IMG/VR virus record: IMGVR_UViG_3300009687_000008
Location: 9,144 to 73,143 of that record
Source: a virus
Lineage: Duplodnaviria > Caudoviricetes
Reading direction: 5' to 3' (one strand)
Length of the DNA stretch: 64,000 nt
Under the pieces are notes generated by a model. The model saw nothing but the letters and a program-made list of their open reading frames with translations, did not search any database and was not told the origin of the DNA. The position numbers and the translations under genes are program-made. The first letter of the stretch is position 1, and each line of letters begins with the position of its first letter. This document shows, one piece after another, positions 1 through 64,000 of the stretch.

Positions 1-1
1 A

Positions 2-565
2 ATATTTACTGAAGAAGAATCTAAGTTAATTGTTAATGACTTTGAGAAGAACAAAGATCATATAAAATTATCTAGGGATCACGGTGTTGAAAGAATTAGT
101 TCTTATGAGATTGATGTTCAACATTTTTCAGAAGACATTAAAGAATTAATCTATTCTAAAATAGAAAGTAAATTAAAGCCAATAACTAAAGGTAAATTGG
201 GGATGGTTTTTGGTGTTCGTTATTCTTTGGATACCAAAAGTTATATGTCAGCACACCATGATTGTAATTCTTACAGTTGTGTTATTAAATTAAATAATGA
301 TTATAGTGGTGGTGGGACTTATTTCCCTTTAACAGGAGAAGTTTTATCACCCGAAAATGTGGGTGAAGGTTTATTGTTTAAAGCCGATACAATAGATTCG
401 TATCATGAAGCATATCCAATAACAAAAGGTGTTAGATATGTTTTAGTTGTTAGAATGGAGAAAAAGAATATTTTCCACCTCATATTAAAGGCGTATTTTT
501 TCCATTTTGTAGATAAATGGATTCAAAAAAGAAAAGATAGATATTACAAAAAACCCCTCATATAG
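2..565 (+). CDS. 2OG-Fe(II) oxygenase (prolyl-4-hydroxylase-like), 5' partial
   Basis: The frame is open from base 2 (IFTEEESKLIV...), so the gene starts upstream of the window. It has an HxD motif (HHD), a DYSGGGTYFP strand, a distal His (YHEA) and the 2OG-binding Arg (GVRYVLV). Confidence 0.8.
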   Translation: MFTEEESKLIVNDFEKNKDHIKLSRDHGVERISSYEIDVQHFSEDIKELIYSKIESKLKPITKGKLGMVFGVRYSLDTKSYMSAHHDCNSYSCVIKLNNDYSGGGTYFPLTGEVLSPENVGEGLLFKADTIDSYHEAYPITKGVRYVLVVRMEKKNIFHLILKAYFFHFVDKWIQKRKDRYYKKPLI

Positions 566-575
566 AGGGGTTTTT
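549..575. terminator. Bidirectional intrinsic terminator
   Basis: AAAAACCCCTC-ATATA-GAGGGGTTTTT between the convergent oxygenase and sigma genes. Confidence 0.8.
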
Positions 576-576
576 A

Positions 577-1401
577 TTATTTGTAGATGAACTCAAACAA
601 GTCCTTACTTTTATTTCTCAACTTACGTAGAGCCTTTTCCTTGATTTGACGGATACGTTCCTTTGTCAAATCGTAGTCCTCACCGATTTCTTCAAGAGTT
701 AATGGAGTCCCATTTAAACCGAAGTAAAGTTCGATGATTTGTCTTTCTCTTGGAGAAAGAACAGACAATGTGTTCTCTAATTGAGTTTTTAACATGTCTT
801 TAGGTTTTTCAAAAGACTCGTCTGGTCTCTCGAAAGAATCGTCAGCAATGATATCCATCATTTCATCACCATCTTCATTAATAGTTTCATTCAATGAAGT
901 ACAAGATGGTTGGATAAGTAATGTCAAATCCATATCAACATCAGTAGGTTTTCTACCATGTTCTTGTTCGAAAGCTGAAATCTCTCTCTTTAACTTAGCA
1001 ATGTTGTTTGTAACATTAACTGGAAGACGTACAGTTCTAGCGTTATCATTCAAAGATTGGATGATAGATTGTTTAACCCACCAAACAGCGTAAGAGATAA
1101 ATCTGAAACCACGCTCAGGGTCAAACTTTTGTGCAGCTTTAATCAAACCGAAGTTACCTTCGTTAATTAAATCAGCCAACGGTAAACCTTGATTCTGATA
1201 TTCCTTTGCGATAGAAATAACGAATCTTAGGTTAGCAGTAACTAACTTTTCGGTAGCGGCCTTGTCACCCTCACGAACTTTCTTTGCTAATTCAACTTCT
1301 TGTTCAGGAGTTAACATATCAATTTTTCTGACATCTTTAAAATATCTTGAAATGCTTTCTTCTGATGTATCGATGAATCTTTTAATGTTTACTGTACTCA
1401 T
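577..1401 (-). CDS. rpoD: RNA polymerase sigma70-family factor, Bacteroidota primary-sigma-like
   Basis: Region 2 (ANLRFVISIAKEYQNQGLPLADLINEGNFGLIKAAQKFDPERGFRFISYAVWW) and region 4 HTH (TLEEIGEDYDLTKERIRQIKEKALRKL). No region 1.1. Confidence 0.92.
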   Translation of the reverse strand: MSTVNIKRFIDTSEESISRYFKDVRKIDMLTPEQEVELAKKVREGDKAATEKLVTANLRFVISIAKEYQNQGLPLADLINEGNFGLIKAAQKFDPERGFRFISYAVWWVKQSIIQSLNDNARTVRLPVNVTNNIAKLKREISAFEQEHGRKPTDVDMDLTLLIQPSCTSLNETINEDGDEMMDIIADDSFERPDESFEKPKDMLKTQLENTLSVLSPRERQIIELYFGLNGTPLTLEEIGEDYDLTKERIRQIKEKALRKLRNKSKDLFEFIYK

Positions 1402-1409
1402 ATATAACT

Positions 1410-1790
1410 TTATTTGTTTTTATTTCCGAAAATTAAACTACTATTTTTTGTAACCTTTGTTTTTGATACTTCCTGAACCTTACTTATACGTTCTTTCTTT
1501 GGTTTAGGTTTCTCATTTTTAATCTTTTCTTCTATTTCTCTCTTTTTAATTAAATAGAAGTCACCATTCATTTTGTAAGGTAAATCTCTAACATTTGCCC
1601 AAAGAGATAAAATATAGTTATTTTTATTGGGTCTATCAACGCCCCCCTCTAATTTATTTATCTGTTCGACAAGTTGGTTAGCCATCTCCTTAATGGCTGG
1701 TGTTATTAGAGCCTCAGGTACTTCAGTTTCGTACCATTCAACCCTCTTACCTTTCCTTAAAATCTTTTCATATTCACTATAACTTAACAT
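1410..1790 (-). CDS. Hypothetical protein
   Basis: 126 aa ORF, tightly packed in the minus-strand operon. Confidence 0.6.
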   Translation of the reverse strand: MLSYSEYEKILRKGKRVEWYETEVPEALITPAIKEMANQLVEQINKLEGGVDRPNKNNYILSLWANVRDLPYKMNGDFYLIKKREIEEKIKNEKPKPKKERISKVQEVSKTKVTKNSSLIFGNKNK

Positions 1791-2422
1791 TAATAACTAT
1801 AATTCTTTGTCGGTTTACGGAACTTCATTTGTGAGTCCGTATTATTCTTTTCAGACAACCCATTTTTTAATTTGGCTGACTTTTTTTTAAGTACCCACCC
1901 TTCATACATATCTGTTTGGGTGATTTTATCCCATAATGATTCAAAATTTTGGGTAAAAGTGTTAACAATGTAAACGTTATCATTAATTTTATTTATAAAA
2001 TCATCGTACTTAGTAGACGGAAATAACTCATTCAAAAGTTGTATACGTTGATTGAATGTCATTCCTATAGTTTGAACTCCGTCATATACCAACACATCAA
2101 AGATAACTAATTTATGGTTAAAAACCTCACCTTTTGAATTATTTTTTGATTTATTCATGTATTCACCATTAAGCACAAACCATCCTTTCCCCTTATGTAA
2201 GGAAAGGAATTCAGATTCTTTCATTTTAACGTTTGTGATTGGTGAATTATGGCGGTTATAAAGATGAACCTCTTCACCATTTGTGAAAATTACAATGTTG
2301 GATCCATTAAGTTTTGGTTGTCCTACCCATTCACCATTATCATACTTACTCAACTCAGAAGAAGGTAAGTTAATCTCAGGTCTTGGGGGAAATATGTACC
2401 GATACTTGTTATAAGGAATCAT
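1790..2422 (-). CDS. ATP-dependent polynucleotide ligase adenylation domain (no OB domain; RNA or minimal DNA ligase)
   Basis: Motif I QPKLNGSN, motif III LNGEY, IIIa FDVL, IV EGWVLK. Only 210 aa. Confidence 0.7.
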   Translation of the reverse strand: MIPYNKYRYIFPPRPEINLPSSELSKYDNGEWVGQPKLNGSNIVIFTNGEEVHLYNRHNSPITNVKMKESEFLSLHKGKGWFVLNGEYMNKSKNNSKGEVFNHKLVIFDVLVYDGVQTIGMTFNQRIQLLNELFPSTKYDDFINKINDNVYIVNTFTQNFESLWDKITQTDMYEGWVLKKKSAKLKNGLSEKNNTDSQMKFRKPTKNYSY

Positions 2423-2427
2423 CGGTA

Positions 2428-2435
2428 CAAAGATA
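2428..2435 (-). promoter_or_regulatory. Bacteroidota sigma-A -7 element TAnnTTTG (TATCTTTG)
   Basis: The minus strand reads TATCTTTG, ending 5 nt before the ligase ATG at 2422. Confidence 0.5.
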
Positions 2436-2443
2436 GTAATTAT

Positions 2444-2956
2444 TTATTTCTCGGCATGGAATTTTGAGAATTTTTCTCTCTTTTTGAAGAATTCTTCTTT
2501 CTTCAACATTTGTTCCTCACTATATCTAGCCTCTTCAGGTACCAAATAGTTCCATTGTTCTAAAGGTTTTAAAGACCTTAAAGATTTCATTAAGTCTTCA
2601 GAATAGGGTTTAATAATACCGTTAACACCCCAAATTTTACCTGTTCTAATGTTTCTAACTCTAGGTACCGCAGTTTCCCATTGACCTTTATTATCCCAAA
2701 ATTCTACTATCTTACCAACCCAAAGTGGATGTGGTTCATTAGAACGACAAATTACTTTATCACCTATTTTATATAAATGACCACCAATTTCGTATTCAGT
2801 CTTAGTTTTGTGTTTCTTTTTTGGTGTTTGTGTTTTCTTTTTGTCTAACACTATTTTAGCGAAAGACTCTCTATCTTTATCCGTTATCCTCGGATCTGGT
2901 TTCTTCTCAGCCCTTTTAAATGGGTTGATACTTTGTAAAAATGTTTTAAAACTCAT
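2444..2956 (-). CDS. Hypothetical protein, possible SH3/KOW-like barrel
   Basis: 170 aa ORF with IGDKVICR...WVGKIVEF segment. Confidence 0.55.
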   Translation of the reverse strand: MSFKTFLQSINPFKRAEKKPDPRITDKDRESFAKIVLDKKKTQTPKKKHKTKTEYEIGGHLYKIGDKVICRSNEPHPLWVGKIVEFWDNKGQWETAVPRVRNIRTGKIWGVNGIIKPYSEDLMKSLRSLKPLEQWNYLVPEEARYSEEQMLKKEEFFKKREKFSKFHAEK

Positions 2957-3120
2957 TTTTTTCTAATTAATTCATATATTATGTGAAGTGGCCATAATGT
3001 TACTATCATTAATGAACCAATCACGTTTTCTGATTGAATCTTCCTCTTATTTGAGAAGTAGTTCAACCAAATAATCCCTAAAAGGACATATAACGTCCAT
3101 ATTCCAAATAATTTTATCAT
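2953..3120 (-). CDS. Small two-TM membrane protein (55 aa, missing from ORF track)
   Basis: Hand-translated as MIKLFGIWTLYVLLGIIWLNYFSNKRKIQSENVIGSLMIVTLWPLHIIYELIRKK*. ATGA overlaps with both neighbours. Confidence 0.75.
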   Translation of the reverse strand: MIKLFGIWTLYVLLGIIWLNYFSNKRKIQSENVIGSLMIVTLWPLHIIYELIRKK

Positions 3121-3596
3121 ATATCTTTAATAATTTTATCTAAAATATCCTTATTATAAAGGTTATAAACGGGTATCTTTAAATCTTCAGCCATTCTTAA
3201 GGCTTGTCCCGTACCTCCTGTGGCTTTACCATCTTTAGTCCAACAAACAATAAAATCTGTGGGTGATTTCAAATCTAAACCTAACACTTGGTGACAGTTT
3301 CTAGCCATTAATTTTTTGGCTCCATAAGATAATCTACCCCAATTAGGGTGATATTTTTGAGCCATTTCAAAAGCTTCGGGTGTTGGATTGAAAAGTAGAG
3401 AAGTATTACCATTAAAACCCCTCCAAGGGAGATAAATTTCCTTCTTTTCAGCATGTTCTTCAAAGAAAGAGTCTGCTCCTGGTGCTCCACCTGACCTTAA
3501 AGTATAACCCTTTTTGTTTAAGTGTTCTACTATAGTTTTAATGTCATTCTTTAATTCAGTAGGTGTTTCTCTAGAACCAATGCCGGTATAAATCAT
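3117..3596 (-). CDS. SLOG superfamily (DprA/YspA-like) nucleotide-binding protein
   Basis: YTGIGSRETP, LRSGGAPGAD and GGTGQA motifs. Confidence 0.75.
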   Translation of the reverse strand: MIYTGIGSRETPTELKNDIKTIVEHLNKKGYTLRSGGAPGADSFFEEHAEKKEIYLPWRGFNGNTSLLFNPTPEAFEMAQKYHPNWGRLSYGAKKLMARNCHQVLGLDLKSPTDFIVCWTKDGKATGGTGQALRMAEDLKIPVYNLYNKDILDKIIKDI

Positions 3597-4090
3597 TAAC
3601 CTTTATTAAGAATTTCTATTTCTTTCTCTGTTAAACACTTCCTATCGTAATTGTTACGAGAAAGTTTATCTAAAATGTCGTTAACAGAATCATATTCTTC
3701 AACAATTGGTTCGGGTTTTCTTTTATTAACCCTTGTGAAGGTATTACCATTTGTTTCGTCGTAAATGGTGTTAGGATCGTTAATCATTTGTTTTTGAATA
3801 TCCATCATAGAATCCAACTCTTTTTTAACCTCAGGGAAAATACCTGTGTAGTATTTTGAAGGTAAGTTTACACCGTAAGATTCAGAATTTGTGATGTCAA
3901 AAACCATCATAGCTGGTCTATGAACCAATTTTTCATGTATTTCGGATGTTGAATAAGGGCTATAGAAAGTACAAATAAACATACCCTTACCGTCAACAAA
4001 ATTAACACCACTCTCACTGTCTGCAATGTGATTTAAGTCTTGGTCTATACCCATTGCTGTTCCAAGTATCACTAAAAGAAATCTGTTCAT
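3596..4090 (-). CDS. Hypothetical protein
   Basis: 164 aa ORF, preceded by both the GATATTTATA motif and a TATATTTG element. Confidence 0.6.
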   Translation of the reverse strand: MNRFLLVILGTAMGIDQDLNHIADSESGVNFVDGKGMFICTFYSPYSTSEIHEKLVHRPAMMVFDITNSESYGVNLPSKYYTGIFPEVKKELDSMMDIQKQMINDPNTIYDETNGNTFTRVNKRKPEPIVEEYDSVNDILDKLSRNNYDRKCLTEKEIEILNKG

Positions 4091-4100
4091 AGTTTTTATT

Positions 4101-4110
4101 TATAAATATC
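4101..4110 (-). promoter_or_regulatory. Recurrent upstream motif GATATTTATA
   Basis: Located 10 nt upstream of the ATG at 4090. Confidence 0.5.
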
Positions 4111-4127
4111 TACAACAAATATAATCA

Positions 4128-6503
4128 TTATCTTGAAAGAGTCAAAGAAGAAATGTTATTAACCTTTTCAATTGTTACTACATTAGTAGACCAATCCTTA
4201 ACAAGTGGATTATGTGTGATTAAAAAGATATTATCAAACATTTCAGAACACTTTTGGAAGAAATTACCTACTAGTTCTAAATTCTCATTTGCTACTTTAC
4301 CTAAAACTTCATCAAAAACGATAATATTTGGTTTAGGTAAGGAACTTATTCTAGATAAAACAACTCTTAAAGCTAAAGAACCTAAAGTTTTCTCCAAACC
4401 ACTACCCTCAGTTAACAAATAGTTAATTTTCTGTCCATTTTCATCTTCTTTCTCCAACAAGAAATCAACTTCTTGTTTAGAATTAATATCGACTGTTAAT
4501 CTAAAATTAGCCGAATCAAATAAAAGTCTATCCAATTCTGAATTAAGTAAAGGCATTACATTTTTCATGATTAATTTAGTAATACCATTCTTACCAACCA
4601 TTCTTGTGTATATTTCAAAAATAATCTTAACTTCTTCCTCTATCTTAATTGTTTTAATTAATTCCTTATTCTTGTTAATTGTGTCTTCAGACCTTTCGAT
4701 ATCGAATTTATTACGTTGGATTCTAGCATTTAGTTCGTCTTTCTCCCTATTAAGTCTATCTAACTTAGCGTTATAACCTAATATCTTGGAATCTAAATCT
4801 TTATTCTTCTCAATATTACCAACATTATCTTCATACTTCTTCTTAAGGTCTTTTTTCTCCTTAAGTTGTAGTCTCATATTTTCTATTTCAAGTTCAATCT
4901 TGTCAATCATGATAGATTTTCTATCATATTCATCAACCTTTTCTTTGATTTTATCTAATTTTTCAATTTCAGATTTGGCTTCCTCAATTTCAACGTCTAA
5001 TTCTTTAAGAATTTTATCCCATTCCTCCAAAGCTGTCTTATTTTTAGCAATTTCATCAGAATGATCAACATCTTTTAATGGTTGTTTACATAAAGAACAA
5101 AACTCACCTTCCTCTAAATTTTTAATTAACGACTCAACAGCCTCTTTTTTGATACTTCTATGACTTCTAGCAATGTTTAAATCACTTAATTGTTGTTTCC
5201 ACTCCTTATGTGTTTGAACATCGTATTCAATCTCAGTTAATTTATCAAATTCCTCTTTAAGGATATCGTATTTTTCCTTAGATTTCTTACCTTTTTCAGT
5301 TATAGCCTCAATTTCTCTATCAATATCTTCAGGTCTTAATCTAATAACTTCAGTATCAATTATAATTTTTTGAGACAAAAATGTTTCTTTAATACTGTTT
5401 GCCTCATTTATCTCAACTTTTAAGTCTTCTAACTTACCTTCACAGAAAGAAATATCAGAATTTAAATCATTAATCTTAACAACTAAAGTTTCAATTTCTT
5501 TGGTTAAATCGCCAGAGTTATATTGGTCTGATTTAAGGTTTTTAGCCCAAGCTGATTTAATTTCCTTAACAATCTCTTCTTTTTGTTCAATAACCTCTAA
5601 CCCAATAAACTTGGAAAGTAGTCTTCCTTTTTGTGTTGGTAGTGTGTGGATTAATTCTTCTAAATTATCGGATGTGGCAATAATAGTTAATAAGAAATCA
5701 TCAACATCACCGATAGATTTCTTAATAAAATCATCAGTTTCTCTACGTTGTTCACCCTCAAGATTTTGGATCGAACCGTCAGCCATTACCTTTTGGAAGT
5801 TCAAATCTGTTTTAACGTTATAACCTTCTTCACTTTTCTTTTTAGTTCTAGTTAAAATTCTTTCAATGATATAATCACCGCCATCAATGTTAATTTTACC
5901 TTTAACTCTAACAGTGTTTACATCCCTAAATTTGTTAAATACTTGTGCAGCAACCTTTGTTCTTGTTGTTTCATTAAAGAATAAGAACAGTAATAAATCA
6001 ACCGATAAAGCAGTCTTACCACCTTGATTGGCTGGGTTGGAAGAAATAGTTGTAATACCTCTTAAACCATCAAAAGAAAGTTTATTTCCATCACCGTAGG
6101 ATAAGAAGTTATCCCATTCAAGTTCTTTAATATACCAATTACGATAACGATATTCGATATCACGAACTTGTTTTAACTTATCATTAACTTTATCATCAAG
6201 ACGAAGTAACCTATCCCAATCTACCTCAATTTTATTACCATCTAACCATTCTTTGAACAATCTACGTTGGTAATTTGTGTCCATTACATTGTCAGCAATA
6301 GACATTTCAACCTGTCCATGTTCTGTATCGACCTTTTTAGGTTTAAAAATTACTTGGACTTTTTCTACAGAGTATTTCTGTGCAATATACTGTTCAATTC
6401 TTTTAACCCTATCTTTAGTATAGTTTTCAGGTGCATCTTCCCATACAACACGAACATGTGCTTTAGGTGGTATTATTACTTTTTGTTTTTCTTTAGTTGC
6501 CAT
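4128..6503 (-). CDS. sbcC: SbcC/Rad50/gp46-like ATPase with ~120 aa N-terminal extension
   Basis: IKELEWDNFLSY start of the ATPase lobe, Walker A NQGGKT, long coiled coil with CxxC hook (CSLCK), signature-like GSGLEK, Walker B IIVFDE, H-loop LITHN. Confidence 0.9.
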   Translation of the reverse strand: MATKEKQKVIIPPKAHVRVVWEDAPENYTKDRVKRIEQYIAQKYSVEKVQVIFKPKKVDTEHGQVEMSIADNVMDTNYQRRLFKEWLDGNKIEVDWDRLLRLDDKVNDKLKQVRDIEYRYRNWYIKELEWDNFLSYGDGNKLSFDGLRGITTISSNPANQGGKTALSVDLLLFLFFNETTRTKVAAQVFNKFRDVNTVRVKGKINIDGGDYIIERILTRTKKKSEEGYNVKTDLNFQKVMADGSIQNLEGEQRRETDDFIKKSIGDVDDFLLTIIATSDNLEELIHTLPTQKGRLLSKFIGLEVIEQKEEIVKEIKSAWAKNLKSDQYNSGDLTKEIETLVVKINDLNSDISFCEGKLEDLKVEINEANSIKETFLSQKIIIDTEVIRLRPEDIDREIEAITEKGKKSKEKYDILKEEFDKLTEIEYDVQTHKEWKQQLSDLNIARSHRSIKKEAVESLIKNLEEGEFCSLCKQPLKDVDHSDEIAKNKTALEEWDKILKELDVEIEEAKSEIEKLDKIKEKVDEYDRKSIMIDKIELEIENMRLQLKEKKDLKKKYEDNVGNIEKNKDLDSKILGYNAKLDRLNREKDELNARIQRNKFDIERSEDTINKNKELIKTIKIEEEVKIIFEIYTRMVGKNGITKLIMKNVMPLLNSELDRLLFDSANFRLTVDINSKQEVDFLLEKEDENGQKINYLLTEGSGLEKTLGSLALRVVLSRISSLPKPNIIVFDEVLGKVANENLELVGNFFQKCSEMFDNIFLITHNPLVKDWSTNVVTIEKVNNISSLTLSR

Positions 6504-7021
6504 TACTCTCCGTATAAATCTTTATCTTTCTTTTCTTGTGGAACCCATTTAATCACATCCTTAGGTTTATCACCAAAGGGGTTTGATGTGTCTATTCTAG
6601 GTTTATTACGATTCTTTTCAATCTCTAATAAATCCTCTAATCTTTGTATTTTTTGGTACAACTTACCAAGTTCACTTCCTGAAGTTTTTTCTTTCTCTAA
6701 TTTAAGTTCTTTCTCTAGTGTTTCTAGTTTTACTAATAATTCTTTAACTTGTGAATCGTCAGTAATAACTTTCTCAACAATCTTTTCAACAGGAACTTCT
6801 ACTACTTTCTCAACAATCTTTTCAACAGGAACTTCTACTACTTTCTCAACAATCTTTTCAATTTCTTTTTCAATAACTTGAGGCATGATTGGTGATGTAC
6901 CATATTTTTCAACATTAAAACCTTGTTTAACCATATTAAGTATAAATTGGTCTACATTGGTTATACTGTTCAATCTACAATAATCCCATATTTCGTTTTG
7001 TATATCCTTTGGTAATTCCAT
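6503..7021 (-). CDS. Hypothetical protein with EKIVEKVVEVPV repeats and coiled coil
   Basis: 172 aa ORF. The repeat is visible in both protein and DNA. Confidence 0.7.
   Translation of the reverse strand: MELPKDIQNEIWDYCRLNSITNVDQFILNMVKQGFNVEKYGTSPIMPQVIEKEIEKIVEKVVEVPVEKIVEKVVEVPVEKIVEKVITDDSQVKELLVKLETLEKELKLEKEKTSGSELGKLYQKIQRLEDLLEIEKNRNKPRIDTSNPFGDKPKDVIKWVPQEKKDKDLYGE
6768..6861. repeat. 36-bp in-frame tandem repeat, about 2.6 copies
   Basis: The unit ACTTTCTCAACAATCTTTTCAACAGGAACTTCTACT occurs at 6768 and 6804, with a partial copy at 6840. Confidence 0.95.
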
Positions 7022-7242
7022 TAAACTAACCTTTCTGACTCTGTTTCAATATCCTCAATTGATTTTATTTTAAAAGTGTAAAAGCCGTAGTCACTTTCAA
7101 TCTTTTTCAATTCATGTTTTCTTGTTGGAATATCCCAAATAACATAACCATGATTGTAAGGGTCTTCACCGAAGTCTTGTTGAATCATTGATGAAGGCAT
7201 TACAATTGGTGTTTTACGACAAATTTTAATTTTTTTACTCAT
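7021..7242 (-). CDS. SbcD/Mre11 internal fragment (last phosphoesterase motif region)
   Basis: IVMPSSMIQQDFGE...HGYVIWDI resembles the Y-x-GS-x-x-Q-x-x-FGE...GY motif that follows GDIH in SbcD/gp47 nucleases. Confidence 0.7.
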   Translation of the reverse strand: MSKKIKICRKTPIVMPSSMIQQDFGEDPYNHGYVIWDIPTRKHELKKIESDYGFYTFKIKSIEDIETESERLV

Positions 7243-7269
7243 TTTATATTTTATTTAATAATAACATAA

Positions 7270-7503
7270 TTAATTAATGAATTCAAACTCTTCTTCTCTT
7301 AACCTTAATTGTCTTCCTTCATCAGTTTCTACCCATTTAAAACCAGAACCAGAATCAAAATAATAATAAGCTAAAACACCTTTCAAATTATCATAATCGG
7401 TTATAATTTTAATACGTTTTTTCATTTTATATTGTGGTCTGTAATTCACTGAAACAACTTCCCAACCATTAGGTGTTATATCCCCTTCTTTATAATCTTT
7501 CAT
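7270..7503 (-). CDS. Hypothetical protein
   Basis: 77 aa ORF coupled by overlap to the upstream endonuclease. Confidence 0.55.
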   Translation of the reverse strand: MKDYKEGDITPNGWEVVSVNYRPQYKMKKRIKIITDYDNLKGVLAYYYFDSGSGFKWVETDEGRQLRLREEEFEFIN

Positions 7504-8339
7504 ATTATTAATTTTTTGTATCTATCATAATTTTTCATAAAGTTAATTACATGTTTAATATTGTTGTTATCACAAAATATTTTACATTGTTTGTGTTTTA
7601 ATAAAAAAATTTCCTCGTCTTCTATGAAACCTTTTACTTCCTCTATGACTTTATCACCGTTTCTATATTCTATGTAAAAATCAGGTACATATCGTTTTGT
7701 TTTACCGTTATGTTCATATTTTATAATAAAACCATGTTTTTTAGTCCAATAAATAACATTTTCGTCACCATCTAATTCAATCATTCTTTGTTTTTCCCAA
7801 GATGAATGATATTGTTCGTCTACCTTATTTTTATTATTAAAATAATACCCTCTTTCACAATTACCGTATGTATTATGATTACCACCAAGTATTCTATTAA
7901 CATTGGCTATAGAAATCTTTTCCCTACCTTCATCACTCATCATAGGGTAATGTCCGTTCTTTAGTTTATAATTTTCCCTACCTAATTGATTTTTAATTTT
8001 TCTATCCTCGCTAGACCAATGGTTTTTGACAGTCTCACTTATTTTTTTCTTTCTTTCATCACTGTGTTTACCCCAAGAATTTTTTCTACCGTAATTACCG
8101 TTGTTTTCACCTAATTGTGTGTATTTTTGCCAATCTGCTTGACACTCCCTCGAACAAAACCTTTTTTCTCTTGTTGAATTTTTTACATATGTTACTGTAT
8201 TGGTGCACCCAGTGTATTCACATTTTCTTATATCTCTCTCTAATTTTTTTATAGATTGTGCACATATTTTACCACAAAATCTTCTTTCTTTATGGTAGGT
8301 TTTAAATTCTTTTTGACATATTTCACATGTTTTTATCAT
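7500..8339 (-). CDS. Putative free-standing homing-type endonuclease: Zn-finger repeats, NUMOD3-like helices, TnsA-like PD-(D/E)xK domain
   Basis: CEIC...RFCGKIC and CEYTGC...FCSREC; HSDERKKKISE and MSDEGREKIS; SSWE...YVPDFYIEY...EEVKG. Confidence 0.75.
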   Translation of the reverse strand: MIKTCEICQKEFKTYHKERRFCGKICAQSIKKLERDIRKCEYTGCTNTVTYVKNSTREKRFCSRECQADWQKYTQLGENNGNYGRKNSWGKHSDERKKKISETVKNHWSSEDRKIKNQLGRENYKLKNGHYPMMSDEGREKISIANVNRILGGNHNTYGNCERGYYFNNKNKVDEQYHSSWEKQRMIELDGDENVIYWTKKHGFIIKYEHNGKTKRYVPDFYIEYRNGDKVIEEVKGFIEDEEIFLLKHKQCKIFCDNNNIKHVINFMKNYDRYKKLII

Positions 8340-8351
8340 ATTTTTTTATTA

Positions 8352-8361
8352 TATAAATATC
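8352..8361 (-). promoter_or_regulatory. Recurrent upstream motif GATATTTATA
   Basis: Located 12 nt upstream of the endonuclease ATG at 8339. Confidence 0.55.
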
Positions 8362-8382
8362 ACCAAACAAGACAAAATAAGA

Positions 8383-9045
8383 TTAATCACAAAGAACCCA
8401 ACCGTTATGTAAATAATGACTTAACATAGATTCATCAATTTCTCTTTCTTGTGTTAAATAAGTACAACTATATTTGTGGATATCACCACACATAACCAAA
8501 TCACAACCTTCGAATATGGATATGTCTTTACCATCTTCAAACTCAAATCCAACAGCCGTTTTAAGACCAATTAAAGGATCGTGATACAAACCAATATAAG
8601 ATACTTCTTCACCGTATAATTCTCTTGCCTCTTCTATATTAGGTCTCTCAGAACCTTCCATATGTCCGTATACACACCAAACCACATTTTCATCTTTATA
8701 TGTTCCTGTGTGTTTTAAAAACATTATATTAGGATTATCCATAGTAGAAATGATGGGTGTTAAAGCATCCATTCTATCCAAATTGTTAGCCAAGAAATCG
8801 TGATTACCCAACGTAATAATAGTCTTTGCTATCTTAGAACATTTATTTAAAAAAGTGGTAACCATATAGATAAGTTCGGGTGTCATTTGATTCTTAGAAT
8901 GAACCAAATCACCTACAATAACAATTCTATCAGGTTTCAATTCCTCACATTCTTTGTAAAACTTCTCAAACTGTTCTGTATATTCTTCATGTCTTTTAAA
9001 AAGACGTAAGTGGATGTCTGCTGTATGTACTACTTTATTAATCAT
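8383..9045 (-). CDS. sbcD: SbcD/Mre11/gp47-like metallophosphoesterase, N-terminal part
   Basis: HTADIH, VGDLVH, GNHD, GLYHDP and CGDIH motifs. The ORF ends about 25 aa after GDIH. Confidence 0.88.
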   Translation of the reverse strand: MINKVVHTADIHLRLFKRHEEYTEQFEKFYKECEELKPDRIVIVGDLVHSKNQMTPELIYMVTTFLNKCSKIAKTIITLGNHDFLANNLDRMDALTPIISTMDNPNIMFLKHTGTYKDENVVWCVYGHMEGSERPNIEEARELYGEEVSYIGLYHDPLIGLKTAVGFEFEDGKDISIFEGCDLVMCGDIHKYSCTYLTQEREIDESMLSHYLHNGWVLCD

Positions 9046-9350
9046 ATAAAACTAAGTTTAGTTATTTTTTCTATCGGTCTAAAGTCTTTGGATTTGAAAA
9101 CATCGGGGAATTGTCTTCTGATTTCCATTCTAACTAATTCTCTAAGTGTTTCAACGTGATGGTCATAAGTTAACCCATAAGCTTGTAAATCATCAGTTAA
9201 CTCTGGTGTTAATTTTATGTTTGTTTTTCTAACACCGTATCTGTCTTGGAACATAACAAATTTCATTGGTACAAAAGTAAAAGCATCATACACAGTTGGT
9301 GATGTGGAAAACCCATATTGAGCGAACTCATTTAAAAACCATTCTTCCAT
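9042..9350 (-). CDS. Small protein with a T4 gp23-like capsid peptide
   Basis: RKTNIKLTPELTDDLQAYG...ETLRELVRMEI resembles the gp23-family RxLKAxW(T/S)xELAQDLxAxH...ELxxILxxEI segment. Confidence 0.55.
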   Translation of the reverse strand: MEEWFLNEFAQYGFSTSPTVYDAFTFVPMKFVMFQDRYGVRKTNIKLTPELTDDLQAYGLTYDHHVETLRELVRMEIRRQFPDVFKSKDFRPIEKITKLSFI

Positions 9351-9351
9351 A

Positions 9352-9825
9352 TTATAATCTATGTTTTTTCATAAATTTTAGTGGTTCAATAGGTCCGTTA
9401 ACTGAATCAACATGGTTATCGTTCCTAAATCTAGGTCCAACCATTTCACTATATACACTAAGTAATTCAGCTTCGACATCTATACTAGCGTAAACATTAA
9501 GGTCAGACCTTAATGCCATAGCATTATCACCGTTCCACCAAGTTTTAAATTCATCTAAAACTCTTAAGGGATTAACACCACCGTGAAAAATGTAACTATC
9601 GTCTTGCCAATTATTTTCACTCTCAACACATATCCTACGTAATAGTGGGAATATTAGTACTTCTATTTGACCATAATCACGTTGATAATTTGGTTGGTCC
9701 TGAATAGTAAGTAGATGTCTAGCTAAAATCTCAAATTTTAAAGCCATACGTGTTTTATGAAAATCACTTAGTTTAACTAAAAGACCAGTTACCTCCCAAT
9801 TACCCACTAATAAATTTAAATCCAT
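9352..9825 (-). CDS. Small protein with a T4 gp23-like capsid peptide
   Basis: LRSDLNVYASIDVEAELLSVYSEMV matches the gp23-family LAQDLxA(Y/V)HxxDAEAELxxILSE motif. Confidence 0.65.
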   Translation of the reverse strand: MDLNLLVGNWEVTGLLVKLSDFHKTRMALKFEILARHLLTIQDQPNYQRDYGQIEVLIFPLLRRICVESENNWQDDSYIFHGGVNPLRVLDEFKTWWNGDNAMALRSDLNVYASIDVEAELLSVYSEMVGPRFRNDNHVDSVNGPIEPLKFMKKHRL

Positions 9826-10772
9826 TATACTTTTTGTTTAATATTATCTAACCTCTTATAAGCCCATCTTTCCTTCCAATGGTTGACCAAAGTGTCAACA
9901 CTTAAATCATATGGTTTAAGTTCTTTATCGATACCTTTTAAGAATTCGGATGTATTCTCACCTCTATCACACCAATAAATCCCTCTACGATTACCGTGGG
10001 TTGTTAAGGTTCTAGCATCAATTCCTAAATAATCACTTGCTTTTCTAATGATATTAATTCTTGAATTTTTACCACTAGTAAACTGACCACCAGGTATTTC
10101 ACCCTCTTCCTCTTCCACCACCAACCTCATCTGTTGATAAAGCCCTTCATCAATTTGAACAGTTCCCTGTCCTTGGGTTAATCCAAGATATTTGAAATGT
10201 TTCAGTCGGTTATACTGTACTCCTCTACCATATAAAGAAGTTACTGTTAAACCAGCCAATTCATCATTATATTTTTCTTTCCAATGGTTAGCAACAACAT
10301 CAGAAGCAGCTAATAGTGTTAATAATTTACCCCCACACATATTATAACCAAAATGTCTTGTTGGTACACAAACCGAAATGTTTGCGATATTACGATTCCT
10401 CAAAACTCTATCATTTTTATCCCAACCAATATGTCTATCTCTAGGTCCTAGAGCTAAAAAATCGGCAGCTATATCCAAAATACCTAAATTCTTTTCATCG
10501 TAAGCATTCTTAACTAAGAAATAATTGTTACGACCTGGACTTCGTCTAAACGGAAAAGAAGATACATGTTCTTCAATACTTTTCCATTCTCTCCATAATT
10601 TACTTGTAGAATCAACAGGTATTAAAATCGGTTGGATATTGTTTGGGTCTTCAACCACACTCTCACCAATCCATATAGGATCATACTTTTTAACCTGTCT
10701 ATCTTTTTGTTCTTCTTGACTTAAAAACTTAAAGTTTAACAAGTCGTGTTTAAGTTGTTCTCTATTTACCAT
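9825..10772 (-). CDS. DruA/DUF4338-family protein (copy 1)
   Basis: PGRNNYFLV...LGPRDRHIGW...VPTRHFGYNMCGGKLLTLLA...TVTSLYG...QYNRL...YLGLTQG. Confidence 0.72.
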   Translation of the reverse strand: MVNREQLKHDLLNFKFLSQEEQKDRQVKKYDPIWIGESVVEDPNNIQPILIPVDSTSKLWREWKSIEEHVSSFPFRRSPGRNNYFLVKNAYDEKNLGILDIAADFLALGPRDRHIGWDKNDRVLRNRNIANISVCVPTRHFGYNMCGGKLLTLLAASDVVANHWKEKYNDELAGLTVTSLYGRGVQYNRLKHFKYLGLTQGQGTVQIDEGLYQQMRLVVEEEEGEIPGGQFTSGKNSRINIIRKASDYLGIDARTLTTHGNRRGIYWCDRGENTSEFLKGIDKELKPYDLSVDTLVNHWKERWAYKRLDNIKQKV

Positions 10773-11418
10773 TTAAAAAATTATGTGGTTTTAAAAATTT
10801 AGTTAACCAATTTTCTTTCAATCCTCTTATTGGAAATCCGTGACCCGTCATAAAGTCTACCCAACTATCCAAAACTTCTCGTCTAATATAGGCATCAAAA
10901 CCGTATTGCTCTTGAATTCGACTCTCTGTCCAAGGATTATGAAAGTGAATTGTATGGTTATTATCTCGACACCATTCAATTAACCTTAGAGTTACATCCG
11001 TATTACCGTTTGGTGTTGTACAATAATAAGCGTTTAGAGGTAACCCATAGTAAGATGGATATCTGTAAGTTGTTGAATCAAAGAAGTCAGAAGGAAAATA
11101 ACCAAACTCATCTAAAAACCAAAAATCGGGGTCCATTTGACCTCTATTTAATTTAAGTGAATGACGTAAACTAATTCTAGACATGTAGACGTTATCTACC
11201 ATTCTATAAATTAGTTCGTCAGGCCACTCTAAACCGTATTCTAAAGAACAATTTAAGGCAAGTTTTTCCCTAATCATTCTTTGAATATTTTTTGTACAAC
11301 CAGTGTGAAGTCCAACAACAGCTATCTTGTGCTCGGTATTGTTACGTAAATAATCTACCGCGGCATTGACAAGTCTTGTTGTTTTACCTGATTGTCGTGG
11401 AGAAATTTCTACATACAT
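10762..11418 (-). CDS. Terminase-large-subunit-like ATPase domain only (no nuclease domain)
   Basis: Walker A SPRQSGKTT, Walker B FLDEF, motif III TTPNG (compare T4 gp17 RQxGKT/DE/STPNG). Only 218 aa. Confidence 0.65.
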   Translation of the reverse strand: MYVEISPRQSGKTTRLVNAAVDYLRNNTEHKIAVVGLHTGCTKNIQRMIREKLALNCSLEYGLEWPDELIYRMVDNVYMSRISLRHSLKLNRGQMDPDFWFLDEFGYFPSDFFDSTTYRYPSYYGLPLNAYYCTTPNGNTDVTLRLIEWCRDNNHTIHFHNPWTESRIQEQYGFDAYIRREVLDSWVDFMTGHGFPIRGLKENWLTKFLKPHNFLNGK

Positions 11419-11422
11419 GAAA

Positions 11423-11824
11423 TTACTTTGTTACTGCATCACTTATTATCTTCGCCTCTTCGGTAACGTGTTCCCCCATTTTTCTTAAGTTAGAATTAGC
11501 CTTGTCCCAAGCTTGATAAAGGTCCATTGGGAAATCTTTTGATTCTTTAATCATATCCTCAAGAGCCTTTTCTCTTAATTCTTGAATTTCTTTCAATGCA
11601 TCAGCAAGACTTTTATTCTTTTTAAACAACTCATTTTTGTAAGCTCTAAGTTTATCATTCTCTTCAATCCTGTTCATTAATTTCAAAGAGTGAGTTAAGA
11701 AATCTTGATTAGCTTTTTCAACATTTTTTACCACTTGTTTTTGTGTTTCTACAACCACTTCGGTTGTTTGGTCCATTAAGTCTGCTACAGCTCTTAATAG
11801 ATTTGATACTTTTTTGTTATCCAT
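11423..11824 (-). CDS. Hypothetical coiled-coil protein
   Basis: 133 aa, helical and rich in charged residues. Confidence 0.6.
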   Translation of the reverse strand: MDNKKVSNLLRAVADLMDQTTEVVVETQKQVVKNVEKANQDFLTHSLKLMNRIEENDKLRAYKNELFKKNKSLADALKEIQELREKALEDMIKESKDFPMDLYQAWDKANSNLRKMGEHVTEEAKIISDAVTK

Positions 11825-12110
11825 TTTTTATGAATTTATGTTTTGTTATTCTTTTTTTAATATTAAACTCAGGGTATAAAATTTCCTGAATTTCAGGCCT
11901 TTGTACCCATCTTGGCCAAAAATCTTCATCTGTTAGTGTGACATCATACCTCAAATTAATAGTCCCACAAGTTTCACATATATGGTTTTTACAATCATGT
12001 TTAAACATCTTTATTCTGAAAATTTTGTAGTAAATAAATTCTACAACCTTTCCGAGGTATCCAACGTTTTCACCACATTTTTGACAACAATATGAAGGAT
12101 GCTTTCTCAT
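11817..12110 (-). CDS. Hypothetical Cys-rich (Zn-ribbon-like) protein
   Basis: CCQKCG and HDC...CETCG motifs. Confidence 0.55.
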   Translation of the reverse strand: MRKHPSYCCQKCGENVGYLGKVVEFIYYKIFRIKMFKHDCKNHICETCGTINLRYDVTLTDEDFWPRWVQRPEIQEILYPEFNIKKRITKHKFIKNG

Positions 12111-13258
12111 TATCTTACCATATCAACATTACCAGACTCAATTCTCTCTAACGTGTAGATTTCTAAGTCGTTTCTTAATCTACCTTCATTCTTTAATGTC
12201 TCATAACGATTTTGAGCCTTATTCTTCCACCAATCAATCATATGAGTTAAATGGTATCTATCCCAATTATCTCTCTTAACTAAAGGAACTTTACCATCAC
12301 TAGCAATATATTGTGGTACGTTATCATAACCGTAGTTACAATAATAGTATCTCTTTTTAGTTTTAGCCTTCATATGGGTCTTAGTGAATTCACTAAATTC
12401 TTTAAACTTCAAAGGGTTTTGTACCTTTAAATGGTTTTTAAGGATAGAAACCATTTTATTGAATTCTCTCATTTTAGGACCAGAAGGACCTGGGTCTACC
12501 ATAGAACCACCCCATTCAGGTTTACCGTAATGCGGTCTCAAGGCATCTCTAACAGCCATAAAAACATCATCATTAGGGAATAAGAATAAATCAGATTCAG
12601 TCATACTACCATATCTCATAAACGGTTTAAGACCGTCATATTGACTCACACCTTTAATATCACCATAAAGTGAGGTTGTCTCCATAAAGACAGTATCAAT
12701 ACGGTCACCGTATTTATCTTTTAACATTTGACGTGCCTCATGTGAACAACATATTAAAGCTAATAATTTACCACCCAAGTAGTTATACCCAAACGGTTGA
12801 ACGGGAACGATAATCGCTCCATTAATCATGTATTTATTAACTTCGTTTGCTGTAATTTTTAAACCTTGGAATAGGTCGTTACGGGGTTTAATTGATAAAA
12901 CGGGTGAAGCTAGACGAATAAAACCAACATATTTGTTAGTTGTTGTTTCTTTAACCCCAATCATAATTTGTCTACCAATTTGGGATTCTAGGGGTAGGGA
13001 TGTAATAATTTGTGTTGCTGGATTGAATAATTTACCCTCAATAATTTCAATCTCAAACTTCATATCCTTTGGTTCAACACCATAGTCATCGAACATTAGT
13101 TTAGTGTATTTATCGTGGTCAACACCCACTACTTTCTCTTTCTTTCTTTCAAGGAAATAATCCTGAATTGTGTCTAATCCTTCATAAAAACCCATCAACC
13201 TATTTGTTAAATCAAGGGTTTCTTCGGGTGTTAATTTTGTATCGAAAACTTCTGCCAT
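12110..13258 (-). CDS. DruA/DUF4338-family protein (copy 2)
   Basis: IGRQIMIGV...GFIRLASP...IVPVQPFGYNYLGGKLLAL...ETTSLYG...SQYDGL. The likely start is the ATG at 13258 (MAEVFD); the track start at 13303 is upstream. Confidence 0.75.
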   Translation of the reverse strand: MAEVFDTKLTPEETLDLTNRLMGFYEGLDTIQDYFLERKKEKVVGVDHDKYTKLMFDDYGVEPKDMKFEIEIIEGKLFNPATQIITSLPLESQIGRQIMIGVKETTTNKYVGFIRLASPVLSIKPRNDLFQGLKITANEVNKYMINGAIIVPVQPFGYNYLGGKLLALICCSHEARQMLKDKYGDRIDTVFMETTSLYGDIKGVSQYDGLKPFMRYGSMTESDLFLFPNDDVFMAVRDALRPHYGKPEWGGSMVDPGPSGPKMREFNKMVSILKNHLKVQNPLKFKEFSEFTKTHMKAKTKKRYYYCNYGYDNVPQYIASDGKVPLVKRDNWDRYHLTHMIDWWKNKAQNRYETLKNEGRLRNDLEIYTLERIESGNVDMVR

Positions 13259-13282
13259 TTTTGCCAATTTAAATATTATTAT

Positions 13283-13290
13283 TATCTTTG
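13283..13290 (+). promoter_or_regulatory. Bacteroidota sigma-A -7 element TATCTTTG
   Basis: Located 30 nt upstream of the plus-strand ATG at 13321. Confidence 0.45.
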
Positions 13291-13320
13291 TAATGTTAAT
13301 CAAAAAAGGTCAATCAGTAA

Positions 13321-13878
13321 ATGGGACAATCAAGAAATAAAACAGGTGTGGACTTCGAAAAGATGATTTGTGAAACCAAGGGTTGGTCCCACACTCCGGC
13401 ATCACCTAAAATTATATGGACGGGTGTTGGTCGTACCAATTTCGATAAGATTGCCTCTGTTGGATTTGATGCTAGTAAATTTTTACCCACTTCTGAATCT
13501 ACTTTTGAAAAGTTTGACGCTATTACCCCTAACGGTGAGAAGGTTGAACTTAAGAAATATAAAACCTCTAAAGCTAAAAAATGGACTGCTTATTCAGAGC
13601 CCATTTTTAAAGTAGCTTCAAAAAATATGGTTGAACATGTTACCTTACTTTTCGGTAAAGGTAATTTATCTTTAGCTCAAACAAATTACAATAAATTTGT
13701 TTCAGATATGTTCAACTACGTTGGTCAGGATATCTTAGACAATATCACCCGTTCTAATATTGGTATTCAATTAGAAGATGGTTTCGTACCACAATCTAAC
13801 TTGGAATACCGTTGGAGAATTAAAAAGGGTTGGAAGGGTTTTAACCGTCTTTCTATTGAATTCCGTATCAAAGATTAA
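13321..13878 (+). CDS. Putative PD-(D/E)xK restriction-endonuclease-like protein
   Basis: N-terminal GVDFE helix and KFDAITPNGEKVELKK catalytic-like motif. Runs counter to the operon. Confidence 0.5.
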   Translation: MGQSRNKTGVDFEKMICETKGWSHTPASPKIIWTGVGRTNFDKIASVGFDASKFLPTSESTFEKFDAITPNGEKVELKKYKTSKAKKWTAYSEPIFKVASKNMVEHVTLLFGKGNLSLAQTNYNKFVSDMFNYVGQDILDNITRSNIGIQLEDGFVPQSNLEYRWRIKKGWKGFNRLSIEFRIKD

Positions 13879-14186
13879 TTAATTAATGAATTAATTCTCT
13901 GTGTGTAAGCCTGTGCTTGTTGTAATCCAACCATTTTATCTACAACAACACCGTTTTTATAAAATACTACTGTAGGTACACCTCTAATACCATCTTTAAT
14001 AGCTAAATCTGAGTGGACATCAATATTAACTTCACCAGCATTAATGTTTGGGAAATCGTTTAATACACCATCAAGAATTGGTGATAATACTTTACAGGGT
14101 CCACACCAATCTGCTGCGTATTTTACAAGTGTTAATTTGTCTTCTTTTATCTTTTCTTGATAAGTTGTTGAATCGAATTGTTGCAT
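13875..14186 (-). CDS. trxA: Thioredoxin
   Basis: WCGPC active site and IRGVPT cis-Pro loop. Confidence 0.95.
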   Translation of the reverse strand: MQQFDSTTYQEKIKEDKLTLVKYAADWCGPCKVLSPILDGVLNDFPNINAGEVNIDVHSDLAIKDGIRGVPTVVFYKNGVVVDKMVGLQQAQAYTQRINSLIN

Positions 14187-14196
14187 AATTTTACTT

Positions 14197-14943
14197 TTAT
14201 TTATTATTATTTTTAGACCAGTAATCTAATATGGCTTTAGCTTCTAACCCCATATATGGAAGAGGGATTAGTTGAAAACCTTTTTCTTTATCATAATAGA
14301 AGATACCTAATCTTCCTACTTTCTTTTTCGTTTCCATTTGGAACATGTAAGCGTATATCGATAACTGTAAAGCATAAATATTATACTGACAGTCAGAAAG
14401 ATGAGAAACTGGAGCATTTAACCAATGATTATATTCTGATATAAATCTAAACTTTTTGTTAGTTTTCCAATCCCAAACATTAAAATAGTCACCACAATCT
14501 TCAATTATATCGGCAGTACCAGCTAATTTATGTTTTTCAGAAAAGAGTATGGTTTCAGGATATATAGTTCCCACGGTCATGGGATCAATCTCTTGGAACT
14601 TGGATATTAATTCTCTCTCGTAATCGTCTTTAGGGAAATAAATTTTATTAGCTAAAAGATATCTTTCCATTATTTCATGGATTTCAGTACCATATTCGTT
14701 AGCCTCATCGTTAATACGTTTCCATTCAGCTAATATCTCAGCTTGAGACATGTTCTGATATTGTTCCTTCTTTTTGGAAGGGTCTTGCATAGAAATAGCT
14801 AGGGCAATCTCTTCTGAGTTAAACTCAGGTTCCAACATACCCAATACGGTGGTTACCGATTTAAATTTTTCCTTTGTGAACTTATGGATATAAACGTGTT
14901 CAATAGGTTCTAGGAAAACTACACTATCTCTCTTTTTTGCCAT
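14197..14943 (-). CDS. PD-(D/E)xK exonuclease (lambda-exo/Cas4-like superfamily)
   Basis: YGTEIH, ETILF, LAGTADII, WDWKT and YALQLSIY motifs. Confidence 0.8.
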   Translation of the reverse strand: MAKKRDSVVFLEPIEHVYIHKFTKEKFKSVTTVLGMLEPEFNSEEIALAISMQDPSKKKEQYQNMSQAEILAEWKRINDEANEYGTEIHEIMERYLLANKIYFPKDDYERELISKFQEIDPMTVGTIYPETILFSEKHKLAGTADIIEDCGDYFNVWDWKTNKKFRFISEYNHWLNAPVSHLSDCQYNIYALQLSIYAYMFQMETKKKVGRLGIFYYDKEKGFQLIPLPYMGLEAKAILDYWSKNNNK

Positions 14944-15224
14944 TATCTACTAATTGATTTTAATATACGGGACATTCTTTCCACATGTCTTCTTCTTTCT
15001 TCCTCTTCTAATAATTCTTTTTGTTTCCTAAGTTCTTCTTCTTCATTGAATTTGAATACTTTGAAATCGGTGAAAGATGCACGTGCGGACAACAACTTCT
15101 TCATTTCATTTATTTCTCGTGTCAAAGTATTAACAACATCTTTTAATTCATTAATTTCTTCTTCCATCCTATCTTTTTCGTGATAATAAGGTGGATTTGT
15201 GTAGTGATAACTAGCCATTCCCAT
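14943..15224 (-). CDS. Hypothetical coiled-coil protein
   Basis: 93 aa ORF in operon. Confidence 0.5.
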   Translation of the reverse strand: MGMASYHYTNPPYYHEKDRMEEEINELKDVVNTLTREINEMKKLLSARASFTDFKVFKFNEEEELRKQKELLEEEERRRHVERMSRILKSISR

Positions 15225-15426
15225 ATAAATTTGTTTCTTTTATTAACCTATCTAATATTTTAGGTTCTTCTGTTTCTTTAATAATATCACAAACTTTAGA
15301 TGAAAAATCATCTTCAGTTATAAGAGCATCGGGTTTTTTAATTAACTTAATTAAAGATTCTAAACCATCTTCTCTAACTACATCTCTTATTATTTTTTCA
15401 TTAATATATCTTTTATTGAATCCCAT
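15211..15426 (-). CDS. Hypothetical protein
   Basis: 71 aa ORF coupled to the primase stop. Confidence 0.55.
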   Translation of the reverse strand: MGFNKRYINEKIIRDVVREDGLESLIKLIKKPDALITEDDFSSKVCDIIKETEEPKILDRLIKETNLYGNG

Positions 15427-16400
15427 TATATCGAACTTTCTTTTAATTTAAAACTAGATTTTAATACATCTACAACACCTTCACGTCCGAAATCCTCGTT
15501 AACTTTTGAAATGTCATATCCGTCTTTCATCTTTATTATTTTTACTTTACCGTATAATCTACCAACATTTAATTGTGTATAAATTTGTTTAGCCCTAGTC
15601 CACGCATCATCATCTAATAACACAACAACCCAACTATTGGCGTTCTTCATAATTAAATCATATAACTTTGGATGTAAATCCTTACCTAACATTGGGATTG
15701 AATTGTAAACAACAATGTGGTCAAAAGGACCTTCAACTATATAAACAGTTGAGTCCCAATTAACAAGTTGCTCGTTGAAAATAACTTGTTCTCTAGGTAA
15801 GTCAGGATTTTTATATTTTGGTTTCTTTCGTGATAACCACGTTCTACCTGTGAAGTAATTTAACTTACCCTCTTTATCATATGAAGGTACTATAATTCTA
15901 TACCCATACTCACCAGAAGTGGTAAATCCCATTTTAAACTTATGGATAATATCGGGTGTTAAATTTCTCTCTTTGGTTAAGTAATTCCAAGCTTCTTTAT
16001 ATTGAATACTGTTGGGGTTGGAATCTTTAAAGGATTGATACTCTTCAGGTAATTGTATCTCCCTAACTTCTTGAATTACTTTCTTCCCTGTTTTAATTTC
16101 TTCTAAAACAATACCTAATTGTTTCAGTTTTTTACGATGTTCTTTTCTACCAAACTTTGTGATTAATTTACCAATAGAACCGTGGGTTTGGTGAGTACCA
16201 CCACAAGCCCAACAATGATAAACACCTTTATTTAGGTTAACCTCAAAGTTACCTTTACCGTCACCCTCTGGTGTGTCATTTTCAACCGAACAAACAGGAC
16301 AATCAAACGCAAATTGAGATTTTGTACGGTTCTCCTTTCTTGGATTCCCTAAAATTTCAATTATAATATCTAAGAGTAAATTAGATTCAATTTGTCCCAT
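15426..16400 (-). CDS. dnaG: DNA primase (Zn-binding plus TOPRIM), T4 gp61/DnaG-like
   Basis: FDCPVC...YHCWAC Zn site, RIIVP...GR, KYKNP, IVEGPFD, LLDDDA. Confidence 0.88.
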   Translation of the reverse strand: MGQIESNLLLDIIIEILGNPRKENRTKSQFAFDCPVCSVENDTPEGDGKGNFEVNLNKGVYHCWACGGTHQTHGSIGKLITKFGRKEHRKKLKQLGIVLEEIKTGKKVIQEVREIQLPEEYQSFKDSNPNSIQYKEAWNYLTKERNLTPDIIHKFKMGFTTSGEYGYRIIVPSYDKEGKLNYFTGRTWLSRKKPKYKNPDLPREQVIFNEQLVNWDSTVYIVEGPFDHIVVYNSIPMLGKDLHPKLYDLIMKNANSWVVVLLDDDAWTRAKQIYTQLNVGRLYGKVKIIKMKDGYDISKVNEDFGREGVVDVLKSSFKLKESSI

Positions 16401-16465
16401 ATAGAAAATATAAGAAAAAGATATTGGTTAGTAAATTACTTGGTTATTCAATATATTTATTGTAT

Positions 16466-17200
16466 ATGGAATACAAGAAAATAATTAAGAATATGTTGAT
16501 GGAGGATAACGATTTTTACAGTTATTACCAAGAGGGGTATAATACTTATACTTATAGTCCTTATACTAAACTTCGTTCTAAACATCTAACAAATCCTAAG
16601 TATATGGAGATTGTTGAAAAAAACGTTACAAGTGGTAAGAATTTAGTAATTCACCCAGATGATAGAACTACAGATTTTCTTGACCCTTCTTACGCTGACC
16701 TTGACGCAAGAGTTATGACAACTCAAAAAGAAATGTTTAATCTTAGAGAAAACATGAGACAATATGATAGAATTATCATGATGGGTCACGGTTCACCTAT
16801 GGGTTTAATGATGCCTAAAATTACTTTAAATGGTGTTGATTTAATCGACGGTGAGTTACACAAATATAGTCTACACAGTCTTAACAGTAGTTTTGTTGAT
16901 ATCCTAAAAACAAAACCTATTGTCGCTGTTTGGTGTAATGCCGACCAATTTGTTCTTAAACATGATTTACATGGTTTCTACACAGGAATGGTAATCTCTG
17001 AAATGTGTGAGGCTAACTACTGTAACGTTCACAAATGTAACACGAAGGATTTGGAAGAATCGAATAGATTATTTACTGAAGCTTTAAGAGCGGCAATAAA
17101 AATTCAATCACCAGAAGCGGTTAAAGTATTTAAAGAAATTTACAATAATCCTAAGAATGAAATTATGAATTATAATAGACAAAGAATCTATTATAGATAA
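16466..17200 (+). CDS. Hypothetical protein with possible clan-CD (caspase/gingipain/CHAT-like) His-Cys dyad
   Basis: IIMMGHGSP and IVAVWCNAD. The likely start is the ATG at 16466, preceded by ATATTTAT. Confidence 0.45.
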   Translation: MEYKKIIKNMLMEDNDFYSYYQEGYNTYTYSPYTKLRSKHLTNPKYMEIVEKNVTSGKNLVIHPDDRTTDFLDPSYADLDARVMTTQKEMFNLRENMRQYDRIIMMGHGSPMGLMMPKITLNGVDLIDGELHKYSLHSLNSSFVDILKTKPIVAVWCNADQFVLKHDLHGFYTGMVISEMCEANYCNVHKCNTKDLEESNRLFTEALRAAIKIQSPEAVKVFKEIYNNPKNEIMNYNRQRIYYR

Positions 17201-17228
17201 AAAAAAAGGGACTTAAGTCCCTTTTTTT
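17201..17228. terminator. Bidirectional intrinsic terminator
   Basis: Perfect inverted repeat AAAAAAAGGGACTTAAGTCCCTTTTTTT between convergent genes. Confidence 0.85.
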
Positions 17229-17844
17229 ATTTCCAATAACCTTCTTTTCTCATAAACCCTAGAACGGCTGTATAAGCATCCGTCATATCGAAATTCTCTT
17301 TCTTAAGGATATTATGTTTGTTATATTCCCAAACAATTTGTGGTTCACGGTCTGCAACTAAATCCCAAATAATTTGTTTCTTATCAACATCCCAAGGGTG
17401 TCCGCCAAATAAAACAGGTTTCTTCTTACTTAATTCTTTTTCATTGTAAGGTACGCCCTTTTTATCGTGAGTTCTAATTGCCATTAATTGTGGGAAAGCA
17501 TAAGCACGAGAATCATATGAAGATATGAATTCTGGTGTTACACCTAAAACCTCACTAACGATTTTTGAAATCATCCCGTTGAATTTAAGAAGTGTTCCAA
17601 CGGTATAAACATTATTACTATTGAGTAGTGGTTCTTCAATTACAACTTTCTCAATATCGAGTTCGATGTATCTTGTTAAAAGCTTCTCAAATGCATCAAC
17701 TTTCTTAAAAAGTTCTTCCAATTTGTTCTCAGGTAATGGTTTAATTTTTGGTGTAATATGTGTTAACTCCAATAATTTACCATCTTCTTCAAACAGTGCC
17801 ATACCAATTGTTTTGGTGGACACATCTAAGCCTAAAATTCTCAT
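17227..17844 (-). CDS. ruvC: RuvC-like Holliday junction resolvase
   Basis: ILGLDVSTKTIG, VIEEP and DMTDA RNase H-fold catalytic motifs. Confidence 0.8.
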   Translation of the reverse strand: MRILGLDVSTKTIGMALFEEDGKLLELTHITPKIKPLPENKLEELFKKVDAFEKLLTRYIELDIEKVVIEEPLLNSNNVYTVGTLLKFNGMISKIVSEVLGVTPEFISSYDSRAYAFPQLMAIRTHDKKGVPYNEKELSKKKPVLFGGHPWDVDKKQIIWDLVADREPQIVWEYNKHNILKKENFDMTDAYTAVLGFMRKEGYWK

Positions 17845-17868
17845 TTAAAAACATTAATTTAATTATTA

Positions 17869-19071
17869 TTATATAGTAAAACCAGGGTCTATTCTACCTC
17901 TAAGGTCTAAACCATTTTCATTAATTCCACTATCAAGTGGTAACATAAACTCTAATGGTTGTACATTACCCATTACTAAAGCCTCATCAAGTTGTGCTAT
18001 CGCAACAACACTACCGTCAGAAGCGTGAAGACAAATTTTATCAACTGCTAAATCACAACCATCGTTTTGTCCTATATATGATGGGTTGGATGTTGCATTA
18101 GGTTCATCTGAAGGGATTGTAAGATTGATTTTAAGTTGTGTACTATAATCGATATCACTTGTTACAACAAATGTGGTTCCTGAATTAGTTGGTGTTGCTC
18201 CTGTGTAGAAACTACCACTAAAAGTGGTTAAATCTAACGCGTTCACAATTTCTGGGGAGAATAAAACACCCACACCCTTATCTATATAGTAGAGTCCAAC
18301 AACTCTATCATAACCATATGATGTATTCCATCTTGTTGGGTTTGTTTGACCAGCTCTAAAGCCAGCTAATTGTCCATTAAATCTACCATATCTATTTGTC
18401 TCACCATAACCAGTAGACCAAGAAACACTAGTTCCTGTAGAACCAGTGAATGTGTAATAAACACTATCGCTAAATAACGGTACTACTTTGGATTGGAAGT
18501 ATGGATAATCTGTATCTGCCGGATTTGGGTTTGATCCCTCAACATAGGAGTAACCAATACCATAGGTTTCGAATATTCTACTTGGTTCACTTGTAACCAT
18601 ATCAATCTTAGCGCCAGAACATAAACTACTTGTATCTTTACCTAAACAACCTTCAGTGTAAAAGAAACTACTGTAAAGTGTAGTTGCTGTTAAACCTGAA
18701 GTCATACCTGTATAAGCTGAATTTAATGGGATATTAATCGCTAAATTATAACCATTTGTTTCAACTCTATATTGTTCTTGATTAATACTAAAAACGTAAG
18801 CCCCATAAGTACCAAAAGCACTTACTAAATCAGCTAAACTAGTATCCAAAACCCCACCATAAGCATATGGTTGGTTCAACATATTCAAACTAGATTGGTC
18901 GTACATTCCCATTAATGACATCCATAAATGGTTAGTTGATTCAGTTTTATAAGTAGGACTAGTTACTGGATCTAAGTAATACCATTTCCATTCAGTTGGG
19001 TGGATAGCAACGGTATATAAATCTGAAATATCTTTTACTGTTGCAATACTTGTTTTATCTATTTTATACAT
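17869..19071 (-). CDS. Virion/baseplate-associated protein
   Basis: G/S/T/Y-rich. The C-terminus DKICLH...VVAIAQL parallels the C-terminus of 20672..22771. Confidence 0.6.
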   Translation of the reverse strand: MYKIDKTSIATVKDISDLYTVAIHPTEWKWYYLDPVTSPTYKTESTNHLWMSLMGMYDQSSLNMLNQPYAYGGVLDTSLADLVSAFGTYGAYVFSINQEQYRVETNGYNLAINIPLNSAYTGMTSGLTATTLYSSFFYTEGCLGKDTSSLCSGAKIDMVTSEPSRIFETYGIGYSYVEGSNPNPADTDYPYFQSKVVPLFSDSVYYTFTGSTGTSVSWSTGYGETNRYGRFNGQLAGFRAGQTNPTRWNTSYGYDRVVGLYYIDKGVGVLFSPEIVNALDLTTFSGSFYTGATPTNSGTTFVVTSDIDYSTQLKINLTIPSDEPNATSNPSYIGQNDGCDLAVDKICLHASDGSVVAIAQLDEALVMGNVQPLEFMLPLDSGINENGLDLRGRIDPGFTI

Positions 19072-19072
19072 T

Positions 19073-19300
19073 TTATAATGTTGTTAATTTCGCATTATTT
19101 TCATCACCCACCGCAAATAAATTATTCATTTCAGCTCCAGGTATTTGGACATTTACTGTTGGTGCCTCTTTATTTGTTTTTGAAATAAAAACTCTACTTT
19201 GTGATGAAAGTAAAAAGTTCTTGTCAGTTATTGTTCCTGAATATTCATTATCAGGGTATCTATAAGTTAATAAGTAACTTGGTATGATTGATTTTGCCAT
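19073..19300 (-). CDS. Hypothetical virion protein
   Basis: 75 aa ORF in the structural operon. Confidence 0.5.
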   Translation of the reverse strand: MAKSIIPSYLLTYRYPDNEYSGTITDKNFLLSSQSRVFISKTNKEAPTVNVQIPGAEMNNLFAVGDENNAKLTTL

Positions 19301-20439
19301 TACACTAATTCTATAATTTCACCTTCTGATGATGGTACTAAAGAATCCGTAGGATCTAAAATAAAATTAATCACCAGTTTATTACCATAAATTTTGTTTA
19401 AATTATTTATAGTTCTATTTTCTAACGTCATATCAAAATTTAAAGGTACTTGATATTTTCCATCAACTAACTGACCGTTAGATTTGAAATAAAGATATAA
19501 TCTATCTGTTAAACCTTTTAATGCTGATTGACCGTTAGTATTGAAGAAATTCATAAAATACCCTATTTGGTCCTTAGATTTGGTATTGTATAATAATTTA
19601 TTACTTCTTAAGTCATAAATCGTACCACCAATACTCATTGCCGGGTAAATCCAATCATAATAATCAGTTTTAGATTCAACTTCTTCAAAATTAGTTACAA
19701 AACCAAAATTAGTATTATAACCCCAATAATCAGGTTGTAAACTAATTCTTAAATTAGTACCATCGATTTGTTTACCACCAACTAAAGCTGATGTCGCACC
19801 AAGCCTAAGGGGTGACCAAAATCTAGTTGATCCAAAACCTTCATAAAGATATTTTTCACCACCCTTATCAACTCTCATAAATAAAGGGTTTATAGAACGA
19901 TATCTATTGATATCTTCTTTTGATGAGAAAACATAACTAATTTTAAAATCGGTAGTATTACTAATATCGTCAAAAGTACCTGTTGTAAAATTCTTTTCTC
20001 TAACCGTAAGACTTATATAGTCAAATATATCCATCGTTACTTTTTCTGTCATATCGAAAGAATACCCGTTAGTAAGAGCGTGGTTAAGATAATTAATCCA
20101 TCTCATAACATGGAAGTTCACAGTTAAGTTAGGGTCTTTAAATTCGTCAGCACAATCTTCTTTATTAAAGAAAACAATCCCATTTTGAATTAAATCTTGA
20201 ATTTCTTGTGTGGTAGGATTTGTCATCATACCTTGATAACCAGCTTTTGAACAATATGCGGCTGTTTTAGGTGTTAAAGCATCTAACCCAGCTATCGATG
20301 GGATAATTGTTTGGTCACCTGTTACAGCATAATTTCTTCCAGAATCTCCTAAAGAAAAATACTGAATAGTATCTAACCAACCTTTCTTACCTAAAAGTTC
20401 AGCTCCATATTTTGTTGTATACAGTGTAATATTAGCCAT
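19300..20439 (-). CDS. Virion/baseplate-associated protein
   Basis: N-terminal TKYGAELL...YFSLGDS module shared with its neighbours. Confidence 0.6.
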   Translation of the reverse strand: MANITLYTTKYGAELLGKKGWLDTIQYFSLGDSGRNYAVTGDQTIIPSIAGLDALTPKTAAYCSKAGYQGMMTNPTTQEIQDLIQNGIVFFNKEDCADEFKDPNLTVNFHVMRWINYLNHALTNGYSFDMTEKVTMDIFDYISLTVREKNFTTGTFDDISNTTDFKISYVFSSKEDINRYRSINPLFMRVDKGGEKYLYEGFGSTRFWSPLRLGATSALVGGKQIDGTNLRISLQPDYWGYNTNFGFVTNFEEVESKTDYYDWIYPAMSIGGTIYDLRSNKLLYNTKSKDQIGYFMNFFNTNGQSALKGLTDRLYLYFKSNGQLVDGKYQVPLNFDMTLENRTINNLNKIYGNKLVINFILDPTDSLVPSSEGEIIELV

Positions 20440-20669
20440 TATTTAGTTGTTATTTCATATCTATTATTTATTAAATCTACTTTTGACTTCTCAGAACCAT
20501 TTATATCTGGCATGAAATCAGGTGGAACATCTAAACTATAAATAAAGTTATCATTCCATAGACTATAATAAAATATTTCATTTACTAAACCCTTTGTCAT
20601 TAATAATTTCTTACCTTCTTTAGTGAGGACAAAATTAAGTGAGTTTGGGTTGCCATTTATAAAAGCCAT
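20439..20669 (-). CDS. Small virion protein (stand-alone LTxxGxxLL module)
   Basis: VLTKEGKKLL...FYYSLWND. Confidence 0.55.
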   Translation of the reverse strand: MAFINGNPNSLNFVLTKEGKKLLMTKGLVNEIFYYSLWNDNFIYSLDVPPDFMPDINGSEKSKVDLINNRYEITTK

Positions 20670-20671
20670 AA

Positions 20672-22771
20672 TTATAAATCAAAAGCTATTTCAATTAATA
20701 TGGTAGCGTTTGTTATTTTTTCAATAGGTAGATTTGTTTTACCAACCGCAACTAAAGGTCTATTACCTAATTGTGTTGGTGAACCGTATACATGAATTTC
20801 ATCGATGTGAACTTTTTGTCCAGATGAGGCCCATGTTGGGTTTGTCGACCAATTGAACATTGTTGGTGGAATTGCAAATACGAATTTTGTTCTATACTTG
20901 TTTGTAACACCAGTTGCTTCAACGTTACCATATAAAAATCTTTCATCACCAAATTGTAGATAATTTGATTCAGCTATCTGTGGTATCTTAATGAAATTAC
21001 TCAAATCATAAGTTGTACCTGATAGATAGTCAGTGTTAGTTATCTCAAATTCAGACACCACTAAATTATTTGGATCTATTCTTGTACCAAGTGTATGTCC
21101 AACAATGTCAGAAGTGTAGTCCATCAATTTCCATTGAGTTGGATCTGGGTAAGTACCTAAAGGTTGTTTTTGAGCTAAGATATAGAATTTATCTGCGTAC
21201 CAACCAGTACCACCACTAACTTTCATGTATGGGAATTCGTTTGGTAATGTAACCTTAATTGTTTTACTATCAATTGGGTTGCAGTCACAGTCTTCTGTTT
21301 CTGTTGTTACACAAACAATATTTTGACAGTGTAAACCACTTGTATACCCTGAAGTACTTTCTAACATGTATGTTATATATACAACTTCAGTTCCATCAAC
21401 AATACCGTCAATTAAACTTCCTAATTGTGTATTAGCTGTTGGAAGTGTCCAATTTCTATTTGATTTATATGAAAGTGCTGCCACAAGTTCTTGGTTATCT
21501 AAACTAAACATATGAAGTTCAGGATAAATTCGACCAACTTTATTACTATATTTGTCTACTAAGTCATAGTAATAAACATTTTTCTCCATTGAATTTGGTT
21601 GTGGAGCTGGATAAATTGTGTTACCAGATAATGTAACATATTGCATACTACCTGAACCACTAAATACTTGTCCTATTGTTGTTGCACTATATTCTTTATG
21701 CCACATTAAAGTAGGTAAGATTAATTTAGGTGAATCAGGAATGGTAGTGTCAATATAGAATTTCTGACCATATTTTTGTTCACTTTGGTTATCACAAGTT
21801 TCTTTGTTAGTATAATGAATAAGACTAACAGAAGGTACTATATTACAAGCCGTATTAGCCGTATATAGATAACCTATCTCAGATGTATAACCAAAATATT
21901 CTTTTGTGCCTATATAAGTTTCTGAACCGTAGTCGTCGAAAGTTTCATGTGTTGAAGGGTTAACTCCTGGAATTGGGTATGACCAAACATTGTTCATGTT
22001 CCATACACAACCACCACTAAAGAACCCACCATCACTAAATAAAGTGTCTTTCGTAGTTCCTGTTCCTAATGGATAGAAAATTACTTGTGCTTCATTTGCT
22101 CCAACATAAGATGGGAAACTAGCAAAATTTCTATCTATAGTAATTTGTAAATCGTTAGATGCTAAAGTAGTACCGCTTACAATATCTTGTACTTGAAACC
22201 ATAGATAAGGTACTGGAACTGTTAAATCTACAACATTAGGTGCCTGTGTTAATGACAATTCATCATTACTCATCTTAACCATTAATAGGTCACCGATTTT
22301 AGGTTCATAAGTATTTGAACCATAAGTACCTGATTGTCTAATAGGAATAGAAGTACCACCTGTTAAACCAGCTAAAGGAATAACCGCATCAGGTTGTAAT
22401 ACATGACAAACAGTATCAGTATAGGCTGTGTACTCAATAGTTGCACCTGAACCATATTCAAAGAAACCAAGTCTTGGTGATTGAATTAAGGTCTGTAAAA
22501 TTACAGGGGGTTGACTAGGCATACTAACATAAGTGTTAGTTGCATTTGCAGTAGGTAATATTGGTGTTTTAATATCAGGATTTTCAGCCTTAGCTCTTAT
22601 AATATTTTCCAATGTAATATCATATGTCGGACCTAAGGTGGTGTAATCAATATTTGAATCACCTAACCTAAATGTGTCAAAGTTAAGTAGACCTAAAGAA
22701 AGTAGTAATCTACCCTCATTTGTAAGTCTAGCACTTATTACTGTATTGCTGTTTTTATCTATATAACTCAC
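20672..22771 (-). CDS. Tail-fibre/baseplate attachment-like protein
   Basis: GTG start. N-terminus RLTNEGRLLL...FRLGDSNIDY; C-terminus IDEIHVY...LVAVGK..LPIEK. Confidence 0.6.
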   Translation of the reverse strand: MSYIDKNSNTVISARLTNEGRLLLSLGLLNFDTFRLGDSNIDYTTLGPTYDITLENIIRAKAENPDIKTPILPTANATNTYVSMPSQPPVILQTLIQSPRLGFFEYGSGATIEYTAYTDTVCHVLQPDAVIPLAGLTGGTSIPIRQSGTYGSNTYEPKIGDLLMVKMSNDELSLTQAPNVVDLTVPVPYLWFQVQDIVSGTTLASNDLQITIDRNFASFPSYVGANEAQVIFYPLGTGTTKDTLFSDGGFFSGGCVWNMNNVWSYPIPGVNPSTHETFDDYGSETYIGTKEYFGYTSEIGYLYTANTACNIVPSVSLIHYTNKETCDNQSEQKYGQKFYIDTTIPDSPKLILPTLMWHKEYSATTIGQVFSGSGSMQYVTLSGNTIYPAPQPNSMEKNVYYYDLVDKYSNKVGRIYPELHMFSLDNQELVAALSYKSNRNWTLPTANTQLGSLIDGIVDGTEVVYITYMLESTSGYTSGLHCQNIVCVTTETEDCDCNPIDSKTIKVTLPNEFPYMKVSGGTGWYADKFYILAQKQPLGTYPDPTQWKLMDYTSDIVGHTLGTRIDPNNLVVSEFEITNTDYLSGTTYDLSNFIKIPQIAESNYLQFGDERFLYGNVEATGVTNKYRTKFVFAIPPTMFNWSTNPTWASSGQKVHIDEIHVYGSPTQLGNRPLVAVGKTNLPIEKITNATILIEIAFDL

Positions 22772-22785
22772 TTTCTACTTTTTTT

Positions 22786-22795
22786 TATAAATATC
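22786..22795 (-). promoter_or_regulatory. Recurrent upstream motif GATATTTATA
   Basis: Located 14 nt upstream of the GTG at 22771. Confidence 0.55.
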
Positions 22796-22814
22796 GTTAT
22801 ATTATCTTTTTATA

Positions 22815-25814
22815 TTATTTTTCAAAGAAGAAGTCCTTCTTTAATTTAGTTAATGCTGTTTTACCAGGGATGATACCAAAATAGTAATATGGTATATTTG
22901 ACCTAGTATTTGGGTTGTTTCTGTTGTTTCTATCATTATATCTATCCCAACCATCATTATCAGCCTCATTGAGGTCTGGACTTGTTGGTGTGATGGGTGA
23001 AACACCTCTAGTCCAATTATCGTTAGGTTTACCAACACAATTTGATGGGTTACCTCCACAAGGACTAAATCTACTAGCCACATCCTTATCAACCACAAAC
23101 CCACCGTAATTATTAGGATCGTTAACTAAATCACCGTAAGGGTTAGAAACTCCAGGTGGATTAAATTCATCTTGTGTTGGCGGTGGTGTATCTGATAATT
23201 GAATGTCTGTGTAAATTTTAGATACTTCTTTCATAAAGAAATACGGATTGTCTTGTAACTCAAACTCGTGACATCCTCCTGGTCCCCAAAATAATTCTCT
23301 GAAACTACAAGGTGGGTTAGTTTGTGTTTTTGCTAAATAAAGTAGAACTTCTCTTGGATCTTCATATGAACTTTCCTTTAAGAAATTCACCCAATAATTA
23401 GTATCCCAACCATCTTCAAAGAAAGTACCCGTAAAGAATGTTGCTGATTGTGTATACTCACTTAATGCCTGACTAGCTTGAATTGAGGTTTCGATTTGTT
23501 CTAAAGTCTCTTGACACATTTCAATCCTACCTAATGACACAATTTTAGTTGATAACAATGCGTTACAATATATAATATCACCTATATCGGTAGCACCAGT
23601 TTCTTTTGATGTTGTTGCGCTATTGTGCCAAACTTCATGATAGTTACCAACACCAACATAAGGATGACCCTTTGTTGTATTAGGGCCTCTCAATAAACAT
23701 CTTGCGCATTGGTCACCACCATCGGTATCAATACAACATTTATTACTCTTATAGTTATCACCTCTTAAATGGTCGGCTCCTGGTCCACAGAATTTCTCTT
23801 TTCCATTTCTATTTTTCTTATACTTAAATTGGAATAAGTATGCTGTTCCAAATACCCAAGCATCGTTAAACACTCTTCTAATAACATTTCTATTTTCAGC
23901 TGCGTTTAATTTAACACAACATTTCCAATCTAAAAGAGCTTGTAAACATGGGTTATTTCCTAAATTAGTGCCAGTAACGTCTAAATTTACACAGGTATCA
24001 CATCCTGAACATGGATTTCCTTGACAACTACAGCCTAAAGTACTTCCACCACAACTTGCTGGGTTACAACTTGCCCAAGTACCACCACTTGGTGGGATAT
24101 CATATCCCTCACCGTTTGGTGCGTTCTCACAAGGTAGTTGGAACTGAGGGATTAACCCTCCTAACCAAGCAAATGGACATATTTGATAACAGAAATCTAC
24201 TAAAGTGAAATCAATGGTAAAACCTAAACTTATCTTAACCAAGGTGGGGCCATCCCAACTCCAATAAAACCTTATCTTAACACAGAATTTTATACATAGA
24301 CTTACTAATATTATTAGAAGTTTCAGTATAAAAGATATTTTATCTATAATAAAAGCAATAATGTAGTATATAATATCAAACTTCCATATTGCATTAGTGA
24401 AAGGGAATAAGTTAGTTTCAGCACTAACATCAGTATTTTTAATACCTATATGACTAAACCTGTTAGCCCCCTTTTTATATTTTTTAATATAATGAGCAAT
24501 AGTATAAAGTTGTTTCCACTCAAATAAATGGAAATCTAATTCTGGATTTCTATATGCATTAATATCATCAGTAAATCTTTGGTCTTCCGTACCACCAGGT
24601 GTACTACCATTAACAGACCCTAAAGTTCCACCAAAATCTCTACCCAAACTCGGGAAAAATATGTGTGCAGTTCTAAATTTAGGGTTCTCATTAGGTTCAA
24701 CAAAGTTCATCTTAAACCTATATAAACCTTTAGTCGCTATACCCACAGAAGGGTCAGCTGAAGGAACTAAATTACCAAACTCATCGGTAATTACATGACC
24801 AAGATTCATTGGTACCGCATAAGCAAACGTACCATTCTCATCAATTAAATCACCACCATTAACTGTAAAATTTTCTAATTCAGTAGGTACTATCTTATCG
24901 TTATTAACCCACTCTAATAAGTCATAATCTGAGGCCCTTATCATTTCGATACGACCAACACCAGTTCTTAACTCATCCTCTTCACCCATATCATTTCTTG
25001 GGTTACATCCTTTATTTAAGTTCATCTTACCTGAGTCAGTAAAGATAGAACCAAAGAATAAAGCGTTAGGTTTAATCTCTAAACCAGTATCAAAATCAGC
25101 TCTTGTAATACCAATTTCACAGGTTTCTGAATCACCCCAAAATGGTATTACTTCAACACCCCTATTACCTGTTTTAATTTGAGGTAATGAGTCTAGATTT
25201 GTTGAGGATTTAAATTCAACTCTCGATTTGAAGAGTTTTTCAGGGTAACCTTCTTCGATTAAATCGTAAGGTCTAACACTTGCTGTTCCAATATCACTCA
25301 TATCTAAATCCATATGAATCGTATATTGTCCAACAGGGACTCCAAATATCATGAAATCTCCCGCATTGTTGGTTTTAGTTGTGTATTTGTAATATTTTTC
25401 AAAGACTTCCAACACTATATCATTATCTAAAACCTCCTCTTTAGTTGGGAATGTACCAACTGGAGTGTTTAGTTGACATGTTGATTTAGAAAGTAAAAGA
25501 TTATATCTAATACCATCCTTATTTTTTTGAAAAGGTGTCTTAAATGGGTAAAGGTCCTTGATTAATTCATTTTTTTGGTCTTCATTTGTAATAGGAATAA
25601 AGATTGATACCTTTGCATTAGGCAAACCAAATCCTTTGTTTGCAATTACACGACCAACAACAACACCGTAATTGGCACAAAATGGTTGGTACAAGTCTTC
25701 CTGACTAATTTTGAGACTTAATATCTCAAGAAAGTCAAAGTCTTGATCTAATTTGAACCTAATATTTTTACTACTACCAGGTGTAGTTCTTATTCGTATT
25801 GATTGATTAGACAT
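22815..25814 (-). CDS. Large virion protein with carboxypeptidase-regulatory/Ig-like N-terminal domain and Cys-rich region
   Basis: GVVVGRV...LPNAKVSI...TTKTNNAGDFMIFGVPVGQYTI, a hydrophobic stretch, and many Cys. Confidence 0.65.
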   Translation of the reverse strand: MSNQSIRIRTTPGSSKNIRFKLDQDFDFLEILSLKISQEDLYQPFCANYGVVVGRVIANKGFGLPNAKVSIFIPITNEDQKNELIKDLYPFKTPFQKNKDGIRYNLLLSKSTCQLNTPVGTFPTKEEVLDNDIVLEVFEKYYKYTTKTNNAGDFMIFGVPVGQYTIHMDLDMSDIGTASVRPYDLIEEGYPEKLFKSRVEFKSSTNLDSLPQIKTGNRGVEVIPFWGDSETCEIGITRADFDTGLEIKPNALFFGSIFTDSGKMNLNKGCNPRNDMGEEDELRTGVGRIEMIRASDYDLLEWVNNDKIVPTELENFTVNGGDLIDENGTFAYAVPMNLGHVITDEFGNLVPSADPSVGIATKGLYRFKMNFVEPNENPKFRTAHIFFPSLGRDFGGTLGSVNGSTPGGTEDQRFTDDINAYRNPELDFHLFEWKQLYTIAHYIKKYKKGANRFSHIGIKNTDVSAETNLFPFTNAIWKFDIIYYIIAFIIDKISFILKLLIILVSLCIKFCVKIRFYWSWDGPTLVKISLGFTIDFTLVDFCYQICPFAWLGGLIPQFQLPCENAPNGEGYDIPPSGGTWASCNPASCGGSTLGCSCQGNPCSGCDTCVNLDVTGTNLGNNPCLQALLDWKCCVKLNAAENRNVIRRVFNDAWVFGTAYLFQFKYKKNRNGKEKFCGPGADHLRGDNYKSNKCCIDTDGGDQCARCLLRGPNTTKGHPYVGVGNYHEVWHNSATTSKETGATDIGDIIYCNALLSTKIVSLGRIEMCQETLEQIETSIQASQALSEYTQSATFFTGTFFEDGWDTNYWVNFLKESSYEDPREVLLYLAKTQTNPPCSFRELFWGPGGCHEFELQDNPYFFMKEVSKIYTDIQLSDTPPPTQDEFNPPGVSNPYGDLVNDPNNYGGFVVDKDVASRFSPCGGNPSNCVGKPNDNWTRGVSPITPTSPDLNEADNDGWDRYNDRNNRNNPNTRSNIPYYYFGIIPGKTALTKLKKDFFFEK

Positions 25815-27445
25815 TAAGTACTATATAATAACTTAGGGTTATTGGTATTAAAGTAACCATATGCGAAAGAACATGTTGAAACACTGTTATCCATTTTTGC
25901 ATAATAATTGACTTTAAATTCAACTTCAATTTTATATTTAACGTTGACTGACAAATTTGTAAATGAAGAAGAATAATTTACTTGATCTCTCAAGTATGGG
26001 ACATTGGAATTTTGGTATAGTAGTAGATTACTATCTTCATCGTATAATTTCACGTTAAAATAACCTGTGACATTAGATGGTAATTGTTCATTAATTGACC
26101 AATTAACTGTGAAATCTCTACTATCTATTGTACCATAATCATAATCACCGTTATCTGGTTTAGAGTAGGCTAATAAACCGACAATATCCCCAACTCTAAG
26201 TGTTACAAAATCAGGATTAAAGTTGATTCTACCATCAAAAGTTGATAAGAAAAACTCTCTATCTTCCGTTAAAGCAACACCATTTACATATACTTTAATA
26301 CTATATTCACTATTGATGGCTCTAGTAGTAAACATCTGTTGTGTTGGTGTAAGACATGATAAGGTACATACATTAATTGTATTATCACCTGGTGTTCTAT
26401 AATGATCAGTATCATCAAAAATGAAACCATCAATAAGGATTGTATCCATGAAATACCTCTCAAAACTCATAGGCCATGAATTAGGTTGTGCATTAATATA
26501 TGTTGCAACAACCGTATCACTAGGTCTAATTACATTACCACCCTCAATAGGTCCAAAAACCTCAACAACTTTAGGCGTTCCCCATCCGTTATCTATTATT
26601 TGGAAATCTCCTTCGGTTGGGCCGTTAAAACTTTGTTTTAACGTGATACCATTTACAGTCAATAACACTTCATTATTTAGTGGATAACCACCTAAAATCC
26701 AATAATTTAAATTACCGTTAATAGCTTGAAAACTCATTTGAGATGATACGCCATTAAATAACAATCTTTCAGATACCAAAACATAATTAGGTAAAACCTT
26801 TCCTTCGGGTAATGGTAAAATTGGTTCTGGTGGATCGACTACAGTTATAAAGTATCTATCTTCACTTTGTACTGTATTAAGTTGTACAGAACTATTCCAA
26901 GTGTTAAAACCGTAACCCACATTACAATCTTTAGATACGAATGTGTAATAAAATCTCATTAGATAATCACCCCATGTATTTGGTAATACCGAACCTTGAG
27001 TAAAATTATGTGTGATAGTACTACTTGTTATAGCACTAAATGGTGTACAATAATTTAATCTTTCACCGACTAATCTTGTTGCTGCACCACTAGTTATAAA
27101 TCTAGAACCATCAAATAATTTATAACATAAATTACCTGTATATCCAGTATAATCAGTACCACCCGTAATTATAACACTTATATCAAAGGTTGGTGTGTAG
27201 TCGAAATTATAAACAGCAGTATCACCTGTAGTACATCCAGTTAACGTAGAAGTTAATCCTGAAACTAATTCTACAGCACCTGAAACTATAAATTCAGGAC
27301 TTCTAAAAACTTCAGAGCAAAATTCAACACTAGGATTAATATTATAAACATTACTTAAACCTAAGTCACTTAGTAGAACGTTTTCTTTAATCAACGTTAA
27401 AGAAACTACCTTTTCTTCTTCTTTTTTATTACACAAAAATCCCAT
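25814..27445 (-). CDS. Virion structural protein (beta-rich)
   Basis: 543 aa, with repeated VxVNGxxL strands. Confidence 0.6.
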   Translation of the reverse strand: MGFLCNKKEEEKVVSLTLIKENVLLSDLGLSNVYNINPSVEFCSEVFRSPEFIVSGAVELVSGLTSTLTGCTTGDTAVYNFDYTPTFDISVIITGGTDYTGYTGNLCYKLFDGSRFITSGAATRLVGERLNYCTPFSAITSSTITHNFTQGSVLPNTWGDYLMRFYYTFVSKDCNVGYGFNTWNSSVQLNTVQSEDRYFITVVDPPEPILPLPEGKVLPNYVLVSERLLFNGVSSQMSFQAINGNLNYWILGGYPLNNEVLLTVNGITLKQSFNGPTEGDFQIIDNGWGTPKVVEVFGPIEGGNVIRPSDTVVATYINAQPNSWPMSFERYFMDTILIDGFIFDDTDHYRTPGDNTINVCTLSCLTPTQQMFTTRAINSEYSIKVYVNGVALTEDREFFLSTFDGRINFNPDFVTLRVGDIVGLLAYSKPDNGDYDYGTIDSRDFTVNWSINEQLPSNVTGYFNVKLYDEDSNLLLYQNSNVPYLRDQVNYSSSFTNLSVNVKYKIEVEFKVNYYAKMDNSVSTCSFAYGYFNTNNPKLLYST

Positions 27446-30400
27446 TATGTTACTATTTCTGTTGTTACGTCGCTAAATCTAAACCTAGATGATGTAAGGT
27501 CAACACTTAACTGATCTGTTGTTGGTATCAATACTGTTTCTCTCACCAATCCAAGTTCTTTTATTGGCATTATATAAGGTGTCTCTGTCGGTATACTTCC
27601 TGTCGGTTCCGAACTAGATGTTGTTGTTGATGTAGATGTTGTTGGTACTGGCATCGCACTACTTCCAACACTTCTTGGTGTTGAAGGTAAGAACCCTGGT
27701 TGTATAGGTTCTATTGAAATCTCAGCCTCAGTTAATTCAAAATCATAATCACAAACATCTATGATAGTACAAGGTTCATTACACCATCTTTCACCTGCCA
27801 CCCAAATAGTTGTTGCTGGAATAAATTGTTCCATGAATGGAATCCAGAAACTTTGGAAGGTCTTTTTATAGTTCTCTAAATCGTAAAGGTTTAAATATGT
27901 TACAGTCGGTTCTGTTGTTGCAGATGTTGTTATTATTGTACTACTTGCTGGTATTACACAAATATTATCAACATATATAACCCCATTTGGTGAACAAGCA
28001 TCAACAGCGAAAATACTGAAAGTGACATTATCAGCAGTTAAAGTTAAACTAACTGTTGTATGTCCAGATACGTAAATAGATGAAGATGTTACATTACCAG
28101 CATATACTTGTACATAGGTACCAACACTACCACAAGGAGGGTCAGCGAAATCCCAATATAAATCAAAAGATATTTGGTATGTAACCCCAGAAGTTAGAAT
28201 ATCTTGTTGTAGAAAACCACCTTCATCAACTCCAGTATACAAAGCCGAACCACCCTTCCACACCCAATTAGTAATAGGAGTTATAGTCCATCCTGTAGTA
28301 CTAACATCAAAAGTCCCGTTAACTACTAAATTATTATTGTTACAATCATAATTTATTGTTTGATAACAAACTGTTGTACCCGCAGATAATGTATAACCAC
28401 TAGGACATGCCAATGTTGTACCACTAATTGGACAATCAGCACACATATCGAATGTAAGTCCTAACTCTTTTGAATTTAAAACTAGATTACTATGTCTTTC
28501 TAAAACACTAGATTGTACCCAATAATCTGTATATCTCCAAGGTATATCAGCATCTAAACTAGGTGCGAAGGTTCTATTAATATTACCCTCACCATTTAAC
28601 ATACCAAAATCACCATCCCCTCTTTCTATGTTATCATATTCTGATATACCAACCAAAGGAGTACCTGGGTTGTATACCCAAGATTTTTTATTATCAATTA
28701 CTCTTGTAATTTCAAAACCTGGACATTGTACATTATTGTAAGTAATTAGTGATTCATCCTTAGGACAATCAACTCTAATATCATCAATGAAGATGTCATA
28801 ATTACAACAACAATTTAAACCTTGATAGATTTCTAAATAAATTCCAAAATTTAATGTTAACCCAGAAGTTGGTAGTGTTGCTTTAATTTGTACCCATTTA
28901 TCAAAATAATCAGTACTAGAATTGTACTCTTTTACTTGAACTAATGATGCATTTAATAAAGGATCGGTTGTAGTAATTCTAGCCAAAATAGGGTTAAAAA
29001 TACTATAACAACAAGTAATACTATTTTGACCGGTACCTATTGGTCCAACAGGTTCAACAGGGGTTCCAGAATCAACAACCCTTATACTTCTTTGTACGAA
29101 TTCAGTCCCAAGACCGACTTCTATACCACCACCTGTGGTTCCAGTTGTTACAATCACACCTGTATTAGGGGTTAGTGTAATATCACAAACCTCACCATCA
29201 ATAACTATTATATCATCATCTGGTGGATCAGGGATTGGTTGACAAGGATTTGATGGTTTACCAAAGTACACCCACATAGAAAGTTCTAAACTATTAGAAC
29301 ATGCAGGTATAGTCATATTTTCATTATTCAATGAAAATTGAACTGGTAGACAATCTTCTTTAGGAACTGCATAACACCAAGGACTTTGCCATTCCCAAGG
29401 TAAGTTGTAATCTTTTATTAACCTATTACAACAAGCTTCACCGATGTATTCATCTTTATCTTTATATCCAACAATTTGTATTGGATTGTTATAGAAATCG
29501 GTTGTGCTAATTACCTGTACTTGTGTTATATCAATTTCACATTGATCAACAACAGGTTGACACATACATTGACTAGATGATGTATCCCAATAACCACCAA
29601 TACTGTCACAAATACCTTTTGTAACTACAATAGGGTTGTTAGTGATAGTACCAAAATTAACATAAAAACCACCAGTAACACTTAAAGCGTTAGTAATTAA
29701 AAGTCTTGCCTCAGTTAAATCTGAAACACCATTACCGTTGTTATCGTTTGAATTAAATAAGTTAGCTAATACAAAATTAAATTGTGTGTTGGTTAAACCT
29801 AAACCACCACCAACAGATGTTGCGTTTGAAACAAGATAGTTATATCCTTCAGTTGTTGAATAAAAATCTAAAAACTGTTGTAAAGTGTTTATACATTTAG
29901 GTTCATAGTCTTCTTCAACTACTTGATTACAAAAACAAACACCATTATCCCAAACACCAGGACAACAATCAACATCTAATAAATTACCTGTAGATATTTG
30001 TACATAAAATGTTTGTCCACTATTAGTTACAACATCTACTAGGTGTTGCCACAAAACTGGGTTTGATGTTTGTAAACTTTGACCTCCGTGATTTACGATG
30101 TAAGTATCATTCCACCAATCAAAATTATTACAATCAACACATACAATATCAGCAGGGCATTCTATTATTGGTCTGTAATAACAATTTCTACCATCCCAAT
30201 AGTATTCATGTCCTTCAGCAACAGGACCTATTGCTGTTATGTTACAACAATCAACCGATGTTACACCAAGAACTTGGCCATCAATAGCAATCTGATAAGG
30301 CCCTTCACATACCACTGGTAAATCAAGAGGACTATATACTGTATCAAAATTTGCCGGACCAGCATTAGCGGAAGAATTATAGTTCACAGCAAGAGGATCG

Positions 30401-30537
30401 AGACAACCAACTACAATTTGACCATATTCACAACAACCGTTACAAGGTTCTGTTGCAGTAGGGTCATAGTTGGATGCTAATGGGTCCATACAACCTATTT
30501 TTTGAAAGATACTACTTGCGTATACTATTTGTGCCAT
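27445..30537 (-). CDS. Cys-rich virion/fibre protein with GCxDPxAxNY repeats and a carbohydrate-binding-like module
   Basis: GCMDPLASNYDP and GCLDPLAVNYNS repeats; NLVVNGTFD...YVDNICV; Ser/Thr-rich tail. Confidence 0.65.
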   Translation of the reverse strand: MAQIVYASSIFQKIGCMDPLASNYDPTATEPCNGCCEYGQIVVGCLDPLAVNYNSSANAGPANFDTVYSPLDLPVVCEGPYQIAIDGQVLGVTSVDCCNITAIGPVAEGHEYYWDGRNCYYRPIIECPADIVCVDCNNFDWWNDTYIVNHGGQSLQTSNPVLWQHLVDVVTNSGQTFYVQISTGNLLDVDCCPGVWDNGVCFCNQVVEEDYEPKCINTLQQFLDFYSTTEGYNYLVSNATSVGGGLGLTNTQFNFVLANLFNSNDNNGNGVSDLTEARLLITNALSVTGGFYVNFGTITNNPIVVTKGICDSIGGYWDTSSSQCMCQPVVDQCEIDITQVQVISTTDFYNNPIQIVGYKDKDEYIGEACCNRLIKDYNLPWEWQSPWCYAVPKEDCLPVQFSLNNENMTIPACSNSLELSMWVYFGKPSNPCQPIPDPPDDDIIVIDGEVCDITLTPNTGVIVTTGTTGGGIEVGLGTEFVQRSIRVVDSGTPVEPVGPIGTGQNSITCCYSIFNPILARITTTDPLLNASLVQVKEYNSSTDYFDKWVQIKATLPTSGLTLNFGIYLEIYQGLNCCCNYDIFIDDIRVDCPKDESLITYNNVQCPGFEITRVIDNKKSWVYNPGTPLVGISEYDNIERGDGDFGMLNGEGNINRTFAPSLDADIPWRYTDYWVQSSVLERHSNLVLNSKELGLTFDMCADCPISGTTLACPSGYTLSAGTTVCYQTINYDCNNNNLVVNGTFDVSTTGWTITPITNWVWKGGSALYTGVDEGGFLQQDILTSGVTYQISFDLYWDFADPPCGSVGTYVQVYAGNVTSSSIYVSGHTTVSLTLTADNVTFSIFAVDACSPNGVIYVDNICVIPASSTIITTSATTEPTVTYLNLYDLENYKKTFQSFWIPFMEQFIPATTIWVAGERWCNEPCTIIDVCDYDFELTEAEISIEPIQPGFLPSTPRSVGSSAMPVPTTSTSTTTSSSEPTGSIPTETPYIMPIKELGLVRETVLIPTTDQLSVDLTSSRFRFSDVTTEIVT

Positions 30538-30581
30538 TACCTATAATTATTTTTTAATCTGTTTTTTTATATAATAATATT

Positions 30582-33500
30582 TTAAAATCCACTACAATTT
30601 AATCCTATCTGCCCTTTTAATGTTGGGGTTGGCCAAGGTGAAACAGGGGTTGGGAGTGTCCAAGACCATGAACCAAAATTAAGATTATAAACATTATTAT
30701 TATATTCAAATGTTCTTTCCCATCTTCCATTAGGTGAATTAAATGTTGAATTAGGACTTACATAAAATGTCAAATTAGGATCCATAAACATAGGTGATGT
30801 TAAAGGAGTTTGTCCGATTGGTACATACACTGTTATATAAACCCCGTCTGATGCGTAACTAATACTTCCTATCGGATTTATAATCCAAGCACCTCTAGTT
30901 TGAGTTCCACTCGCACTGCCTGTAGTACCACAACTAGTATCACCAAACTTTAATGTGAATTGTTGTGAAGTAGGTTCTTGTTGCACATCCACTAAACATT
31001 TTTGTGATGCTACATCAAATGAAACCCCACCAATTTCAGTGTTATAGTTATTACAACAAGTTTGTGATAATGATAATCCACCGTATAATACCTCACCATT
31101 AATAATACTATAATTTGTATTTTGAACTGCGGTTGTACTACTTTCTATTGGATAATAGAACGTTGGTGGACATTGGTAACACTTTTTAACTCCAGGGTTA
31201 TATGGTTCACCTACATCATTTAATAATTGTGGTAAACCGTACCAACCACCTTTTTCACTACAACAATATTCTGTTAAATTACTATCGTTTAAGTTAGTAA
31301 TAGTATATGGATAAACACTAGATGTGTTAACTACTGCCGGACAAACATAACACTTGTTATTATTCCAACTAAAACCGTAGTCAGTACAACATTGTTGTGA
31401 TAAATCAGCCCCACTTAGACCATCTTTAACTATAGAATTACAAGGTAATGTAGTACAATCTTCTACAAACATTATCTCAGTAGGACAATTAGTACAATAT
31501 TGTTTTAATCCGAATTGATTAACGTAAGATGTTGCGTGATAATCCTGCATTGTACCAACACTAGCTATGTTAACAGTACCATCCGTCCAAATACCACCTA
31601 ATGATGTACAACAATCAGATGAAGTTAAACTACCATCACTATTAACCCAAATATGATTTCCATTTAATATTGTAGCACCATCACAAGGATTAGGTAATGG
31701 CTTAACACAATATCCACTACCGTTGATTGTTGTATAAACCCCACCTTTCATCTTACAACAAACACTATTAGTTATTGGTTTATCATCACCATCTAATATA
31801 AAACATCCGTATTTATCAAAAAATCTAGTATAAACTTTAACAATGAATGAGGTTGCCTCATCAAGAGATGGTTGTGTCGCACCTAAACTAATAGCTGTGT
31901 TAATTATTTGGGTGTCAGTTAAAGTATTTAAATACTCGTCAACACTACATACCACTTGTATTGAATTATCAGGTGGACACCAATAACAAGCATATGTTAT
32001 TGCTTCAGCCGGTGGTTCTATCCCTATAGCCGCCATCTCAATAATGGTATAATCTCGTTGTTTTATAGGTGCTTCAACAGCTACAGCTATTTGTGGTGTA
32101 CCATTACTACTTTTAATGCAATTAGCATCAACACAATTTCTACCATCCCACACTACATCAAAGCCCAATGTTTGTCTGTTACAACAACTTTGTGATACCG
32201 ATACTGTTGCCTTCTCATTTGACATATCTAAGACCACACAAGGTCCAAAAGGACTATCAGGTGAGGTAATTGCTAATTGATCTGGTTTAGGGCAAACAAC
32301 TGATGAATTGGATGTTGCCATTGGTAACCAATAATTTTGACAACATTTTTGGTCGGTTAGAGGTTTATTTGGAGTTTCTTTATCACCCCTAATATATACT
32401 ATACCGTCCTCACCATAGATTAAGTTATAAGAACAAGGTTCACATATCGATTTAAGACCAGTTGTGAAATTAATTTTCATTGAATACGTATCACCACTTG
32501 GTACGCCGTATTTTGGTGCGTTGTTACCACCAATAGCAGTAAGACCAGCTGAATTAACTACAGCGTTAACTACAGAACCGTTAGTGTTTAAGGTGTTTGC
32601 ATATCCTGTACCATAATAAGGAACAGGTAATCCGTTTTGATCGAAGATAAAACTACCTTCATTGTAATTGTTGAAGTGATTTTCATTAACTCTTACTGTT
32701 GTTGAACCAGTTGCTAATGAATCAAACTCACTTACAAAACATTCAAATTGTGAAAAATATGATTTACCATAATCATATGGACCGATATGTGGGTTATTAC
32801 CAACAGTAGATTCATTTCCACCATTATACCAAAAACCGCCCATTTGAAAGTAATTGTCATTAGTTTCTGGTAAAACCCTTGGAAAACCATCTATATCGAT
32901 GGGATAGTTAGATAATCTAACATCATCAACATTTAACCCAGCTAATTCAAATATGGTTATTAATTGGTCATATACTTTATCGATATCTAATCTATTAGAC
33001 GCTATATAAACGTACTCATCAAGTGATACCATACATTGTGGTATGTTAAACAACTTGAAGAAAAATTCTATAACTTTTCTAGTTCCTTTAGATTTAAACA
33101 ACCACCAAGCATTAATGACTAATCTTCTCCATAGTTCGATATCTAATTCTTTAGATGATAAACTTCTTGAGTACCCACTAAAAGGTGTTTCAAAAGAAGG
33201 TTGTATCTGTTCCAATAAATTAAAATTATCAGTACCAGTTGTTAGTAAAACATCAAAACCTAAATTTTGTGCTATTATCTTAATTAATTCATCAGAGGTG
33301 TTATCTAATTTATTATATGTTACAACATTAGCGAATGATATACCATCAATATATTTCTTAACCTCATCAAATTCTCTACCATAAATTCTTAATAATTTAT
33401 TAGCCTTTCTACCTGTAACTTCACTACCACCACCGTCTGTATCATATTCATGGATTGACTCGGCAACAAACTTTCTAGCCACCAAATCGGTTCTGTATTG

Positions 33501-34472
33501 ATCGAAAAGATTTGCCATATTAAGCATTTCTTCAACATATAAACCATAATCACGAGTACTAATATCTAGGTTATACCCATCAGAAATTGGCCATGTTAAT
33601 CTTTTTTGATTAAAAACTATAAATCCATCAGCTTCTTGTGGTACACTAAAAGAAGAGGTGTATATTGGAACCGTTAATCTATTTAATAAGATAGATTCAA
33701 AATCACTTAGGTTTGTAAAAAATAACTCTACTTCAGTATTATTAGGTTTAAAATGATAGGTTAATTGTCCAAATGTTGAAGCACTTAAAGACGGAAATGG
33801 ATTACCTTCCGTTTGTACCCTCAAATAAGGAAATGATGTTGTGTCACCAGTGTAACCTACAACATTGAATTCGCCGTAGTTATTATATATAACATATTTG
33901 TTATAATCTCTAGATATATTAAAGATGTCACTAGGTAATAGATTACTAAAATCTTGGTTATCCGCTGTTATTAATTCAAACGGGTTTTGGACGACAGATT
34001 TTGGTATTAAAAACGTTGATATATCAGTTCCATTATCATAACTGAAAGATAGAACCGTATTGACCGCCGTATTAGTAATTTGTGGGTTTAAATATAAAGA
34101 ACCCTTCCATTTTTGGATTATTTGTTCGATGGTAACTCTAGCAAACTCATGGAAACTACCGAAATAAACATATCTATTAATTTTATTTATGTCAAAATTA
34201 AGTTTAATGAATAAATCATTAGACATTAAAAGTTCAGACTGACTTTCAGTTAGGTTTAAATTATCTAAAGAATAATAATCTGACCACTGACCCCCTAAGG
34301 TAAAATTCTTATTAATCTTAGAGTCAAAATTGGTTGTAATTTGGAAGTTACCGAACGTGAAAAGAGATACCCCGTCGGTAAATTGAAAACCAACTAGATT
34401 AGGGGAAAAGTCACCCTCTCTCCTTTTATATGCATCCGTTAATGAACGAGGTATTACTTTAACTGTTCCCAT
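30582..34472 (-). CDS. Large virion protein with repeated CC modules
   Basis: 1296 aa. The N-terminal half is conserved-looking (KSKGTRKVIEFF); the C-terminal half has repeated xxCCxxxG(x)W...C units. Confidence 0.65.
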   Translation of the reverse strand: MGTVKVIPRSLTDAYKRREGDFSPNLVGFQFTDGVSLFTFGNFQITTNFDSKINKNFTLGGQWSDYYSLDNLNLTESQSELLMSNDLFIKLNFDINKINRYVYFGSFHEFARVTIEQIIQKWKGSLYLNPQITNTAVNTVLSFSYDNGTDISTFLIPKSVVQNPFELITADNQDFSNLLPSDIFNISRDYNKYVIYNNYGEFNVVGYTGDTTSFPYLRVQTEGNPFPSLSASTFGQLTYHFKPNNTEVELFFTNLSDFESILLNRLTVPIYTSSFSVPQEADGFIVFNQKRLTWPISDGYNLDISTRDYGLYVEEMLNMANLFDQYRTDLVARKFVAESIHEYDTDGGGSEVTGRKANKLLRIYGREFDEVKKYIDGISFANVVTYNKLDNTSDELIKIIAQNLGFDVLLTTGTDNFNLLEQIQPSFETPFSGYSRSLSSKELDIELWRRLVINAWWLFKSKGTRKVIEFFFKLFNIPQCMVSLDEYVYIASNRLDIDKVYDQLITIFELAGLNVDDVRLSNYPIDIDGFPRVLPETNDNYFQMGGFWYNGGNESTVGNNPHIGPYDYGKSYFSQFECFVSEFDSLATGSTTVRVNENHFNNYNEGSFIFDQNGLPVPYYGTGYANTLNTNGSVVNAVVNSAGLTAIGGNNAPKYGVPSGDTYSMKINFTTGLKSICEPCSYNLIYGEDGIVYIRGDKETPNKPLTDQKCCQNYWLPMATSNSSVVCPKPDQLAITSPDSPFGPCVVLDMSNEKATVSVSQSCCNRQTLGFDVVWDGRNCVDANCIKSSNGTPQIAVAVEAPIKQRDYTIIEMAAIGIEPPAEAITYACYWCPPDNSIQVVCSVDEYLNTLTDTQIINTAISLGATQPSLDEATSFIVKVYTRFFDKYGCFILDGDDKPITNSVCCKMKGGVYTTINGSGYCVKPLPNPCDGATILNGNHIWVNSDGSLTSSDCCTSLGGIWTDGTVNIASVGTMQDYHATSYVNQFGLKQYCTNCPTEIMFVEDCTTLPCNSIVKDGLSGADLSQQCCTDYGFSWNNNKCYVCPAVVNTSSVYPYTITNLNDSNLTEYCCSEKGGWYGLPQLLNDVGEPYNPGVKKCYQCPPTFYYPIESSTTAVQNTNYSIINGEVLYGGLSLSQTCCNNYNTEIGGVSFDVASQKCLVDVQQEPTSQQFTLKFGDTSCGTTGSASGTQTRGAWIINPIGSISYASDGVYITVYVPIGQTPLTSPMFMDPNLTFYVSPNSTFNSPNGRWERTFEYNNNVYNLNFGSWSWTLPTPVSPWPTPTLKGQIGLNCSGF

Positions 34473-35368
34473 TATAAACTTGGAATATTCGTGATTGTGT
34501 TAAAATCTTTACTGAAATCAATGTTATTAACCAATTGACGTACTTCGTGTAGTGGTTCACCACTGAATTGGTCTTGAACTTCGTATAAGTTATATTGTTT
34601 ATAAATACGATTTTGGAAGTCGTAGATGGTGTATTTACCGTCAACAATAGATTTAATTTGGTTACCGTAAATACCGTAAGCCAACGTTTCAATATCGTAC
34701 TCAACCATGTCAATTTCTAAACAAACAGGATTGAAAAAGGTGTTAGTGATGGATATAGCCTGTCCAGGTACACCAATGTCAGGAAATTGATTTGGTTTAA
34801 CATTTGGTGCTGAACTAGGTGTTAGAGTACAAAAAATTAAATTAGAAGTATCGTTAAAACGATATCTAACTGCCTTTTGCGTTGTATTGGATAAATTAGC
34901 GTTTACAGGTTCAACCCTGTTAGCTGATGTAATAATTCTAAAAAAGTTAGGTATTCTACTACCAGTTTCACCATAATATTCTATCCTATAACCAACAAGA
35001 CTACTCGCATCTTGTACCCCTAATTGATTAGCGTCTAACACAAGTCCCTTAACGTCTGGGAATGCCGCTAAAACACCACAATCGGTAATTGTTGTTCTAA
35101 TTTCTCTTGGTTTAATAATAACTGTGTATATACCTTTAGTTGAAAAATTAGCCACTGGTAGTTGTAGGTTATATAAACCGTCAAACAACGGAATACCGTT
35201 TGCGTTAGGTGTTGGGTGATTAAACCTAGATATTACTTGACTAGGTACTAATTGTTGTAATGGTATTGTTGGTTTAGTATCACGAGAAGGTGCATATGTG
35301 AAATAAATTTCCATATCATCTGGACCTGCTGTTGATGGTCTAACTATACCGTAATTTCCTGTTGCCAT
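34472..35368 (-). CDS. Putative virion protein
   Basis: 298 aa ORF in the structural operon. Confidence 0.6.
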   Translation of the reverse strand: MATGNYGIVRPSTAGPDDMEIYFTYAPSRDTKPTIPLQQLVPSQVISRFNHPTPNANGIPLFDGLYNLQLPVANFSTKGIYTVIIKPREIRTTITDCGVLAAFPDVKGLVLDANQLGVQDASSLVGYRIEYYGETGSRIPNFFRIITSANRVEPVNANLSNTTQKAVRYRFNDTSNLIFCTLTPSSAPNVKPNQFPDIGVPGQAISITNTFFNPVCLEIDMVEYDIETLAYGIYGNQIKSIVDGKYTIYDFQNRIYKQYNLYEVQDQFSGEPLHEVRQLVNNIDFSKDFNTITNIPSL

Positions 35369-35371
35369 ATC

Positions 35372-35827
35372 TTATCTATTTTCTATTATATTATAATAAC
35401 CGTTTCTATATTCTATTAATCCGTCTAACGTTTTAATTTCTGAAAGTCTAGAATGACGTTCAAAAACCGCCACACTCATCCTTTCTATAAATAGCTCGTT
35501 ACTTACTTTTGGAGGGAAAACTAATCCCATTTTAGCCTCTTCTTTTATTGAAAAATAGTCATCAAAATCATAACCCGACATTGTGGTTTTAAAAATAGTA
35601 GGGAATTGTGAACCATAAGGTTGTCTACTATTACTTATTGAGACATTTTTTCTATAATCAGTAATATAGTCAACATTACCAATTGTGTAGTACACTTTAG
35701 TAATTGCTGTTAAATTAGTTGGATCATATTCAACATTTGTAACACCATTAACTCCAATTTGGAATGGGTTATTTTTATCATATGTACTAACTAAATCTAG
35801 TTTATGTGATGTAAACCCTGTTATCAT
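35372..35827 (-). CDS. Putative virion protein
   Basis: The likely start is the ATG at 35827, in ATGA overlap with the upstream stop; the track gives 35854. Confidence 0.6.
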   Translation of the reverse strand: MITGFTSHKLDLVSTYDKNNPFQIGVNGVTNVEYDPTNLTAITKVYYTIGNVDYITDYRKNVSISNSRQPYGSQFPTIFKTTMSGYDFDDYFSIKEEAKMGLVFPPKVSNELFIERMSVAVFERHSRLSEIKTLDGLIEYRNGYYNIIENR

Positions 35828-37644
35828 ACTAAAATTGAGTCTGTTACTGTACATCCATTAGCATCAGTAACCAATACATTCAACGATGTATAAGAGGCTT
35901 CTGTAGCACAATATCTGTTTGATGTTATTCCTGAACCCCAAGAAAGTGGAGCTCCGATTGTAGGTGTCATTGTCCAAGTTATTGTGTAAGGACCTACACC
36001 ACCATTTACATTAACTATACCTTGGCGACATTCAGACGTACCACATGATGTGCATCCAGTTACACCACCGATATAATCTATACCACCAACAATAGATAGT
36101 GGCATTGCAGGTTGTGTAATAGTAACTTCTGATTCCACACTACATCCTGCCGGATCTACTACTCTTATAGTATGAGTACCAGCTGTTAACGTTATGTTAG
36201 TTGACGTTGAGAATACTGTCCCAACTAAAACATTGTCTCTATAGAAAGACATCGGATAGGTGGTTGTGAAACCAGGTATTGTAGTACCATCTGTTGTGTA
36301 ATAAACACTAAAAGTACCTGTTATTGAACCACCAAAACAAGGTATATTATAACCGTTAGTTGTTGAGAATGAAGGTACAGTTAAGTTAAACACGGGTCTT
36401 TGGTACATCACTTGTGAAGTGGAAGGACCTGTACACCCATTAGCATCTGTAATTGTTGCTGAATAGGTGCCAACATTTAGGTTTGTTAAACTATAAGGAC
36501 CTGTTAATGATAGGGAAGTTAATGGTACACTATTTTTTTGTATATTAACAGCATATGGTGGGGTTCCACCACCTGGTGTGAATAAAATAGACCCATTACT
36601 ATTACCATAACAAGTAACATTTGTTTTAGAACTCGTAAACGAAACCGATGAAGGTTGTGATAATACGGTAGGTCCCACTGTCGTGAAGTTACCAACACTA
36701 TCATATATAGTTGTATTATATGTACCTGCAGGTAAATTTATGAAAGTACCCGTATTGTTTGTTACACCAGTAGGCCCTGTTAATATATAAGTGTAACCTG
36801 AAAATGCGTTACCACCATTAGCTGTTAAAATAATAGTACCTGTATTACCACCATTACAGTCAATATTTCCTGTCGTAACAACAGAACCACTAACCGCGGA
36901 AGGTTGTGTGATTGTGAATACGGTAGATATTGTCACAGGTGGGACGGCTGAATCTGTAACTTGTGCACTATACACACCAGCACATAAACCAGTTAAACCT
37001 GTTATAGTTGTAGAAGGTCCTGCAACAACAGTTGTTGCTGTATAAGCCGGTGGTGTAAAAGAGTACCAAGTATATGTATAAGGTGGTTGTCCACCACTAG
37101 GTGTTATACTTGCAGTACCATTACAACCTACTGTTGCATTAGTTGTAGAACCTTGTGATTGCATGTTAACATATAAAGCTTGTGGTTGTTGTAGATAGTA
37201 TGAAACATATGAAAAATCACAATTACCATCAGTAATTTTTAATGTATAATTTCCTGTTTTTAAACCTGAAATAGATAAACTATTAGAGGTGAAACCGTTT
37301 GGTCCTGTCCAAGAATATGTATAAGGTCCAGGACAACCAGGGTTTATTGTTGCACTAATTGTACCATCACTACCACCAAAATAACTAATTGGTGTTGACG
37401 ATATTGATGCTGTACAGTTATTGAGTGTTAAACAAGGTTTTTGTCCACTACCACTATTTGTGGTATTCCATAAACCACTTAAATCGATAATCTCATAAAC
37501 AGGGTTTTCAACATCAGTATAAATCCCAATATCTTCAAAATCTTGTTTTAACATTATCTGAAAGTTCAAAGTAGTGGAAGTAACAACTAAATTAGTTGTT
37601 CTACCAAAATCTTCATAACCTACTTTTTTTCTTATGTATTCCAT
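35824..37644 (-). CDS. SprB-repeat (Ig-like) adhesin-like virion protein
   Basis: Multiple GGxxPY(T/A)Y/xxW...VTD(A/G)NGC...I/LxQP units. Confidence 0.8.
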   Translation of the reverse strand: MEYIRKKVGYEDFGRTTNLVVTSTTLNFQIMLKQDFEDIGIYTDVENPVYEIIDLSGLWNTTNSGSGQKPCLTLNNCTASISSTPISYFGGSDGTISATINPGCPGPYTYSWTGPNGFTSNSLSISGLKTGNYTLKITDGNCDFSYVSYYLQQPQALYVNMQSQGSTTNATVGCNGTASITPSGGQPPYTYTWYSFTPPAYTATTVVAGPSTTITGLTGLCAGVYSAQVTDSAVPPVTISTVFTITQPSAVSGSVVTTGNIDCNGGNTGTIILTANGGNAFSGYTYILTGPTGVTNNTGTFINLPAGTYNTTIYDSVGNFTTVGPTVLSQPSSVSFTSSKTNVTCYGNSNGSILFTPGGGTPPYAVNIQKNSVPLTSLSLTGPYSLTNLNVGTYSATITDANGCTGPSTSQVMYQRPVFNLTVPSFSTTNGYNIPCFGGSITGTFSVYYTTDGTTIPGFTTTYPMSFYRDNVLVGTVFSTSTNITLTAGTHTIRVVDPAGCSVESEVTITQPAMPLSIVGGIDYIGGVTGCTSCGTSECRQGIVNVNGGVGPYTITWTMTPTIGAPLSWGSGITSNRYCATEASYTSLNVLVTDANGCTVTDSILV

Positions 37645-38441
37645 TAAACCATAATAAATTCAGATAGTGTTATCACACTAGGTGTGTTAGCCCCAAAAGG
37701 CATATAAGGTCTAAAATTAAATTCCCCATTATTTAATTTTGGATTTAATAACTCAATAGCACTTGTTCTCCAATCTCTATTACCTGTATTACTATATTGA
37801 GCTATCGTCAATGGGGATGTGATATATGTTGGTGGATTTATGAATCTTGTTACTTTACCTGTTTTTGCATTAAAGAATCTAGCATCCATATAGACCACCC
37901 TATTGTTATTGTTTTCTTTAAAATATTCATCATTTCTTAACCAATAAAGTCGATTAAAAGGGATGATTGGTTGTGTTGTTTCACCAACATCCAAATCTTC
38001 TGTGAATATTAAATTATTCGTGTCACCACTATTTGTATCGTAAAAATATAATCTAAAGAAACTTTTTTTAAACCCATTTCTTCTTTTATTTATATCTAAA
38101 TTTGTAAAATCAGCTGCACTATAAGATGTTGTAAAAGTAGATGATGTTGTGTTCCAAAATCTAAATTGTATCAACAAACCTTTACCGTAATTAACTAGAG
38201 GGTTATTATCATCTCTAAATTTATACTTTGTTGTTTCAGCATCAAAAGTTGGATTTATTGCCTTTTTTCTCTCAGCAACAACAATATCTTGTACATCCTC
38301 ACCGTAATCAACAGGGAAGAAATTTAAACCCAAAGGGACAGTTATAGATTTATATAAACCACCATCCGTTCCACCACTTACTGTGAAAGTTTGTCCAGTT
38401 ACTGACTGAAATGTATTTTGTATTTGATATTTTATTAACAT
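37644..38441 (-). CDS. Putative virion protein
   Basis: 265 aa ORF in the structural operon. Confidence 0.55.
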   Translation of the reverse strand: MLIKYQIQNTFQSVTGQTFTVSGGTDGGLYKSITVPLGLNFFPVDYGEDVQDIVVAERKKAINPTFDAETTKYKFRDDNNPLVNYGKGLLIQFRFWNTTSSTFTTSYSAADFTNLDINKRRNGFKKSFFRLYFYDTNSGDTNNLIFTEDLDVGETTQPIIPFNRLYWLRNDEYFKENNNNRVVYMDARFFNAKTGKVTRFINPPTYITSPLTIAQYSNTGNRDWRTSAIELLNPKLNNGEFNFRPYMPFGANTPSVITLSEFIMV

Positions 38442-40264
38442 TCTTCGTTTATATTTCTAATAACCCTAGCATCATCTTGGTTTATTAAAATTGGTGGGGT
38501 TTGTCTTCTTATGTATAGATTATGATTAAAGTAAAAATAATGTGCTCCATTGACGAATGGATAGTCAACACCATTAACACCTTCTTCAAAATATCCTATT
38601 GTTAACAAATCCCTCCAAGCTATTGAACCATCAGGGTAGGTTTCGTAATTATCGGGGATGTCAACCATTGTTTCACCGGAAGCAGCAGTTTCAATAACAT
38701 TTGAATATTTCCTAACTTGTAATTTTTTAAAAGGTTTATAATAATAACCTTCCCCGTTAGGGTTTGAATTAACACCAAACCTGTGAATAACATCTGAGAT
38801 AACAACTTCTCTCAATTCTTTACTGTTGTAATCTATAAAATCACCAATATACATGTCACCATCTACTCCAACAATTTCACCATCAGTGCCTATAGTTTCA
38901 GTTCTTGCTGAAAACTTTTCAATACTACCAATACCTGAAGGATTGTTAATTGATATAAATTCTAACCCATTTGCTGTTGTAGTTGTTTCATGGTTAAAAT
39001 CCCAATCAGCAGTTACGTGTGAAAAATTGTAAGGATTCTTACCTGACCTTCTTATAATAGTATAGTAAAGTTCTGAAATAGGTCCATTTCTACTATCTCT
39101 AATTCTCTCAACACTAACGTCTTGTGTGAATTGAAACATCCACGTATCATTGACCGCCCCTATAGTAGGATCACTCACATCTGAGTATATATTACTACTA
39201 AAAGCACAAGGATAAACATCGTAACTATTAGTTGTTAATAGTTCAAACTTCCTTATATAATATTCGGAAGGTGTACCATCTAATCTTCTCCACTGTGGTA
39301 ACGGGGAGTAACTTTGAGTAAAACCTTTTGTTAGGGAGATGGTTGCTCTAATAACAAATTTTGTTGTATTAATCACATTATAAACTCTCCATGTACCGTT
39401 TAATATGTTAGATGTACCAAACCTTATGTCCACAAAATCCCCAACCAATAGATTATGTGGAAGGGTTGTGTTTATTGTTGTATATTTTACCTCATTTAAT
39501 CCATATGTATCAATAGTAGTCCCACTAATATCAGTTGCTGTAGCGAAATTAAAATTCTGTGGGTTATTAAAATTAACATCATCAAATGATGGTTCCACAA
39601 TTTTAACAAAATTACCCACACCACTAGGTATGGAATTAACAATAGTTTCTAGTGTTAAATCTTGTTTAAGATTTTCACCATCTATACCTCTACTTAATAT
39701 TTTATGTATACCTTGTAATGGATTAAAACTGGTATTACTATAAAGGTAAATAAACTCACCTTCTTGTAGATTATGAGATTGTACCCCCTTTACCGTTAAT
39801 CTATCATTACCATTAACTACTGTTGAGCCTAAAAACTGATATTGAAACCCTCTGAAGGCTTCTGAAGTAATGTTACCAACAGGTGTTCTAGCCTGAATTG
39901 AGTAAAAAGGATCCATTTTTGATGGGTATGTTATTTGCATTACCCAATTACTAGGTGTTACCGCTGGTGTACCATAAAACATTGGACTCCAAGCTGAATC
40001 ATCAAACTTACCCATAACGTATGCGGTAGAACCTGTCGATAATACATTGGAGGTGTAGATGTTTAGTTTCCCGTTGAAACGATAGTTAAAAGTCTTTCGT
40101 CTTTCTTCTTCAAATAATTGTTGTAGATTAACTATGTCAATAATATCATATTCAGTTAGTGGTTTTGTTTTCTCCTCTAACTGTAACTGTAAATTTGTGT
40201 CTGTATTGGGAGCAAGTTTATATCTTTTACTACCAATAAGTTGTGTAACATAGTTATTTTCCAT
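38435..40264 (-). CDS. Putative virion/baseplate protein with ubiquitin-activating-E1-FCCH-like beta modules
   Basis: Two HNLxxGxFxxI-type repeats (HNLQEGEFIYL, HNLLVGDFVDI). Confidence 0.5.
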   Translation of the reverse strand: MENNYVTQLIGSKRYKLAPNTDTNLQLQLEEKTKPLTEYDIIDIVNLQQLFEEERRKTFNYRFNGKLNIYTSNVLSTGSTAYVMGKFDDSAWSPMFYGTPAVTPSNWVMQITYPSKMDPFYSIQARTPVGNITSEAFRGFQYQFLGSTVVNGNDRLTVKGVQSHNLQEGEFIYLYSNTSFNPLQGIHKILSRGIDGENLKQDLTLETIVNSIPSGVGNFVKIVEPSFDDVNFNNPQNFNFATATDISGTTIDTYGLNEVKYTTINTTLPHNLLVGDFVDIRFGTSNILNGTWRVYNVINTTKFVIRATISLTKGFTQSYSPLPQWRRLDGTPSEYYIRKFELLTTNSYDVYPCAFSSNIYSDVSDPTIGAVNDTWMFQFTQDVSVERIRDSRNGPISELYYTIIRRSGKNPYNFSHVTADWDFNHETTTTANGLEFISINNPSGIGSIEKFSARTETIGTDGEIVGVDGDMYIGDFIDYNSKELREVVISDVIHRFGVNSNPNGEGYYYKPFKKLQVRKYSNVIETAASGETMVDIPDNYETYPDGSIAWRDLLTIGYFEEGVNGVDYPFVNGAHYFYFNHNLYIRRQTPPILINQDDARVIRNINEEC

Positions 40265-42081
40265 TAAGATTTAACTCTTACTCTAATATCTGACTGAGGA
40301 TATTTTATTTCAAACATTGTATCGTATTCACCAAATAACGCAAAATCATCAGTTAAATCGATTTGTTTTGTAACGTTATCTAGGTAAGGTTGATTGGTAG
40401 TATTTAATGAGTACCTACCGTCAACTTCATTATAAACTTTAATATCAACTACGTTTAAAACCCCAGCAACATTATTAATTTGTTCTATTAATTGTGCCAA
40501 ATAAACATTTTGTCCCATTTGCCACTTTTTAATATCAAAATAATTTTTAATAGTATTAATTGTATTGTTTATTAATTCTCCCTGATTAAATGTTTTATCA
40601 ACATATAAATCAATATCAAAAGATAAATTAATAATCTTACCATCTCTAATTAGAACATAGTCATTTATCATCCTATAGTCGGCCAACCAAGTAGCCATAT
40701 TTTCTTTTAGGGTGTTTGTTGATGAATTATCTAATTTACCTTCAGCGTTTAAACCTAAGATGGCAAATTCCACTTTGTTTTGATTTTCAGCCACTTGCAT
40801 TCTAAACGGTACTCCGTATTGACCTGGCATCTTAAACATTGTAGCAATATAATCTTTAATCGTAACCGCTCTATTTTGAGAAGCGAAATTATATTTGGTT
40901 ATCCATCTAATTTCGTCGATTGACGGTTCGTCTGCCCCACCAAATGCTGGTACAGGGTTATTAACTCTTAGTGATTGTCTAACACTCTGATTTATCGTAG
41001 CATTAGGTCCGTTAATAAACATATCAACAAACCCTAAACTGTTTATCACATTACTACCTATATTAGCCGCACTACCACCACCCACTCTATATCTAACATA
41101 TAGTGTTGTGTTAGGTTTCGGTATTTCCCCTAATGCTGTAGTGTTGAAAAAGTTAGCAATTTGTAAGACATACTGATTTTGAGTATAGTTCTGTAAATTT
41201 TGTTGATCGGAGAATCCTGAACCAAATGTTAATTTACAGAAACCTGTGTCAGTGTATTCTCTAACAAATTTTTTATTAATACTAATCCATTTACCTGGTT
41301 TAATACCTGAATTATCAGTACTTCTTGTTGGATCATCAACAAATATTTTATCTTCAGCTAGTGAATCCACTTCCCACCATCTTATATTATTATCCATAAA
41401 CTCAGCAGTTGTTGGATTTGTAACTAATGAAGTACCTTCTTTAGTTATTACTTGTTCTACAGAAACTACATTGTTGTCAGGTAAAATAACCTCTAAGAAT
41501 GGTATTGCATCAGCGGAATTAATAATTTTCTTGAAGATTTTAGATTGCCCATTACTTACAATCTCCCTCTTAACTAAAGTGTAATTAACAATTTGATTGT
41601 TAGCGTTAATGTTTGGGATTATAAGTCTGTTTGGTATACCGCCAGAACTATATGGAGATGAAAAATCAATGTCATCTAATGTTTCAAAGATTTGTCCAGC
41701 CCCAGCAACTTGGGTTCCGTATTTAACTATTGGTGCGTATCTTATATCGAATGTGTCACCAAAAACAGGGACAGTAACAGAGAAATCAACTAAAGTTATT
41801 GATGACCTCTTACCTGGTATTTTTAACCCTAAAGTTCTAGCAATATTAAGAAGTGACCTTCTTTCTTGTGCGTAATCAATTTGGGTTTCATTGAACATCC
41901 TATCTGTGTGATAAGATAACATATCAGATACCGCAGCATTTAATTCTAATAACATCATACCGATAGATGCATCATTAAAATCTTGGTAGAGTTCGGGGTA
42001 AAAGTGTTTTACGTAAGTAATTAACTCACCTCTAACATCTGCGAAATTTCTTGCGAAATAATTAATTTTCTTTTCTGCCAT
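40264..42081 (-). CDS. Baseplate wedge subunit (T4 gp6/baseplate J-like)
   Basis: RNFADVRGELI, AQERRSLLNIARTLG, YRVGGG, GGADE, QNRAVTIKDY. Confidence 0.88.
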   Translation of the reverse strand: MAEKKINYFARNFADVRGELITYVKHFYPELYQDFNDASIGMMLLELNAAVSDMLSYHTDRMFNETQIDYAQERRSLLNIARTLGLKIPGKRSSITLVDFSVTVPVFGDTFDIRYAPIVKYGTQVAGAGQIFETLDDIDFSSPYSSGGIPNRLIIPNINANNQIVNYTLVKREIVSNGQSKIFKKIINSADAIPFLEVILPDNNVVSVEQVITKEGTSLVTNPTTAEFMDNNIRWWEVDSLAEDKIFVDDPTRSTDNSGIKPGKWISINKKFVREYTDTGFCKLTFGSGFSDQQNLQNYTQNQYVLQIANFFNTTALGEIPKPNTTLYVRYRVGGGSAANIGSNVINSLGFVDMFINGPNATINQSVRQSLRVNNPVPAFGGADEPSIDEIRWITKYNFASQNRAVTIKDYIATMFKMPGQYGVPFRMQVAENQNKVEFAILGLNAEGKLDNSSTNTLKENMATWLADYRMINDYVLIRDGKIINLSFDIDLYVDKTFNQGELINNTINTIKNYFDIKKWQMGQNVYLAQLIEQINNVAGVLNVVDIKVYNEVDGRYSLNTTNQPYLDNVTKQIDLTDDFALFGEYDTMFEIKYPQSDIRVRVKS

Positions 42082-42086
42082 AGTTT

Positions 42087-42473
42087 TTACATTTTTAATG
42101 TTACAAAGTCAGAGGATTGGAAAGCCCCTGTTGTTACTGTGTAATCTATCTTAACGACAACGGCATGAATATTATCATCCGATGGTGTTGTTGATAATTC
42201 TGTTATAGTTAAATTTGGAATATATTTTTTAACCGCTGTGTTTATTTCATTTTTAATCCCATCCCAAGATGGGGCATCATTTTGTTCAAAAATATATTGT
42301 CTAAGATTAGCACCAAAATCTGGTAAATAAAGTCTTTCACCCTTATTAGTTAATAATAAATGCATTAAGTCAGCTTTGATTGCCTTCTTAGAATTATCAT
42401 TCATTTGAAGGAATTTACCATCTTTATCATCCGAGAATGGAAATTGAATATTTATGAACCTTTCCTGTGCCAT
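42087..42473 (-). CDS. Baseplate wedge gp25-like protein
   Basis: IKADLMHLLLTNKGERLYLPDFGANLRQYIFE. Confidence 0.88.
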   Translation of the reverse strand: MAQERFINIQFPFSDDKDGKFLQMNDNSKKAIKADLMHLLLTNKGERLYLPDFGANLRQYIFEQNDAPSWDGIKNEINTAVKKYIPNLTITELSTTPSDDNIHAVVVKIDYTVTTGAFQSSDFVTLKM

Positions 42474-42483
42474 TTGTTTTCTT

Positions 42484-42493
42484 TATAAATATC
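42484..42493 (-). promoter_or_regulatory. Recurrent upstream motif GATATTTATA (head of structural operon)
   Basis: Located 10 nt upstream of the gp25-like ATG at 42473, downstream of the nrdJ terminator. Confidence 0.6.
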
Positions 42494-42548
42494 TATTGAG
42501 GAAATTTACCAACAAAAAATAAAATCTAAAGTGTAAAGTTTAGAGCAT

Positions 42549-42573
42549 AAAAAACCCCCGAATTTCGGGGGTT
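42549..42573 (-). terminator. Intrinsic terminator after nrdJ
   Basis: The minus strand reads AACCCCCGAA-A-TTCGGGGGTTTTTT. Confidence 0.8.
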
Positions 42574-42581
42574 AATTTTTA

Positions 42582-45119
42582 TTATCCACATTTAGAATAA
42601 CCACAGTCTTTACACTTGTAACATCCCTCTTGCATTGTCATTCCATATGGAGAACCACAAGATTCACAAGCTATAGCTGAAAAATTTTCATCCTTTAAAT
42701 ATTTCTTTAAAGTTCTTGCGATAGCCTTAGAGAATGATACAATAGTACCTTCAGATTTCATTAATTGTTCATAAATGAAATTGATGTCAGCTCCATGACG
42801 TAACGATGTTGAAATCATACGTGTTAAAGCTTCTTGTTCATCAGATTCAAAAAGTTCTTTCAAATCTTCAAGTGTAAATCCATCAAGTTCAAGGTCATAT
42901 TTACCTTTTCTAACTTTAGTTAATTTACCGTGTTTGAATTTTTCAGAAAGGTTAATGTTCTTCTTTTTGAAAGCGAAAATCTCATATGGGTCTTCACCTA
43001 ATAAACCAACCAATACAATCCATTTATCACCTGAAACTGTTAAGTGGTGTACATCACAATCTAAAGTTTTAGGTCTTTTTGGTGCGTTTGTTTTAGGTAT
43101 TGTCTTATCGTCTACAGTATTTTCAGAACTTGATTTATCTGAAAGTACAGCTGTCATAGTACCAGCTCTATAAGTAGTACCACCTTTAACAACACCAGTG
43201 TTGTATAATTCAGTATAAAGTCTTTTGAAGTCTTCGTATGGATATTCAAAAGGTAAGTTTACTGTTTTAGACATAGCTGAATCAATGTATTTTGCCATGA
43301 TAGCCATTGTCTTAACGTGTTCATCAATAGTAAGTTCAGTTGTTGTAGCTGCCCAAGTTGCTGTTGCATCCCACTCACCTTTACCTTCTAAGAAACGAAC
43401 TGCGTAATCTTTAACCCAAGATTCTCTCAATAAACCTCTTGATTTATCAAATTTCCAAACATAACCACCAAACTCAGTTTTTAAAAGGTTTTCATCACCT
43501 TCTTTAATCCAAGTCCAAGTTGTTGTTGAATCGTAAGTTTTGTTTTCCCAATCAATATTTTTTGGTTTATCTAAACCTTCAGGTGCGTAAGGCATGATAG
43601 ATGTTCTAACATACAAAGGCATAAATAATGGTTCTAAACCACCACTAACGTTGTTAGCGAATACTGAAGAGTTACCTGTTGGTTGGATTGATAACAAATG
43701 TGAGTTACGAAGACCGTACTTTCTAATCATTGATTTAGTTTCCTCAGAAAGTGATTGTTTAACGAAGTTAGAGTTTAAATATTTCTCTTCATCATATAAA
43801 GGGAATGCACCTTTTTCTGAAGCAATAACAGCTGAAGATTGGTACGCTTTATTAGCTAAGAAATCCATTAATTTTTGTGTTAAGTTAAGAGCTTCTTCAG
43901 AACCATAACGTACTTTTAACATCATAAGTGCTGAACCATAACCTAAGAACCCTAAACCAATTCTTCTCTTATTTTTTAATCCTTCTCTTTGTGTTGGAAG
44001 TGGGACGTAAGTTTTATCGTTTACGTTATCCATCATACGAACTGCGATAGGTATTAACTTACCAAGTTTGTTATAATCCCAATCTTTCTTATCAAAATCA
44101 ACAAATTGTGTTAAGTTAATAGAACCTAATAAACAAACACCACCGATAGGTAAAATTTGTTCTCCACAAGGGTTAGTTGCGTTAATATGTTCACAGTAAT
44201 AAAGATTATTCAACTTATTCATTGTGTCAACGAAAAGAACACCTGGTTCATTTCTCGTATAAGTTGATGTCATGATTAAATCCCAAAGTTGGTTAGCATT
44301 CTCGTATGTTTTGTAAACCACAGTACTATAACCAAGTGCTTTCCATTTCTTTAAGTTACCATCCCATTCCTTTTTATATTCATCAGAATGTGTTTCATAA
44401 TCAGGGAATTCTAAATTCCAAGGTTGGTTGTTTTTAACAGCATCCATAAACTCATCAGTAATCAATACTGACATGTTGAATTTGGTTAAGCGACCTGGTG
44501 TTTGTTTAGCTTGGATGTATTCTTCAATATCAGGGTGCCAAACAGATTGTGTTACCATCTGTGCTCCTTTACGAATTTTTACTTTAGCTTTTTTCTTTTT
44601 GGTTTTATTACCACTACCTTCAGTAATAACAGCAGATTGTGTATCCCACATATCTAACATTCTCACTGAACCAGGTGATTCATTACCAATACCACCGATA
44701 AAGGCACCTCTAGGTCTCATAACGTCAGCACAAAATCCATAACCACCTTCTGATTTAAGGATTAAAGCCTGTCTTCTAAGTGCGTCAAGAATTCCTTCCA
44801 TTGAATCTTGGTCTTCTCCCATGAACCCGTCAACGAAACAGTTTATATAGGTTGTACCTTTTAATCCTGTTCCTGCGTTAGATGTGATTCTACCACCTGG
44901 TACAAACTTAAAATCTTCTAAAGCCCATAAAAATTCTTGAGTCCAATGATTTGTATCTTTTTCGATTGAAGCCAAATCTTTAGCTACACGAAGTTGGGTA
45001 CCGTTGATGTCTTCGTCACCATATCTGTAGGTTTGTTCATAAATTTCTTTACTAAAATCGTCTACAAATTTAGTGTCAACTTTAAATTTCACATCATCCA
45101 TAATTTGATTGTTTTCCAT
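42582..45119 (-). CDS. nrdJ: Class II (adenosylcobalamin-dependent) ribonucleotide reductase
   Basis: PGGRI, INCF, TNPCGEQ, CLLGSINL, SIQPTG, and a C-terminal extension with a CxxC...CxxC Zn ribbon. Confidence 0.92.
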   Translation of the reverse strand: MENNQIMDDVKFKVDTKFVDDFSKEIYEQTYRYGDEDINGTQLRVAKDLASIEKDTNHWTQEFLWALEDFKFVPGGRITSNAGTGLKGTTYINCFVDGFMGEDQDSMEGILDALRRQALILKSEGGYGFCADVMRPRGAFIGGIGNESPGSVRMLDMWDTQSAVITEGSGNKTKKKKAKVKIRKGAQMVTQSVWHPDIEEYIQAKQTPGRLTKFNMSVLITDEFMDAVKNNQPWNLEFPDYETHSDEYKKEWDGNLKKWKALGYSTVVYKTYENANQLWDLIMTSTYTRNEPGVLFVDTMNKLNNLYYCEHINATNPCGEQILPIGGVCLLGSINLTQFVDFDKKDWDYNKLGKLIPIAVRMMDNVNDKTYVPLPTQREGLKNKRRIGLGFLGYGSALMMLKVRYGSEEALNLTQKLMDFLANKAYQSSAVIASEKGAFPLYDEEKYLNSNFVKQSLSEETKSMIRKYGLRNSHLLSIQPTGNSSVFANNVSGGLEPLFMPLYVRTSIMPYAPEGLDKPKNIDWENKTYDSTTTWTWIKEGDENLLKTEFGGYVWKFDKSRGLLRESWVKDYAVRFLEGKGEWDATATWAATTTELTIDEHVKTMAIMAKYIDSAMSKTVNLPFEYPYEDFKRLYTELYNTGVVKGGTTYRAGTMTAVLSDKSSSENTVDDKTIPKTNAPKRPKTLDCDVHHLTVSGDKWIVLVGLLGEDPYEIFAFKKKNINLSEKFKHGKLTKVRKGKYDLELDGFTLEDLKELFESDEQEALTRMISTSLRHGADINFIYEQLMKSEGTIVSFSKAIARTLKKYLKDENFSAIACESCGSPYGMTMQEGCYKCKDCGYSKCG

Positions 45120-45142
45120 GTTTTTAAATTGTTTAAATAATA

Positions 45143-45171
45143 TAACCCCATAAGACTACCCTATGGGGTTA
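45143..45171. promoter_or_regulatory. Stem-loop between helicase and nrdJ
   Basis: TAACCCCATA-AGACTACCC-TATGGGGTTA, a 10-bp stem about 23 nt upstream of the nrdJ ATG. Confidence 0.55.
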
Positions 45172-45175
45172 ATAA

Positions 45176-46594
45176 TTAATTTTCTTGTTGTTGTTTTTTC
45201 TGTAAATCTTTTGCTCTTTGTATTCTTTGACGAGTTTCTGACTCTTTTTTAACTTCTTGGGTTTTCTCATAACCTAAGAATGTTTGAGATGTTTCAGTGT
45301 CAATATGTACCTTACCGTTATCGAAAGTACAATCTTCGAATACAACACCATCACGTCCGAAACGTGATTTTAAAACAGCTATAGTAGCACGTCCTGACTC
45401 TTTTTGTGGTAAAGTTCTAGCAATTGACATAATAAAATGTCCTATTTGTGCTTTCTTAATCGAACCACCCATTTGGTCACCTGTAACAACATCAGCACTA
45501 ATTGAGCTTCTGTTACCTTGAACGGCTGTCCATCCTACCACACCGAATTCACTTAACATTGATTCAAACCCCCTCATAACGTTTCCTTCACCTGACCATT
45601 CATCACTATACTGTTTTGTTGATTCAACACAGTCAATATAGTCGAGAACAATCATGTCGGGTTTAAATCCTGTAGAGATTTCGTGTCTTACAAAGGATTT
45701 AATTGTTTGCATTGTTACACCTTCTGAAGAGAATTTTCTAATTCTCAAATCATTAGTTCTGTTAGAGGTTACTTCTTTGTGTTTATTTAAAACTTCTATT
45801 TTCCTGTCAGCCAACTCATTTAAGTCGATACCTGACCAACATGCCAAGTGTTTACGTTTAATTACGTCTGGCATATCTTCGAAAACTATTTGTAAAACAT
45901 TGTACCCCACATTATAGGCTGTATTAGCAATTTTAGTAAGAATAGTTGTTTTACCAACACCATATGGTGCTAAGATTACCCCTAACTCACCTCTTGATAA
46001 ACCTCCGTCGGTTAATTGATCGATACCATTTATTCCCGTAGGAATCGGATGTCTAAAATCTTTTTCTAATACGGCCTCAATATTTTCCGTAATGGAAGTA
46101 CCGTCATCTTTTTCAGACCCAACTGAAAGAGCCTCTCTTAAAATCTCTGCACAAGTTTCGTAGTTTTCGAACTCCCCATTATCAACAATTTTGTTGATTT
46201 TTTCGTTTGCCTTTTTGAGTTCCTGTTGTCTACAGAAATTAAGTGCCTTACTTTGAACGAATTCCCAATCCTCAACCGTAATCTCACGAATTTCTTTTAA
46301 CATTTCGAAAACGTAGTCCTGAGTAACTTTATCTTTTACTTCCATTTTAATAATGGTTTCCAAAGTATCAGATGAAGGTACTTTTTCGTACTTCTCATAG
46401 TAGTCCTTAATTTGGGCTACTATGAGACGAAAATATTCATTGTCAAAGTACTTTGCATGTACGATGTCAATGATTCTGTCAGAAAATTTGTGATTTGCTG
46501 GGTGTAGGATTTGGTTGATTAGTTCCATTTGAAACTTGTAACCTAAATAACCTAATGTAACATTTTTACCCATTTTTTTGTTCTGTGTATTCAT
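45176..46594 (-). CDS. dnaB: Replicative DNA helicase (DnaB/T4 gp41-like)
   Basis: IPTGI...GGLSRGEL, Walker A APYGVGKTT, VLDY, TAVQGNR, KSRFG. The start may be 46573. Confidence 0.9.
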   Translation of the reverse strand: MNTQNKKMGKNVTLGYLGYKFQMELINQILHPANHKFSDRIIDIVHAKYFDNEYFRLIVAQIKDYYEKYEKVPSSDTLETIIKMEVKDKVTQDYVFEMLKEIREITVEDWEFVQSKALNFCRQQELKKANEKINKIVDNGEFENYETCAEILREALSVGSEKDDGTSITENIEAVLEKDFRHPIPTGINGIDQLTDGGLSRGELGVILAPYGVGKTTILTKIANTAYNVGYNVLQIVFEDMPDVIKRKHLACWSGIDLNELADRKIEVLNKHKEVTSNRTNDLRIRKFSSEGVTMQTIKSFVRHEISTGFKPDMIVLDYIDCVESTKQYSDEWSGEGNVMRGFESMLSEFGVVGWTAVQGNRSSISADVVTGDQMGGSIKKAQIGHFIMSIARTLPQKESGRATIAVLKSRFGRDGVVFEDCTFDNGKVHIDTETSQTFLGYEKTQEVKKESETRQRIQRAKDLQKKQQQEN

Positions 46595-46603
46595 AAATAC
46601 TTC

Positions 46604-47041
46604 TTACGATTTTGTTGTGCTATATTCCACAGAAAATTTTTCTTGACCTAAAGTATCTTGGATACGGGAGATAATTTTAGGTATTAAATCACGAATATCA
46701 ACACTATAACGAACTCTTTGTGGGTAAACATTTCCAGTGAAACGTTTAGCGGCAACTACTCTTTCGTCAATTCTAATTTCGAAATCAAAGATGTCTTCTT
46801 TGTCGTAAATTGGTGTTCTATTAATTTGGTCTTCCGTTTGTTTCTCGTACGGATTGTATTGGTTCCATAGGTATTCTAAAGACTTATTTTTCAATTGTCC
46901 TTGAATCATATCAACACAGTCTTCCACACAATCTATGGTTAAAACAGACCAAACTGTTTTTGGATTAAAATTTTTAACAGCGAAATATCTTTGGCAGATT
47001 ATGTTACCGTTAATTTTTAGTAAAAATTCAAATTTCTTCAT
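46604..47041 (-). CDS. Hypothetical protein
   Basis: 145 aa ORF. Confidence 0.6.
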   Translation of the reverse strand: MKKFEFLLKINGNIICQRYFAVKNFNPKTVWSVLTIDCVEDCVDMIQGQLKNKSLEYLWNQYNPYEKQTEDQINRTPIYDKEDIFDFEIRIDERVVAAKRFTGNVYPQRVRYSVDIRDLIPKIISRIQDTLGQEKFSVEYSTTKS

Positions 47042-47052
47042 AAATTTTTCAT

Positions 47053-47652
47053 TTAATTATTAATATTTCTTTTTAAATCCCTATTAATTTTACTACATAG
47101 GGGTTGTAGGTTTGTATAGTGAAATAATTTTAATAATTCCTCTTCATTCTTTGCCGATGATAATGGAATTATGTGGTCTATATCCCACCCATAATTTAAT
47201 TCACCATTATATTTTCCATAATTTTCCCAAGACATCCAAGTTTCAAATTTAGATTCAATATATGTTTTAAGATATGGAATTTCACACCCAATAATTTCTT
47301 GTGTTTTAGATTTTTTTGTATTTCTTTTTAAAGATTCTGTAACAATAGTCCTCATTCTACAAGTTAAATTAAACAACGGGTCTTTCTTTCTTCTTTCTTT
47401 TTTATACCTTTTTTGATACTCTTTGTATTTATCTTTTTTTTGATACTTCTTCTTATAGTCTAAATGGTACTCCCTATTTTCAATATAATATTTTTTATTA
47501 TACTCTAAAATTTCATCTTTTCGTTTAAGAGTGTTTTGTTTTATTTTTTCTTTGTTTTTTTCTTGATATTCTTTTTGTTTAAGTAAAATTTCTTCTTTTT
47601 TTTGTTCATACCTTTTTTTATCGTATGCTTTTTTTTGTTCTTTAGAAATCAT
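47053..47652 (-). CDS. HNH endonuclease (free-standing, homing-type)
   Basis: K/Y/E-rich N-terminus, WDIDHIIP...HYTNLQPLCSKIN. Confidence 0.85.
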   Translation of the reverse strand: MISKEQKKAYDKKRYEQKKEEILLKQKEYQEKNKEKIKQNTLKRKDEILEYNKKYYIENREYHLDYKKKYQKKDKYKEYQKRYKKERRKKDPLFNLTCRMRTIVTESLKRNTKKSKTQEIIGCEIPYLKTYIESKFETWMSWENYGKYNGELNYGWDIDHIIPLSSAKNEEELLKLFHYTNLQPLCSKINRDLKRNINN

Positions 47653-47665
47653 ATTTATTTTTTAT

Positions 47666-47675
47666 TATAAATATT
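47666..47675 (-). promoter_or_regulatory. Recurrent upstream motif (A)ATATTTATA
   Basis: Located 13 nt upstream of the HNH ATG at 47652. Confidence 0.5.
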
Positions 47676-47693
47676 AAGTCAATTCGAATTTCT

Positions 47694-48716
47694 TCATACT
47701 TTTGAATTTTTATAATTTGTTTTTTCTTTTTTACTTAACTTAATAAATGGGTCTAAAAAATTTACATACCCATTTTCACCACCTGGGATTGCGTACATAA
47801 CACCATCCTCGAACATCATTTTGAGAACGTTTTTATAATCACGTCCTTCAGGGTTTAAAGGTAGGTTTATGAGGCTTCTAATCTCTTCTTTGGCTTCATC
47901 TGTTAAAAGAGGTTGTAATAAATCGATTATGATTTTGTTTACCTCATAAACATTACCTTTATGACGTCCTTTTGTTTTACCTTCTAAAATAGATTCAAAA
48001 ACTTTTAATTTCTTTTCCTCTTGGAGAGTTTTGGTTTTATCCATGATTTCTTCCAAGGTCATTTTCCTATCTTTAATTTCGGGAAAATGTGTTAAAAGTG
48101 TAGTCTCAGTTACTCCTTCAATTCCTTTAATATTATCTGTAGAACAACCTTCAATAATTTTAACTAATCCAGCATTTTCATAGTGATGTTGGAAGTACCA
48201 ACTATAATTTCCTGTTCCCACCAAAACTTTCTTATCAGCTAAAAAAAGACTTACATCTTCTGAAATTAACTGACATAGGTCTCTATCGTTTGTATAGATA
48301 ATAACCTCCTCACTTTTCTTTCGGTTAAGGGTGTAGAATGCTAGTAAATCATCAGATTCACAATCAGGGTGTTCGTACTGTCTAAGGAATAAGTCTTCAG
48401 CGTAAGCTTTAACTCTTAATTTTTGGAGTTCGTAAGATTCATCAAAGAATCTTGGTCTATTTCCTTTGTATTCAGGATAATAATCAAGTCTCAAAGAACC
48501 ACCTCTCTCACCATCCCACATAATAACAACCTTATCAACTGATAAATCAACGATAAGTTTTCTAAGTGTGGTGTAAAATTGGAAGATTCCACCTATATGT
48601 TTTTCCTTATAGAAAACGTTTTTAGCTCCGTTATAAGAACGTTTCATTAAAACGTTACCATCAATAAGAAGTGTTTTGGTTTTTTCTTTTTTCTTAGTTA
48701 CTTTGAGGCCTGTCAT
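47694..48716 (-). CDS. 5'-3' exonuclease (PolI N-terminal/T4 RNase H-like)
   Basis: LLIDGN, MWDG, YKGNR, ESDD, TNDRDLCQL, GCSTDNIKGIEGV. Confidence 0.9.
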   Translation of the reverse strand: MTGLKVTKKKEKTKTLLIDGNVLMKRSYNGAKNVFYKEKHIGGIFQFYTTLRKLIVDLSVDKVVIMWDGERGGSLRLDYYPEYKGNRPRFFDESYELQKLRVKAYAEDLFLRQYEHPDCESDDLLAFYTLNRKKSEEVIIYTNDRDLCQLISEDVSLFLADKKVLVGTGNYSWYFQHHYENAGLVKIIEGCSTDNIKGIEGVTETTLLTHFPEIKDRKMTLEEIMDKTKTLQEEKKLKVFESILEGKTKGRHKGNVYEVNKIIIDLLQPLLTDEAKEEIRSLINLPLNPEGRDYKNVLKMMFEDGVMYAIPGGENGYVNFLDPFIKLSKKEKTNYKNSKV

Positions 48717-48945
48717 TACCCATATTCATTTTAAAGGGTTCAACAATTTTTTTTCTTTCTTCTTGATTTGATTCGATAAGAATTCCTAAATCAACTAATA
48801 GATTTTTATGAACTTCAGATAATTCATCTCCATGGAGAAATCTTTCTACACCAGATTGGATTACCCAAAATGATGCTAATTGGTCACCTCTATCTGTTAG
48901 AGCCTCCCTATTTAGTTCTATTAATCTATTATAATTAATTTTCAT
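48694..48945 (-). CDS. Hypothetical protein
   Basis: 83 aa ORF. Confidence 0.5.
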   Translation of the reverse strand: MKINYNRLIELNREALTDRGDQLASFWVIQSGVERFLHGDELSEVHKNLLVDLGILIESNQEERKKIVEPFKMNMGNDRPQSN

Positions 48946-50000
48946 TATTCTAATCCTTCAAGTTCAATGTCGGTTTCAGAGTTTTCCAATGCAAAGTCTT
49001 CTCCTTCTTGGATTTCTAGTCCGTTCTTAATGAACATTTCAGACCAAAAATCAGAGTATTCTTTTTTGTATTTCTCTTCCGCCTCTTTTGTATCGTCAAT
49101 AAAACCATGTGGTGTTACGATAACTTTACCGTCTTCATACCCAATACCATTTACGTGGTTCTTAAGAATAGAAACTTTACTACGAGTAGCGAACTTAATC
49201 TTTCTACCGTTCTTAGTTGCCATAATCTTGTTTGTACCAGCACCTTTTTGATTACCAAAAAGGAAGATTAGAGTACTATTAAGATAGATGGCTTCCCCAC
49301 CTTTCATCTTAATTTTAGGTTGTCCCATTGGACTATCAGGTAACTCAACCCAAGGTTGATTAACGAATACAATTGTGTTGGTATATTTATTCGGTTTACC
49401 ATCCGATAGTGTTTCTTTTCTTGAGGATGTAATTCTACCATTCAATCCCATTCCGATTTTATCAGATAATACAGAAGCGTTATGCATCTTACCACCTTTA
49501 CCGTCGAAAGTCATTTTACAAGGAATTGAACCAACAGAGTCCCAAAAGAAACAAATGTCATATGGAATGTCACCCTTTGCTTGGGCATCCAATACTTCAT
49601 TTATATAATCTGTAATCTGTTCAATATAATCAAAATCATCACGGAAAAGGAAAAATCCATCCCATTCACCTGGAGCCGTTTCAGTAACGTCTAAACCCAT
49701 TAATTGAGCGTGGGGGAAACTCCATTTCTTTTCTGTAATAATAAAGATTGGTAGAATACCATTTTGTTGACACCAAATAGCACTTTTTAAAAGAGCTGTG
49801 GTTTTACCTGTGTCAGAATGTCCCAAGAAAACATTTAAGTGCCCAAGAGCTGGACCGGGTACTCCCGTAGCTTTTTGGAAGGCAGGTCCTAAATCAATGA
49901 ACCTATCAGCCTTATATTTAGTTTTTGTACTAAATTTATCCTTAAGTCCATCCAAGGAGAACTCCTTTTTACCTATTGATTTCTTTTTTCCGTCAGACAT
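48945..50000 (-). CDS. recA: RecA/UvsX-like recombinase
   Basis: Walker A GHSDTGKT, FWDSVGS, VFVNQ, KGGEA. Confidence 0.88.
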   Translation of the reverse strand: MSDGKKKSIGKKEFSLDGLKDKFSTKTKYKADRFIDLGPAFQKATGVPGPALGHLNVFLGHSDTGKTTALLKSAIWCQQNGILPIFIITEKKWSFPHAQLMGLDVTETAPGEWDGFFLFRDDFDYIEQITDYINEVLDAQAKGDIPYDICFFWDSVGSIPCKMTFDGKGGKMHNASVLSDKIGMGLNGRITSSRKETLSDGKPNKYTNTIVFVNQPWVELPDSPMGQPKIKMKGGEAIYLNSTLIFLFGNQKGAGTNKIMATKNGRKIKFATRSKVSILKNHVNGIGYEDGKVIVTPHGFIDDTKEAEEKYKKEYSDFWSEMFIKNGLEIQEGEDFALENSETDIELEGLE

Positions 50001-50010
50001 AGTTTATAAA

Positions 50011-50853
50011 TTAAAATGGCATTTCATCATCTTCACCTTCAGCTGAATCATCAGTATCAGGAGCTGAATATTTTGCTGAACTTGTTGGTGTTTCTTTCTT
50101 AACAGTTTCTTCACCTTTAGCAACAAACTTCTCAAGTTTTTTATCCCAAACTGGTGTTTCACCGTTTGCAATAATTTCAAGATAATCTAATGGAGATGCC
50201 TTGTAGATATCTTTCCATGTCATTTCATCTTTAATCCAAGCGTTAGCTTTGGTCTTGTCGTTTGTTAACATTGATGGGTCCTCGGCCATTACAGAAGTAA
50301 CTTTAGTGTTATTCTTGTCACCTCTTCCTAACATAAGGACAAGGTCACGGCCTTCTCTAGGGTCTGATAAGTCACCCTTTTTTGTGAATAGAGGAATCAT
50401 TTTATCTAACTCCCCTTCACCTTTGTAGTTGTGACGGAAACGCCAGATTTTAATACCATCATCCTCTTTAGAACGGTCAATTACACGAGCTAAATAAAAC
50501 TTAGCTGCTTTGTAAGTTTTGGCAATTTTCTTGTCTTCTTCACTGCCTGTGGCTTTTAAAGCCTTTTCTACTTCACATAATGGACAAGTTTCACCGTCAT
50601 TATGTTCTCTACAATAAAGTTTTCTCCATTGTCCATTAACCTGCATAACGTGGAAATAGCCCTCTTCAAAAGGTGAACCACCTTTTACTTTAGACGGCAT
50701 AAGACGAATGGTTGCTTCACCATTTTTTTCGCCTTCTTCCAAACGTGGGTTAAAATACTTTGAGAAATCTTTTTCTTCGAAGGTTTTACCTCCACCAGAA
50801 TTGCTTTTGTTTTTTTCATACTGCGACATAATCGCACCTAAAACATCACTCAT
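50011..50853 (-). CDS. Single-stranded DNA-binding protein (gp32-like)
   Basis: IRLMP...FHVMQVNG...LYC...CPLCE Zn site, acidic C-terminus ending DDEMPF, located next to recA. Confidence 0.8.
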   Translation of the reverse strand: MSDVLGAIMSQYEKNKSNSGGGKTFEEKDFSKYFNPRLEEGEKNGEATIRLMPSKVKGGSPFEEGYFHVMQVNGQWRKLYCREHNDGETCPLCEVEKALKATGSEEDKKIAKTYKAAKFYLARVIDRSKEDDGIKIWRFRHNYKGEGELDKMIPLFTKKGDLSDPREGRDLVLMLGRGDKNNTKVTSVMAEDPSMLTNDKTKANAWIKDEMTWKDIYKASPLDYLEIIANGETPVWDKKLEKFVAKGEETVKKETPTSSAKYSAPDTDDSAEGEDDEMPF

Positions 50854-50925
50854 TTTTCTTTGTTTTTAATTGTTTAACAATAATACTTGGTCTAATACTA
50901 AGTCAAAATTGTCTTATTGTAAATG

Positions 50926-50953
50926 AAAAAAGAGGTCATTTAGCCTCTTTTTT
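50926..50953 (-). terminator. Intrinsic terminator
   Basis: AAAAAAGAGG-(8 nt)-CCTCTTTTTT between the 50970 gene and SSB. Confidence 0.75.
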
Positions 50954-50969
50954 CTATCTTTGTAAAATT

Positions 50970-52415
50970 TTATTGACTTTTCATCTTGTGATAATGTGGT
51001 AGTGGGAAACAATTGTTAGGATCTTTACAATCCTCCTCCACTTCGATAATATTTCTATACATACTTAAAAATGGTATCCTAAAACCTATAACTTTAACCC
51101 TATATACCGAACCAACTTCTAATTCGTTATAAACATCTGATGAATTGAATTTACCTCTAAACATCTCATCTGATTCTTCAAAAACTTCATCGTCAGTGAA
51201 AATAAGGTATTTACTTTCTGTTGATTTTCCAGTTGACACTGTTGTAATATCTTTATCTTTTACTCTAATTGTTAAAGTTTCTGTACGAGATTGACGTGAT
51301 ATTTCAAAACCAATCATAATAGCTATAGCTAATGTTAATATTTTAAAATACCCACTCTTAGTAAAGGCAGATTCAGTTAATGAAAGGCCCAATTTACTGT
51401 TTAAATTATTATAAACCTCTTTGGTTTGGTTAGCATCTATATCATACCCTAAATTAGATCTAACCAAGTTAATGGCCTTATCTAAATCAGTTACGTTGTT
51501 AACTTTTAATGTGTTAAAAATTTGTTTAAATGTTTTAACATTTCCACCAATTTGTGTGATTATCTCTTTTATTTTATCTAATACCCTATTTTCAGTTAAA
51601 ACTTTTTTTTTTGACCTGGATTCAGGAATAAAAGATTTCTTAATATCTACACCACTGTAATCTTTAGCCTCATCAGGATCTAATTTCCAAACTTTGACCT
51701 CACCATCTGGACTTTGAGCGTCAGGTGTTGAACCGTCAGTGATTTCATAATTATCTTTTCCGTTCACATCATTCCAATAATCTGTTAACTTAACGTTGAA
51801 TGGATAACTATCTAATGAACGTAATTCTAATTTCTCTTTTGGTTTTTGTGCTTGTAAATCCTTTTTAATTGAGGATACTTCAGTTGAAACTGTATCAATT
51901 TTAGATAATGATTGTTGTAAAGCTTCAAACTTACCCATCAAGTCTTTAATCATATTCTTACCTTCTTCAGCCGCAGTTACAGCTTTCTCAGCGTAACCCT
52001 TAGCGTCATCAGCTCTTTTTACAATATCAGTAACGTCAATTTCTTCTACGTCATCACTTGAACCTTCGAGTTCGTCGGCTGCACTAAATTCATCAGCTGT
52101 ACCGAATTCATCAACTTCTTCAGTATCTCCACCTTCAGCATCACCGCCACCAAAGTCAAAGTCAACATTGTCTCCACCTTCAGCATCACCACCTTCTTTT
52201 CCACCTTCATCAGCACCAAAATCGAAGTCAGCATTGTCTTCACCTTCATCACTTTTGTTTTCATCGTCAGCGTAATCGGTGTAAGCATCCTCCTCTAAGT
52301 AAGTGTGTCTTCTAACTTCAGTCAAAGATGATTTACCTTTCTTAGGGTCGTACCCAAGAAGTTCTATATGTCTTTTTAAAGACTCTTTTAAATCTTTAGA
52401 TAAACTTTTTTCCAT
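50970..52415 (-). CDS. Acidic scaffold/head-like protein fused to a C-terminal single-TM beta domain
   Basis: D/E/G-rich N-terminal region and coiled coil, recurring LTE motifs, then a hydrophobic helix and KYLIFTD...GKFNSSD...GFRIPFLSMYRNII. Confidence 0.6.
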   Translation of the reverse strand: MEKSLSKDLKESLKRHIELLGYDPKKGKSSLTEVRRHTYLEEDAYTDYADDENKSDEGEDNADFDFGADEGGKEGGDAEGGDNVDFDFGGGDAEGGDTEEVDEFGTADEFSAADELEGSSDDVEEIDVTDIVKRADDAKGYAEKAVTAAEEGKNMIKDLMGKFEALQQSLSKIDTVSTEVSSIKKDLQAQKPKEKLELRSLDSYPFNVKLTDYWNDVNGKDNYEITDGSTPDAQSPDGEVKVWKLDPDEAKDYSGVDIKKSFIPESRSKKKVLTENRVLDKIKEIITQIGGNVKTFKQIFNTLKVNNVTDLDKAINLVRSNLGYDIDANQTKEVYNNLNSKLGLSLTESAFTKSGYFKILTLAIAIMIGFEISRQSRTETLTIRVKDKDITTVSTGKSTESKYLIFTDDEVFEESDEMFRGKFNSSDVYNELEVGSVYRVKVIGFRIPFLSMYRNIIEVEEDCKDPNNCFPLPHYHKMKSQ

Positions 52416-52609
52416 TATCGTGTGTATTCGTTTAAAAGTTGTCTACCATCGTTAGTGATGATTTTCTTATGTTCTCTTTTAACAATCTCTTCAGGATTGT
52501 TAATCATACATTCCTCATCATTACATTCAGGTTTATTACCCTTCAAAAAAGAATCTAAATTTTTCTTTAAATCTTTTTCTTTGTTTTGTTTGTTTTTATC
52601 TGTTAACAT
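52415..52609 (-). CDS. Hypothetical protein
   Basis: 64 aa ORF preceded by GATATTTATA. Confidence 0.6.
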   Translation of the reverse strand: MLTDKNKQNKEKDLKKNLDSFLKGNKPECNDEECMINNPEEIVKREHKKIITNDGRQLLNEYTR

Positions 52610-52622
52610 GACTACTTTTCTT

Positions 52623-52632
52623 TATAAATATC
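52623..52632 (-). promoter_or_regulatory. Recurrent upstream motif GATATTTATA
   Basis: Located 13 nt upstream of the ATG at 52609. Confidence 0.55.
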
Positions 52633-53038
52633 AAGATTCAGGTAAAAACACTTGTTCTATTTTGTTTATTTCCAAAACATCACCTTTTAATAGAATTATT
52701 TTGTTTTCGTATTTAGTCCAATCTATTTGGTAGTCCTTGTGGTTGACATTACCTTGTAACCCACTTTCTTCCTCAATTAATCTGTTCAAAGCATTAATAG
52801 TAAAAATGGTATTACCTTTTTTATGTATTTGGATTGTTTTAGGAAGTTCTTTTTTAATGTCAATTTTGTTCTCAATATCGACACGTAACTTATATGTTAA
52901 AACGAAACTACCATCTTCTAGTTTAAAGAAGAAGACGTTTTCTTTTTTAATCCCGAATTTCTTTTTGATTTTATGTAAAAATCCCTCTATCCAATCTTCC
53001 TTAACAAATGAGGCTAGAAGTAGTATTTTTTGTTGCAT
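52631..53038 (-). CDS. Hypothetical protein
   Basis: 135 aa ORF. Confidence 0.6.
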   Translation of the reverse strand: MQQKILLLASFVKEDWIEGFLHKIKKKFGIKKENVFFFKLEDGSFVLTYKLRVDIENKIDIKKELPKTIQIHKKGNTIFTINALNRLIEEESGLQGNVNHKDYQIDWTKYENKIILLKGDVLEINKIEQVFLPES

Positions 53039-53639
53039 CCTTAAACATTAAGTATGGTATATATTTTATGTTTAAGTACTTGAGTTCATTCTTGAATTTT
53101 GTTGTTCCCTTTCCGTCGTTACCTTCGAATTGAGTCATGTCTTTCTTTAAAATACTCAGTACTTTTTCTCTATCAAACCCGATGAACTCTATTTGTTCGA
53201 GATCGATAGAAAAAAGATTAAAGTTGTGATAAACATATACAACTTTATCTGAATATAAATATGCAAATCCACCCGCAAGGCTTTTGATTTTTTCAATAAG
53301 TTCTTCGGTAGAATTTATTTTATACATTATTGGGTCTATATTGAAATATTTTATGCCTTTTACAAAATCATCATAGGATCTTTTAATAAATTTTTTCAAA
53401 TCATCTTCAAAGACACCACGTTTTTCACTTGTATTAAAAGTCCAATAAAGTCCATCTGATATTTTTTTTCTAAGTATTGATGCTTTATCGAAATTAGTTT
53501 TAGCTAACTCCCAACCTATTATTAAAGTAGGTAAATCATTACCGTCAGCATTCAGATATTCTTCCATTGTCAAAACATTAAAGTTTTGTGGAACACCTGT
53601 AATACCCTCATTTGATACTATATTTCCTACAATAATCAT
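53001..53639 (-). CDS. Hypothetical protein
   Basis: 212 aa ORF. Confidence 0.6.
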   Translation of the reverse strand: MIIVGNIVSNEGITGVPQNFNVLTMEEYLNADGNDLPTLIIGWELAKTNFDKASILRKKISDGLYWTFNTSEKRGVFEDDLKKFIKRSYDDFVKGIKYFNIDPIMYKINSTEELIEKIKSLAGGFAYLYSDKVVYVYHNFNLFSIDLEQIEFIGFDREKVLSILKKDMTQFEGNDGKGTTKFKNELKYLNIKYIPYLMFKDATKNTTSSLIC

Positions 53640-53660
53640 TGCCTATATAAAATATTTTTT

Positions 53661-53668
53661 TATCTTTG
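53661..53668 (+). promoter_or_regulatory. Bacteroidota sigma-A -7 element TATCTTTG
   Basis: Located 14 nt upstream of the plus-strand ATG at 53683. Confidence 0.5.
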
Positions 53669-53682
53669 TATAAAGATAAGAA

Positions 53683-54146
53683 ATGAAAACAGAAAAAGAA
53701 ATACACCCACTTACAGTTTCAGATTTAACTAACTTTATTTTTGCGGGTAATGCCACCTTTACTGTAGTTAATGAAACCACAGGTAACCGTTTTACATTTC
53801 GTGTTCGTAAAGCTGGTTGGGGTACTCCTACATATAATGAAAAATCTGGCATTTTCTATGTTTCTGTTTTGACAGGATCTGATAACAATTCTTCTTATAC
53901 TTTTATTGGTACTTATTTTGGTGGAACAAATCAAGTTTACCGTCATTCCCATAAGAGTAAAATCACAGATAAGGCTGTTTCCAACCAAGTTTTAGTTTGG
54001 TTCTTTTCTTCCTACATCAAGAATCCATCTTCTTTCCCAACTGTTAAAGTTTTTCACTCAGGTAAATGTGGGAAGTGTGGAAAAAACTAACCACCCCTGA
54101 ATCTGTCAAGAGTGGTTTAGGTCCTAAATGTGGTAATAGAGATTAA
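53683..54146 (+). CDS. DUF6011-like Zn-finger protein, completed only by a -1 frameshift at 54081-54087
   Basis: Frame 0 ends CGKCGKN* at 54090. The -1 frame continues LTTPESVKSGLGPKCGNRD* to 54146, completing a CxxCGxxLTxPES...GxGPxC motif. Confidence 0.7.
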
Positions 54147-57100
54147 GCTAAATTATCCCACCTATTTATAGCTGTGTTAAATATTGATTTTTTATTATCA
54201 TATGTTTCACCACCTATTTTAACTGTGTCGTGGAAATCCGCCCAAGTTTTAGTACTATCTTTATAAATTTTAGTTTTAGCAGCAACACCACCATTTTTAT
54301 CTTCTAAACCTGGGGACCACCATTTTTGTACATAAGTCGTAGTCCAACCATCGGGAGTACTACTATTAAATCCTTTAGCTTTAATTCTATCAATCATAAA
54401 ATCTAAGAATTTTTCATTATTCTCAAAAGAAGCGAAAGCTCGATATTGATTACCACTATCTTTTCTACAATATTGTGATGAAAAAAATGGGTATCTATTT
54501 TCAGTTCCAGTTCTTTCTTTATCCCCCCAATTACCGTCTGATTGAACGCCCGCGTAATTGTAATTACCCGAACTAATAAAAGCTGGTGTAGCCTTTTCTT
54601 CAGGTGTTGCTCCACAATTTTTGTTACTAGTATGACAAGCTTCTGCCCACAATATTGCGAATACTGATTTAGCTGTTGCCTCATCTGTGGCCTTACTTAG
54701 ATATTTTTTAGCATCTCTATATGTTAATAAAGTACGTTTATGTTCAGTCCAAGGAAGTTTAGGGTAAGAGGTTTTACATCTTTGATTTGATGAGGCTAAA
54801 CTATCATCTTGTGCATTATCAGAACCTTCAACACCACTACCTTTTGTTGGACTCGTAAAACCAATATCTAATCCACCGTGATAGTAAGTACCTTTCACAG
54901 GATCTTTTCTATACATATAACTACTAATTCTAGGTAAATTCTCACTAGATACAGGGTTACCGAAATCTTTCAACTCAGGAGCGATTGAAGGTCTTAGATT
55001 ATATCCGTCTGGTGATATACTTGTGTCACCATTAGGATTTTTTGCTGATTTATATTTATCAGCTGAAGCAGGGAAATCATTAACACCTTTTATAGATTTA
55101 TCCGCACCTAAATTTAATACTAATTGTGGGTCTATTTTGGCAATATAATCCCTTCCACCACCACCGGCCCATTTAGAATCTTTAGTTTTAACAACTATTA
55201 AATGTAAGTGTAAACCACCATTAAATTCTTTATTACCGTTAATATCGTAGTTAGGGAAAACAGCTGAACCAATAACTTGTCCTTTTTTAACTTTAGTATT
55301 TTTAACTATACCTTCAGCAGCATTACAGTGGCCGTAAACGTAGTAATAATAATTACCATCACTAAATGGGCTATCCCCACCGTTGAGTCCGTATCTAACA
55401 ATAATCCATCCTCCGTTAGGTGGTGCACCATATCCACCGGCAGCCCCCGTAACCATAACCACACCATCGTATGCTGATAATACTGGAGCGTAATCACCAC
55501 TACCACCACCAGTTTTTGTGGTACCATTACTTGTTCTACCACCAGTTTTTGTGGTACCATTACTTGTTCTACCACCCGTACTTGCATCTTTTATTGATTT
55601 TTTATTTTCAGATGCTTTAATTTCTTTAAGTGATAAGTTCATAGCTAAAGCCGCATCAGTAATAATAGGTACAGTAGCAATCGGTTGTCTAACACCTTTG
55701 AATGTTGTTGTGGCGTGATTAGGTTTAAAATTATGTCTAACCTCTGTAATTAAATAAGTACCGTTAAACATTGGTACCCCAAATAAATCGAAATAAGTCA
55801 TTGGTTGAATCATAACATTACCGAAAGATTCAACTTGACAAGTATATGAACGAGTTAAATAAACATTATGTAAATTTTGACCTTTTGACGTTTGGTCACT
55901 ACCACCTTGTTTTGATAACTTATCGATAACTAATAAAGACTCACCCGTTTCAGAGAATTCTGCCTGATCTAATTGTATATTTTTGAAATGATTTTGATTT
56001 TCTAAACCATAAACAATTCTAAAAGCCGTTACACCTGGGTCCGCATTACCTGGTTGTCTAAACTCATCAGGTGTATTTCTACCCGTACTCAAATCAAAAC
56101 CGTCATCACTTAACGCGTTGAAATCAATCGGACAGTTAACCTTGGCCCCGAAATTATTAATATTCAATACCCTAGAATTTCCGCCAACATACATAGATAA
56201 GAATAGAGGACCACAACTAACGTCTTTCATACTCATAGTAGGTCTGAACATATCTAATAAATCCTCAGTCTTCATACCATTGGTACCGAAGTTAATGTAA
56301 GATGGTAGTGGGAAGAATAAGTAATTATTCTCGGTTAAAACATCAGATAAATACTGATATAAACTTATTTTAAGGTTATCTTTTAGTTCGTTTAATTTTG
56401 TAATATCAATAACAGCGTCATCACCAATATCAACCATTGTTCTACTTACGTATTGGAAGTGTGTAGCTAAAGTGGATTTACCATTTTTACCCACAGTTTC
56501 AATACCACTTGATTTATTACAGTAACTATCTCCAGAACCTTCCGTAACATTAAAGAATGTTTTTCCATTAGCATCTGTAGATAACCACTTATCAGCCATT
56601 GATTTGAATGTTCTATATAATGATAATTTAACATCATCATCTTCCAATAAGGTTTGACCGATGGCTTCACTACCACCCTTATCAGCCTGTTCTTTATTTA
56701 ATTCTTCAACCCTCTTAGGTAAAATTTCGTTATATTCTATTTTAAAGGCATTTAAATAAGAATCAAACATTTCTTTATCAATTAAGAAATAGTTTTTATT
56801 ACTACTACTAAAAATAGATTCACCCATACCCAACCACATTTTAGGTGTTGAATTTATGATGACATATTTTTCACCCAATAATTTATCCCTAACAGAAGTT
56901 CTATCATCTTTTAATTCAAATAAAGCGTCTTGAGTAGGTAGATTAATCTTAGGTTCATCTTTTTCTTTTTTAACCATATAGTTATCAACCATCTTATTAG
57001 ATAGATTAAAATTAGCTGTATCAACTATAGGTAAAATGTCTTCAACCCATTCATTAACCACCCAATCTTCGAATACCCTAACAAACTCTTCTTTAACTTG

Positions 57101-60100
57101 GTCTGGTAGGTTCATCATTATATAACCTAAATTACTATCTTTAGTTAAACTTCTACCGTAAGAAGATAACTCATCGGTAATTGTATTACCCAACCTCGTT
57201 ATTGGCATCATAGTTTGATAGTCTATCATAGGTGCTGAACGTTCAGTTAATATGGTAAAATAAGCTGCATCATTTTCATCGTCATCAGCACCAGAATTAG
57301 CACAAATAGCTATTGGGTGTATGTAAGGTATGTGGTGTGGTGCAATCCATAATTGTGGCCAACCATAAGAGTTGGACCATTCTTCAGCGGTAGATGAAAT
57401 TGATGTGAAGCCAAACCTATTTTGTCCACTTAGATAGACATTAGAACCGAGATTAGTTTTATCTTCTATTCTTTTAGGTGGGTTTGATCCTTCAACTAAA
57501 CTTATATCATTTTGATAAATTTGATAGTAATCAAATGCAAATCTAGAATTCCAAAATGATTCATTTTCATTTTTAGCGAGAGCATCTTCACGATCTGTAT
57601 ATCCTTCAGATCTAAACACACTTATTTGTACGTTATTGGTACCTAATGCGGTTGTGTCGTATATATTTCTTAAATAATTAACAATCTGATTTCTTGGTAC
57701 GTCAGTTCTAATATCATTAGGGTCTAAAGTATTAAAACCTGGTTGTGATAAAGGATCAAATCCGTTTGGTATTTCTCCATTAAGTGGGTTGTTCCATTTA
57801 CCGTTAGAATTTTTACCAACAAAACATTTCCATCGCCAAAAAATAGCCCCCATAGCTAAAACCCAAGCTTTAGGTGCTCTAACAATTCCTGCTGCTGAAT
57901 TAAAAACTTTAATAGAGTATGGGTTAACCATTCCCGCCTTACCTATCATATCCATATCGTCATCAGTTTCTCTAATGATTAAAGGTGTTGGTTTTAAACT
58001 TTGTAAATATAAGTAAGCTAAATTTCTATTTTGAACATCATCGGAATTATAAGATGTACCCCACATTGTGTTAATTGGAGTATATCTTAATTCGGGTGTA
58101 GGTTTTTTAGTTGCCTTTCTAAATCTATTAACATTGTCTAACCAAAGTGGTGTCATCACAAGTGGTGAGGCTGCCGCAGCAGGACTTAAAAATCCAACAT
58201 CAGTTTTACCAAATCTATTAGCATCATTAAAATCAATAAAATTACTTAAATGTATTGCACCAGTATCATCTATATCCCCTTGATCATAACCAACATCACC
58301 ATAATCGAAAGCCAACCAATTACTCATACTACTTGGTGGTATTTGTTTACTGTCGTCACTAGTAAACCAAGAAGATGCGTCAGCACCCACACTGAAAAAT
58401 CCACTCTCAGAGTTTAGAGGGTCTAAAGTTATAAACAATCTGTCAGTAAAGAATGAAGGTGTTTGTTGTTTGTAGGTATCACCATCAATTTTTGCTGTAT
58501 TAACAGTTCCTTGTTGTGACTTAGAATCTATAAACTCCCAATCAGGATCGAATGATGATGGAATTTTTTCGGAGATAATTTTACCATAATCATCCATTTT
58601 TGTTTTAAACAAATCACTTTTGATTTCAATCGGTCTAGCTGACCTAGCATCTTCTTCTGTGAGTATCTTAAACAAATCTTTCACATCCATTTCATGTGGA
58701 TTTGGTTTGATTATGATAGGATCACCACCCAACACTCCTTTACCATTTAATCTAATACCATCTTCCGTTGGTTTGTAGGCATAAAATTTTCTATTAACAA
58801 GAACTGGTACTGTTATTTCTTGTAAATCACCATTCTTTTTAAGTTCATCTATTATTTTAGTTCTAAATGAATCTTCACTTTCGTCTTGAGTTGTAACCGC
58901 GTAAGCAACCTCAAATTTTTCTATAGTATTAATTAGGTTATTAGCATCTATTTGAGCTAATTTACGAATAAATGTTTCATTAATCGTATCATATTCTGTT
59001 GGTGATAATGGTGTTTCTATTAAAGGTGTTGTTGAAATTGTTCCTATACCTGGATAGTATATTCCTGTTGAATCGGATAATATTCTAGCGGGTTGTGAAT
59101 ATGAATGGTCTAAAGAAATAATTAATCTCTCACCTATTAACTTCCAAAAACCAGTACCATTACCTATTTCAGCATTATTTTGAACGTCTTTATATGACAA
59201 AAAATAATCATCATAATTTAAAGGAGTCTCTAATGGATTTATAGGTGCGTAATTATCAAAACCAGGTCTACCTTGTTTATCATCATTAAGGATATCTATA
59301 TCTTTTTTAAACTCTAAAAACGCATTTATAAAATCTTCAACAAATTTCACTTCAGGCCATAGAGGAAAATCTTCTCCAGGGTAGACTTCTTTTTTAGCAT
59401 TACCACCACTTGAACCGTTTGGTTTAATTTTCATATAAGTTGGCCATGAGAAAACCTTATAATTAGGCCCACTTAATATTTTTTCATTATCTTTCGGTGG
59501 TGGATTATCTATATGGTCTTGTTCGCCTCTTACTGACACACTTTTCAATATTTCCATGAAAGCATCACAATTACATAATATAACCGTAAATATGTTTCTA
59601 ATACTCGGTTTAAACCCAACTACCGTGGTTATTTTTTCGTTAATACTTTCAATAACAGTATTTCTTCTACCATCAATTTCTTTATCAATGGCATCCATAT
59701 CATTCTCAATAGATTCTTTTATTAAACCCAAATCTATCCAATAAAGGGTACCATTATTTATCCCACCCTGTGGATAAGCAGAATCTAAAAGTCCGTTTTG
59801 GAATTTATCTTTAAACTTCTTTTCAAGTACGTTATAAATTAATTTAGAACCCTCAGTTTCAGATAATTGTTCATTAGTTGCGTTTGTTAATAAAGAGTCT
59901 TGATAACCATTAATAATATCAAAACCTTTTATATTATCTTTAATAACCAAACCTTTAATGGTTTTGATTGTTATAGGTAATAACCCTTTGGTTTTATCAA
60001 AATATGTGGATAATAATGTTTTAACTTTATCAACTAATTGTGTGTTAACATTATTTTCTGTTATATTAGGTATAGAAAATTTTAAATCATATGTTCTGTT

Positions 60101-61156
60101 ACCAGTTGTAGAACTACGTGTTGGGTTTGTATCTCCTAGAGCTTCCCTCATTTTTCTCTCTAAATCATTTAAATGGTTTAGATATTGTTGGTTGAGGTCC
60201 TTTAGTTTGATTATATTATCTAGTTCAGTAAATTCAGTAGAACCTTTTATATCGGGTAACGTATTTTTACTTAAAAGATCATTATCTGTTAAAAAATCTT
60301 TTATGGTTTTACATCTAGTTGTACCGTCAGCATTTTGGACGTTACAAAATGGGTTAGGAGTTCCGTTTGGGATAAATCCAGAATCTATATAATAATTCCA
60401 AGTATCTTCATATTTTTGTTTTAAAATAGCTTGTGGTCTATAAAGACCTTCATCCAAGTATTGAGCTGCTGAAGCATAACTAACCATAACATCGGATAGG
60501 AATCCAAATGTCCAACCAATAAACTCACCTCTACATTCAATATTACCTGTATCAGAGTTAAACTTAGAGTTAAATTTTACCAAGTTTAAATAATAGGTGG
60601 CTGGTCTACCATAATATCCTTTAAGTGTTAAAGTAAAAACGGGGTATGGTAAGTTAAAAAACAAACCATATGGTGAACAAGAACCTTGTTCCATTAATGT
60701 AGCCCCTCTTACATCGATAAAATCTATAACAACTTTAGGGTTAGTTTGTGATTTAACTTCAATGTCAATATTTGTGATACCGAAACCCTCGAAATCTTTA
60801 CCTAAATCATTCTCTTTGAAGGGAGAACCCCCAATTTCAGTCCATTGTGTAGATAAAGCTGCAACATTACTAAATAACTTAGAACCATCTACCATCTCCG
60901 TAGTTTGTTGTGGTACGGTTAAATCAATGGTGTTACGTATAAAGTTTTCTATTTTAATACCACCATTATTATCTGATTGTGTAAGTAATGTTTTACTTCT
61001 CTGATTAGCTTTTAAACTAACATAGATAAATAAATCTTCGTGTGGTACAATTTGTGCCAACGGATTTGGATCAATGATTCTAACTTTACCATCAACACCA
61101 TTATTCGACCAAATGACTGGTTCATAGTCACTCTTTAAAGGATTGTTTTCACTCAT
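54143..61156 (-). CDS. Very large tail/baseplate-hub-like protein with C-terminal M23 peptidase and GH73-like domains
   Basis: 2337 aa. The N-terminus looks structural (FGITNIDIE...IDFIDVRG); the C-terminal region has YGHC/HLH/HGGLD M23 motifs and AILWAE...NYAGVQ...YRAFASFE. Confidence 0.7.
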   Translation of the reverse strand: MSENNPLKSDYEPVIWSNNGVDGKVRIIDPNPLAQIVPHEDLFIYVSLKANQRSKTLLTQSDNNGGIKIENFIRNTIDLTVPQQTTEMVDGSKLFSNVAALSTQWTEIGGSPFKENDLGKDFEGFGITNIDIEVKSQTNPKVVIDFIDVRGATLMEQGSCSPYGLFFNLPYPVFTLTLKGYYGRPATYYLNLVKFNSKFNSDTGNIECRGEFIGWTFGFLSDVMVSYASAAQYLDEGLYRPQAILKQKYEDTWNYYIDSGFIPNGTPNPFCNVQNADGTTRCKTIKDFLTDNDLLSKNTLPDIKGSTEFTELDNIIKLKDLNQQYLNHLNDLERKMREALGDTNPTRSSTTGNRTYDLKFSIPNITENNVNTQLVDKVKTLLSTYFDKTKGLLPITIKTIKGLVIKDNIKGFDIINGYQDSLLTNATNEQLSETEGSKLIYNVLEKKFKDKFQNGLLDSAYPQGGINNGTLYWIDLGLIKESIENDMDAIDKEIDGRRNTVIESINEKITTVVGFKPSIRNIFTVILCNCDAFMEILKSVSVRGEQDHIDNPPPKDNEKILSGPNYKVFSWPTYMKIKPNGSSGGNAKKEVYPGEDFPLWPEVKFVEDFINAFLEFKKDIDILNDDKQGRPGFDNYAPINPLETPLNYDDYFLSYKDVQNNAEIGNGTGFWKLIGERLIISLDHSYSQPARILSDSTGIYYPGIGTISTTPLIETPLSPTEYDTINETFIRKLAQIDANNLINTIEKFEVAYAVTTQDESEDSFRTKIIDELKKNGDLQEITVPVLVNRKFYAYKPTEDGIRLNGKGVLGGDPIIIKPNPHEMDVKDLFKILTEEDARSARPIEIKSDLFKTKMDDYGKIISEKIPSSFDPDWEFIDSKSQQGTVNTAKIDGDTYKQQTPSFFTDRLFITLDPLNSESGFFSVGADASSWFTSDDSKQIPPSSMSNWLAFDYGDVGYDQGDIDDTGAIHLSNFIDFNDANRFGKTDVGFLSPAAAASPLVMTPLWLDNVNRFRKATKKPTPELRYTPINTMWGTSYNSDDVQNRNLAYLYLQSLKPTPLIIRETDDDMDMIGKAGMVNPYSIKVFNSAAGIVRAPKAWVLAMGAIFWRWKCFVGKNSNGKWNNPLNGEIPNGFDPLSQPGFNTLDPNDIRTDVPRNQIVNYLRNIYDTTALGTNNVQISVFRSEGYTDREDALAKNENESFWNSRFAFDYYQIYQNDISLVEGSNPPKRIEDKTNLGSNVYLSGQNRFGFTSISSTAEEWSNSYGWPQLWIAPHHIPYIHPIAICANSGADDDENDAAYFTILTERSAPMIDYQTMMPITRLGNTITDELSSYGRSLTKDSNLGYIMMNLPDQVKEEFVRVFEDWVVNEWVEDILPIVDTANFNLSNKMVDNYMVKKEKDEPKINLPTQDALFELKDDRTSVRDKLLGEKYVIINSTPKMWLGMGESIFSSSNKNYFLIDKEMFDSYLNAFKIEYNEILPKRVEELNKEQADKGGSEAIGQTLLEDDDVKLSLYRTFKSMADKWLSTDANGKTFFNVTEGSGDSYCNKSSGIETVGKNGKSTLATHFQYVSRTMVDIGDDAVIDITKLNELKDNLKISLYQYLSDVLTENNYLFFPLPSYINFGTNGMKTEDLLDMFRPTMSMKDVSCGPLFLSMYVGGNSRVLNINNFGAKVNCPIDFNALSDDGFDLSTGRNTPDEFRQPGNADPGVTAFRIVYGLENQNHFKNIQLDQAEFSETGESLLVIDKLSKQGGSDQTSKGQNLHNVYLTRSYTCQVESFGNVMIQPMTYFDLFGVPMFNGTYLITEVRHNFKPNHATTTFKGVRQPIATVPIITDAALAMNLSLKEIKASENKKSIKDASTGGRTSNGTTKTGGRTSNGTTKTGGGSGDYAPVLSAYDGVVMVTGAAGGYGAPPNGGWIIVRYGLNGGDSPFSDGNYYYYVYGHCNAAEGIVKNTKVKKGQVIGSAVFPNYDINGNKEFNGGLHLHLIVVKTKDSKWAGGGGRDYIAKIDPQLVLNLGADKSIKGVNDFPASADKYKSAKNPNGDTSISPDGYNLRPSIAPELKDFGNPVSSENLPRISSYMYRKDPVKGTYYHGGLDIGFTSPTKGSGVEGSDNAQDDSLASSNQRCKTSYPKLPWTEHKRTLLTYRDAKKYLSKATDEATAKSVFAILWAEACHTSNKNCGATPEEKATPAFISSGNYNYAGVQSDGNWGDKERTGTENRYPFFSSQYCRKDSGNQYRAFASFENNEKFLDFMIDRIKAKGFNSSTPDGWTTTYVQKWWSPGLEDKNGGVAAKTKIYKDSTKTWADFHDTVKIGGETYDNKKSIFNTAINRWDNLA
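55505..55576. repeat. 33-bp in-frame tandem duplication
   Basis: ACCACCAGTTTTTGTGGTACCATTACTTGTTCT occurs twice (55505, 55538) followed by ACCACC. It encodes GGRTSNGTTKT x2. Confidence 0.95.
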
Positions 61157-61158
61157 TT

Positions 61159-61482
61159 TTAATCAATTCCGTATAACTTTATGTATGTATCAATACTTTG
61201 TTGATACTGTTGTAATGCTACAGTTAGTGGGAAAGGTATTCTTATTATAGAACCTTCTGGTATGTCAAATTCTAAACCACCAAATTGTGGGTTAGCTTGC
61301 ATAATTAACCAACCATAGTACGGTGTACCATAATATCGTTGTGATATAATGTCAAGTCTTAGTTTACTATTATACTCTATTGAAATATCTGTAGCATTAA
61401 CAGGTATTTTAATAAAAGGCATTACTTTAACTTGATTATTAATCTTAAAATTTTCGTATCTATCGTAATATTGTTTTGCCAT
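61159..61482 (-). CDS. LysM-like baseplate/tail protein (gpX/gp53-like)
   Basis: RLDIISQRYYGTPYYGWLIMQANP...IPEGSIIRIP. Confidence 0.75.
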   Translation of the reverse strand: MAKQYYDRYENFKINNQVKVMPFIKIPVNATDISIEYNSKLRLDIISQRYYGTPYYGWLIMQANPQFGGLEFDIPEGSIIRIPFPLTVALQQYQQSIDTYIKLYGID

Positions 61483-61483
61483 T

Positions 61484-64000
61484 TTATTCAGGTTTTAAGA
61501 TTGTTGTAACTTTTTCATGTTTTTCATCACCATCCTCAGTGAGAAGTAAATCCACACTCATTGCTCTACTATAATAACCATCCATTTGAGATTTTCTTGT
61601 TGTGTAAGTTATACTTCCTGAAGCGTTTGGTAATATTGGGTTTTGACTGAAATTAAAAGTTTCACAATCTACATTAATAGATGTAATGATTATAGGGTTT
61701 TTGGTTTTATTAACCACATTATATTTAACCACATATGGTACACCCTTCTTAACTGATGTGTTAATATTTGTTGTGGTCACACTACCATCCACATTAACTA
61801 CTATTTGTCCTACAGTTGTGTTGTTGGTTGGTGTTGTGGTAGGTGGTTTATTATCCGTAGTAGAAGACGATGTATCGTTAACTAAATCTTTGTTAGCCTC
61901 TTCATTTATCTTTTCTTTTTCCACATTAGTCGTTGTGTTTTCAGTTGTAGGATTTGTGATATTTGTTTGAGATTTCAATTCATCAGATAATGATTTATAT
62001 GTGTTGTCAGCGTCTTCTGGTGTTAAGAATGCACCATATACCACTTGAGCCGTACTTACAAATCCCTCTCTTTTAGCTAGATAATTTTCAACCAATTGGA
62101 ATGGTTGATAAACTCCTGTATTCGCGAAGAAGTTATATGATACAGCATTTTGTAATTGTTTTATAGGTCCACCTAATGAAGAACCACCAATAAATTTAAA
62201 GCTAATATCTACCTTAACAATCATTGGTTGTACTCCAATACCTTCAGGGTTTAAATCCCATTGTAAAGGATCGAAACTGAAGTTAACACTATCCATAATA
62301 ATCTTAGTATGGTAGAAATCACCAATTTTTAAAACACAAACAGGTGGTTTACCAAACACCATATTTTGTGGTGCTCTATAGTCCATCATTTGTGGTCCTT
62401 GTCTTGTACATTGTTGTAAGAAAGTGATTCTAGAGTTAAATCCTTCTGGCGTTATAGCGTGAAACGCTGGATGGAAGTTATCTAATTTCTCCACAAAAGA
62501 ATTATAAATAAATGGACTGTCTTTTTTAAGTTTTAAGAAATAATCACACTCACCAATATAATTTTTTGAAATACTTTCAGCAACAGCTTTTAACTCTTCT
62601 TGTTCTTTTCTTGCCTTTTCAAAAGCCTCATTTTGTTCATCGTTTATTTGTTTTTCAATATCAGCAGAGAAAACAGATGTTTTTTCTAACTTAATTTCAA
62701 CAAATCTAGATATCTTAGAGTTATATGAGTTTTCATTTTTACCGTTCGCGGTACAAGGGTCACCAGGTGCCTCAAATTTCCAATCCTCATCTTGGGTATC
62801 AGAAGGTGCTCCCGATTCCCCTTTAGTGTCAATAACCCATCTATTGTCATTATTGAATAAAGTATTTTCAGGTGGGTAAGATTTTGAATTAGGTGAATCA
62901 TCATACTTAGCAGGTCCACCATTTTGTGATTCTTTAGGTAACATTAAATCATACAAATATTTTTGAGCTGCCTGTGCTCTATCTTTACCCAATTTTTCAT
63001 TATAACTTGTTTTAGCTGTTCCTGAACAATAACCGTAAACTTTTATTGTATAGTTCTTACCATCAGGACTAACTAAAAATTCAGCCATCTTATCTAATTC
63101 AGCCTCAACACCTTCATTTAAACCTTTTCTTGTTTCACCACCACAAGTTAATGGACCAGTTTCATAACCATCACTAAATGGTATTCTTCTACCCTCCTGT
63201 GTTAAGTTTGGTGTTGTACACTTGTAATTAGGTTTTGTTCCACCACATTTATCATCTGTCCTAGCATTTGGGAAGTATATTTTTAACGAATCTTTAGGTG
63301 GTGATAAAGGGTCTTTTGGTGTAACAGGTTGTGGTTGTATAATACCTTTATTATCTTCTTTCTTAGGTTCTGGAGCTGTTTCTGGTAAATAATTTTTAAA
63401 TAAATCTTTAACATCACTACATCCTCCAAAGAATGAGTCAAATTTACCGTCGATTAAATCAAACTGTCCAACAAACTTCTCTTTAAAATTGTTTCTCAAT
63501 TCATTTAAAACTGAAGGGTGGTCAACAACAATACTAAAAGATAGTGAACCTGATCTTTCAGTGTGATTGTAAGTATAAATCGGTTCACCTCTACCTATAA
63601 AAGATGTTGTATCCCATGAAACAGATGTGTTATCTGAAAAATCTATGTTATACGGTGGGAACCACATAATTCTACCACCATTTGGTCCTTTCTCACATAG
63701 AGGTAAGTAAGCGTATTGTGGTGAATCTTTCCATGCTAAATTCTCAATAGAGAACATATAAGGTACTACATGTCTTGTAACCTCACCACCTAAATCTAAA
63801 CCAGCTATAGCTGCAGCTAACTTAGTGGAGGCAGCCATACTTGCTTCATTGTCACCACTATCCCAAGCTATCTTAGGTGTACCATTTTCGGTTAATATCA
63901 TATATTTTTGGTACTTCTCATCTATTCTCCACCAATTCTTTTCAGACCTAATCAAATCACTATATGTGTTGTAAGGTCTTCTAACTGACCAAGAACGACA
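61484..64000 (-). CDS. Tail/baseplate protein with inserted OmpA-like domain and C-terminal DUF1573-like Ig domain, 5' partial
   Basis: The frame is open to base 64000 (CRSWSVRRPYNTYSDLIRS...). RSGSLSFSIVVDHP; IYFPN...VYGYCS...YNEKLGKDRAQA...SRFVEI; C-terminal NKTKNPIIITSINVDC...PILPNASGSITY. Confidence 0.7.
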   Translation of the reverse strand, partial: CRSWSVRRPYNTYSDLIRSEKNWWRIDEKYQKYMILTENGTPKIAWDSGDNEASMAASTKLAAAIAGLDLGGEVTRHVVPYMFSIENLAWKDSPQYAYLPLCEKGPNGGRIMWFPPYNIDFSDNTSVSWDTTSFIGRGEPIYTYNHTERSGSLSFSIVVDHPSVLNELRNNFKEKFVGQFDLIDGKFDSFFGGCSDVKDLFKNYLPETAPEPKKEDNKGIIQPQPVTPKDPLSPPKDSLKIYFPNARTDDKCGGTKPNYKCTTPNLTQEGRRIPFSDGYETGPLTCGGETRKGLNEGVEAELDKMAEFLVSPDGKNYTIKVYGYCSGTAKTSYNEKLGKDRAQAAQKYLYDLMLPKESQNGGPAKYDDSPNSKSYPPENTLFNNDNRWVIDTKGESGAPSDTQDEDWKFEAPGDPCTANGKNENSYNSKISRFVEIKLEKTSVFSADIEKQINDEQNEAFEKARKEQEELKAVAESISKNYIGECDYFLKLKKDSPFIYNSFVEKLDNFHPAFHAITPEGFNSRITFLQQCTRQGPQMMDYRAPQNMVFGKPPVCVLKIGDFYHTKIIMDSVNFSFDPLQWDLNPEGIGVQPMIVKVDISFKFIGGSSLGGPIKQLQNAVSYNFFANTGVYQPFQLVENYLAKREGFVSTAQVVYGAFLTPEDADNTYKSLSDELKSQTNITNPTTENTTTNVEKEKINEEANKDLVNDTSSSTTDNKPPTTTPTNNTTVGQIVVNVDGSVTTTNINTSVKKGVPYVVKYNVVNKTKNPIIITSINVDCETFNFSQNPILPNASGSITYTTRKSQMDGYYSRAMSVDLLLTEDGDEKHEKVTTILKPE

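What the first reader, a model, noticed from the sequence alone, without database searches (positions are those of the whole stretch)
4128..9045. Mre11-Rad50 (SbcCD) locus broken into three pieces, with unrelated genes inserted at the breaks
Seen: the nuclease N-part (8383-9045) stops about 25 aa after GDIH. The next conserved motif (PSSMIQQDFGE...HGYVIWD) is in a separate 73 aa ORF (7021-7242), 1.1 kb downstream, after an endonuclease gene and a small ORF. A repeat-protein gene then precedes Rad50, whose first ~120 aa (6145-6503; VRVVWED...helical segment) lie before the normal ATPase start. Inference: that extension is the Mre11 cap and Rad50-binding region, so an ancestral Mre11 or Mre11-Rad50 fusion has been split and reassembles in trans. 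Established precedent: phage Aeh1 nrdA is split by the mobE endonuclease gene yet remains functional.
Basis: partly seen in the sequence, partly recalled or inferred. Interest (0 to 1): 0.75.

Follow-up and report, generated by a model that had tools for sequence, protein, structure and literature searches.

The report
Three-piece phage Mre11-Rad50 repair nuclease
A giant phage encodes its DNA-end-processing enzyme, a single Mre11-Rad50 chain in related phages, as three separate proteins: one break is an old, clade-wide split and the other holds a mobile endonuclease gene, a type of split first reported in 2009.

Summary
The three pieces align end to end with single-chain Mre11-Rad50 proteins of about 1050 aa, which are common in phages.

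Break 1 lies after motif V (GDIH), inside the nuclease core. It is a 1251-nt insert carrying a TnsA-like PD-(D/E)XK endonuclease gene. Close relatives have an uninterrupted Mre11 gene of 262-274 aa. The insert adds a 28-aa acidic tail to piece 1 and an 8-aa basic head to piece 2. Tail, endonuclease and head move together between phages. In some single-chain relatives, tail and head form one uninterrupted small module. This fracture was reported by Dassa et al. 2009 (PMC2677866), and this scan has found it on other DNA.

Break 2 is old and shared by the whole clade. It falls in a loop of the Mre11 capping domain, so the rest of the cap and the Rad50-binding helices sit on the N-terminus of Rad50. 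I found no published description of it.

No intron or intein was found. All pieces are under purifying selection. A complex model supports strand pairing between the 73-aa piece and the Rad50 extension.

Verdict: a new variant of a known kind. Assembly in trans is inferred, not shown.

The parts
8383..9045 (-). Mre11 piece 1 (220 aa). Residues 1-192 are the nuclease core and hold all metal-binding motifs I-V (DIH, GDLVH, GNHD, LYH, GDIH). Residues 193-220 are the cassette-borne acidic tail.
   Evidence: Pfam Metallophos 7.2e-13 and phrog_100 2.8e-16. The motif residues are invariant in alignment A2. DNA homology to uninterrupted alleles ends at 8470.
7219..8469 (-). Inserted cassette of 1251 nt that replaces 15 nt (the QVMNH codons) of the uninterrupted allele. 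In order: tail codons and stop, endonuclease gene, orf77, then the start codon and head codons of piece 2.
   Evidence: blastn against uninterrupted relatives L004, L006 and L007 gives junctions at 8470/8469 and 7219/7218. Tail, endonuclease and head are less diverged from L008 than the flanking Mre11 sequence is.
7500..8339 (-). Free-standing endonuclease (279 aa). It has two CxxC...CxxxC modules, an LGENNGNYG segment and a C-terminal PD-(D/E)XK domain (PDF...EEVKG).
   Evidence: Pfam TnsA_N PF08722 6.8e-07, above its cut-off. NCBIfam restriction endonuclease and TnsA-like hits. Catalytic and Cys columns are invariant in 21 homologues. Every IMG/VR homologue that aligns over its full length at 38-86% identity (L125-L135) sits at the same Mre11 site. 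dN/dS against L008 is 0.21.
7270..7503 (-). orf77, a small ORF of unknown function and a variable passenger of the cassette.
   Evidence: No family hit. It is 100% identical in the sister contig (L003). L008 has an unrelated 99-aa ORF here, and other cassettes have nothing.
7021..7242 (-). Mre11 piece 2 (73 aa). It has an 8-aa basic head (MSKKIKIC, 7219-7242), then the last three strands of the nuclease core (PSSMIQQDFGE..HGYVIWD) and the first strand of the capping domain (DYGFYTFKI).
   Evidence: BLASTP to fusions 2e-10 and 8e-14. All invariant columns are kept. dN/dS against L008 is 0.09. Mapped on the model of fusion L068.
6503..7021 (-). orf172, a conserved companion gene. It has a small helical N-domain, VEK/VPVE repeats, a helical hairpin and a conserved C-terminal W...DLYGE peptide. 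Function unknown.
   Evidence: A homologue lies upstream of Rad50 in every split-type locus where that interval was read, directly before it in most. This includes loci with only 30-43% Rad50 identity. None lies within 3 kb of 80 fusion loci. AlphaFold: helices 5-17 and 23-40 at pLDDT about 90, residues 46-84 disordered.
6129..6503 (-). Rad50 N-terminal extension (residues 1-125). It holds the rest of the Mre11 capping domain (strand 14-21, helix 27-43, strand about 48-55) and a helix-loop-helix (about 76-113) equivalent to the Mre11 Rad50-binding domain.
   Evidence: Colinear with fusion residues of about 264-378. Fold of the fusion model and its matches to solved Mre11 structures. Mean column identity 78% across 16 clade members. 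Complex model.
4128..6128 (-). Rad50/SbcC ATPase proper. Read from the sequence: Walker A (ANQGGKT), CSLC zinc hook within the coiled coil, signature SGLEK, Walker B IIVFDE, H-loop ITHN.
   Evidence: phrog_77 6.3e-44. BLASTP 1e-36 to the Mel-JY01 fusion. Motifs read in the translation.

Best explanation
This is the Mre11-Rad50 (SbcD-SbcC) enzyme of an uncultured jumbo phage. It belongs to a phage lineage in which the two proteins are normally one chain of about 1050 aa. Here it is made as three chains.

Chain A (220 aa) carries all catalytic metal ligands. Chain B (73 aa) supplies the last three strands of the nuclease core and the first strand of the capping domain. Chain C (791 aa) begins with the remaining cap elements and the Rad50-binding helices, covalently joined to Rad50.

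The A|B break was made by a mobile endonuclease cassette. The cassette brings its own stop codon, start codon, an acidic 28-aa tail for A and a basic 8-aa head for B. Tail and head are the two halves of a small module that is one continuous stretch in some single-chain relatives. I infer that they clasp A to B without any splicing, as in phage Aeh1 NrdA.

The B|C break is an old split in a surface loop of the cap.

Shown: the anatomy, the colinearity, the mobility of the cassette, purifying selection on the pieces, and the absence of recognisable intron or intein features.

Inferred: assembly in trans, activity of the enzyme, and the order 'fusion first, then split'.
For: 1. Colinearity. Piece 1, piece 2 and Rad50 abut on single-chain fusions with no gap or overlap. 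The combined length of 262 + 790 aa is about that of a fusion.

2. Uninterrupted Mre11 ORFs of 262-274 aa occur in 15 relatives. Only the window, L008 and the sister contig are cut after GDIHKY.

3. Break 2 is in every clade member, with 1-6 different genes in the gap.

4. Fold. The fusion model has pLDDT 88.6. SbcD nuclease plus cap (7dog_A) aligns to residues 9-302 with Z 25.3, rmsd 3.0, 272 aligned. Plain phosphoesterases align only to about residue 243. Full Mre11 with its Rad50-binding domain (3tho_B, 6s6v_A) aligns to about residue 365.

5. Selection. Against L008, dN/dS is 0.10 for the piece-1 core, 0.09 for the piece-2 core and 0.08 for the Rad50 extension. dN against uninterrupted L007 (0.053) is no higher than between two uninterrupted alleles (0.057).

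6. Cassette mobility. In L130 versus L131, tail, endonuclease and head are 96-100% identical in DNA while the flanking Mre11 is 60-76% identical. In the window versus L008, pS is 0.20-0.24 in the insert and 0.56-0.61 in the flanks.

7. The tail has the same length (29 aa after GDIHK; 30 in L135) in all HEG-bearing alleles. Its pN is below pS in most pairs, clearly so in the L126-L131 group. Net charge is -1 to -5 for tails and +4 to +6 for heads. Tail and head are continuous in fusions such as P0190 and P0127.

8. Complex model of piece 1 + piece 2 + Rad50 residues 1-125. Score 0.74, best of 3 controls 0.49. The mark was reached by 58 of 80 solved complexes and 2 of 110 mismatched pairs. The runs share at least 92% of their contacts and the partner's pLDDT is at least 61. 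Strand 14-21 of Rad50 pairs with strand 52-59 of piece 2. The 0.49 control kept piece 2, which is the real interface. Controls that replaced the partner scored 0.00-0.01.

9. A 96%-complete 318-kb relative has a single SbcD-like gene. SbcCD is near-universal in jumbo phages (PMC7824862).
Against: No experiment shows that the three chains associate or cut DNA.

The complex score may partly reflect the model's memory of solved Mre11 cap domains. The job also differed from its calibration: three chains, and my own alignments.

Tail-head contact itself was not scored.

Much of the purifying selection measured against L008 may predate the insertion.

The record is only 73 kb of a genome of roughly 320-380 kb, so a second intact Mre11 elsewhere in this genome cannot be excluded.

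The tree is unrooted. The split clade is separated from all fusions by one branch, so the opposite order (split first, fusion later) is not excluded.
Confidence: 0.8

Rival explanations
1. The endonuclease insertion killed Mre11. Pieces 1 and 2 are decaying remnants, and another nuclease does the work.
For: The break lies inside the catalytic fold. The record is a 73-kb fragment, so a second copy cannot be excluded. Relatives carry two other metallophosphoesterase genes.
Against: Neither piece has a frameshift or internal stop, and all invariant residues are kept. dN/dS is about 0.09-0.10. The same split, with conserved tail and head, persists in lineages with only 41-50% Mre11 identity. It also persists in the sister contig, which has lost this endonuclease. 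The other phosphoesterases belong to different families, phrog_1649 and phrog_547.
Confidence: 0.06
2. The 1251-nt insert is a self-splicing intron, or the proteins are rejoined by an intein, so that one continuous Mre11 is made.
For: Phage homing endonucleases often live in group I introns or inteins. Dassa et al. 2009 found many fractured genes that carry split inteins.
Against: Rfam gives no group I or II intron match at E up to 10 in 3500-10000, and none at E up to 1 in 7 other loci with the same cassette. Non-coding DNA in the insert totals about 70 nt. Tail and head evolve as translated sequence, and the tail's stop codon keeps its position (one codon later in L135). The 28-aa tail plus 8-aa head are far too short for a Hint fold, and Pfam finds no intein hit.
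Confidence: 0.03
3. The order is reversed. The two-gene state (short Mre11, plus Rad50 carrying the cap and binding helices) is ancestral, and the single-chain proteins arose from it by fusion.
For: On the unrooted tree the split clade is one side of a single branch. Gene fusion by loss of a stop codon is easy.
Against: Cellular and T4-type Mre11 carry the cap and the Rad50-binding domain on the nuclease chain (structures). A state with half the cap on Rad50 therefore needs a fused junction first. With midpoint rooting the split clade nests inside the fusions, next to huge-phage fusions with support 96. Genes always lie between the two ORFs, which makes a direct fusion unlikely.
Confidence: 0.15
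4. The endonuclease is no longer selfish. It has become a working partner of the Mre11-Rad50 complex.
For: It is under purifying selection (dN/dS 0.21). Homologues that align over their full length at 38-86% identity are found only at this Mre11 site.
Against: The cassette moves horizontally between diverged phages. Close relatives lack it. The sister contig has a different gene in its place. Earlier reports of this scan describe other cargo, or none, at the same fracture (not checked by me).
Confidence: 0.07

Closest known systems
'SbcD-like' fractured gene from Lake Gatun metagenome data (Dassa, London, Stoddard, Schueler-Furman, Pietrokovski 2009, Nucleic Acids Res 37:2560, PMC2677866)
   Same: Two ORFs matching the N and C halves of an SbcD-like nuclease with a free-standing endonuclease gene between them. 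There is no intein. Extra residues at the fracture (25 C-terminal and 9 N-terminal there; 28 and 8 here) are absent from uninterrupted homologues.
   Different: That endonuclease was Vsr-like. This one matches TnsA_N, with a canonical PD...E.K motif and no Vsr hit. That report was a single locus. It gave no evidence on selection or mobility, no link to single-chain Mre11-Rad50, and no second break.
Aeromonas phage Aeh1 nrdA-a / mobE / nrdA-b (Crona et al. 2011, PMC3045599)
   Same: An essential enzyme is split between two adjacent strands of its catalytic fold by a free-standing homing endonuclease. New C- and N-terminal tails arose with the insertion. The halves assemble without splicing.
   Different: A different enzyme and a different endonuclease family (HNH). 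Function and the need for the tails were shown at the bench there and are only inferred here. Here the tail-endonuclease-head unit is seen moving between phages, and the tails form a continuous module in some relatives.
Single-chain Mre11-Rad50 proteins of phages (phrog_35725; for example Microcystis phage Mel-JY01 WWT39521.1, annotated 'AAA domain containing protein')
   Same: The same domain order and full colinearity. Identity is 36% in the nuclease and 23-28% in Rad50.
   Different: One polypeptide instead of three. I found no paper that describes this fusion family.
Canonical SbcCD / Mre11-Rad50 / T4 gp47-gp46
   Same: Nuclease core, capping domain, helix-loop-helix Rad50-binding region and an ABC ATPase with coiled coil and zinc hook.
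   Different: There the chain boundary lies after the Rad50-binding helices. Here it lies inside the cap, and the binding helices are covalently attached to Rad50.

Membership tests
Mre11/SbcD nuclease | Calcineurin-type phosphoesterase motifs I-V with their metal ligands | tested here: met
   Pfam Metallophos 7.2e-13. D10, H12, D46, H49, N81, H82, H155, D188 and H190 are invariant in A2. All lie in piece 1.
Mre11/SbcD nuclease | Capping domain and helix-loop-helix Rad50-binding region after the core | tested here: met
   Tested on a colinear single-chain relative. The model aligns to SbcD nuclease plus cap through residue 302 (Z 25.3) and to full Mre11 with its binding domain through about residue 365. 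The window's equivalents are piece 2 residues 50-60 and Rad50 residues 11-113.
Mre11/SbcD nuclease | Core, cap and binding region on one polypeptide | tested here: not met
   Three ORFs with stop codons and intervening genes.
Rad50/SbcC ABC ATPase | Walker A and B, signature motif, H-loop, long coiled coil with a CxxC hook | tested here: met
   phrog_77 6.3e-44. Motifs read in the translation. Pfam gives only a sub-threshold SbcC_Walker_B hit at 0.0088.
Fractured gene made by a free-standing homing endonuclease (Dassa 2009; Aeh1 nrdA) | Endonuclease ORF between two halves of a conserved gene, with uninterrupted alleles in close relatives | tested here: met
   L004, L006 and L007 (82-89% Rad50 identity) have one ORF. 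The insert replaces 15 nt.
Fractured gene made by a free-standing homing endonuclease (Dassa 2009; Aeh1 nrdA) | Horizontal mobility of the insert | tested here: met
   The insert is far less diverged than its flanks in two independent pairs. The same cassette occurs in three distant lineages on the tree.
Fractured gene made by a free-standing homing endonuclease (Dassa 2009; Aeh1 nrdA) | Site-specific cleavage of the empty allele, and homing | not testable with these tools
   Needs enzyme assays or phage crosses.
Vsr-like homing endonucleases (Dassa 2009) | Vsr-type catalytic motifs and sequence similarity to Vsr | tested here: not met
   No Vsr family hit at E up to 0.1. The best hit is TnsA_N at 6.8e-07, with PDF...EEVKG. 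A 46-aa fragment that looks Vsr-like by eye lies beside the duplicated piece 2 in the sister contig, with no family hit.
Group I / II intron | Conserved ribozyme core | tested here: not met
   No Rfam match at E up to 10 in the window region, or at E up to 1 in 7 related loci. An undescribed intron type cannot be excluded.
Split intein | N- and C-intein blocks that form a Hint fold | tested here: not met
   The tail is 28 aa and the head 8 aa. There is no Hint or intein Pfam hit and no terminal HN plus nucleophile.

The most novel reading that the evidence does not exclude
The phage runs a natural three-chain Mre11. In it, a 73-aa mini-protein is an obligate adaptor. It completes the nuclease core on one side, held by a cassette-borne acidic/basic clasp. 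It completes the Rad50-borne capping domain on the other side by strand pairing. The orf172 family, found only with split-type loci, would then be a new accessory subunit of this re-partitioned complex.
Probability: 0.4. Interest if true: 0.65.

Novelty: new variant of a known kind. Interest (0 to 1): 0.5.

Why it matters
Mre11-Rad50 is a core recombination machine of large phages, and its chain boundaries are otherwise very stable.

This locus shows two ways an essential enzyme can tolerate being cut. One is a mobile cassette that supplies its own clasp peptides. The other is a split through a domain's beta-sheet that leaves the partner-binding helices covalently on the partner.

It offers a natural test case for protein-fragment complementation, and for asking what the Mre11 cap and the Rad50 tether actually need to be. 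It also extends the 'fractured gene' idea from one 2009 metagenomic read to a widespread, still-moving element.

Practically, annotation pipelines will miss or mislabel the 73-aa gene and the Rad50 extension.

Tried and rejected
- Megablast of the locus against phage records found nothing.
- An HMM of the Rad50 extension against PDB sequences gave only chance hits, so homology to the Mre11 C-terminus rests on fold and colinearity rather than sequence.
- Rfam searches for introns found nothing.
- A hairpin upstream of the endonuclease gene, as Dassa et al. describe, is not supported (z 0.12).
- Promoter-like sites occur at chance level and there is no terminator on the coding strand, so the scan says nothing for or against co-transcription.
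- My first idea, that the piece-1 tail aligned to native Mel-JY01 sequence, was dropped. The tail aligns instead to an extra module present in only some fusions.
- orf172: no informative family. Weak IMCp and repeat hits reflect its low-complexity repeats. I did not run a fold search on its small helical domain.
- Close-pattern search for the endonuclease found only L008's contig. A profile was needed to reach further.
- Literature searches for phage Mre11-Rad50 fusions found nothing relevant.

Full report
WHAT IS THERE

The window is 64 kb of a 73-kb virus record. Relatives reach 318-380 kb and are 96-100% complete by CheckV, so this is a fragment of a jumbo phage. GC content is about 30%.

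On the - strand lie six tightly packed ORFs:
- Mre11 piece 1: 8383-9045, 220 aa
- an endonuclease: 7500-8339, 279 aa
- orf77: 7270-7503
- Mre11 piece 2: 7021-7242, 73 aa
- orf172: 6503-7021
- Rad50: 4128-6503, 791 aa

Gaps between them are 43 and 27 nt, or overlapping ATGA/TAATG junctions. Family searches give Metallophos and SbcD-like for piece 1, TnsA_N for the endonuclease, and SbcC-like (phrog_77, 6e-44) for Rad50. Piece 2, orf77 and orf172 get nothing useful.

THE REFERENCE STATE IS A SINGLE CHAIN

The only phage-record hits for Rad50 were long ORFs of 1066 and 1202 aa that combine Metallophos with the Rad50 ATPase domains. Such fusions are common. There are 24 clusters in the protein database. 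At least 592 stretches occur in IMG/VR. They make up most of the best 150 representatives found with piece 1.

The three window pieces align to these fusions end to end:
- piece 1 to residues 14-215
- piece 2 to residues 215-261
- Rad50 from about residue 264 onward

FOLD

An AlphaFold model of the first 400 residues of fusion L068 has pLDDT 88.6. Its best matches are Mre11 structures. With VIA-align:
- SbcD nuclease plus cap (7dog_A) covers residues 9-302 (Z 25.3, rmsd 3.0, 272 aligned).
- Generic phosphoesterases stop at about residue 243.
- Full-length Mre11 bound to Rad50 (3tho_B, 6s6v_A) extends to about residue 365.

So the core runs to about 245, the cap is 246-302, and a helix-loop-helix occupies 326-361.

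Mapped back to the window, break 1 lies after motif V at about residue 198, inside the core. Break 2 lies at about residue 264, in the loop between cap strands 1 and 2.

BREAK 2 IS OLD

In 15 IMG/VR relatives (57-89% Rad50 identity), Mre11 is one ORF of 262-274 aa that ends at the same point. Rad50 carries the same extension, which has 78% mean column identity. Between them lie 1-6 variable genes, among them a Dda-like helicase, a Mom-like protein and a DUF2452 protein.

An orf172 homologue lies upstream of Rad50 in each of these loci, directly before it in most. The same holds in a more distant group with 30-43% Rad50 identity. No orf172 homologue lies within 3 kb of 80 fusion loci.

A FastTree of the nuclease-to-ATPase region puts all split-type loci in one clade (support 100). 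That clade is sister to huge-phage fusions (support 96) and sits among 105 fusions under midpoint rooting. The tree is unrooted, so the order of events rests mainly on the structural argument. Half a cap on Rad50 implies an earlier fused junction.

BREAK 1 IS A MOBILE CASSETTE

Homology to uninterrupted alleles stops at 8470 and resumes at 7218. That leaves a 1251-nt insert replacing 15 nt.

The endonuclease has intact PD-(D/E)XK residues and two Cys4 modules, conserved across 21 homologues. Every IMG/VR homologue that aligns over its full length (L125-L135, 38-86% identity) sits at the same site in Mre11. One of them is inside a single-chain fusion gene (L135). More distant partial homologues (L136-L145) lie in other settings.

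All eight split alleles measured carry a 29-aa tail after GDIHK (L135's is 30 aa). All carry a 12-14-aa head of the form MKKIKIKK..PI. Tails have net charge -1 to -5 and heads +4 to +6.

In L130 versus L131, tail, endonuclease and head are 96-100% identical in DNA, while the flanking Mre11 is 60-76% identical. In the window versus L008, pS is 0.20-0.24 in the insert and 0.56-0.61 in the flanks. So the unit moves horizontally, tail and head included. In most pairs, and clearly within the L126-L131 group, tail pN is below pS, which shows the tail is translated and constrained.

Tail and head are also present as one uninterrupted module, with no endonuclease, in some single-chain proteins such as P0190 and P0127, and in a 299-aa Mre11. 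This is the best indirect evidence that the two halves pack together.

ARE THE PIECES FUNCTIONAL?

- All invariant residues are kept.
- dN/dS is 0.08-0.10 for the piece-1 core, the piece-2 core and the Rad50 extension.
- The window lineage shows no excess dN relative to uninterrupted alleles.
- The split survives in the sister contig even though its endonuclease has been replaced.
- A near-complete relative has only one SbcD-like gene.
- SbcCD is near-universal in jumbo phages (PMC7824862).

The complex model of piece 1 + piece 2 + Rad50 residues 1-125 supports binding. Score 0.74, best of 3 controls 0.49. The mark was reached by 58 of 80 solved complexes and 2 of 110 mismatched pairs. The runs share at least 92% of contacts and the partner's pLDDT is at least 61. 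Strand 14-21 of Rad50 pairs with strand 52-59 of piece 2.

Caveats on that model:
- I used my own alignments.
- Three chains differ from the calibration set.
- Solved Mre11 caps may be remembered by the model.
- The 0.49 control retained piece 2, the actual interface.

NO SPLICING SIGNAL

No Rfam intron match was found in the window or in 7 related loci. Non-coding DNA in the insert totals about 70 nt. The tail and head are far too short for an intein.

WHAT IS ALREADY KNOWN

Earlier notes of this scan led me to Dassa et al. 2009, which I read. It describes one Lake Gatun locus with an SbcD-like gene fractured by a Vsr-like endonuclease. That locus has 25 extra C-terminal and 9 extra N-terminal residues. 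This is the same fracture.

Aeh1 NrdA/mobE gives the functional precedent: the tails there are essential for assembly.

The scan has also followed this fracture up on several other genomes, with various cargo. What those sources do not cover is this locus's second break, the resulting stand-alone 73-aa chain, the orf172 companion, and the TnsA-like occupant. First readers noted the 'shifted boundary' on other genomes, but no follow-up on it was shown to me.

VERDICT

This is a new variant of a known kind. Assembly in trans is likely but untested.

Noticed in passing
L027:6113-6943 (-) and L003:1368-2117 (-), sister contig IMGVR_UViG_3300015607_001128: A 97-98% identical relative carries two more endonuclease genes on the opposite strand. 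A LAGLIDADG gene sits at the 5' end of Mre11 and an endonuclease VII/HNH-type gene at the 5' end of Rad50. Each comes with a short duplication and a rewritten N-terminus of the host gene. The locus is a hotspot for selfish nucleases.
   Followed up: partly
L003:274-813 and L027:7726-8280: In the same sister contig, piece 2 is duplicated. One copy is a full 75-aa version at 74% identity, resembling another sublineage. The other is a 55-aa copy at 98% identity that lacks the head. A 46-aa fragment that looks Vsr-like by eye lies between them. The TnsA-like endonuclease is replaced by an unrelated gene of about 190 aa with unknown function.
   Followed up: partly
P0116 (942 aa Rad50 homologue, 69% identity in the extension): This relative's Rad50 has a sequence of about 150 aa inserted in frame in Walker A, after GGK. 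It starts with C and ends with HN followed by S, so it looks like a mini-intein.
   Followed up: no
window 6503-7021; homologues in L004-L026 and L126-L131: The orf172 family has an N-terminal domain of about 50 aa that is more conserved (52-55% identity) than Rad50 itself (30-43%) in distant loci. It also has VEK/VPVE repeats of variable length, a helical hairpin and a conserved C-terminal ...W...DLYGE peptide. The gene lies upstream of Rad50 in every split-type locus read, directly before it in most, and is absent near fusion genes.
   Followed up: partly
L140:2186-3013 and 3022-5499: A distant homologue of the endonuclease (30% identity over the catalytic half) lies directly upstream of an uninterrupted single-chain Mre11-Rad50 gene instead of inside it.
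   Followed up: no
L012:3322-4683, L025 and L026 (between Mre11 and Rad50): A Dda/RecD-like SF1 helicase gene (AAA_30 8.9e-20) occupies the gap of break 2 in some relatives. A Mom-like gene (2.7e-29) does so in L009.
   Followed up: no
window 3117-3596 (-): A 159-aa protein with GIGSRETP...GGAPGADS motifs, which by eye resembles a DprA/SLOG-type domain. It lies two genes downstream of Rad50.
   Followed up: no

Follow-up and report, generated by a model that had tools for sequence, protein, structure and literature searches.

Seven co-directional, partly overlapping genes (positions 9042-13258, minus strand) of the window, a 64,000-nt stretch of phage DNA, form a module in which, by sequence comparison, two small proteins derive from the major capsid protein gp23 of the lineage itself. 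A third protein is a stand-alone terminase-type ATPase domain, and four proteins carry a common C-terminal tail. The explanation that we prefer, tentatively and at somewhat less than an even chance, is that the module produces early-made mimics of capsid and terminase proteins with a shared docking label: the tail would be a lineage-specific label recognised by one common partner, and the capsid- and terminase-derived bodies would be molecular mimics, produced before the real virion proteins, that engage the binders of those proteins (host sensors, chaperones or assembly machinery). The sequence-only reading had started from truncated derivatives of virion proteins, and this premise was sustained for the capsid pieces, the terminase-type ATPase, the common tail and the DruA neighbours; the functions that it proposed, jamming of Avs-, CapRel- or Lit-type sensors or interference with competing phages, are hypothetical.

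Gene layout and source lineage

The coordinates of the module are listed in Table 1. Adjoining genes share 1-11 nt or leave a gap of 1-4 nt, as expected of the tightly coupled cluster that had been described, and the same layout was found in related phages: the gene order is repeated in more than 20 contigs or loci, and the ORFs are intact in dozens of contigs from several studies. The lineage is an uncultured T4-like phage of ~320 kb from activated sludge and wastewater, and its host probably belongs to the Bacteroidota. A relative with a 96%-complete genome (G002, 403 proteins) was used as the reference for gp23, TerL and the tail scans. The 73-kb contig encodes no gp23 and no TerL; both were found in G002, ~150 kb from the module (TerL at 126.5-129.7 kb with an adjoining portal gene, stand-alone ATPase at 295.5 kb). 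The distance from head and packaging genes was thereby confirmed, and the true capsid and terminase genes were located elsewhere in the G002 genome.

Table 1. Features of the seven-gene module and its 5' region (positions in the window)
Feature	Position	Strand	Description
Intergenic region 5' of DruA-long	13259..13320	.	Divergent; carries TTTG-19 nt-TAATATTTA on the - strand
DruA-long	12110..13258	-	DUF4338/DruA family (GNAT fold), 382 aa from conserved ATG
Zinc-ribbon protein	11817..12110	-	97 aa, CxxC...CxxC
Zinc-ribbon tail	~11820-11858	-	...RITKHKFIKNG
Coiled-coil-like helical protein	11423..11824	-	133 aa, without tail
ATPase	10762..11418	-	218 aa, stand-alone terminase-type (ASCE) P-loop ATPase domain
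ATPase Walker A	11377-11403	-	SPRQSGKTT
ATPase Walker B	~11104-11124	-	WFxDEF
ATPase tail	10765-10812	-	...KFLKPHNFLNGK, disordered
DruA-short	9825..10772	-	315 aa, full-length DruA/DUF4338 domain protein
Mini-gp23	9352..9825	-	157 aa
157-aa residues 7-66	9628-9807	-	gp23 N-terminal propeptide and FPxxRR N-arm motif
157-aa residues 105-139	9409-9513	-	gp23 spine-helix start (IDVEAEL)
157-aa tail	9355-9396	-	GPIEPLKFMKKHRL
Permuted mini-gp23	9042..9350	-	102 aa
102-aa residues 15-49	9204-9308	-	gp23 C-terminal strand region
102-aa residues 42-81	9108-9227	-	gp23 TPELxxDL strand and spine-helix start
102-aa tail	9045-9089	-	KDFRPIEKITKLSFI

The module is conserved, between genes for primase, thioredoxin and gp46/47, in a replication/recombination region that is probably early. 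The promoter-like element 5' of the module (Table 1) may be host-type, since it appears to resemble the Bacteroidota -33/-7 promoter consensus; gene context and this single motif suggest that expression may be early.

Conservation across relatives was 82-92% for the DruA genes (DruA-long, mean column identity of 82% over 13 loci; DruA-short, 85-92%) and 41-78% for the small proteins. For one relative (L006), identities were 82% and 87% for DruA-long and DruA-short, and 45%, 41% and 53% for the ATPase, 157-aa and 102-aa proteins. The 133-aa coiled-coil-like protein, which gave only weak family matches, was 55-83% identical in four relatives (L004, L006, L008 and G002), and the zinc-ribbon protein matched no family. 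Fast divergence beside slow neighbours, in what is probably an early region, is compatible with an arms-race role.

Capsid pieces, the ATPase and the DruA genes

For both proteins in which a gp23-like motif had been noticed, family profiles returned gp23 as the top match among the 403 proteins of G002. The 157-aa family (profile A2, E 8.4e-12) was aligned in two segments with gp23 residues 25-87 and 370-397, and the 102-aa family (profile A3, E 5.3e-12) with residues 541-570 and 360-402. In the reciprocal search from gp23 the two proteins were the best two of 75 (7.6e-5 for the 157-aa protein). The motifs and the tail are nearly invariant in the 157-aa family, and Pfam Gp23 was the commonest family among 102-aa members (3/23, best E 0.0075; 27 representatives are known). 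The AF2 model of the 157-aa protein (pLDDT 83.6) shows a bundle of helices followed by a disordered tail; it matched no known fold. A further mini-gp23 of 184 aa is encoded in G002; it is 47% identical to residues 351-450 of that genome's gp23 (E 6e-22), matches the PHROG 'major head protein' (1.2e-18), retains the stretch aligned to the Gol segment of T4 and carries YLKPHKF near its end.

The 218-aa protein had been read as a terminase-like ATPase without its nuclease, and this was upheld. Its best structural match was the T4 gp17 ATPase (residues 155-360, Z 13.0); the AF2 model (pLDDT 84; below 50 at residues 202-213) aligns to the ATPase domain alone, the rest being disordered tail, and no RNase H-like nuclease domain is present, the protein stopping at residue 218. 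In addition to the Walker motifs it has a YYCTTP motif. Its family comprises 76 clusters; the family profile matched residues 79-183 of HTVC008M gp17 (28 bits), and Terminase_6N was matched by 11 of 36 members. The profile did not match the TerL of the lineage, and the ATPase is therefore not a recent TerL copy. Walker A, Walker B and the C-motif are invariant in the 36 family sequences, which counts against a passive decoy, since a decoy would not need them. Stand-alone relatives that lack both the tail and a DruA neighbour occur in unrelated phages, and these also count against a pure decoy.

The invariant catalytic motifs speak instead for an enzyme, and the main alternative, though unlikely, is that the ATPase and DruA (or, in some relatives, Mom) act together as an ATP-dependent acyltransferase with phage DNA or an RNA as its substrate, akin to a Mom-type system or to a TmcA/NAT10 in split form, with the mini-gp23 genes as unrelated passengers of a hyperplastic region. 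For the ATPase/DruA core, such an enzyme would be compatible with a mimic role of the mini-gp23 proteins. The ATPase matched the NAT10/Kre33 helicase domain structurally (Z 12.6 and 11.0, the former less than 1 Z below the best terminase match), and among its atlas neighbours Terminase_6N is mixed with NAT10_TcmA_helicase. The DruA/DUF4338 genes that had been seen interleaved with the small genes were verified with Pfam PF14236 (cut-off, 27 bits): DruA-short matched at 1.5e-31 (110 bits, profile positions 19-297 of 297) and also the PADLOC DruA model (4.3e-28), and DruA-long, whose ORF can be extended upstream to a TTG at 13303, matched at 7.4e-15 (55 bits) and matched phrog_19197 at 1.3e-88. 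DUF4338 has been termed a GNAT domain (PMC10853773). The ATPase gene always follows DruA-long and precedes either DruA-short or, in L010 and L019-L024, a protein that matches Pfam Mom (4e-54) and takes the place of DruA-short, which suggests an enzymatic role of the ATPase/GNAT core. In cultured Kyanoviridae, homologues of DruA-long belong to replication modules and lie beside DNA polymerase or clamp-loader genes, and one record labels the homologue 'methylcarbamoylase mom'; DruA-long shares 32-38% identity with proteins of S-T4, S-PRM1 and HTVC008M. An N6/N4 DNA methylase is encoded in the module region of one relative (L002).

An enzyme would, however, leave the shared tail and the capsid-derived proteins unexplained. 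Cultured phages that have DruA-long lack this ATPase, and members of the ATPase family are found elsewhere with no GNAT neighbour. No similarity between DruA and Mom was detected by hhalign, for which the alignments were shallow, and no protein of the window matched Pfam Mom (PF25680). GNAT_acetyltr_2, DUF1726 and the tRNA-binding domain had no match among the seven proteins at E values up to 1; since the GNAT fusion of NAT10/TmcA is lacking, a GNAT partner would have to be provided by the separate DruA proteins.

The shared C-terminal tail

The similar ends that had been reported for four proteins (the 97-aa zinc ribbon, the 218-aa ATPase and the 157-aa and 102-aa proteins) conform to hydrophobic-x-K-[H/F/Y/L]-x-[F/L] and proved to be conserved, being kept in the orthologues of these four unrelated families. 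In the zinc-ribbon homologue of L004 the C-terminal half differs and the tail is retained (LKKHSF), and the 102-aa family also conserves the tail, including an invariant proline. The tail codons differ at synonymous positions, and the tail is disordered in both AF2 models (157-aa protein and ATPase). When G002 was scanned with a PSSM derived from the 102-aa family, eight C-termini scored at least 6 bits, compared with counts of 2.2 for shuffled C-termini and 0.8 for interior windows. The G002 DNA polymerase does not bear this tail. For most of the other tail-bearing proteins of G002, no virion-protein parent was detectable, and the presence of the tail on small proteins of this kind counts against a pure decoy.

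The mini-gp23 proteins could also be accessories or cargo of head assembly that join the scaffolding core or the shell, using pieces of the gp23 propeptide and spine helix in the manner of T4 gp67/gp68 or the internal proteins, with the tail as a scaffold-like signal for capsid binding or packaging; we regard this as distinctly unlikely. The 157-aa protein does retain the N-terminal propeptide region, which in T4 gp23 is cut off by the prohead protease, and T4 offers a precedent: of the small core proteins and internal proteins that it packages, some are active in the host infected next (PMC9958956). Upstream of gp23, G002 encodes an acidic scaffold candidate of 493 aa that ends in ...PEIEKMKKLWGY, which by eye approximates the tail (~PIEKITKLSFI), but its C-terminus ranks 194/403 with the tail PSSM. 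The genes lie in a replication-gene operon at the distance from the head genes given above, and the late-promoter motif TATAAATA is absent upstream of the cluster. A separate N-terminal peptide ending in L-x-E, MKNLIKKILKE, is carried by 14 proteins of G002, none of which has the C-terminal tail (0/14); from its sequence, this peptide appears to be a better candidate than the tail for a T4-type capsid-targeting leader.

Degrons that are C-terminal, basic and hydrophobic, such as the MuA-type ClpX signal, are known. The tail could likewise act without a common partner, as a degron for a host protease or as a nucleic-acid- or membrane-binding end of short-lived early proteins, and the capsid-like segments would then be reused structural modules without mimic function. 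The tail is basic, hydrophobic and disordered, stands at the C-terminus or a few residues from it, and is also carried by small, unrelated proteins throughout G002. Such a role is nevertheless very unlikely: a proline is conserved 6-9 residues upstream, and the spacing is fixed over about 10-13 residues, which suggests a specific docking surface, and in several proteins up to 14 more residues come after the tail.

Chance resemblance or functionless recombination debris, for which the shortness of the motifs and the comparison with the distant gp23 of HTVC008M (motifs not detectable, 1.9 bits) might speak, is barely credible and already largely refuted by conservation, given the significant profile matches to the lineage's own gp23, the intact ORFs, the confident AF2 folds and the synonymous variation in the tail.

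Comparison with known systems

The preferred explanation, early-made mimics with a docking label, was compared with known systems part by part. The ATPase has in common with T4 gp17 and the NAT10/TmcA helicase an ASCE fold with RQxGKT, DEF and TT(P) C-motifs; in contrast to gp17, it lacks the nuclease domain, has neither TerS nor portal as a neighbour and carries the lineage tail, and in contrast to NAT10/TmcA, it is not fused to a GNAT domain. T4-type gp23 adopts the HK97 fold (A/P domains, E-loop), whereas homology of the mini-proteins is limited to segments; the complete fold is excluded because 157 and 102 aa are too short compared with the 589 aa of gp23.

As in Druantia type I, a DruA domain protein is present, but the neighbours here are phage replication genes, and MZB (PF09369, the marker for DruE-type helicases) was not matched in the contig or in G002; there is thus no sign of a DruE-type helicase in either. 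DruA-long is a member of the phage family (phrog_19197) that also includes the stand-alone DruA-like proteins of Synechococcus phages (Phold preprint 10.1101/2025.08.05.668817). Unlike those proteins and type I DruA, the two paralogues here frame an ATPase and tagged mini-proteins. AcrVA5-type GNAT anti-CRISPRs acetylate Cas12a (PMC13728456), so a phage GNAT enzyme directed against a host immune protein has a precedent, on which a speculative 'bait plus acetyltransferase' reading might draw; the DruA proteins have no sequence relation to AcrVA5, and a protein-directed action of DruA would be speculative.

In the T4 family, C-terminal tails of gp43, gp33 and gp55 bind the sliding clamp. Those tails, like the one described here, are a common short disordered C-terminal peptide on unrelated proteins, and they dock to one hub; they are, however, hydrophobic and acidic (the HTVC008M polymerase ends in ...NLEDFF). 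The capsid-targeting sequence (CTS) of T4 is borne by internal proteins IPI-III and Alt, and the small core proteins gp67/gp68 belong to the same comparison (PMC9958956). The CTS too is a short terminal peptide common to unrelated small phage proteins and serves as an address label, and some of the labelled T4 proteins act against host defence. The CTS is N-terminal, ~10 residues long and ends at an L/I-x-E protease site, whereas the present tail is C-terminal and basic/aromatic, lacks an L-x-E site and is found on replication-operon genes.

The Gol peptide of T4 gp23 acts with Lit. It is established that bacterial sensors are triggered by both the major capsid protein (MCP) and terminase, the MCP being sensed by Avs7 and Dsr1 (PMC13581612), and CapRel is likewise an MCP sensor (PMC13728456). 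The literature searched yielded no example of a capsid-fragment antagonist encoded by a phage. The triggers of Lit, Avs7/Dsr1 and CapRel are full-length capsid proteins, unlike the mini-proteins; these sensors read short regions of the MCP, and the mini-proteins retain conserved regions of gp23.

Gene order and setting of the module

A 73-kb viral contig with a completeness of 22% (CheckV) contains the window. The seven module genes lie head to tail on the - strand, with overlaps of 1-11 nt or gaps of 1-4 nt between adjacent pairs, and the 102-aa gene runs into the start of a gp47/SbcD-like phosphoesterase gene. More than 20 distinct loci (metagenomic or IMG/VR) repeat this order, as follows: DruA-long, zero to three small ORFs, the ATPase, then DruA-short, Mom or nothing, an optional protein of the 157-aa type, a protein of the 102-aa type, and gp47. 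The synteny was also fixed outside the module, which was always flanked by primase, PD-(D/E)XK and thioredoxin genes on one side and by gp47 and gp46 genes on the other. Identity to the window was sharply unequal among the module components, a contrast in rate that is detailed for three related contigs (L006, L002 and L008) in the identity table.

Positions of the module genes and of associated features (window coordinates unless another record is named)
Feature	Position	Strand	Length	Remark
DruA-long	13258-12110	-	382 aa	
Zinc-ribbon protein	12110-11817	-	97 aa	
Helical protein	11824-11423	-	133 aa	
P-loop protein (ATPase)	11418-10762	-	218 aa	
DruA-short	10772-9825	-	315 aa	
157-aa protein	9825-9352	-	157 aa	
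102-aa protein	9350-9042	-	102 aa	
Gene of no known family	13321-13878	+	185 aa	divergent from DruA-long
gp47/SbcD-like gene	7021-9045			broken
gp47, N-terminal part	8383-9045		220 aa	ends early
gp47, C-terminal end	7021-7242		73 aa	...YGFYTFKIKSIEDIETESERLV
TnsA-like endonuclease gene	7500-8339		279 aa	Pfam Tn7_TnsA-like_N, 6.8e-7
Additional DNA	L001:4388-5259		~870 bp	
Tailed ORF	L016:9468-9668			...KMFLTPHNF
Tailed ORF	L019:8148-8351			...MFIKQHKIT
Tailed ORF	L018:8987-9235			...NILKHNFIK
ORF with tail pattern	contig 3417-3734			outside the window
Large terminase (TerL)	G002:126549-129707 (L051)		1052 aa	Walker A KPRQAGVST
gp32-like protein	G002:256829-257662 (L058)			ends ...DDDEMPF

Amino-acid identity to the window proteins in three related contigs
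Protein	L006	L002	L008
DruA-long	82%	90%	91%
DruA-short	87%	92%	86%
gp47, N-terminal part	84%	44%	90%
ATPase	45%	78%	42%
157-aa protein	41%	44%	absent
102-aa protein	53%	absent	48%

The position of the divergent 185-aa gene was kept in nearly all related loci (55-95% identity). In L001, an IMG/VR contig near-identical to the window, additional DNA between DruA-long and the zinc-ribbon gene contains the final 38 codons of DruA-long a second time; a mobile insertion could explain it, as could an assembly variant. In the window, the two parts of the broken gp47 gene are separated by the TnsA-like endonuclease gene and a 77-aa ORF; the gene is intact (262-263 aa) in the related contigs L008, L017 and L018.

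Sequencing runs with this DNA came from activated sludge and wastewater, in eight studies. A Bacteroidota host is suggested by T9SS-type domains in neighbouring genes of relatives, by the G+C content of 32% and by the nearest capsid relatives, which include a Flavobacterium phage. The TATAAATA late-promoter motif showed no enrichment in the window and did not occur upstream of the cluster; a TTTG-19 nt-TAATATTTA element is located upstream of DruA-long. Judging from this element and the operon context, the module genes are probably co-expressed with the replication genes, ahead of the virion proteins.

Capsid-derived proteins and the terminase-type ATPase

For the window's own small proteins, no match to a capsid or terminase family came from Pfam, PHROGs or PADLOC. 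With gp23 of the cultured Pelagibacter phage HTVC008M, the 157-aa family profile scored 1.9 bits; this phage is too distant, and the comparison was superseded by one with G002, a relative of 317,983 bp (96% complete, 403 proteins) whose DruA-long is 91% identical to that of the window. When this relative's gp23 was used (head genes are absent from the window's own contig), it ranked first among the 403 proteins with the 157-aa family profile (13 sequences; E 8.4e-12, 40 bits). Profile positions 6-69 correspond to gp23 25-87, the N-terminal propeptide with its W-E-x-x-G-[FL]-L and FPxxRR motifs, and positions 102-129 to gp23 370-397, the start of the spine helix (D-x-x-A-F-H-N-I-D-A-E-A-E-L). 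The 102-aa family profile, built from 23 sequences by an independent library search, again placed gp23 first among the 403 proteins (E 5.3e-12); its segments match gp23 541-570 and then 360-402, a permuted order.

In the reciprocal direction, G002 gp23 as single query against the 75 contig proteins returned the 157-aa and 102-aa pair as its two best matches (7.6e-5 and 0.0018, respectively), and Pfam Gp23 was the commonest family among the 102-aa relatives (3/23, best E 0.0075). G002 itself encodes a 184-aa mini-gp23 that is 47% identical to residues 351-450 of its own gp23 (E 6e-22), carries a copy of gp23 72-108 and matches the PHROG 'major head protein' (1.2e-18), as well as another mini-gp23, a 205-aa propeptide-like protein. 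Because both profiles, the reciprocal search, Pfam Gp23 and these G002 genes agree, the T4-gp23-like capsid motif that the sequence-only reading had noticed in two proteins reflects real descent from gp23 segments, not chance resemblance. The 157-aa protein was modelled by AF2 as a confident helical bundle (pLDDT 83.6) with a fold other than HK97, and the model had no structural match in the PDB (Foldseek, VIA wide) or BFVD.

The same reading had called one of the module proteins a terminase-like ATPase without nuclease, and this description held. The ATPase family (76 clusters) has an invariant N-terminal Walker A (MYVEISPRQSGKTTRL), an invariant Walker B (D103-x-F105 inside WFxDEF) and a conserved YYCTTP motif. 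Its profile aligned to residues 79-183 of HTVC008M gp17 with 28 bits, Walker A and B in register; Pfam Terminase_6N matched 11 of 36 family members (best E 1.7e-7), and no nuclease domain is present. The closest structure to the AF2 model (pLDDT 83.9) was the T4 gp17 ATPase domain (Z 13.0, 175 residues, rmsd 3.8), followed by Sf6 gp2 (Z 12.7), the NAT10/Kre33 helicase domain (12.6) and P74-26 TerL (11.9). Neither the protein nor its family profile had a match in sequence searches of the PDB.

TerL of G002 gave no match to the ATPase profile, and the family is not a recent copy of the TerL of this lineage. The Walker A of this real large terminase is deviant, with valine where the T4 type has lysine, and an insert of ~450 aa separates the two halves that align to gp17. 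Neither the ATPase nor the 102-aa protein had a tblastn match among 50,697 cultured phage records. Unrelated phages encode shorter, tail-less stand-alone relatives of the ATPase, of 140-210 aa and with no DruA gene beside them (L029-L032, L034-L036, L039 and L040); they keep the N-terminus M-Y-x-E-I-S-x-R-Q-[ST]-G-K-T-T-R-L, and their neighbours include DNA polymerase B, PRPP synthetase, glycosyltransferases, and P2-like small-terminase and tail-completion genes. Several terminate at an L-G-E/N-F motif, similar to one that lies close to where the ATPase domain of TerL ends.

The shared C-terminal tail

Four window proteins end in ...PIEKITKLSFI, ...PIEPLKFMKKHRL, ...KFLKPHNFLNGK and ...RITKHKFIKNG. 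The similar basic/aromatic peptide that had been noticed on these proteins was confirmed by its core, hydrophobic-x-K-[H/F/Y/L]-x-[F/L]; a proline commonly precedes it by 6-9 residues. Orthologues in all four families retain this pattern although their bodies fall to 30-50% identity. H212 and F214 are nearly invariant in the ATPase family, the proline is invariant in the 102-aa family, and the tail is disordered (pLDDT <50) in both AF2 models, of the 157-aa protein and of the ATPase.

At conserved positions, the tail codons vary synonymously (CAT/CAC, TTT/TTC, AAA/AAG, AGA/CGT), and only the final NG/K residues derive from overlap with the start codon of the next gene. The synonymous variation shows that selection acts on the peptide, not on a DNA element; the limited overlap and the disorder also point to selection on the tail itself. 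The idea that the Lys-rich tails merely follow from A-rich sequence at the translation starts of overlapping downstream genes was rejected, because it covers only the final NG/K and leaves the His/Phe/Pro pattern and the synonymous variation unexplained.

In G002, the window-derived pattern was found at 7 of 403 C-termini, when ~0.5 were expected (scaled from a random-sequence expectation of 0.09 per 75 proteins), and a looser pattern gave 13 matches near C-termini versus 3.5 expected. A PSSM from the 102-aa family alone recovered 8 G002 C-termini at 6 bits or more, versus 2.2 for shuffled C-termini (maximum 7 in 200 shuffles) and 0.8 for interior windows. The additional bearers are small proteins (62-161 aa), most without a detectable virion-protein parent. 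In relatives, small ORFs (66-82 aa) between gp47 and gp46 carry the same kind of tail, and the pattern was also seen in one ORF of the contig outside the window.

Candidate functions and known systems

Our best reading, possible but held tentatively, is that the tail would be a lineage-specific docking label with one reader, and the capsid- and terminase-derived bodies would be mimics engaging the partners of the real proteins: host sensors, chaperones or assembly machinery. Host sensors are known to read MCP and terminase (PMC13581612).

The strongest rival, which we consider rather unlikely, concerns the ATPase/DruA core, which could be an ATP-dependent acyltransferase acting on DNA or RNA, like a split NAT10/TmcA or Mom. 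Both DruA assignments are solid (Pfam PF14236, 1.5e-31 and 7.4e-15; PADLOC, 4.3e-28; DruA-long to phrog_19197, 1.3e-88), and DUF4338 has been described as a GNAT domain (PMC10853773). This rival is supported by the invariant catalytic motifs and NAT10-like fold of the ATPase and by the replacement of DruA-short by a Pfam Mom protein (4e-54) in eight fetched loci; hhalign, with shallow alignments, gave no signal between DruA and Mom. An N6/N4 DNA methylase lies near the module in L002. The acyltransferase reading is compatible with that of docking label and mimics. The module does not appear to be a complete Druantia system, because the MZB zinc-binding domain, chosen as marker of the DruE-type helicase, had no match in the contig or G002. 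In cultured Kyanoviridae, DruA-long homologues adjoin DNA polymerase or clamp loader genes, without the ATPase; DruA-like proteins of Synechococcus phages were noted previously (Phold preprint, 10.1101/2025.08.05.668817). The constant association with an ATPase in this module makes it possible to ask concretely what phage DruA-like proteins do.

For the mini-gp23 proteins and the tail, a role in head assembly or as cargo is improbable: it is weakened by the distance of the module from the head module, by a failed scaffold-tail comparison, and by a separate N-terminal peptide of G002 (MKNLIKKILKE) with a closer likeness to a capsid-targeting leader of the T4 type. In G002, the acidic scaffold candidate was tail-like by eye, but its C-terminus ranked 194/403 with the tail PSSM, and it was discarded as a tail bearer; no homologues of it were found in three other records searched. 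The N-terminal peptide, almost the same 11 residues (M[KR][ND]LI[KR]KILKE), opens 14 of the 403 G002 proteins (loci L045-L061; for example at 8063, 11853, 80025, 81175, 135696 and 145827) and closes with L-x-E, as does a prohead-protease site or capsid-targeting leader of T4; it was not found in the window's contig. The acidic end of the gp32-like single-strand-binding protein of G002 resembles the partner-docking tail of bacterial SSB.

A further reading, a 'bait-and-label' counter-defence, is a long shot. Variable baits, made early, would copy exactly the capsid and terminase surfaces recognised by host immune sensors, and the constant tail would bring a conserved enzyme (for example a host protease, or the DruA-type acetyltransferases encoded next door) to the bait-bound partner. 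By the time the real virion proteins are made, the sensors would already have been modified or destroyed.

If the docking-label and mimic reading is true, large phages would maintain a set of small proteins that copy the most conserved of their virion proteins, those that bacterial immunity evolved to sense, and that are addressed by a lineage-specific peptide; this would be a general layer, as yet undescribed, of phage-host conflict or assembly control, and a virion-protein fragment with a shared terminal peptide would become a gene-finding rule. A literature search for capsid- or terminase-fragment decoys found no description, and virion-protein fragment genes with a common C-terminal peptide seem new in the literature searched. 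Among known systems, the T4 capsid-targeting sequence, the C-terminal tails that bind the clamp, stand-alone DruA-like genes of phages and the terminase ATPase domain come closest; the module differs from all four in joining virion-protein fragments to a common C-terminal peptide.
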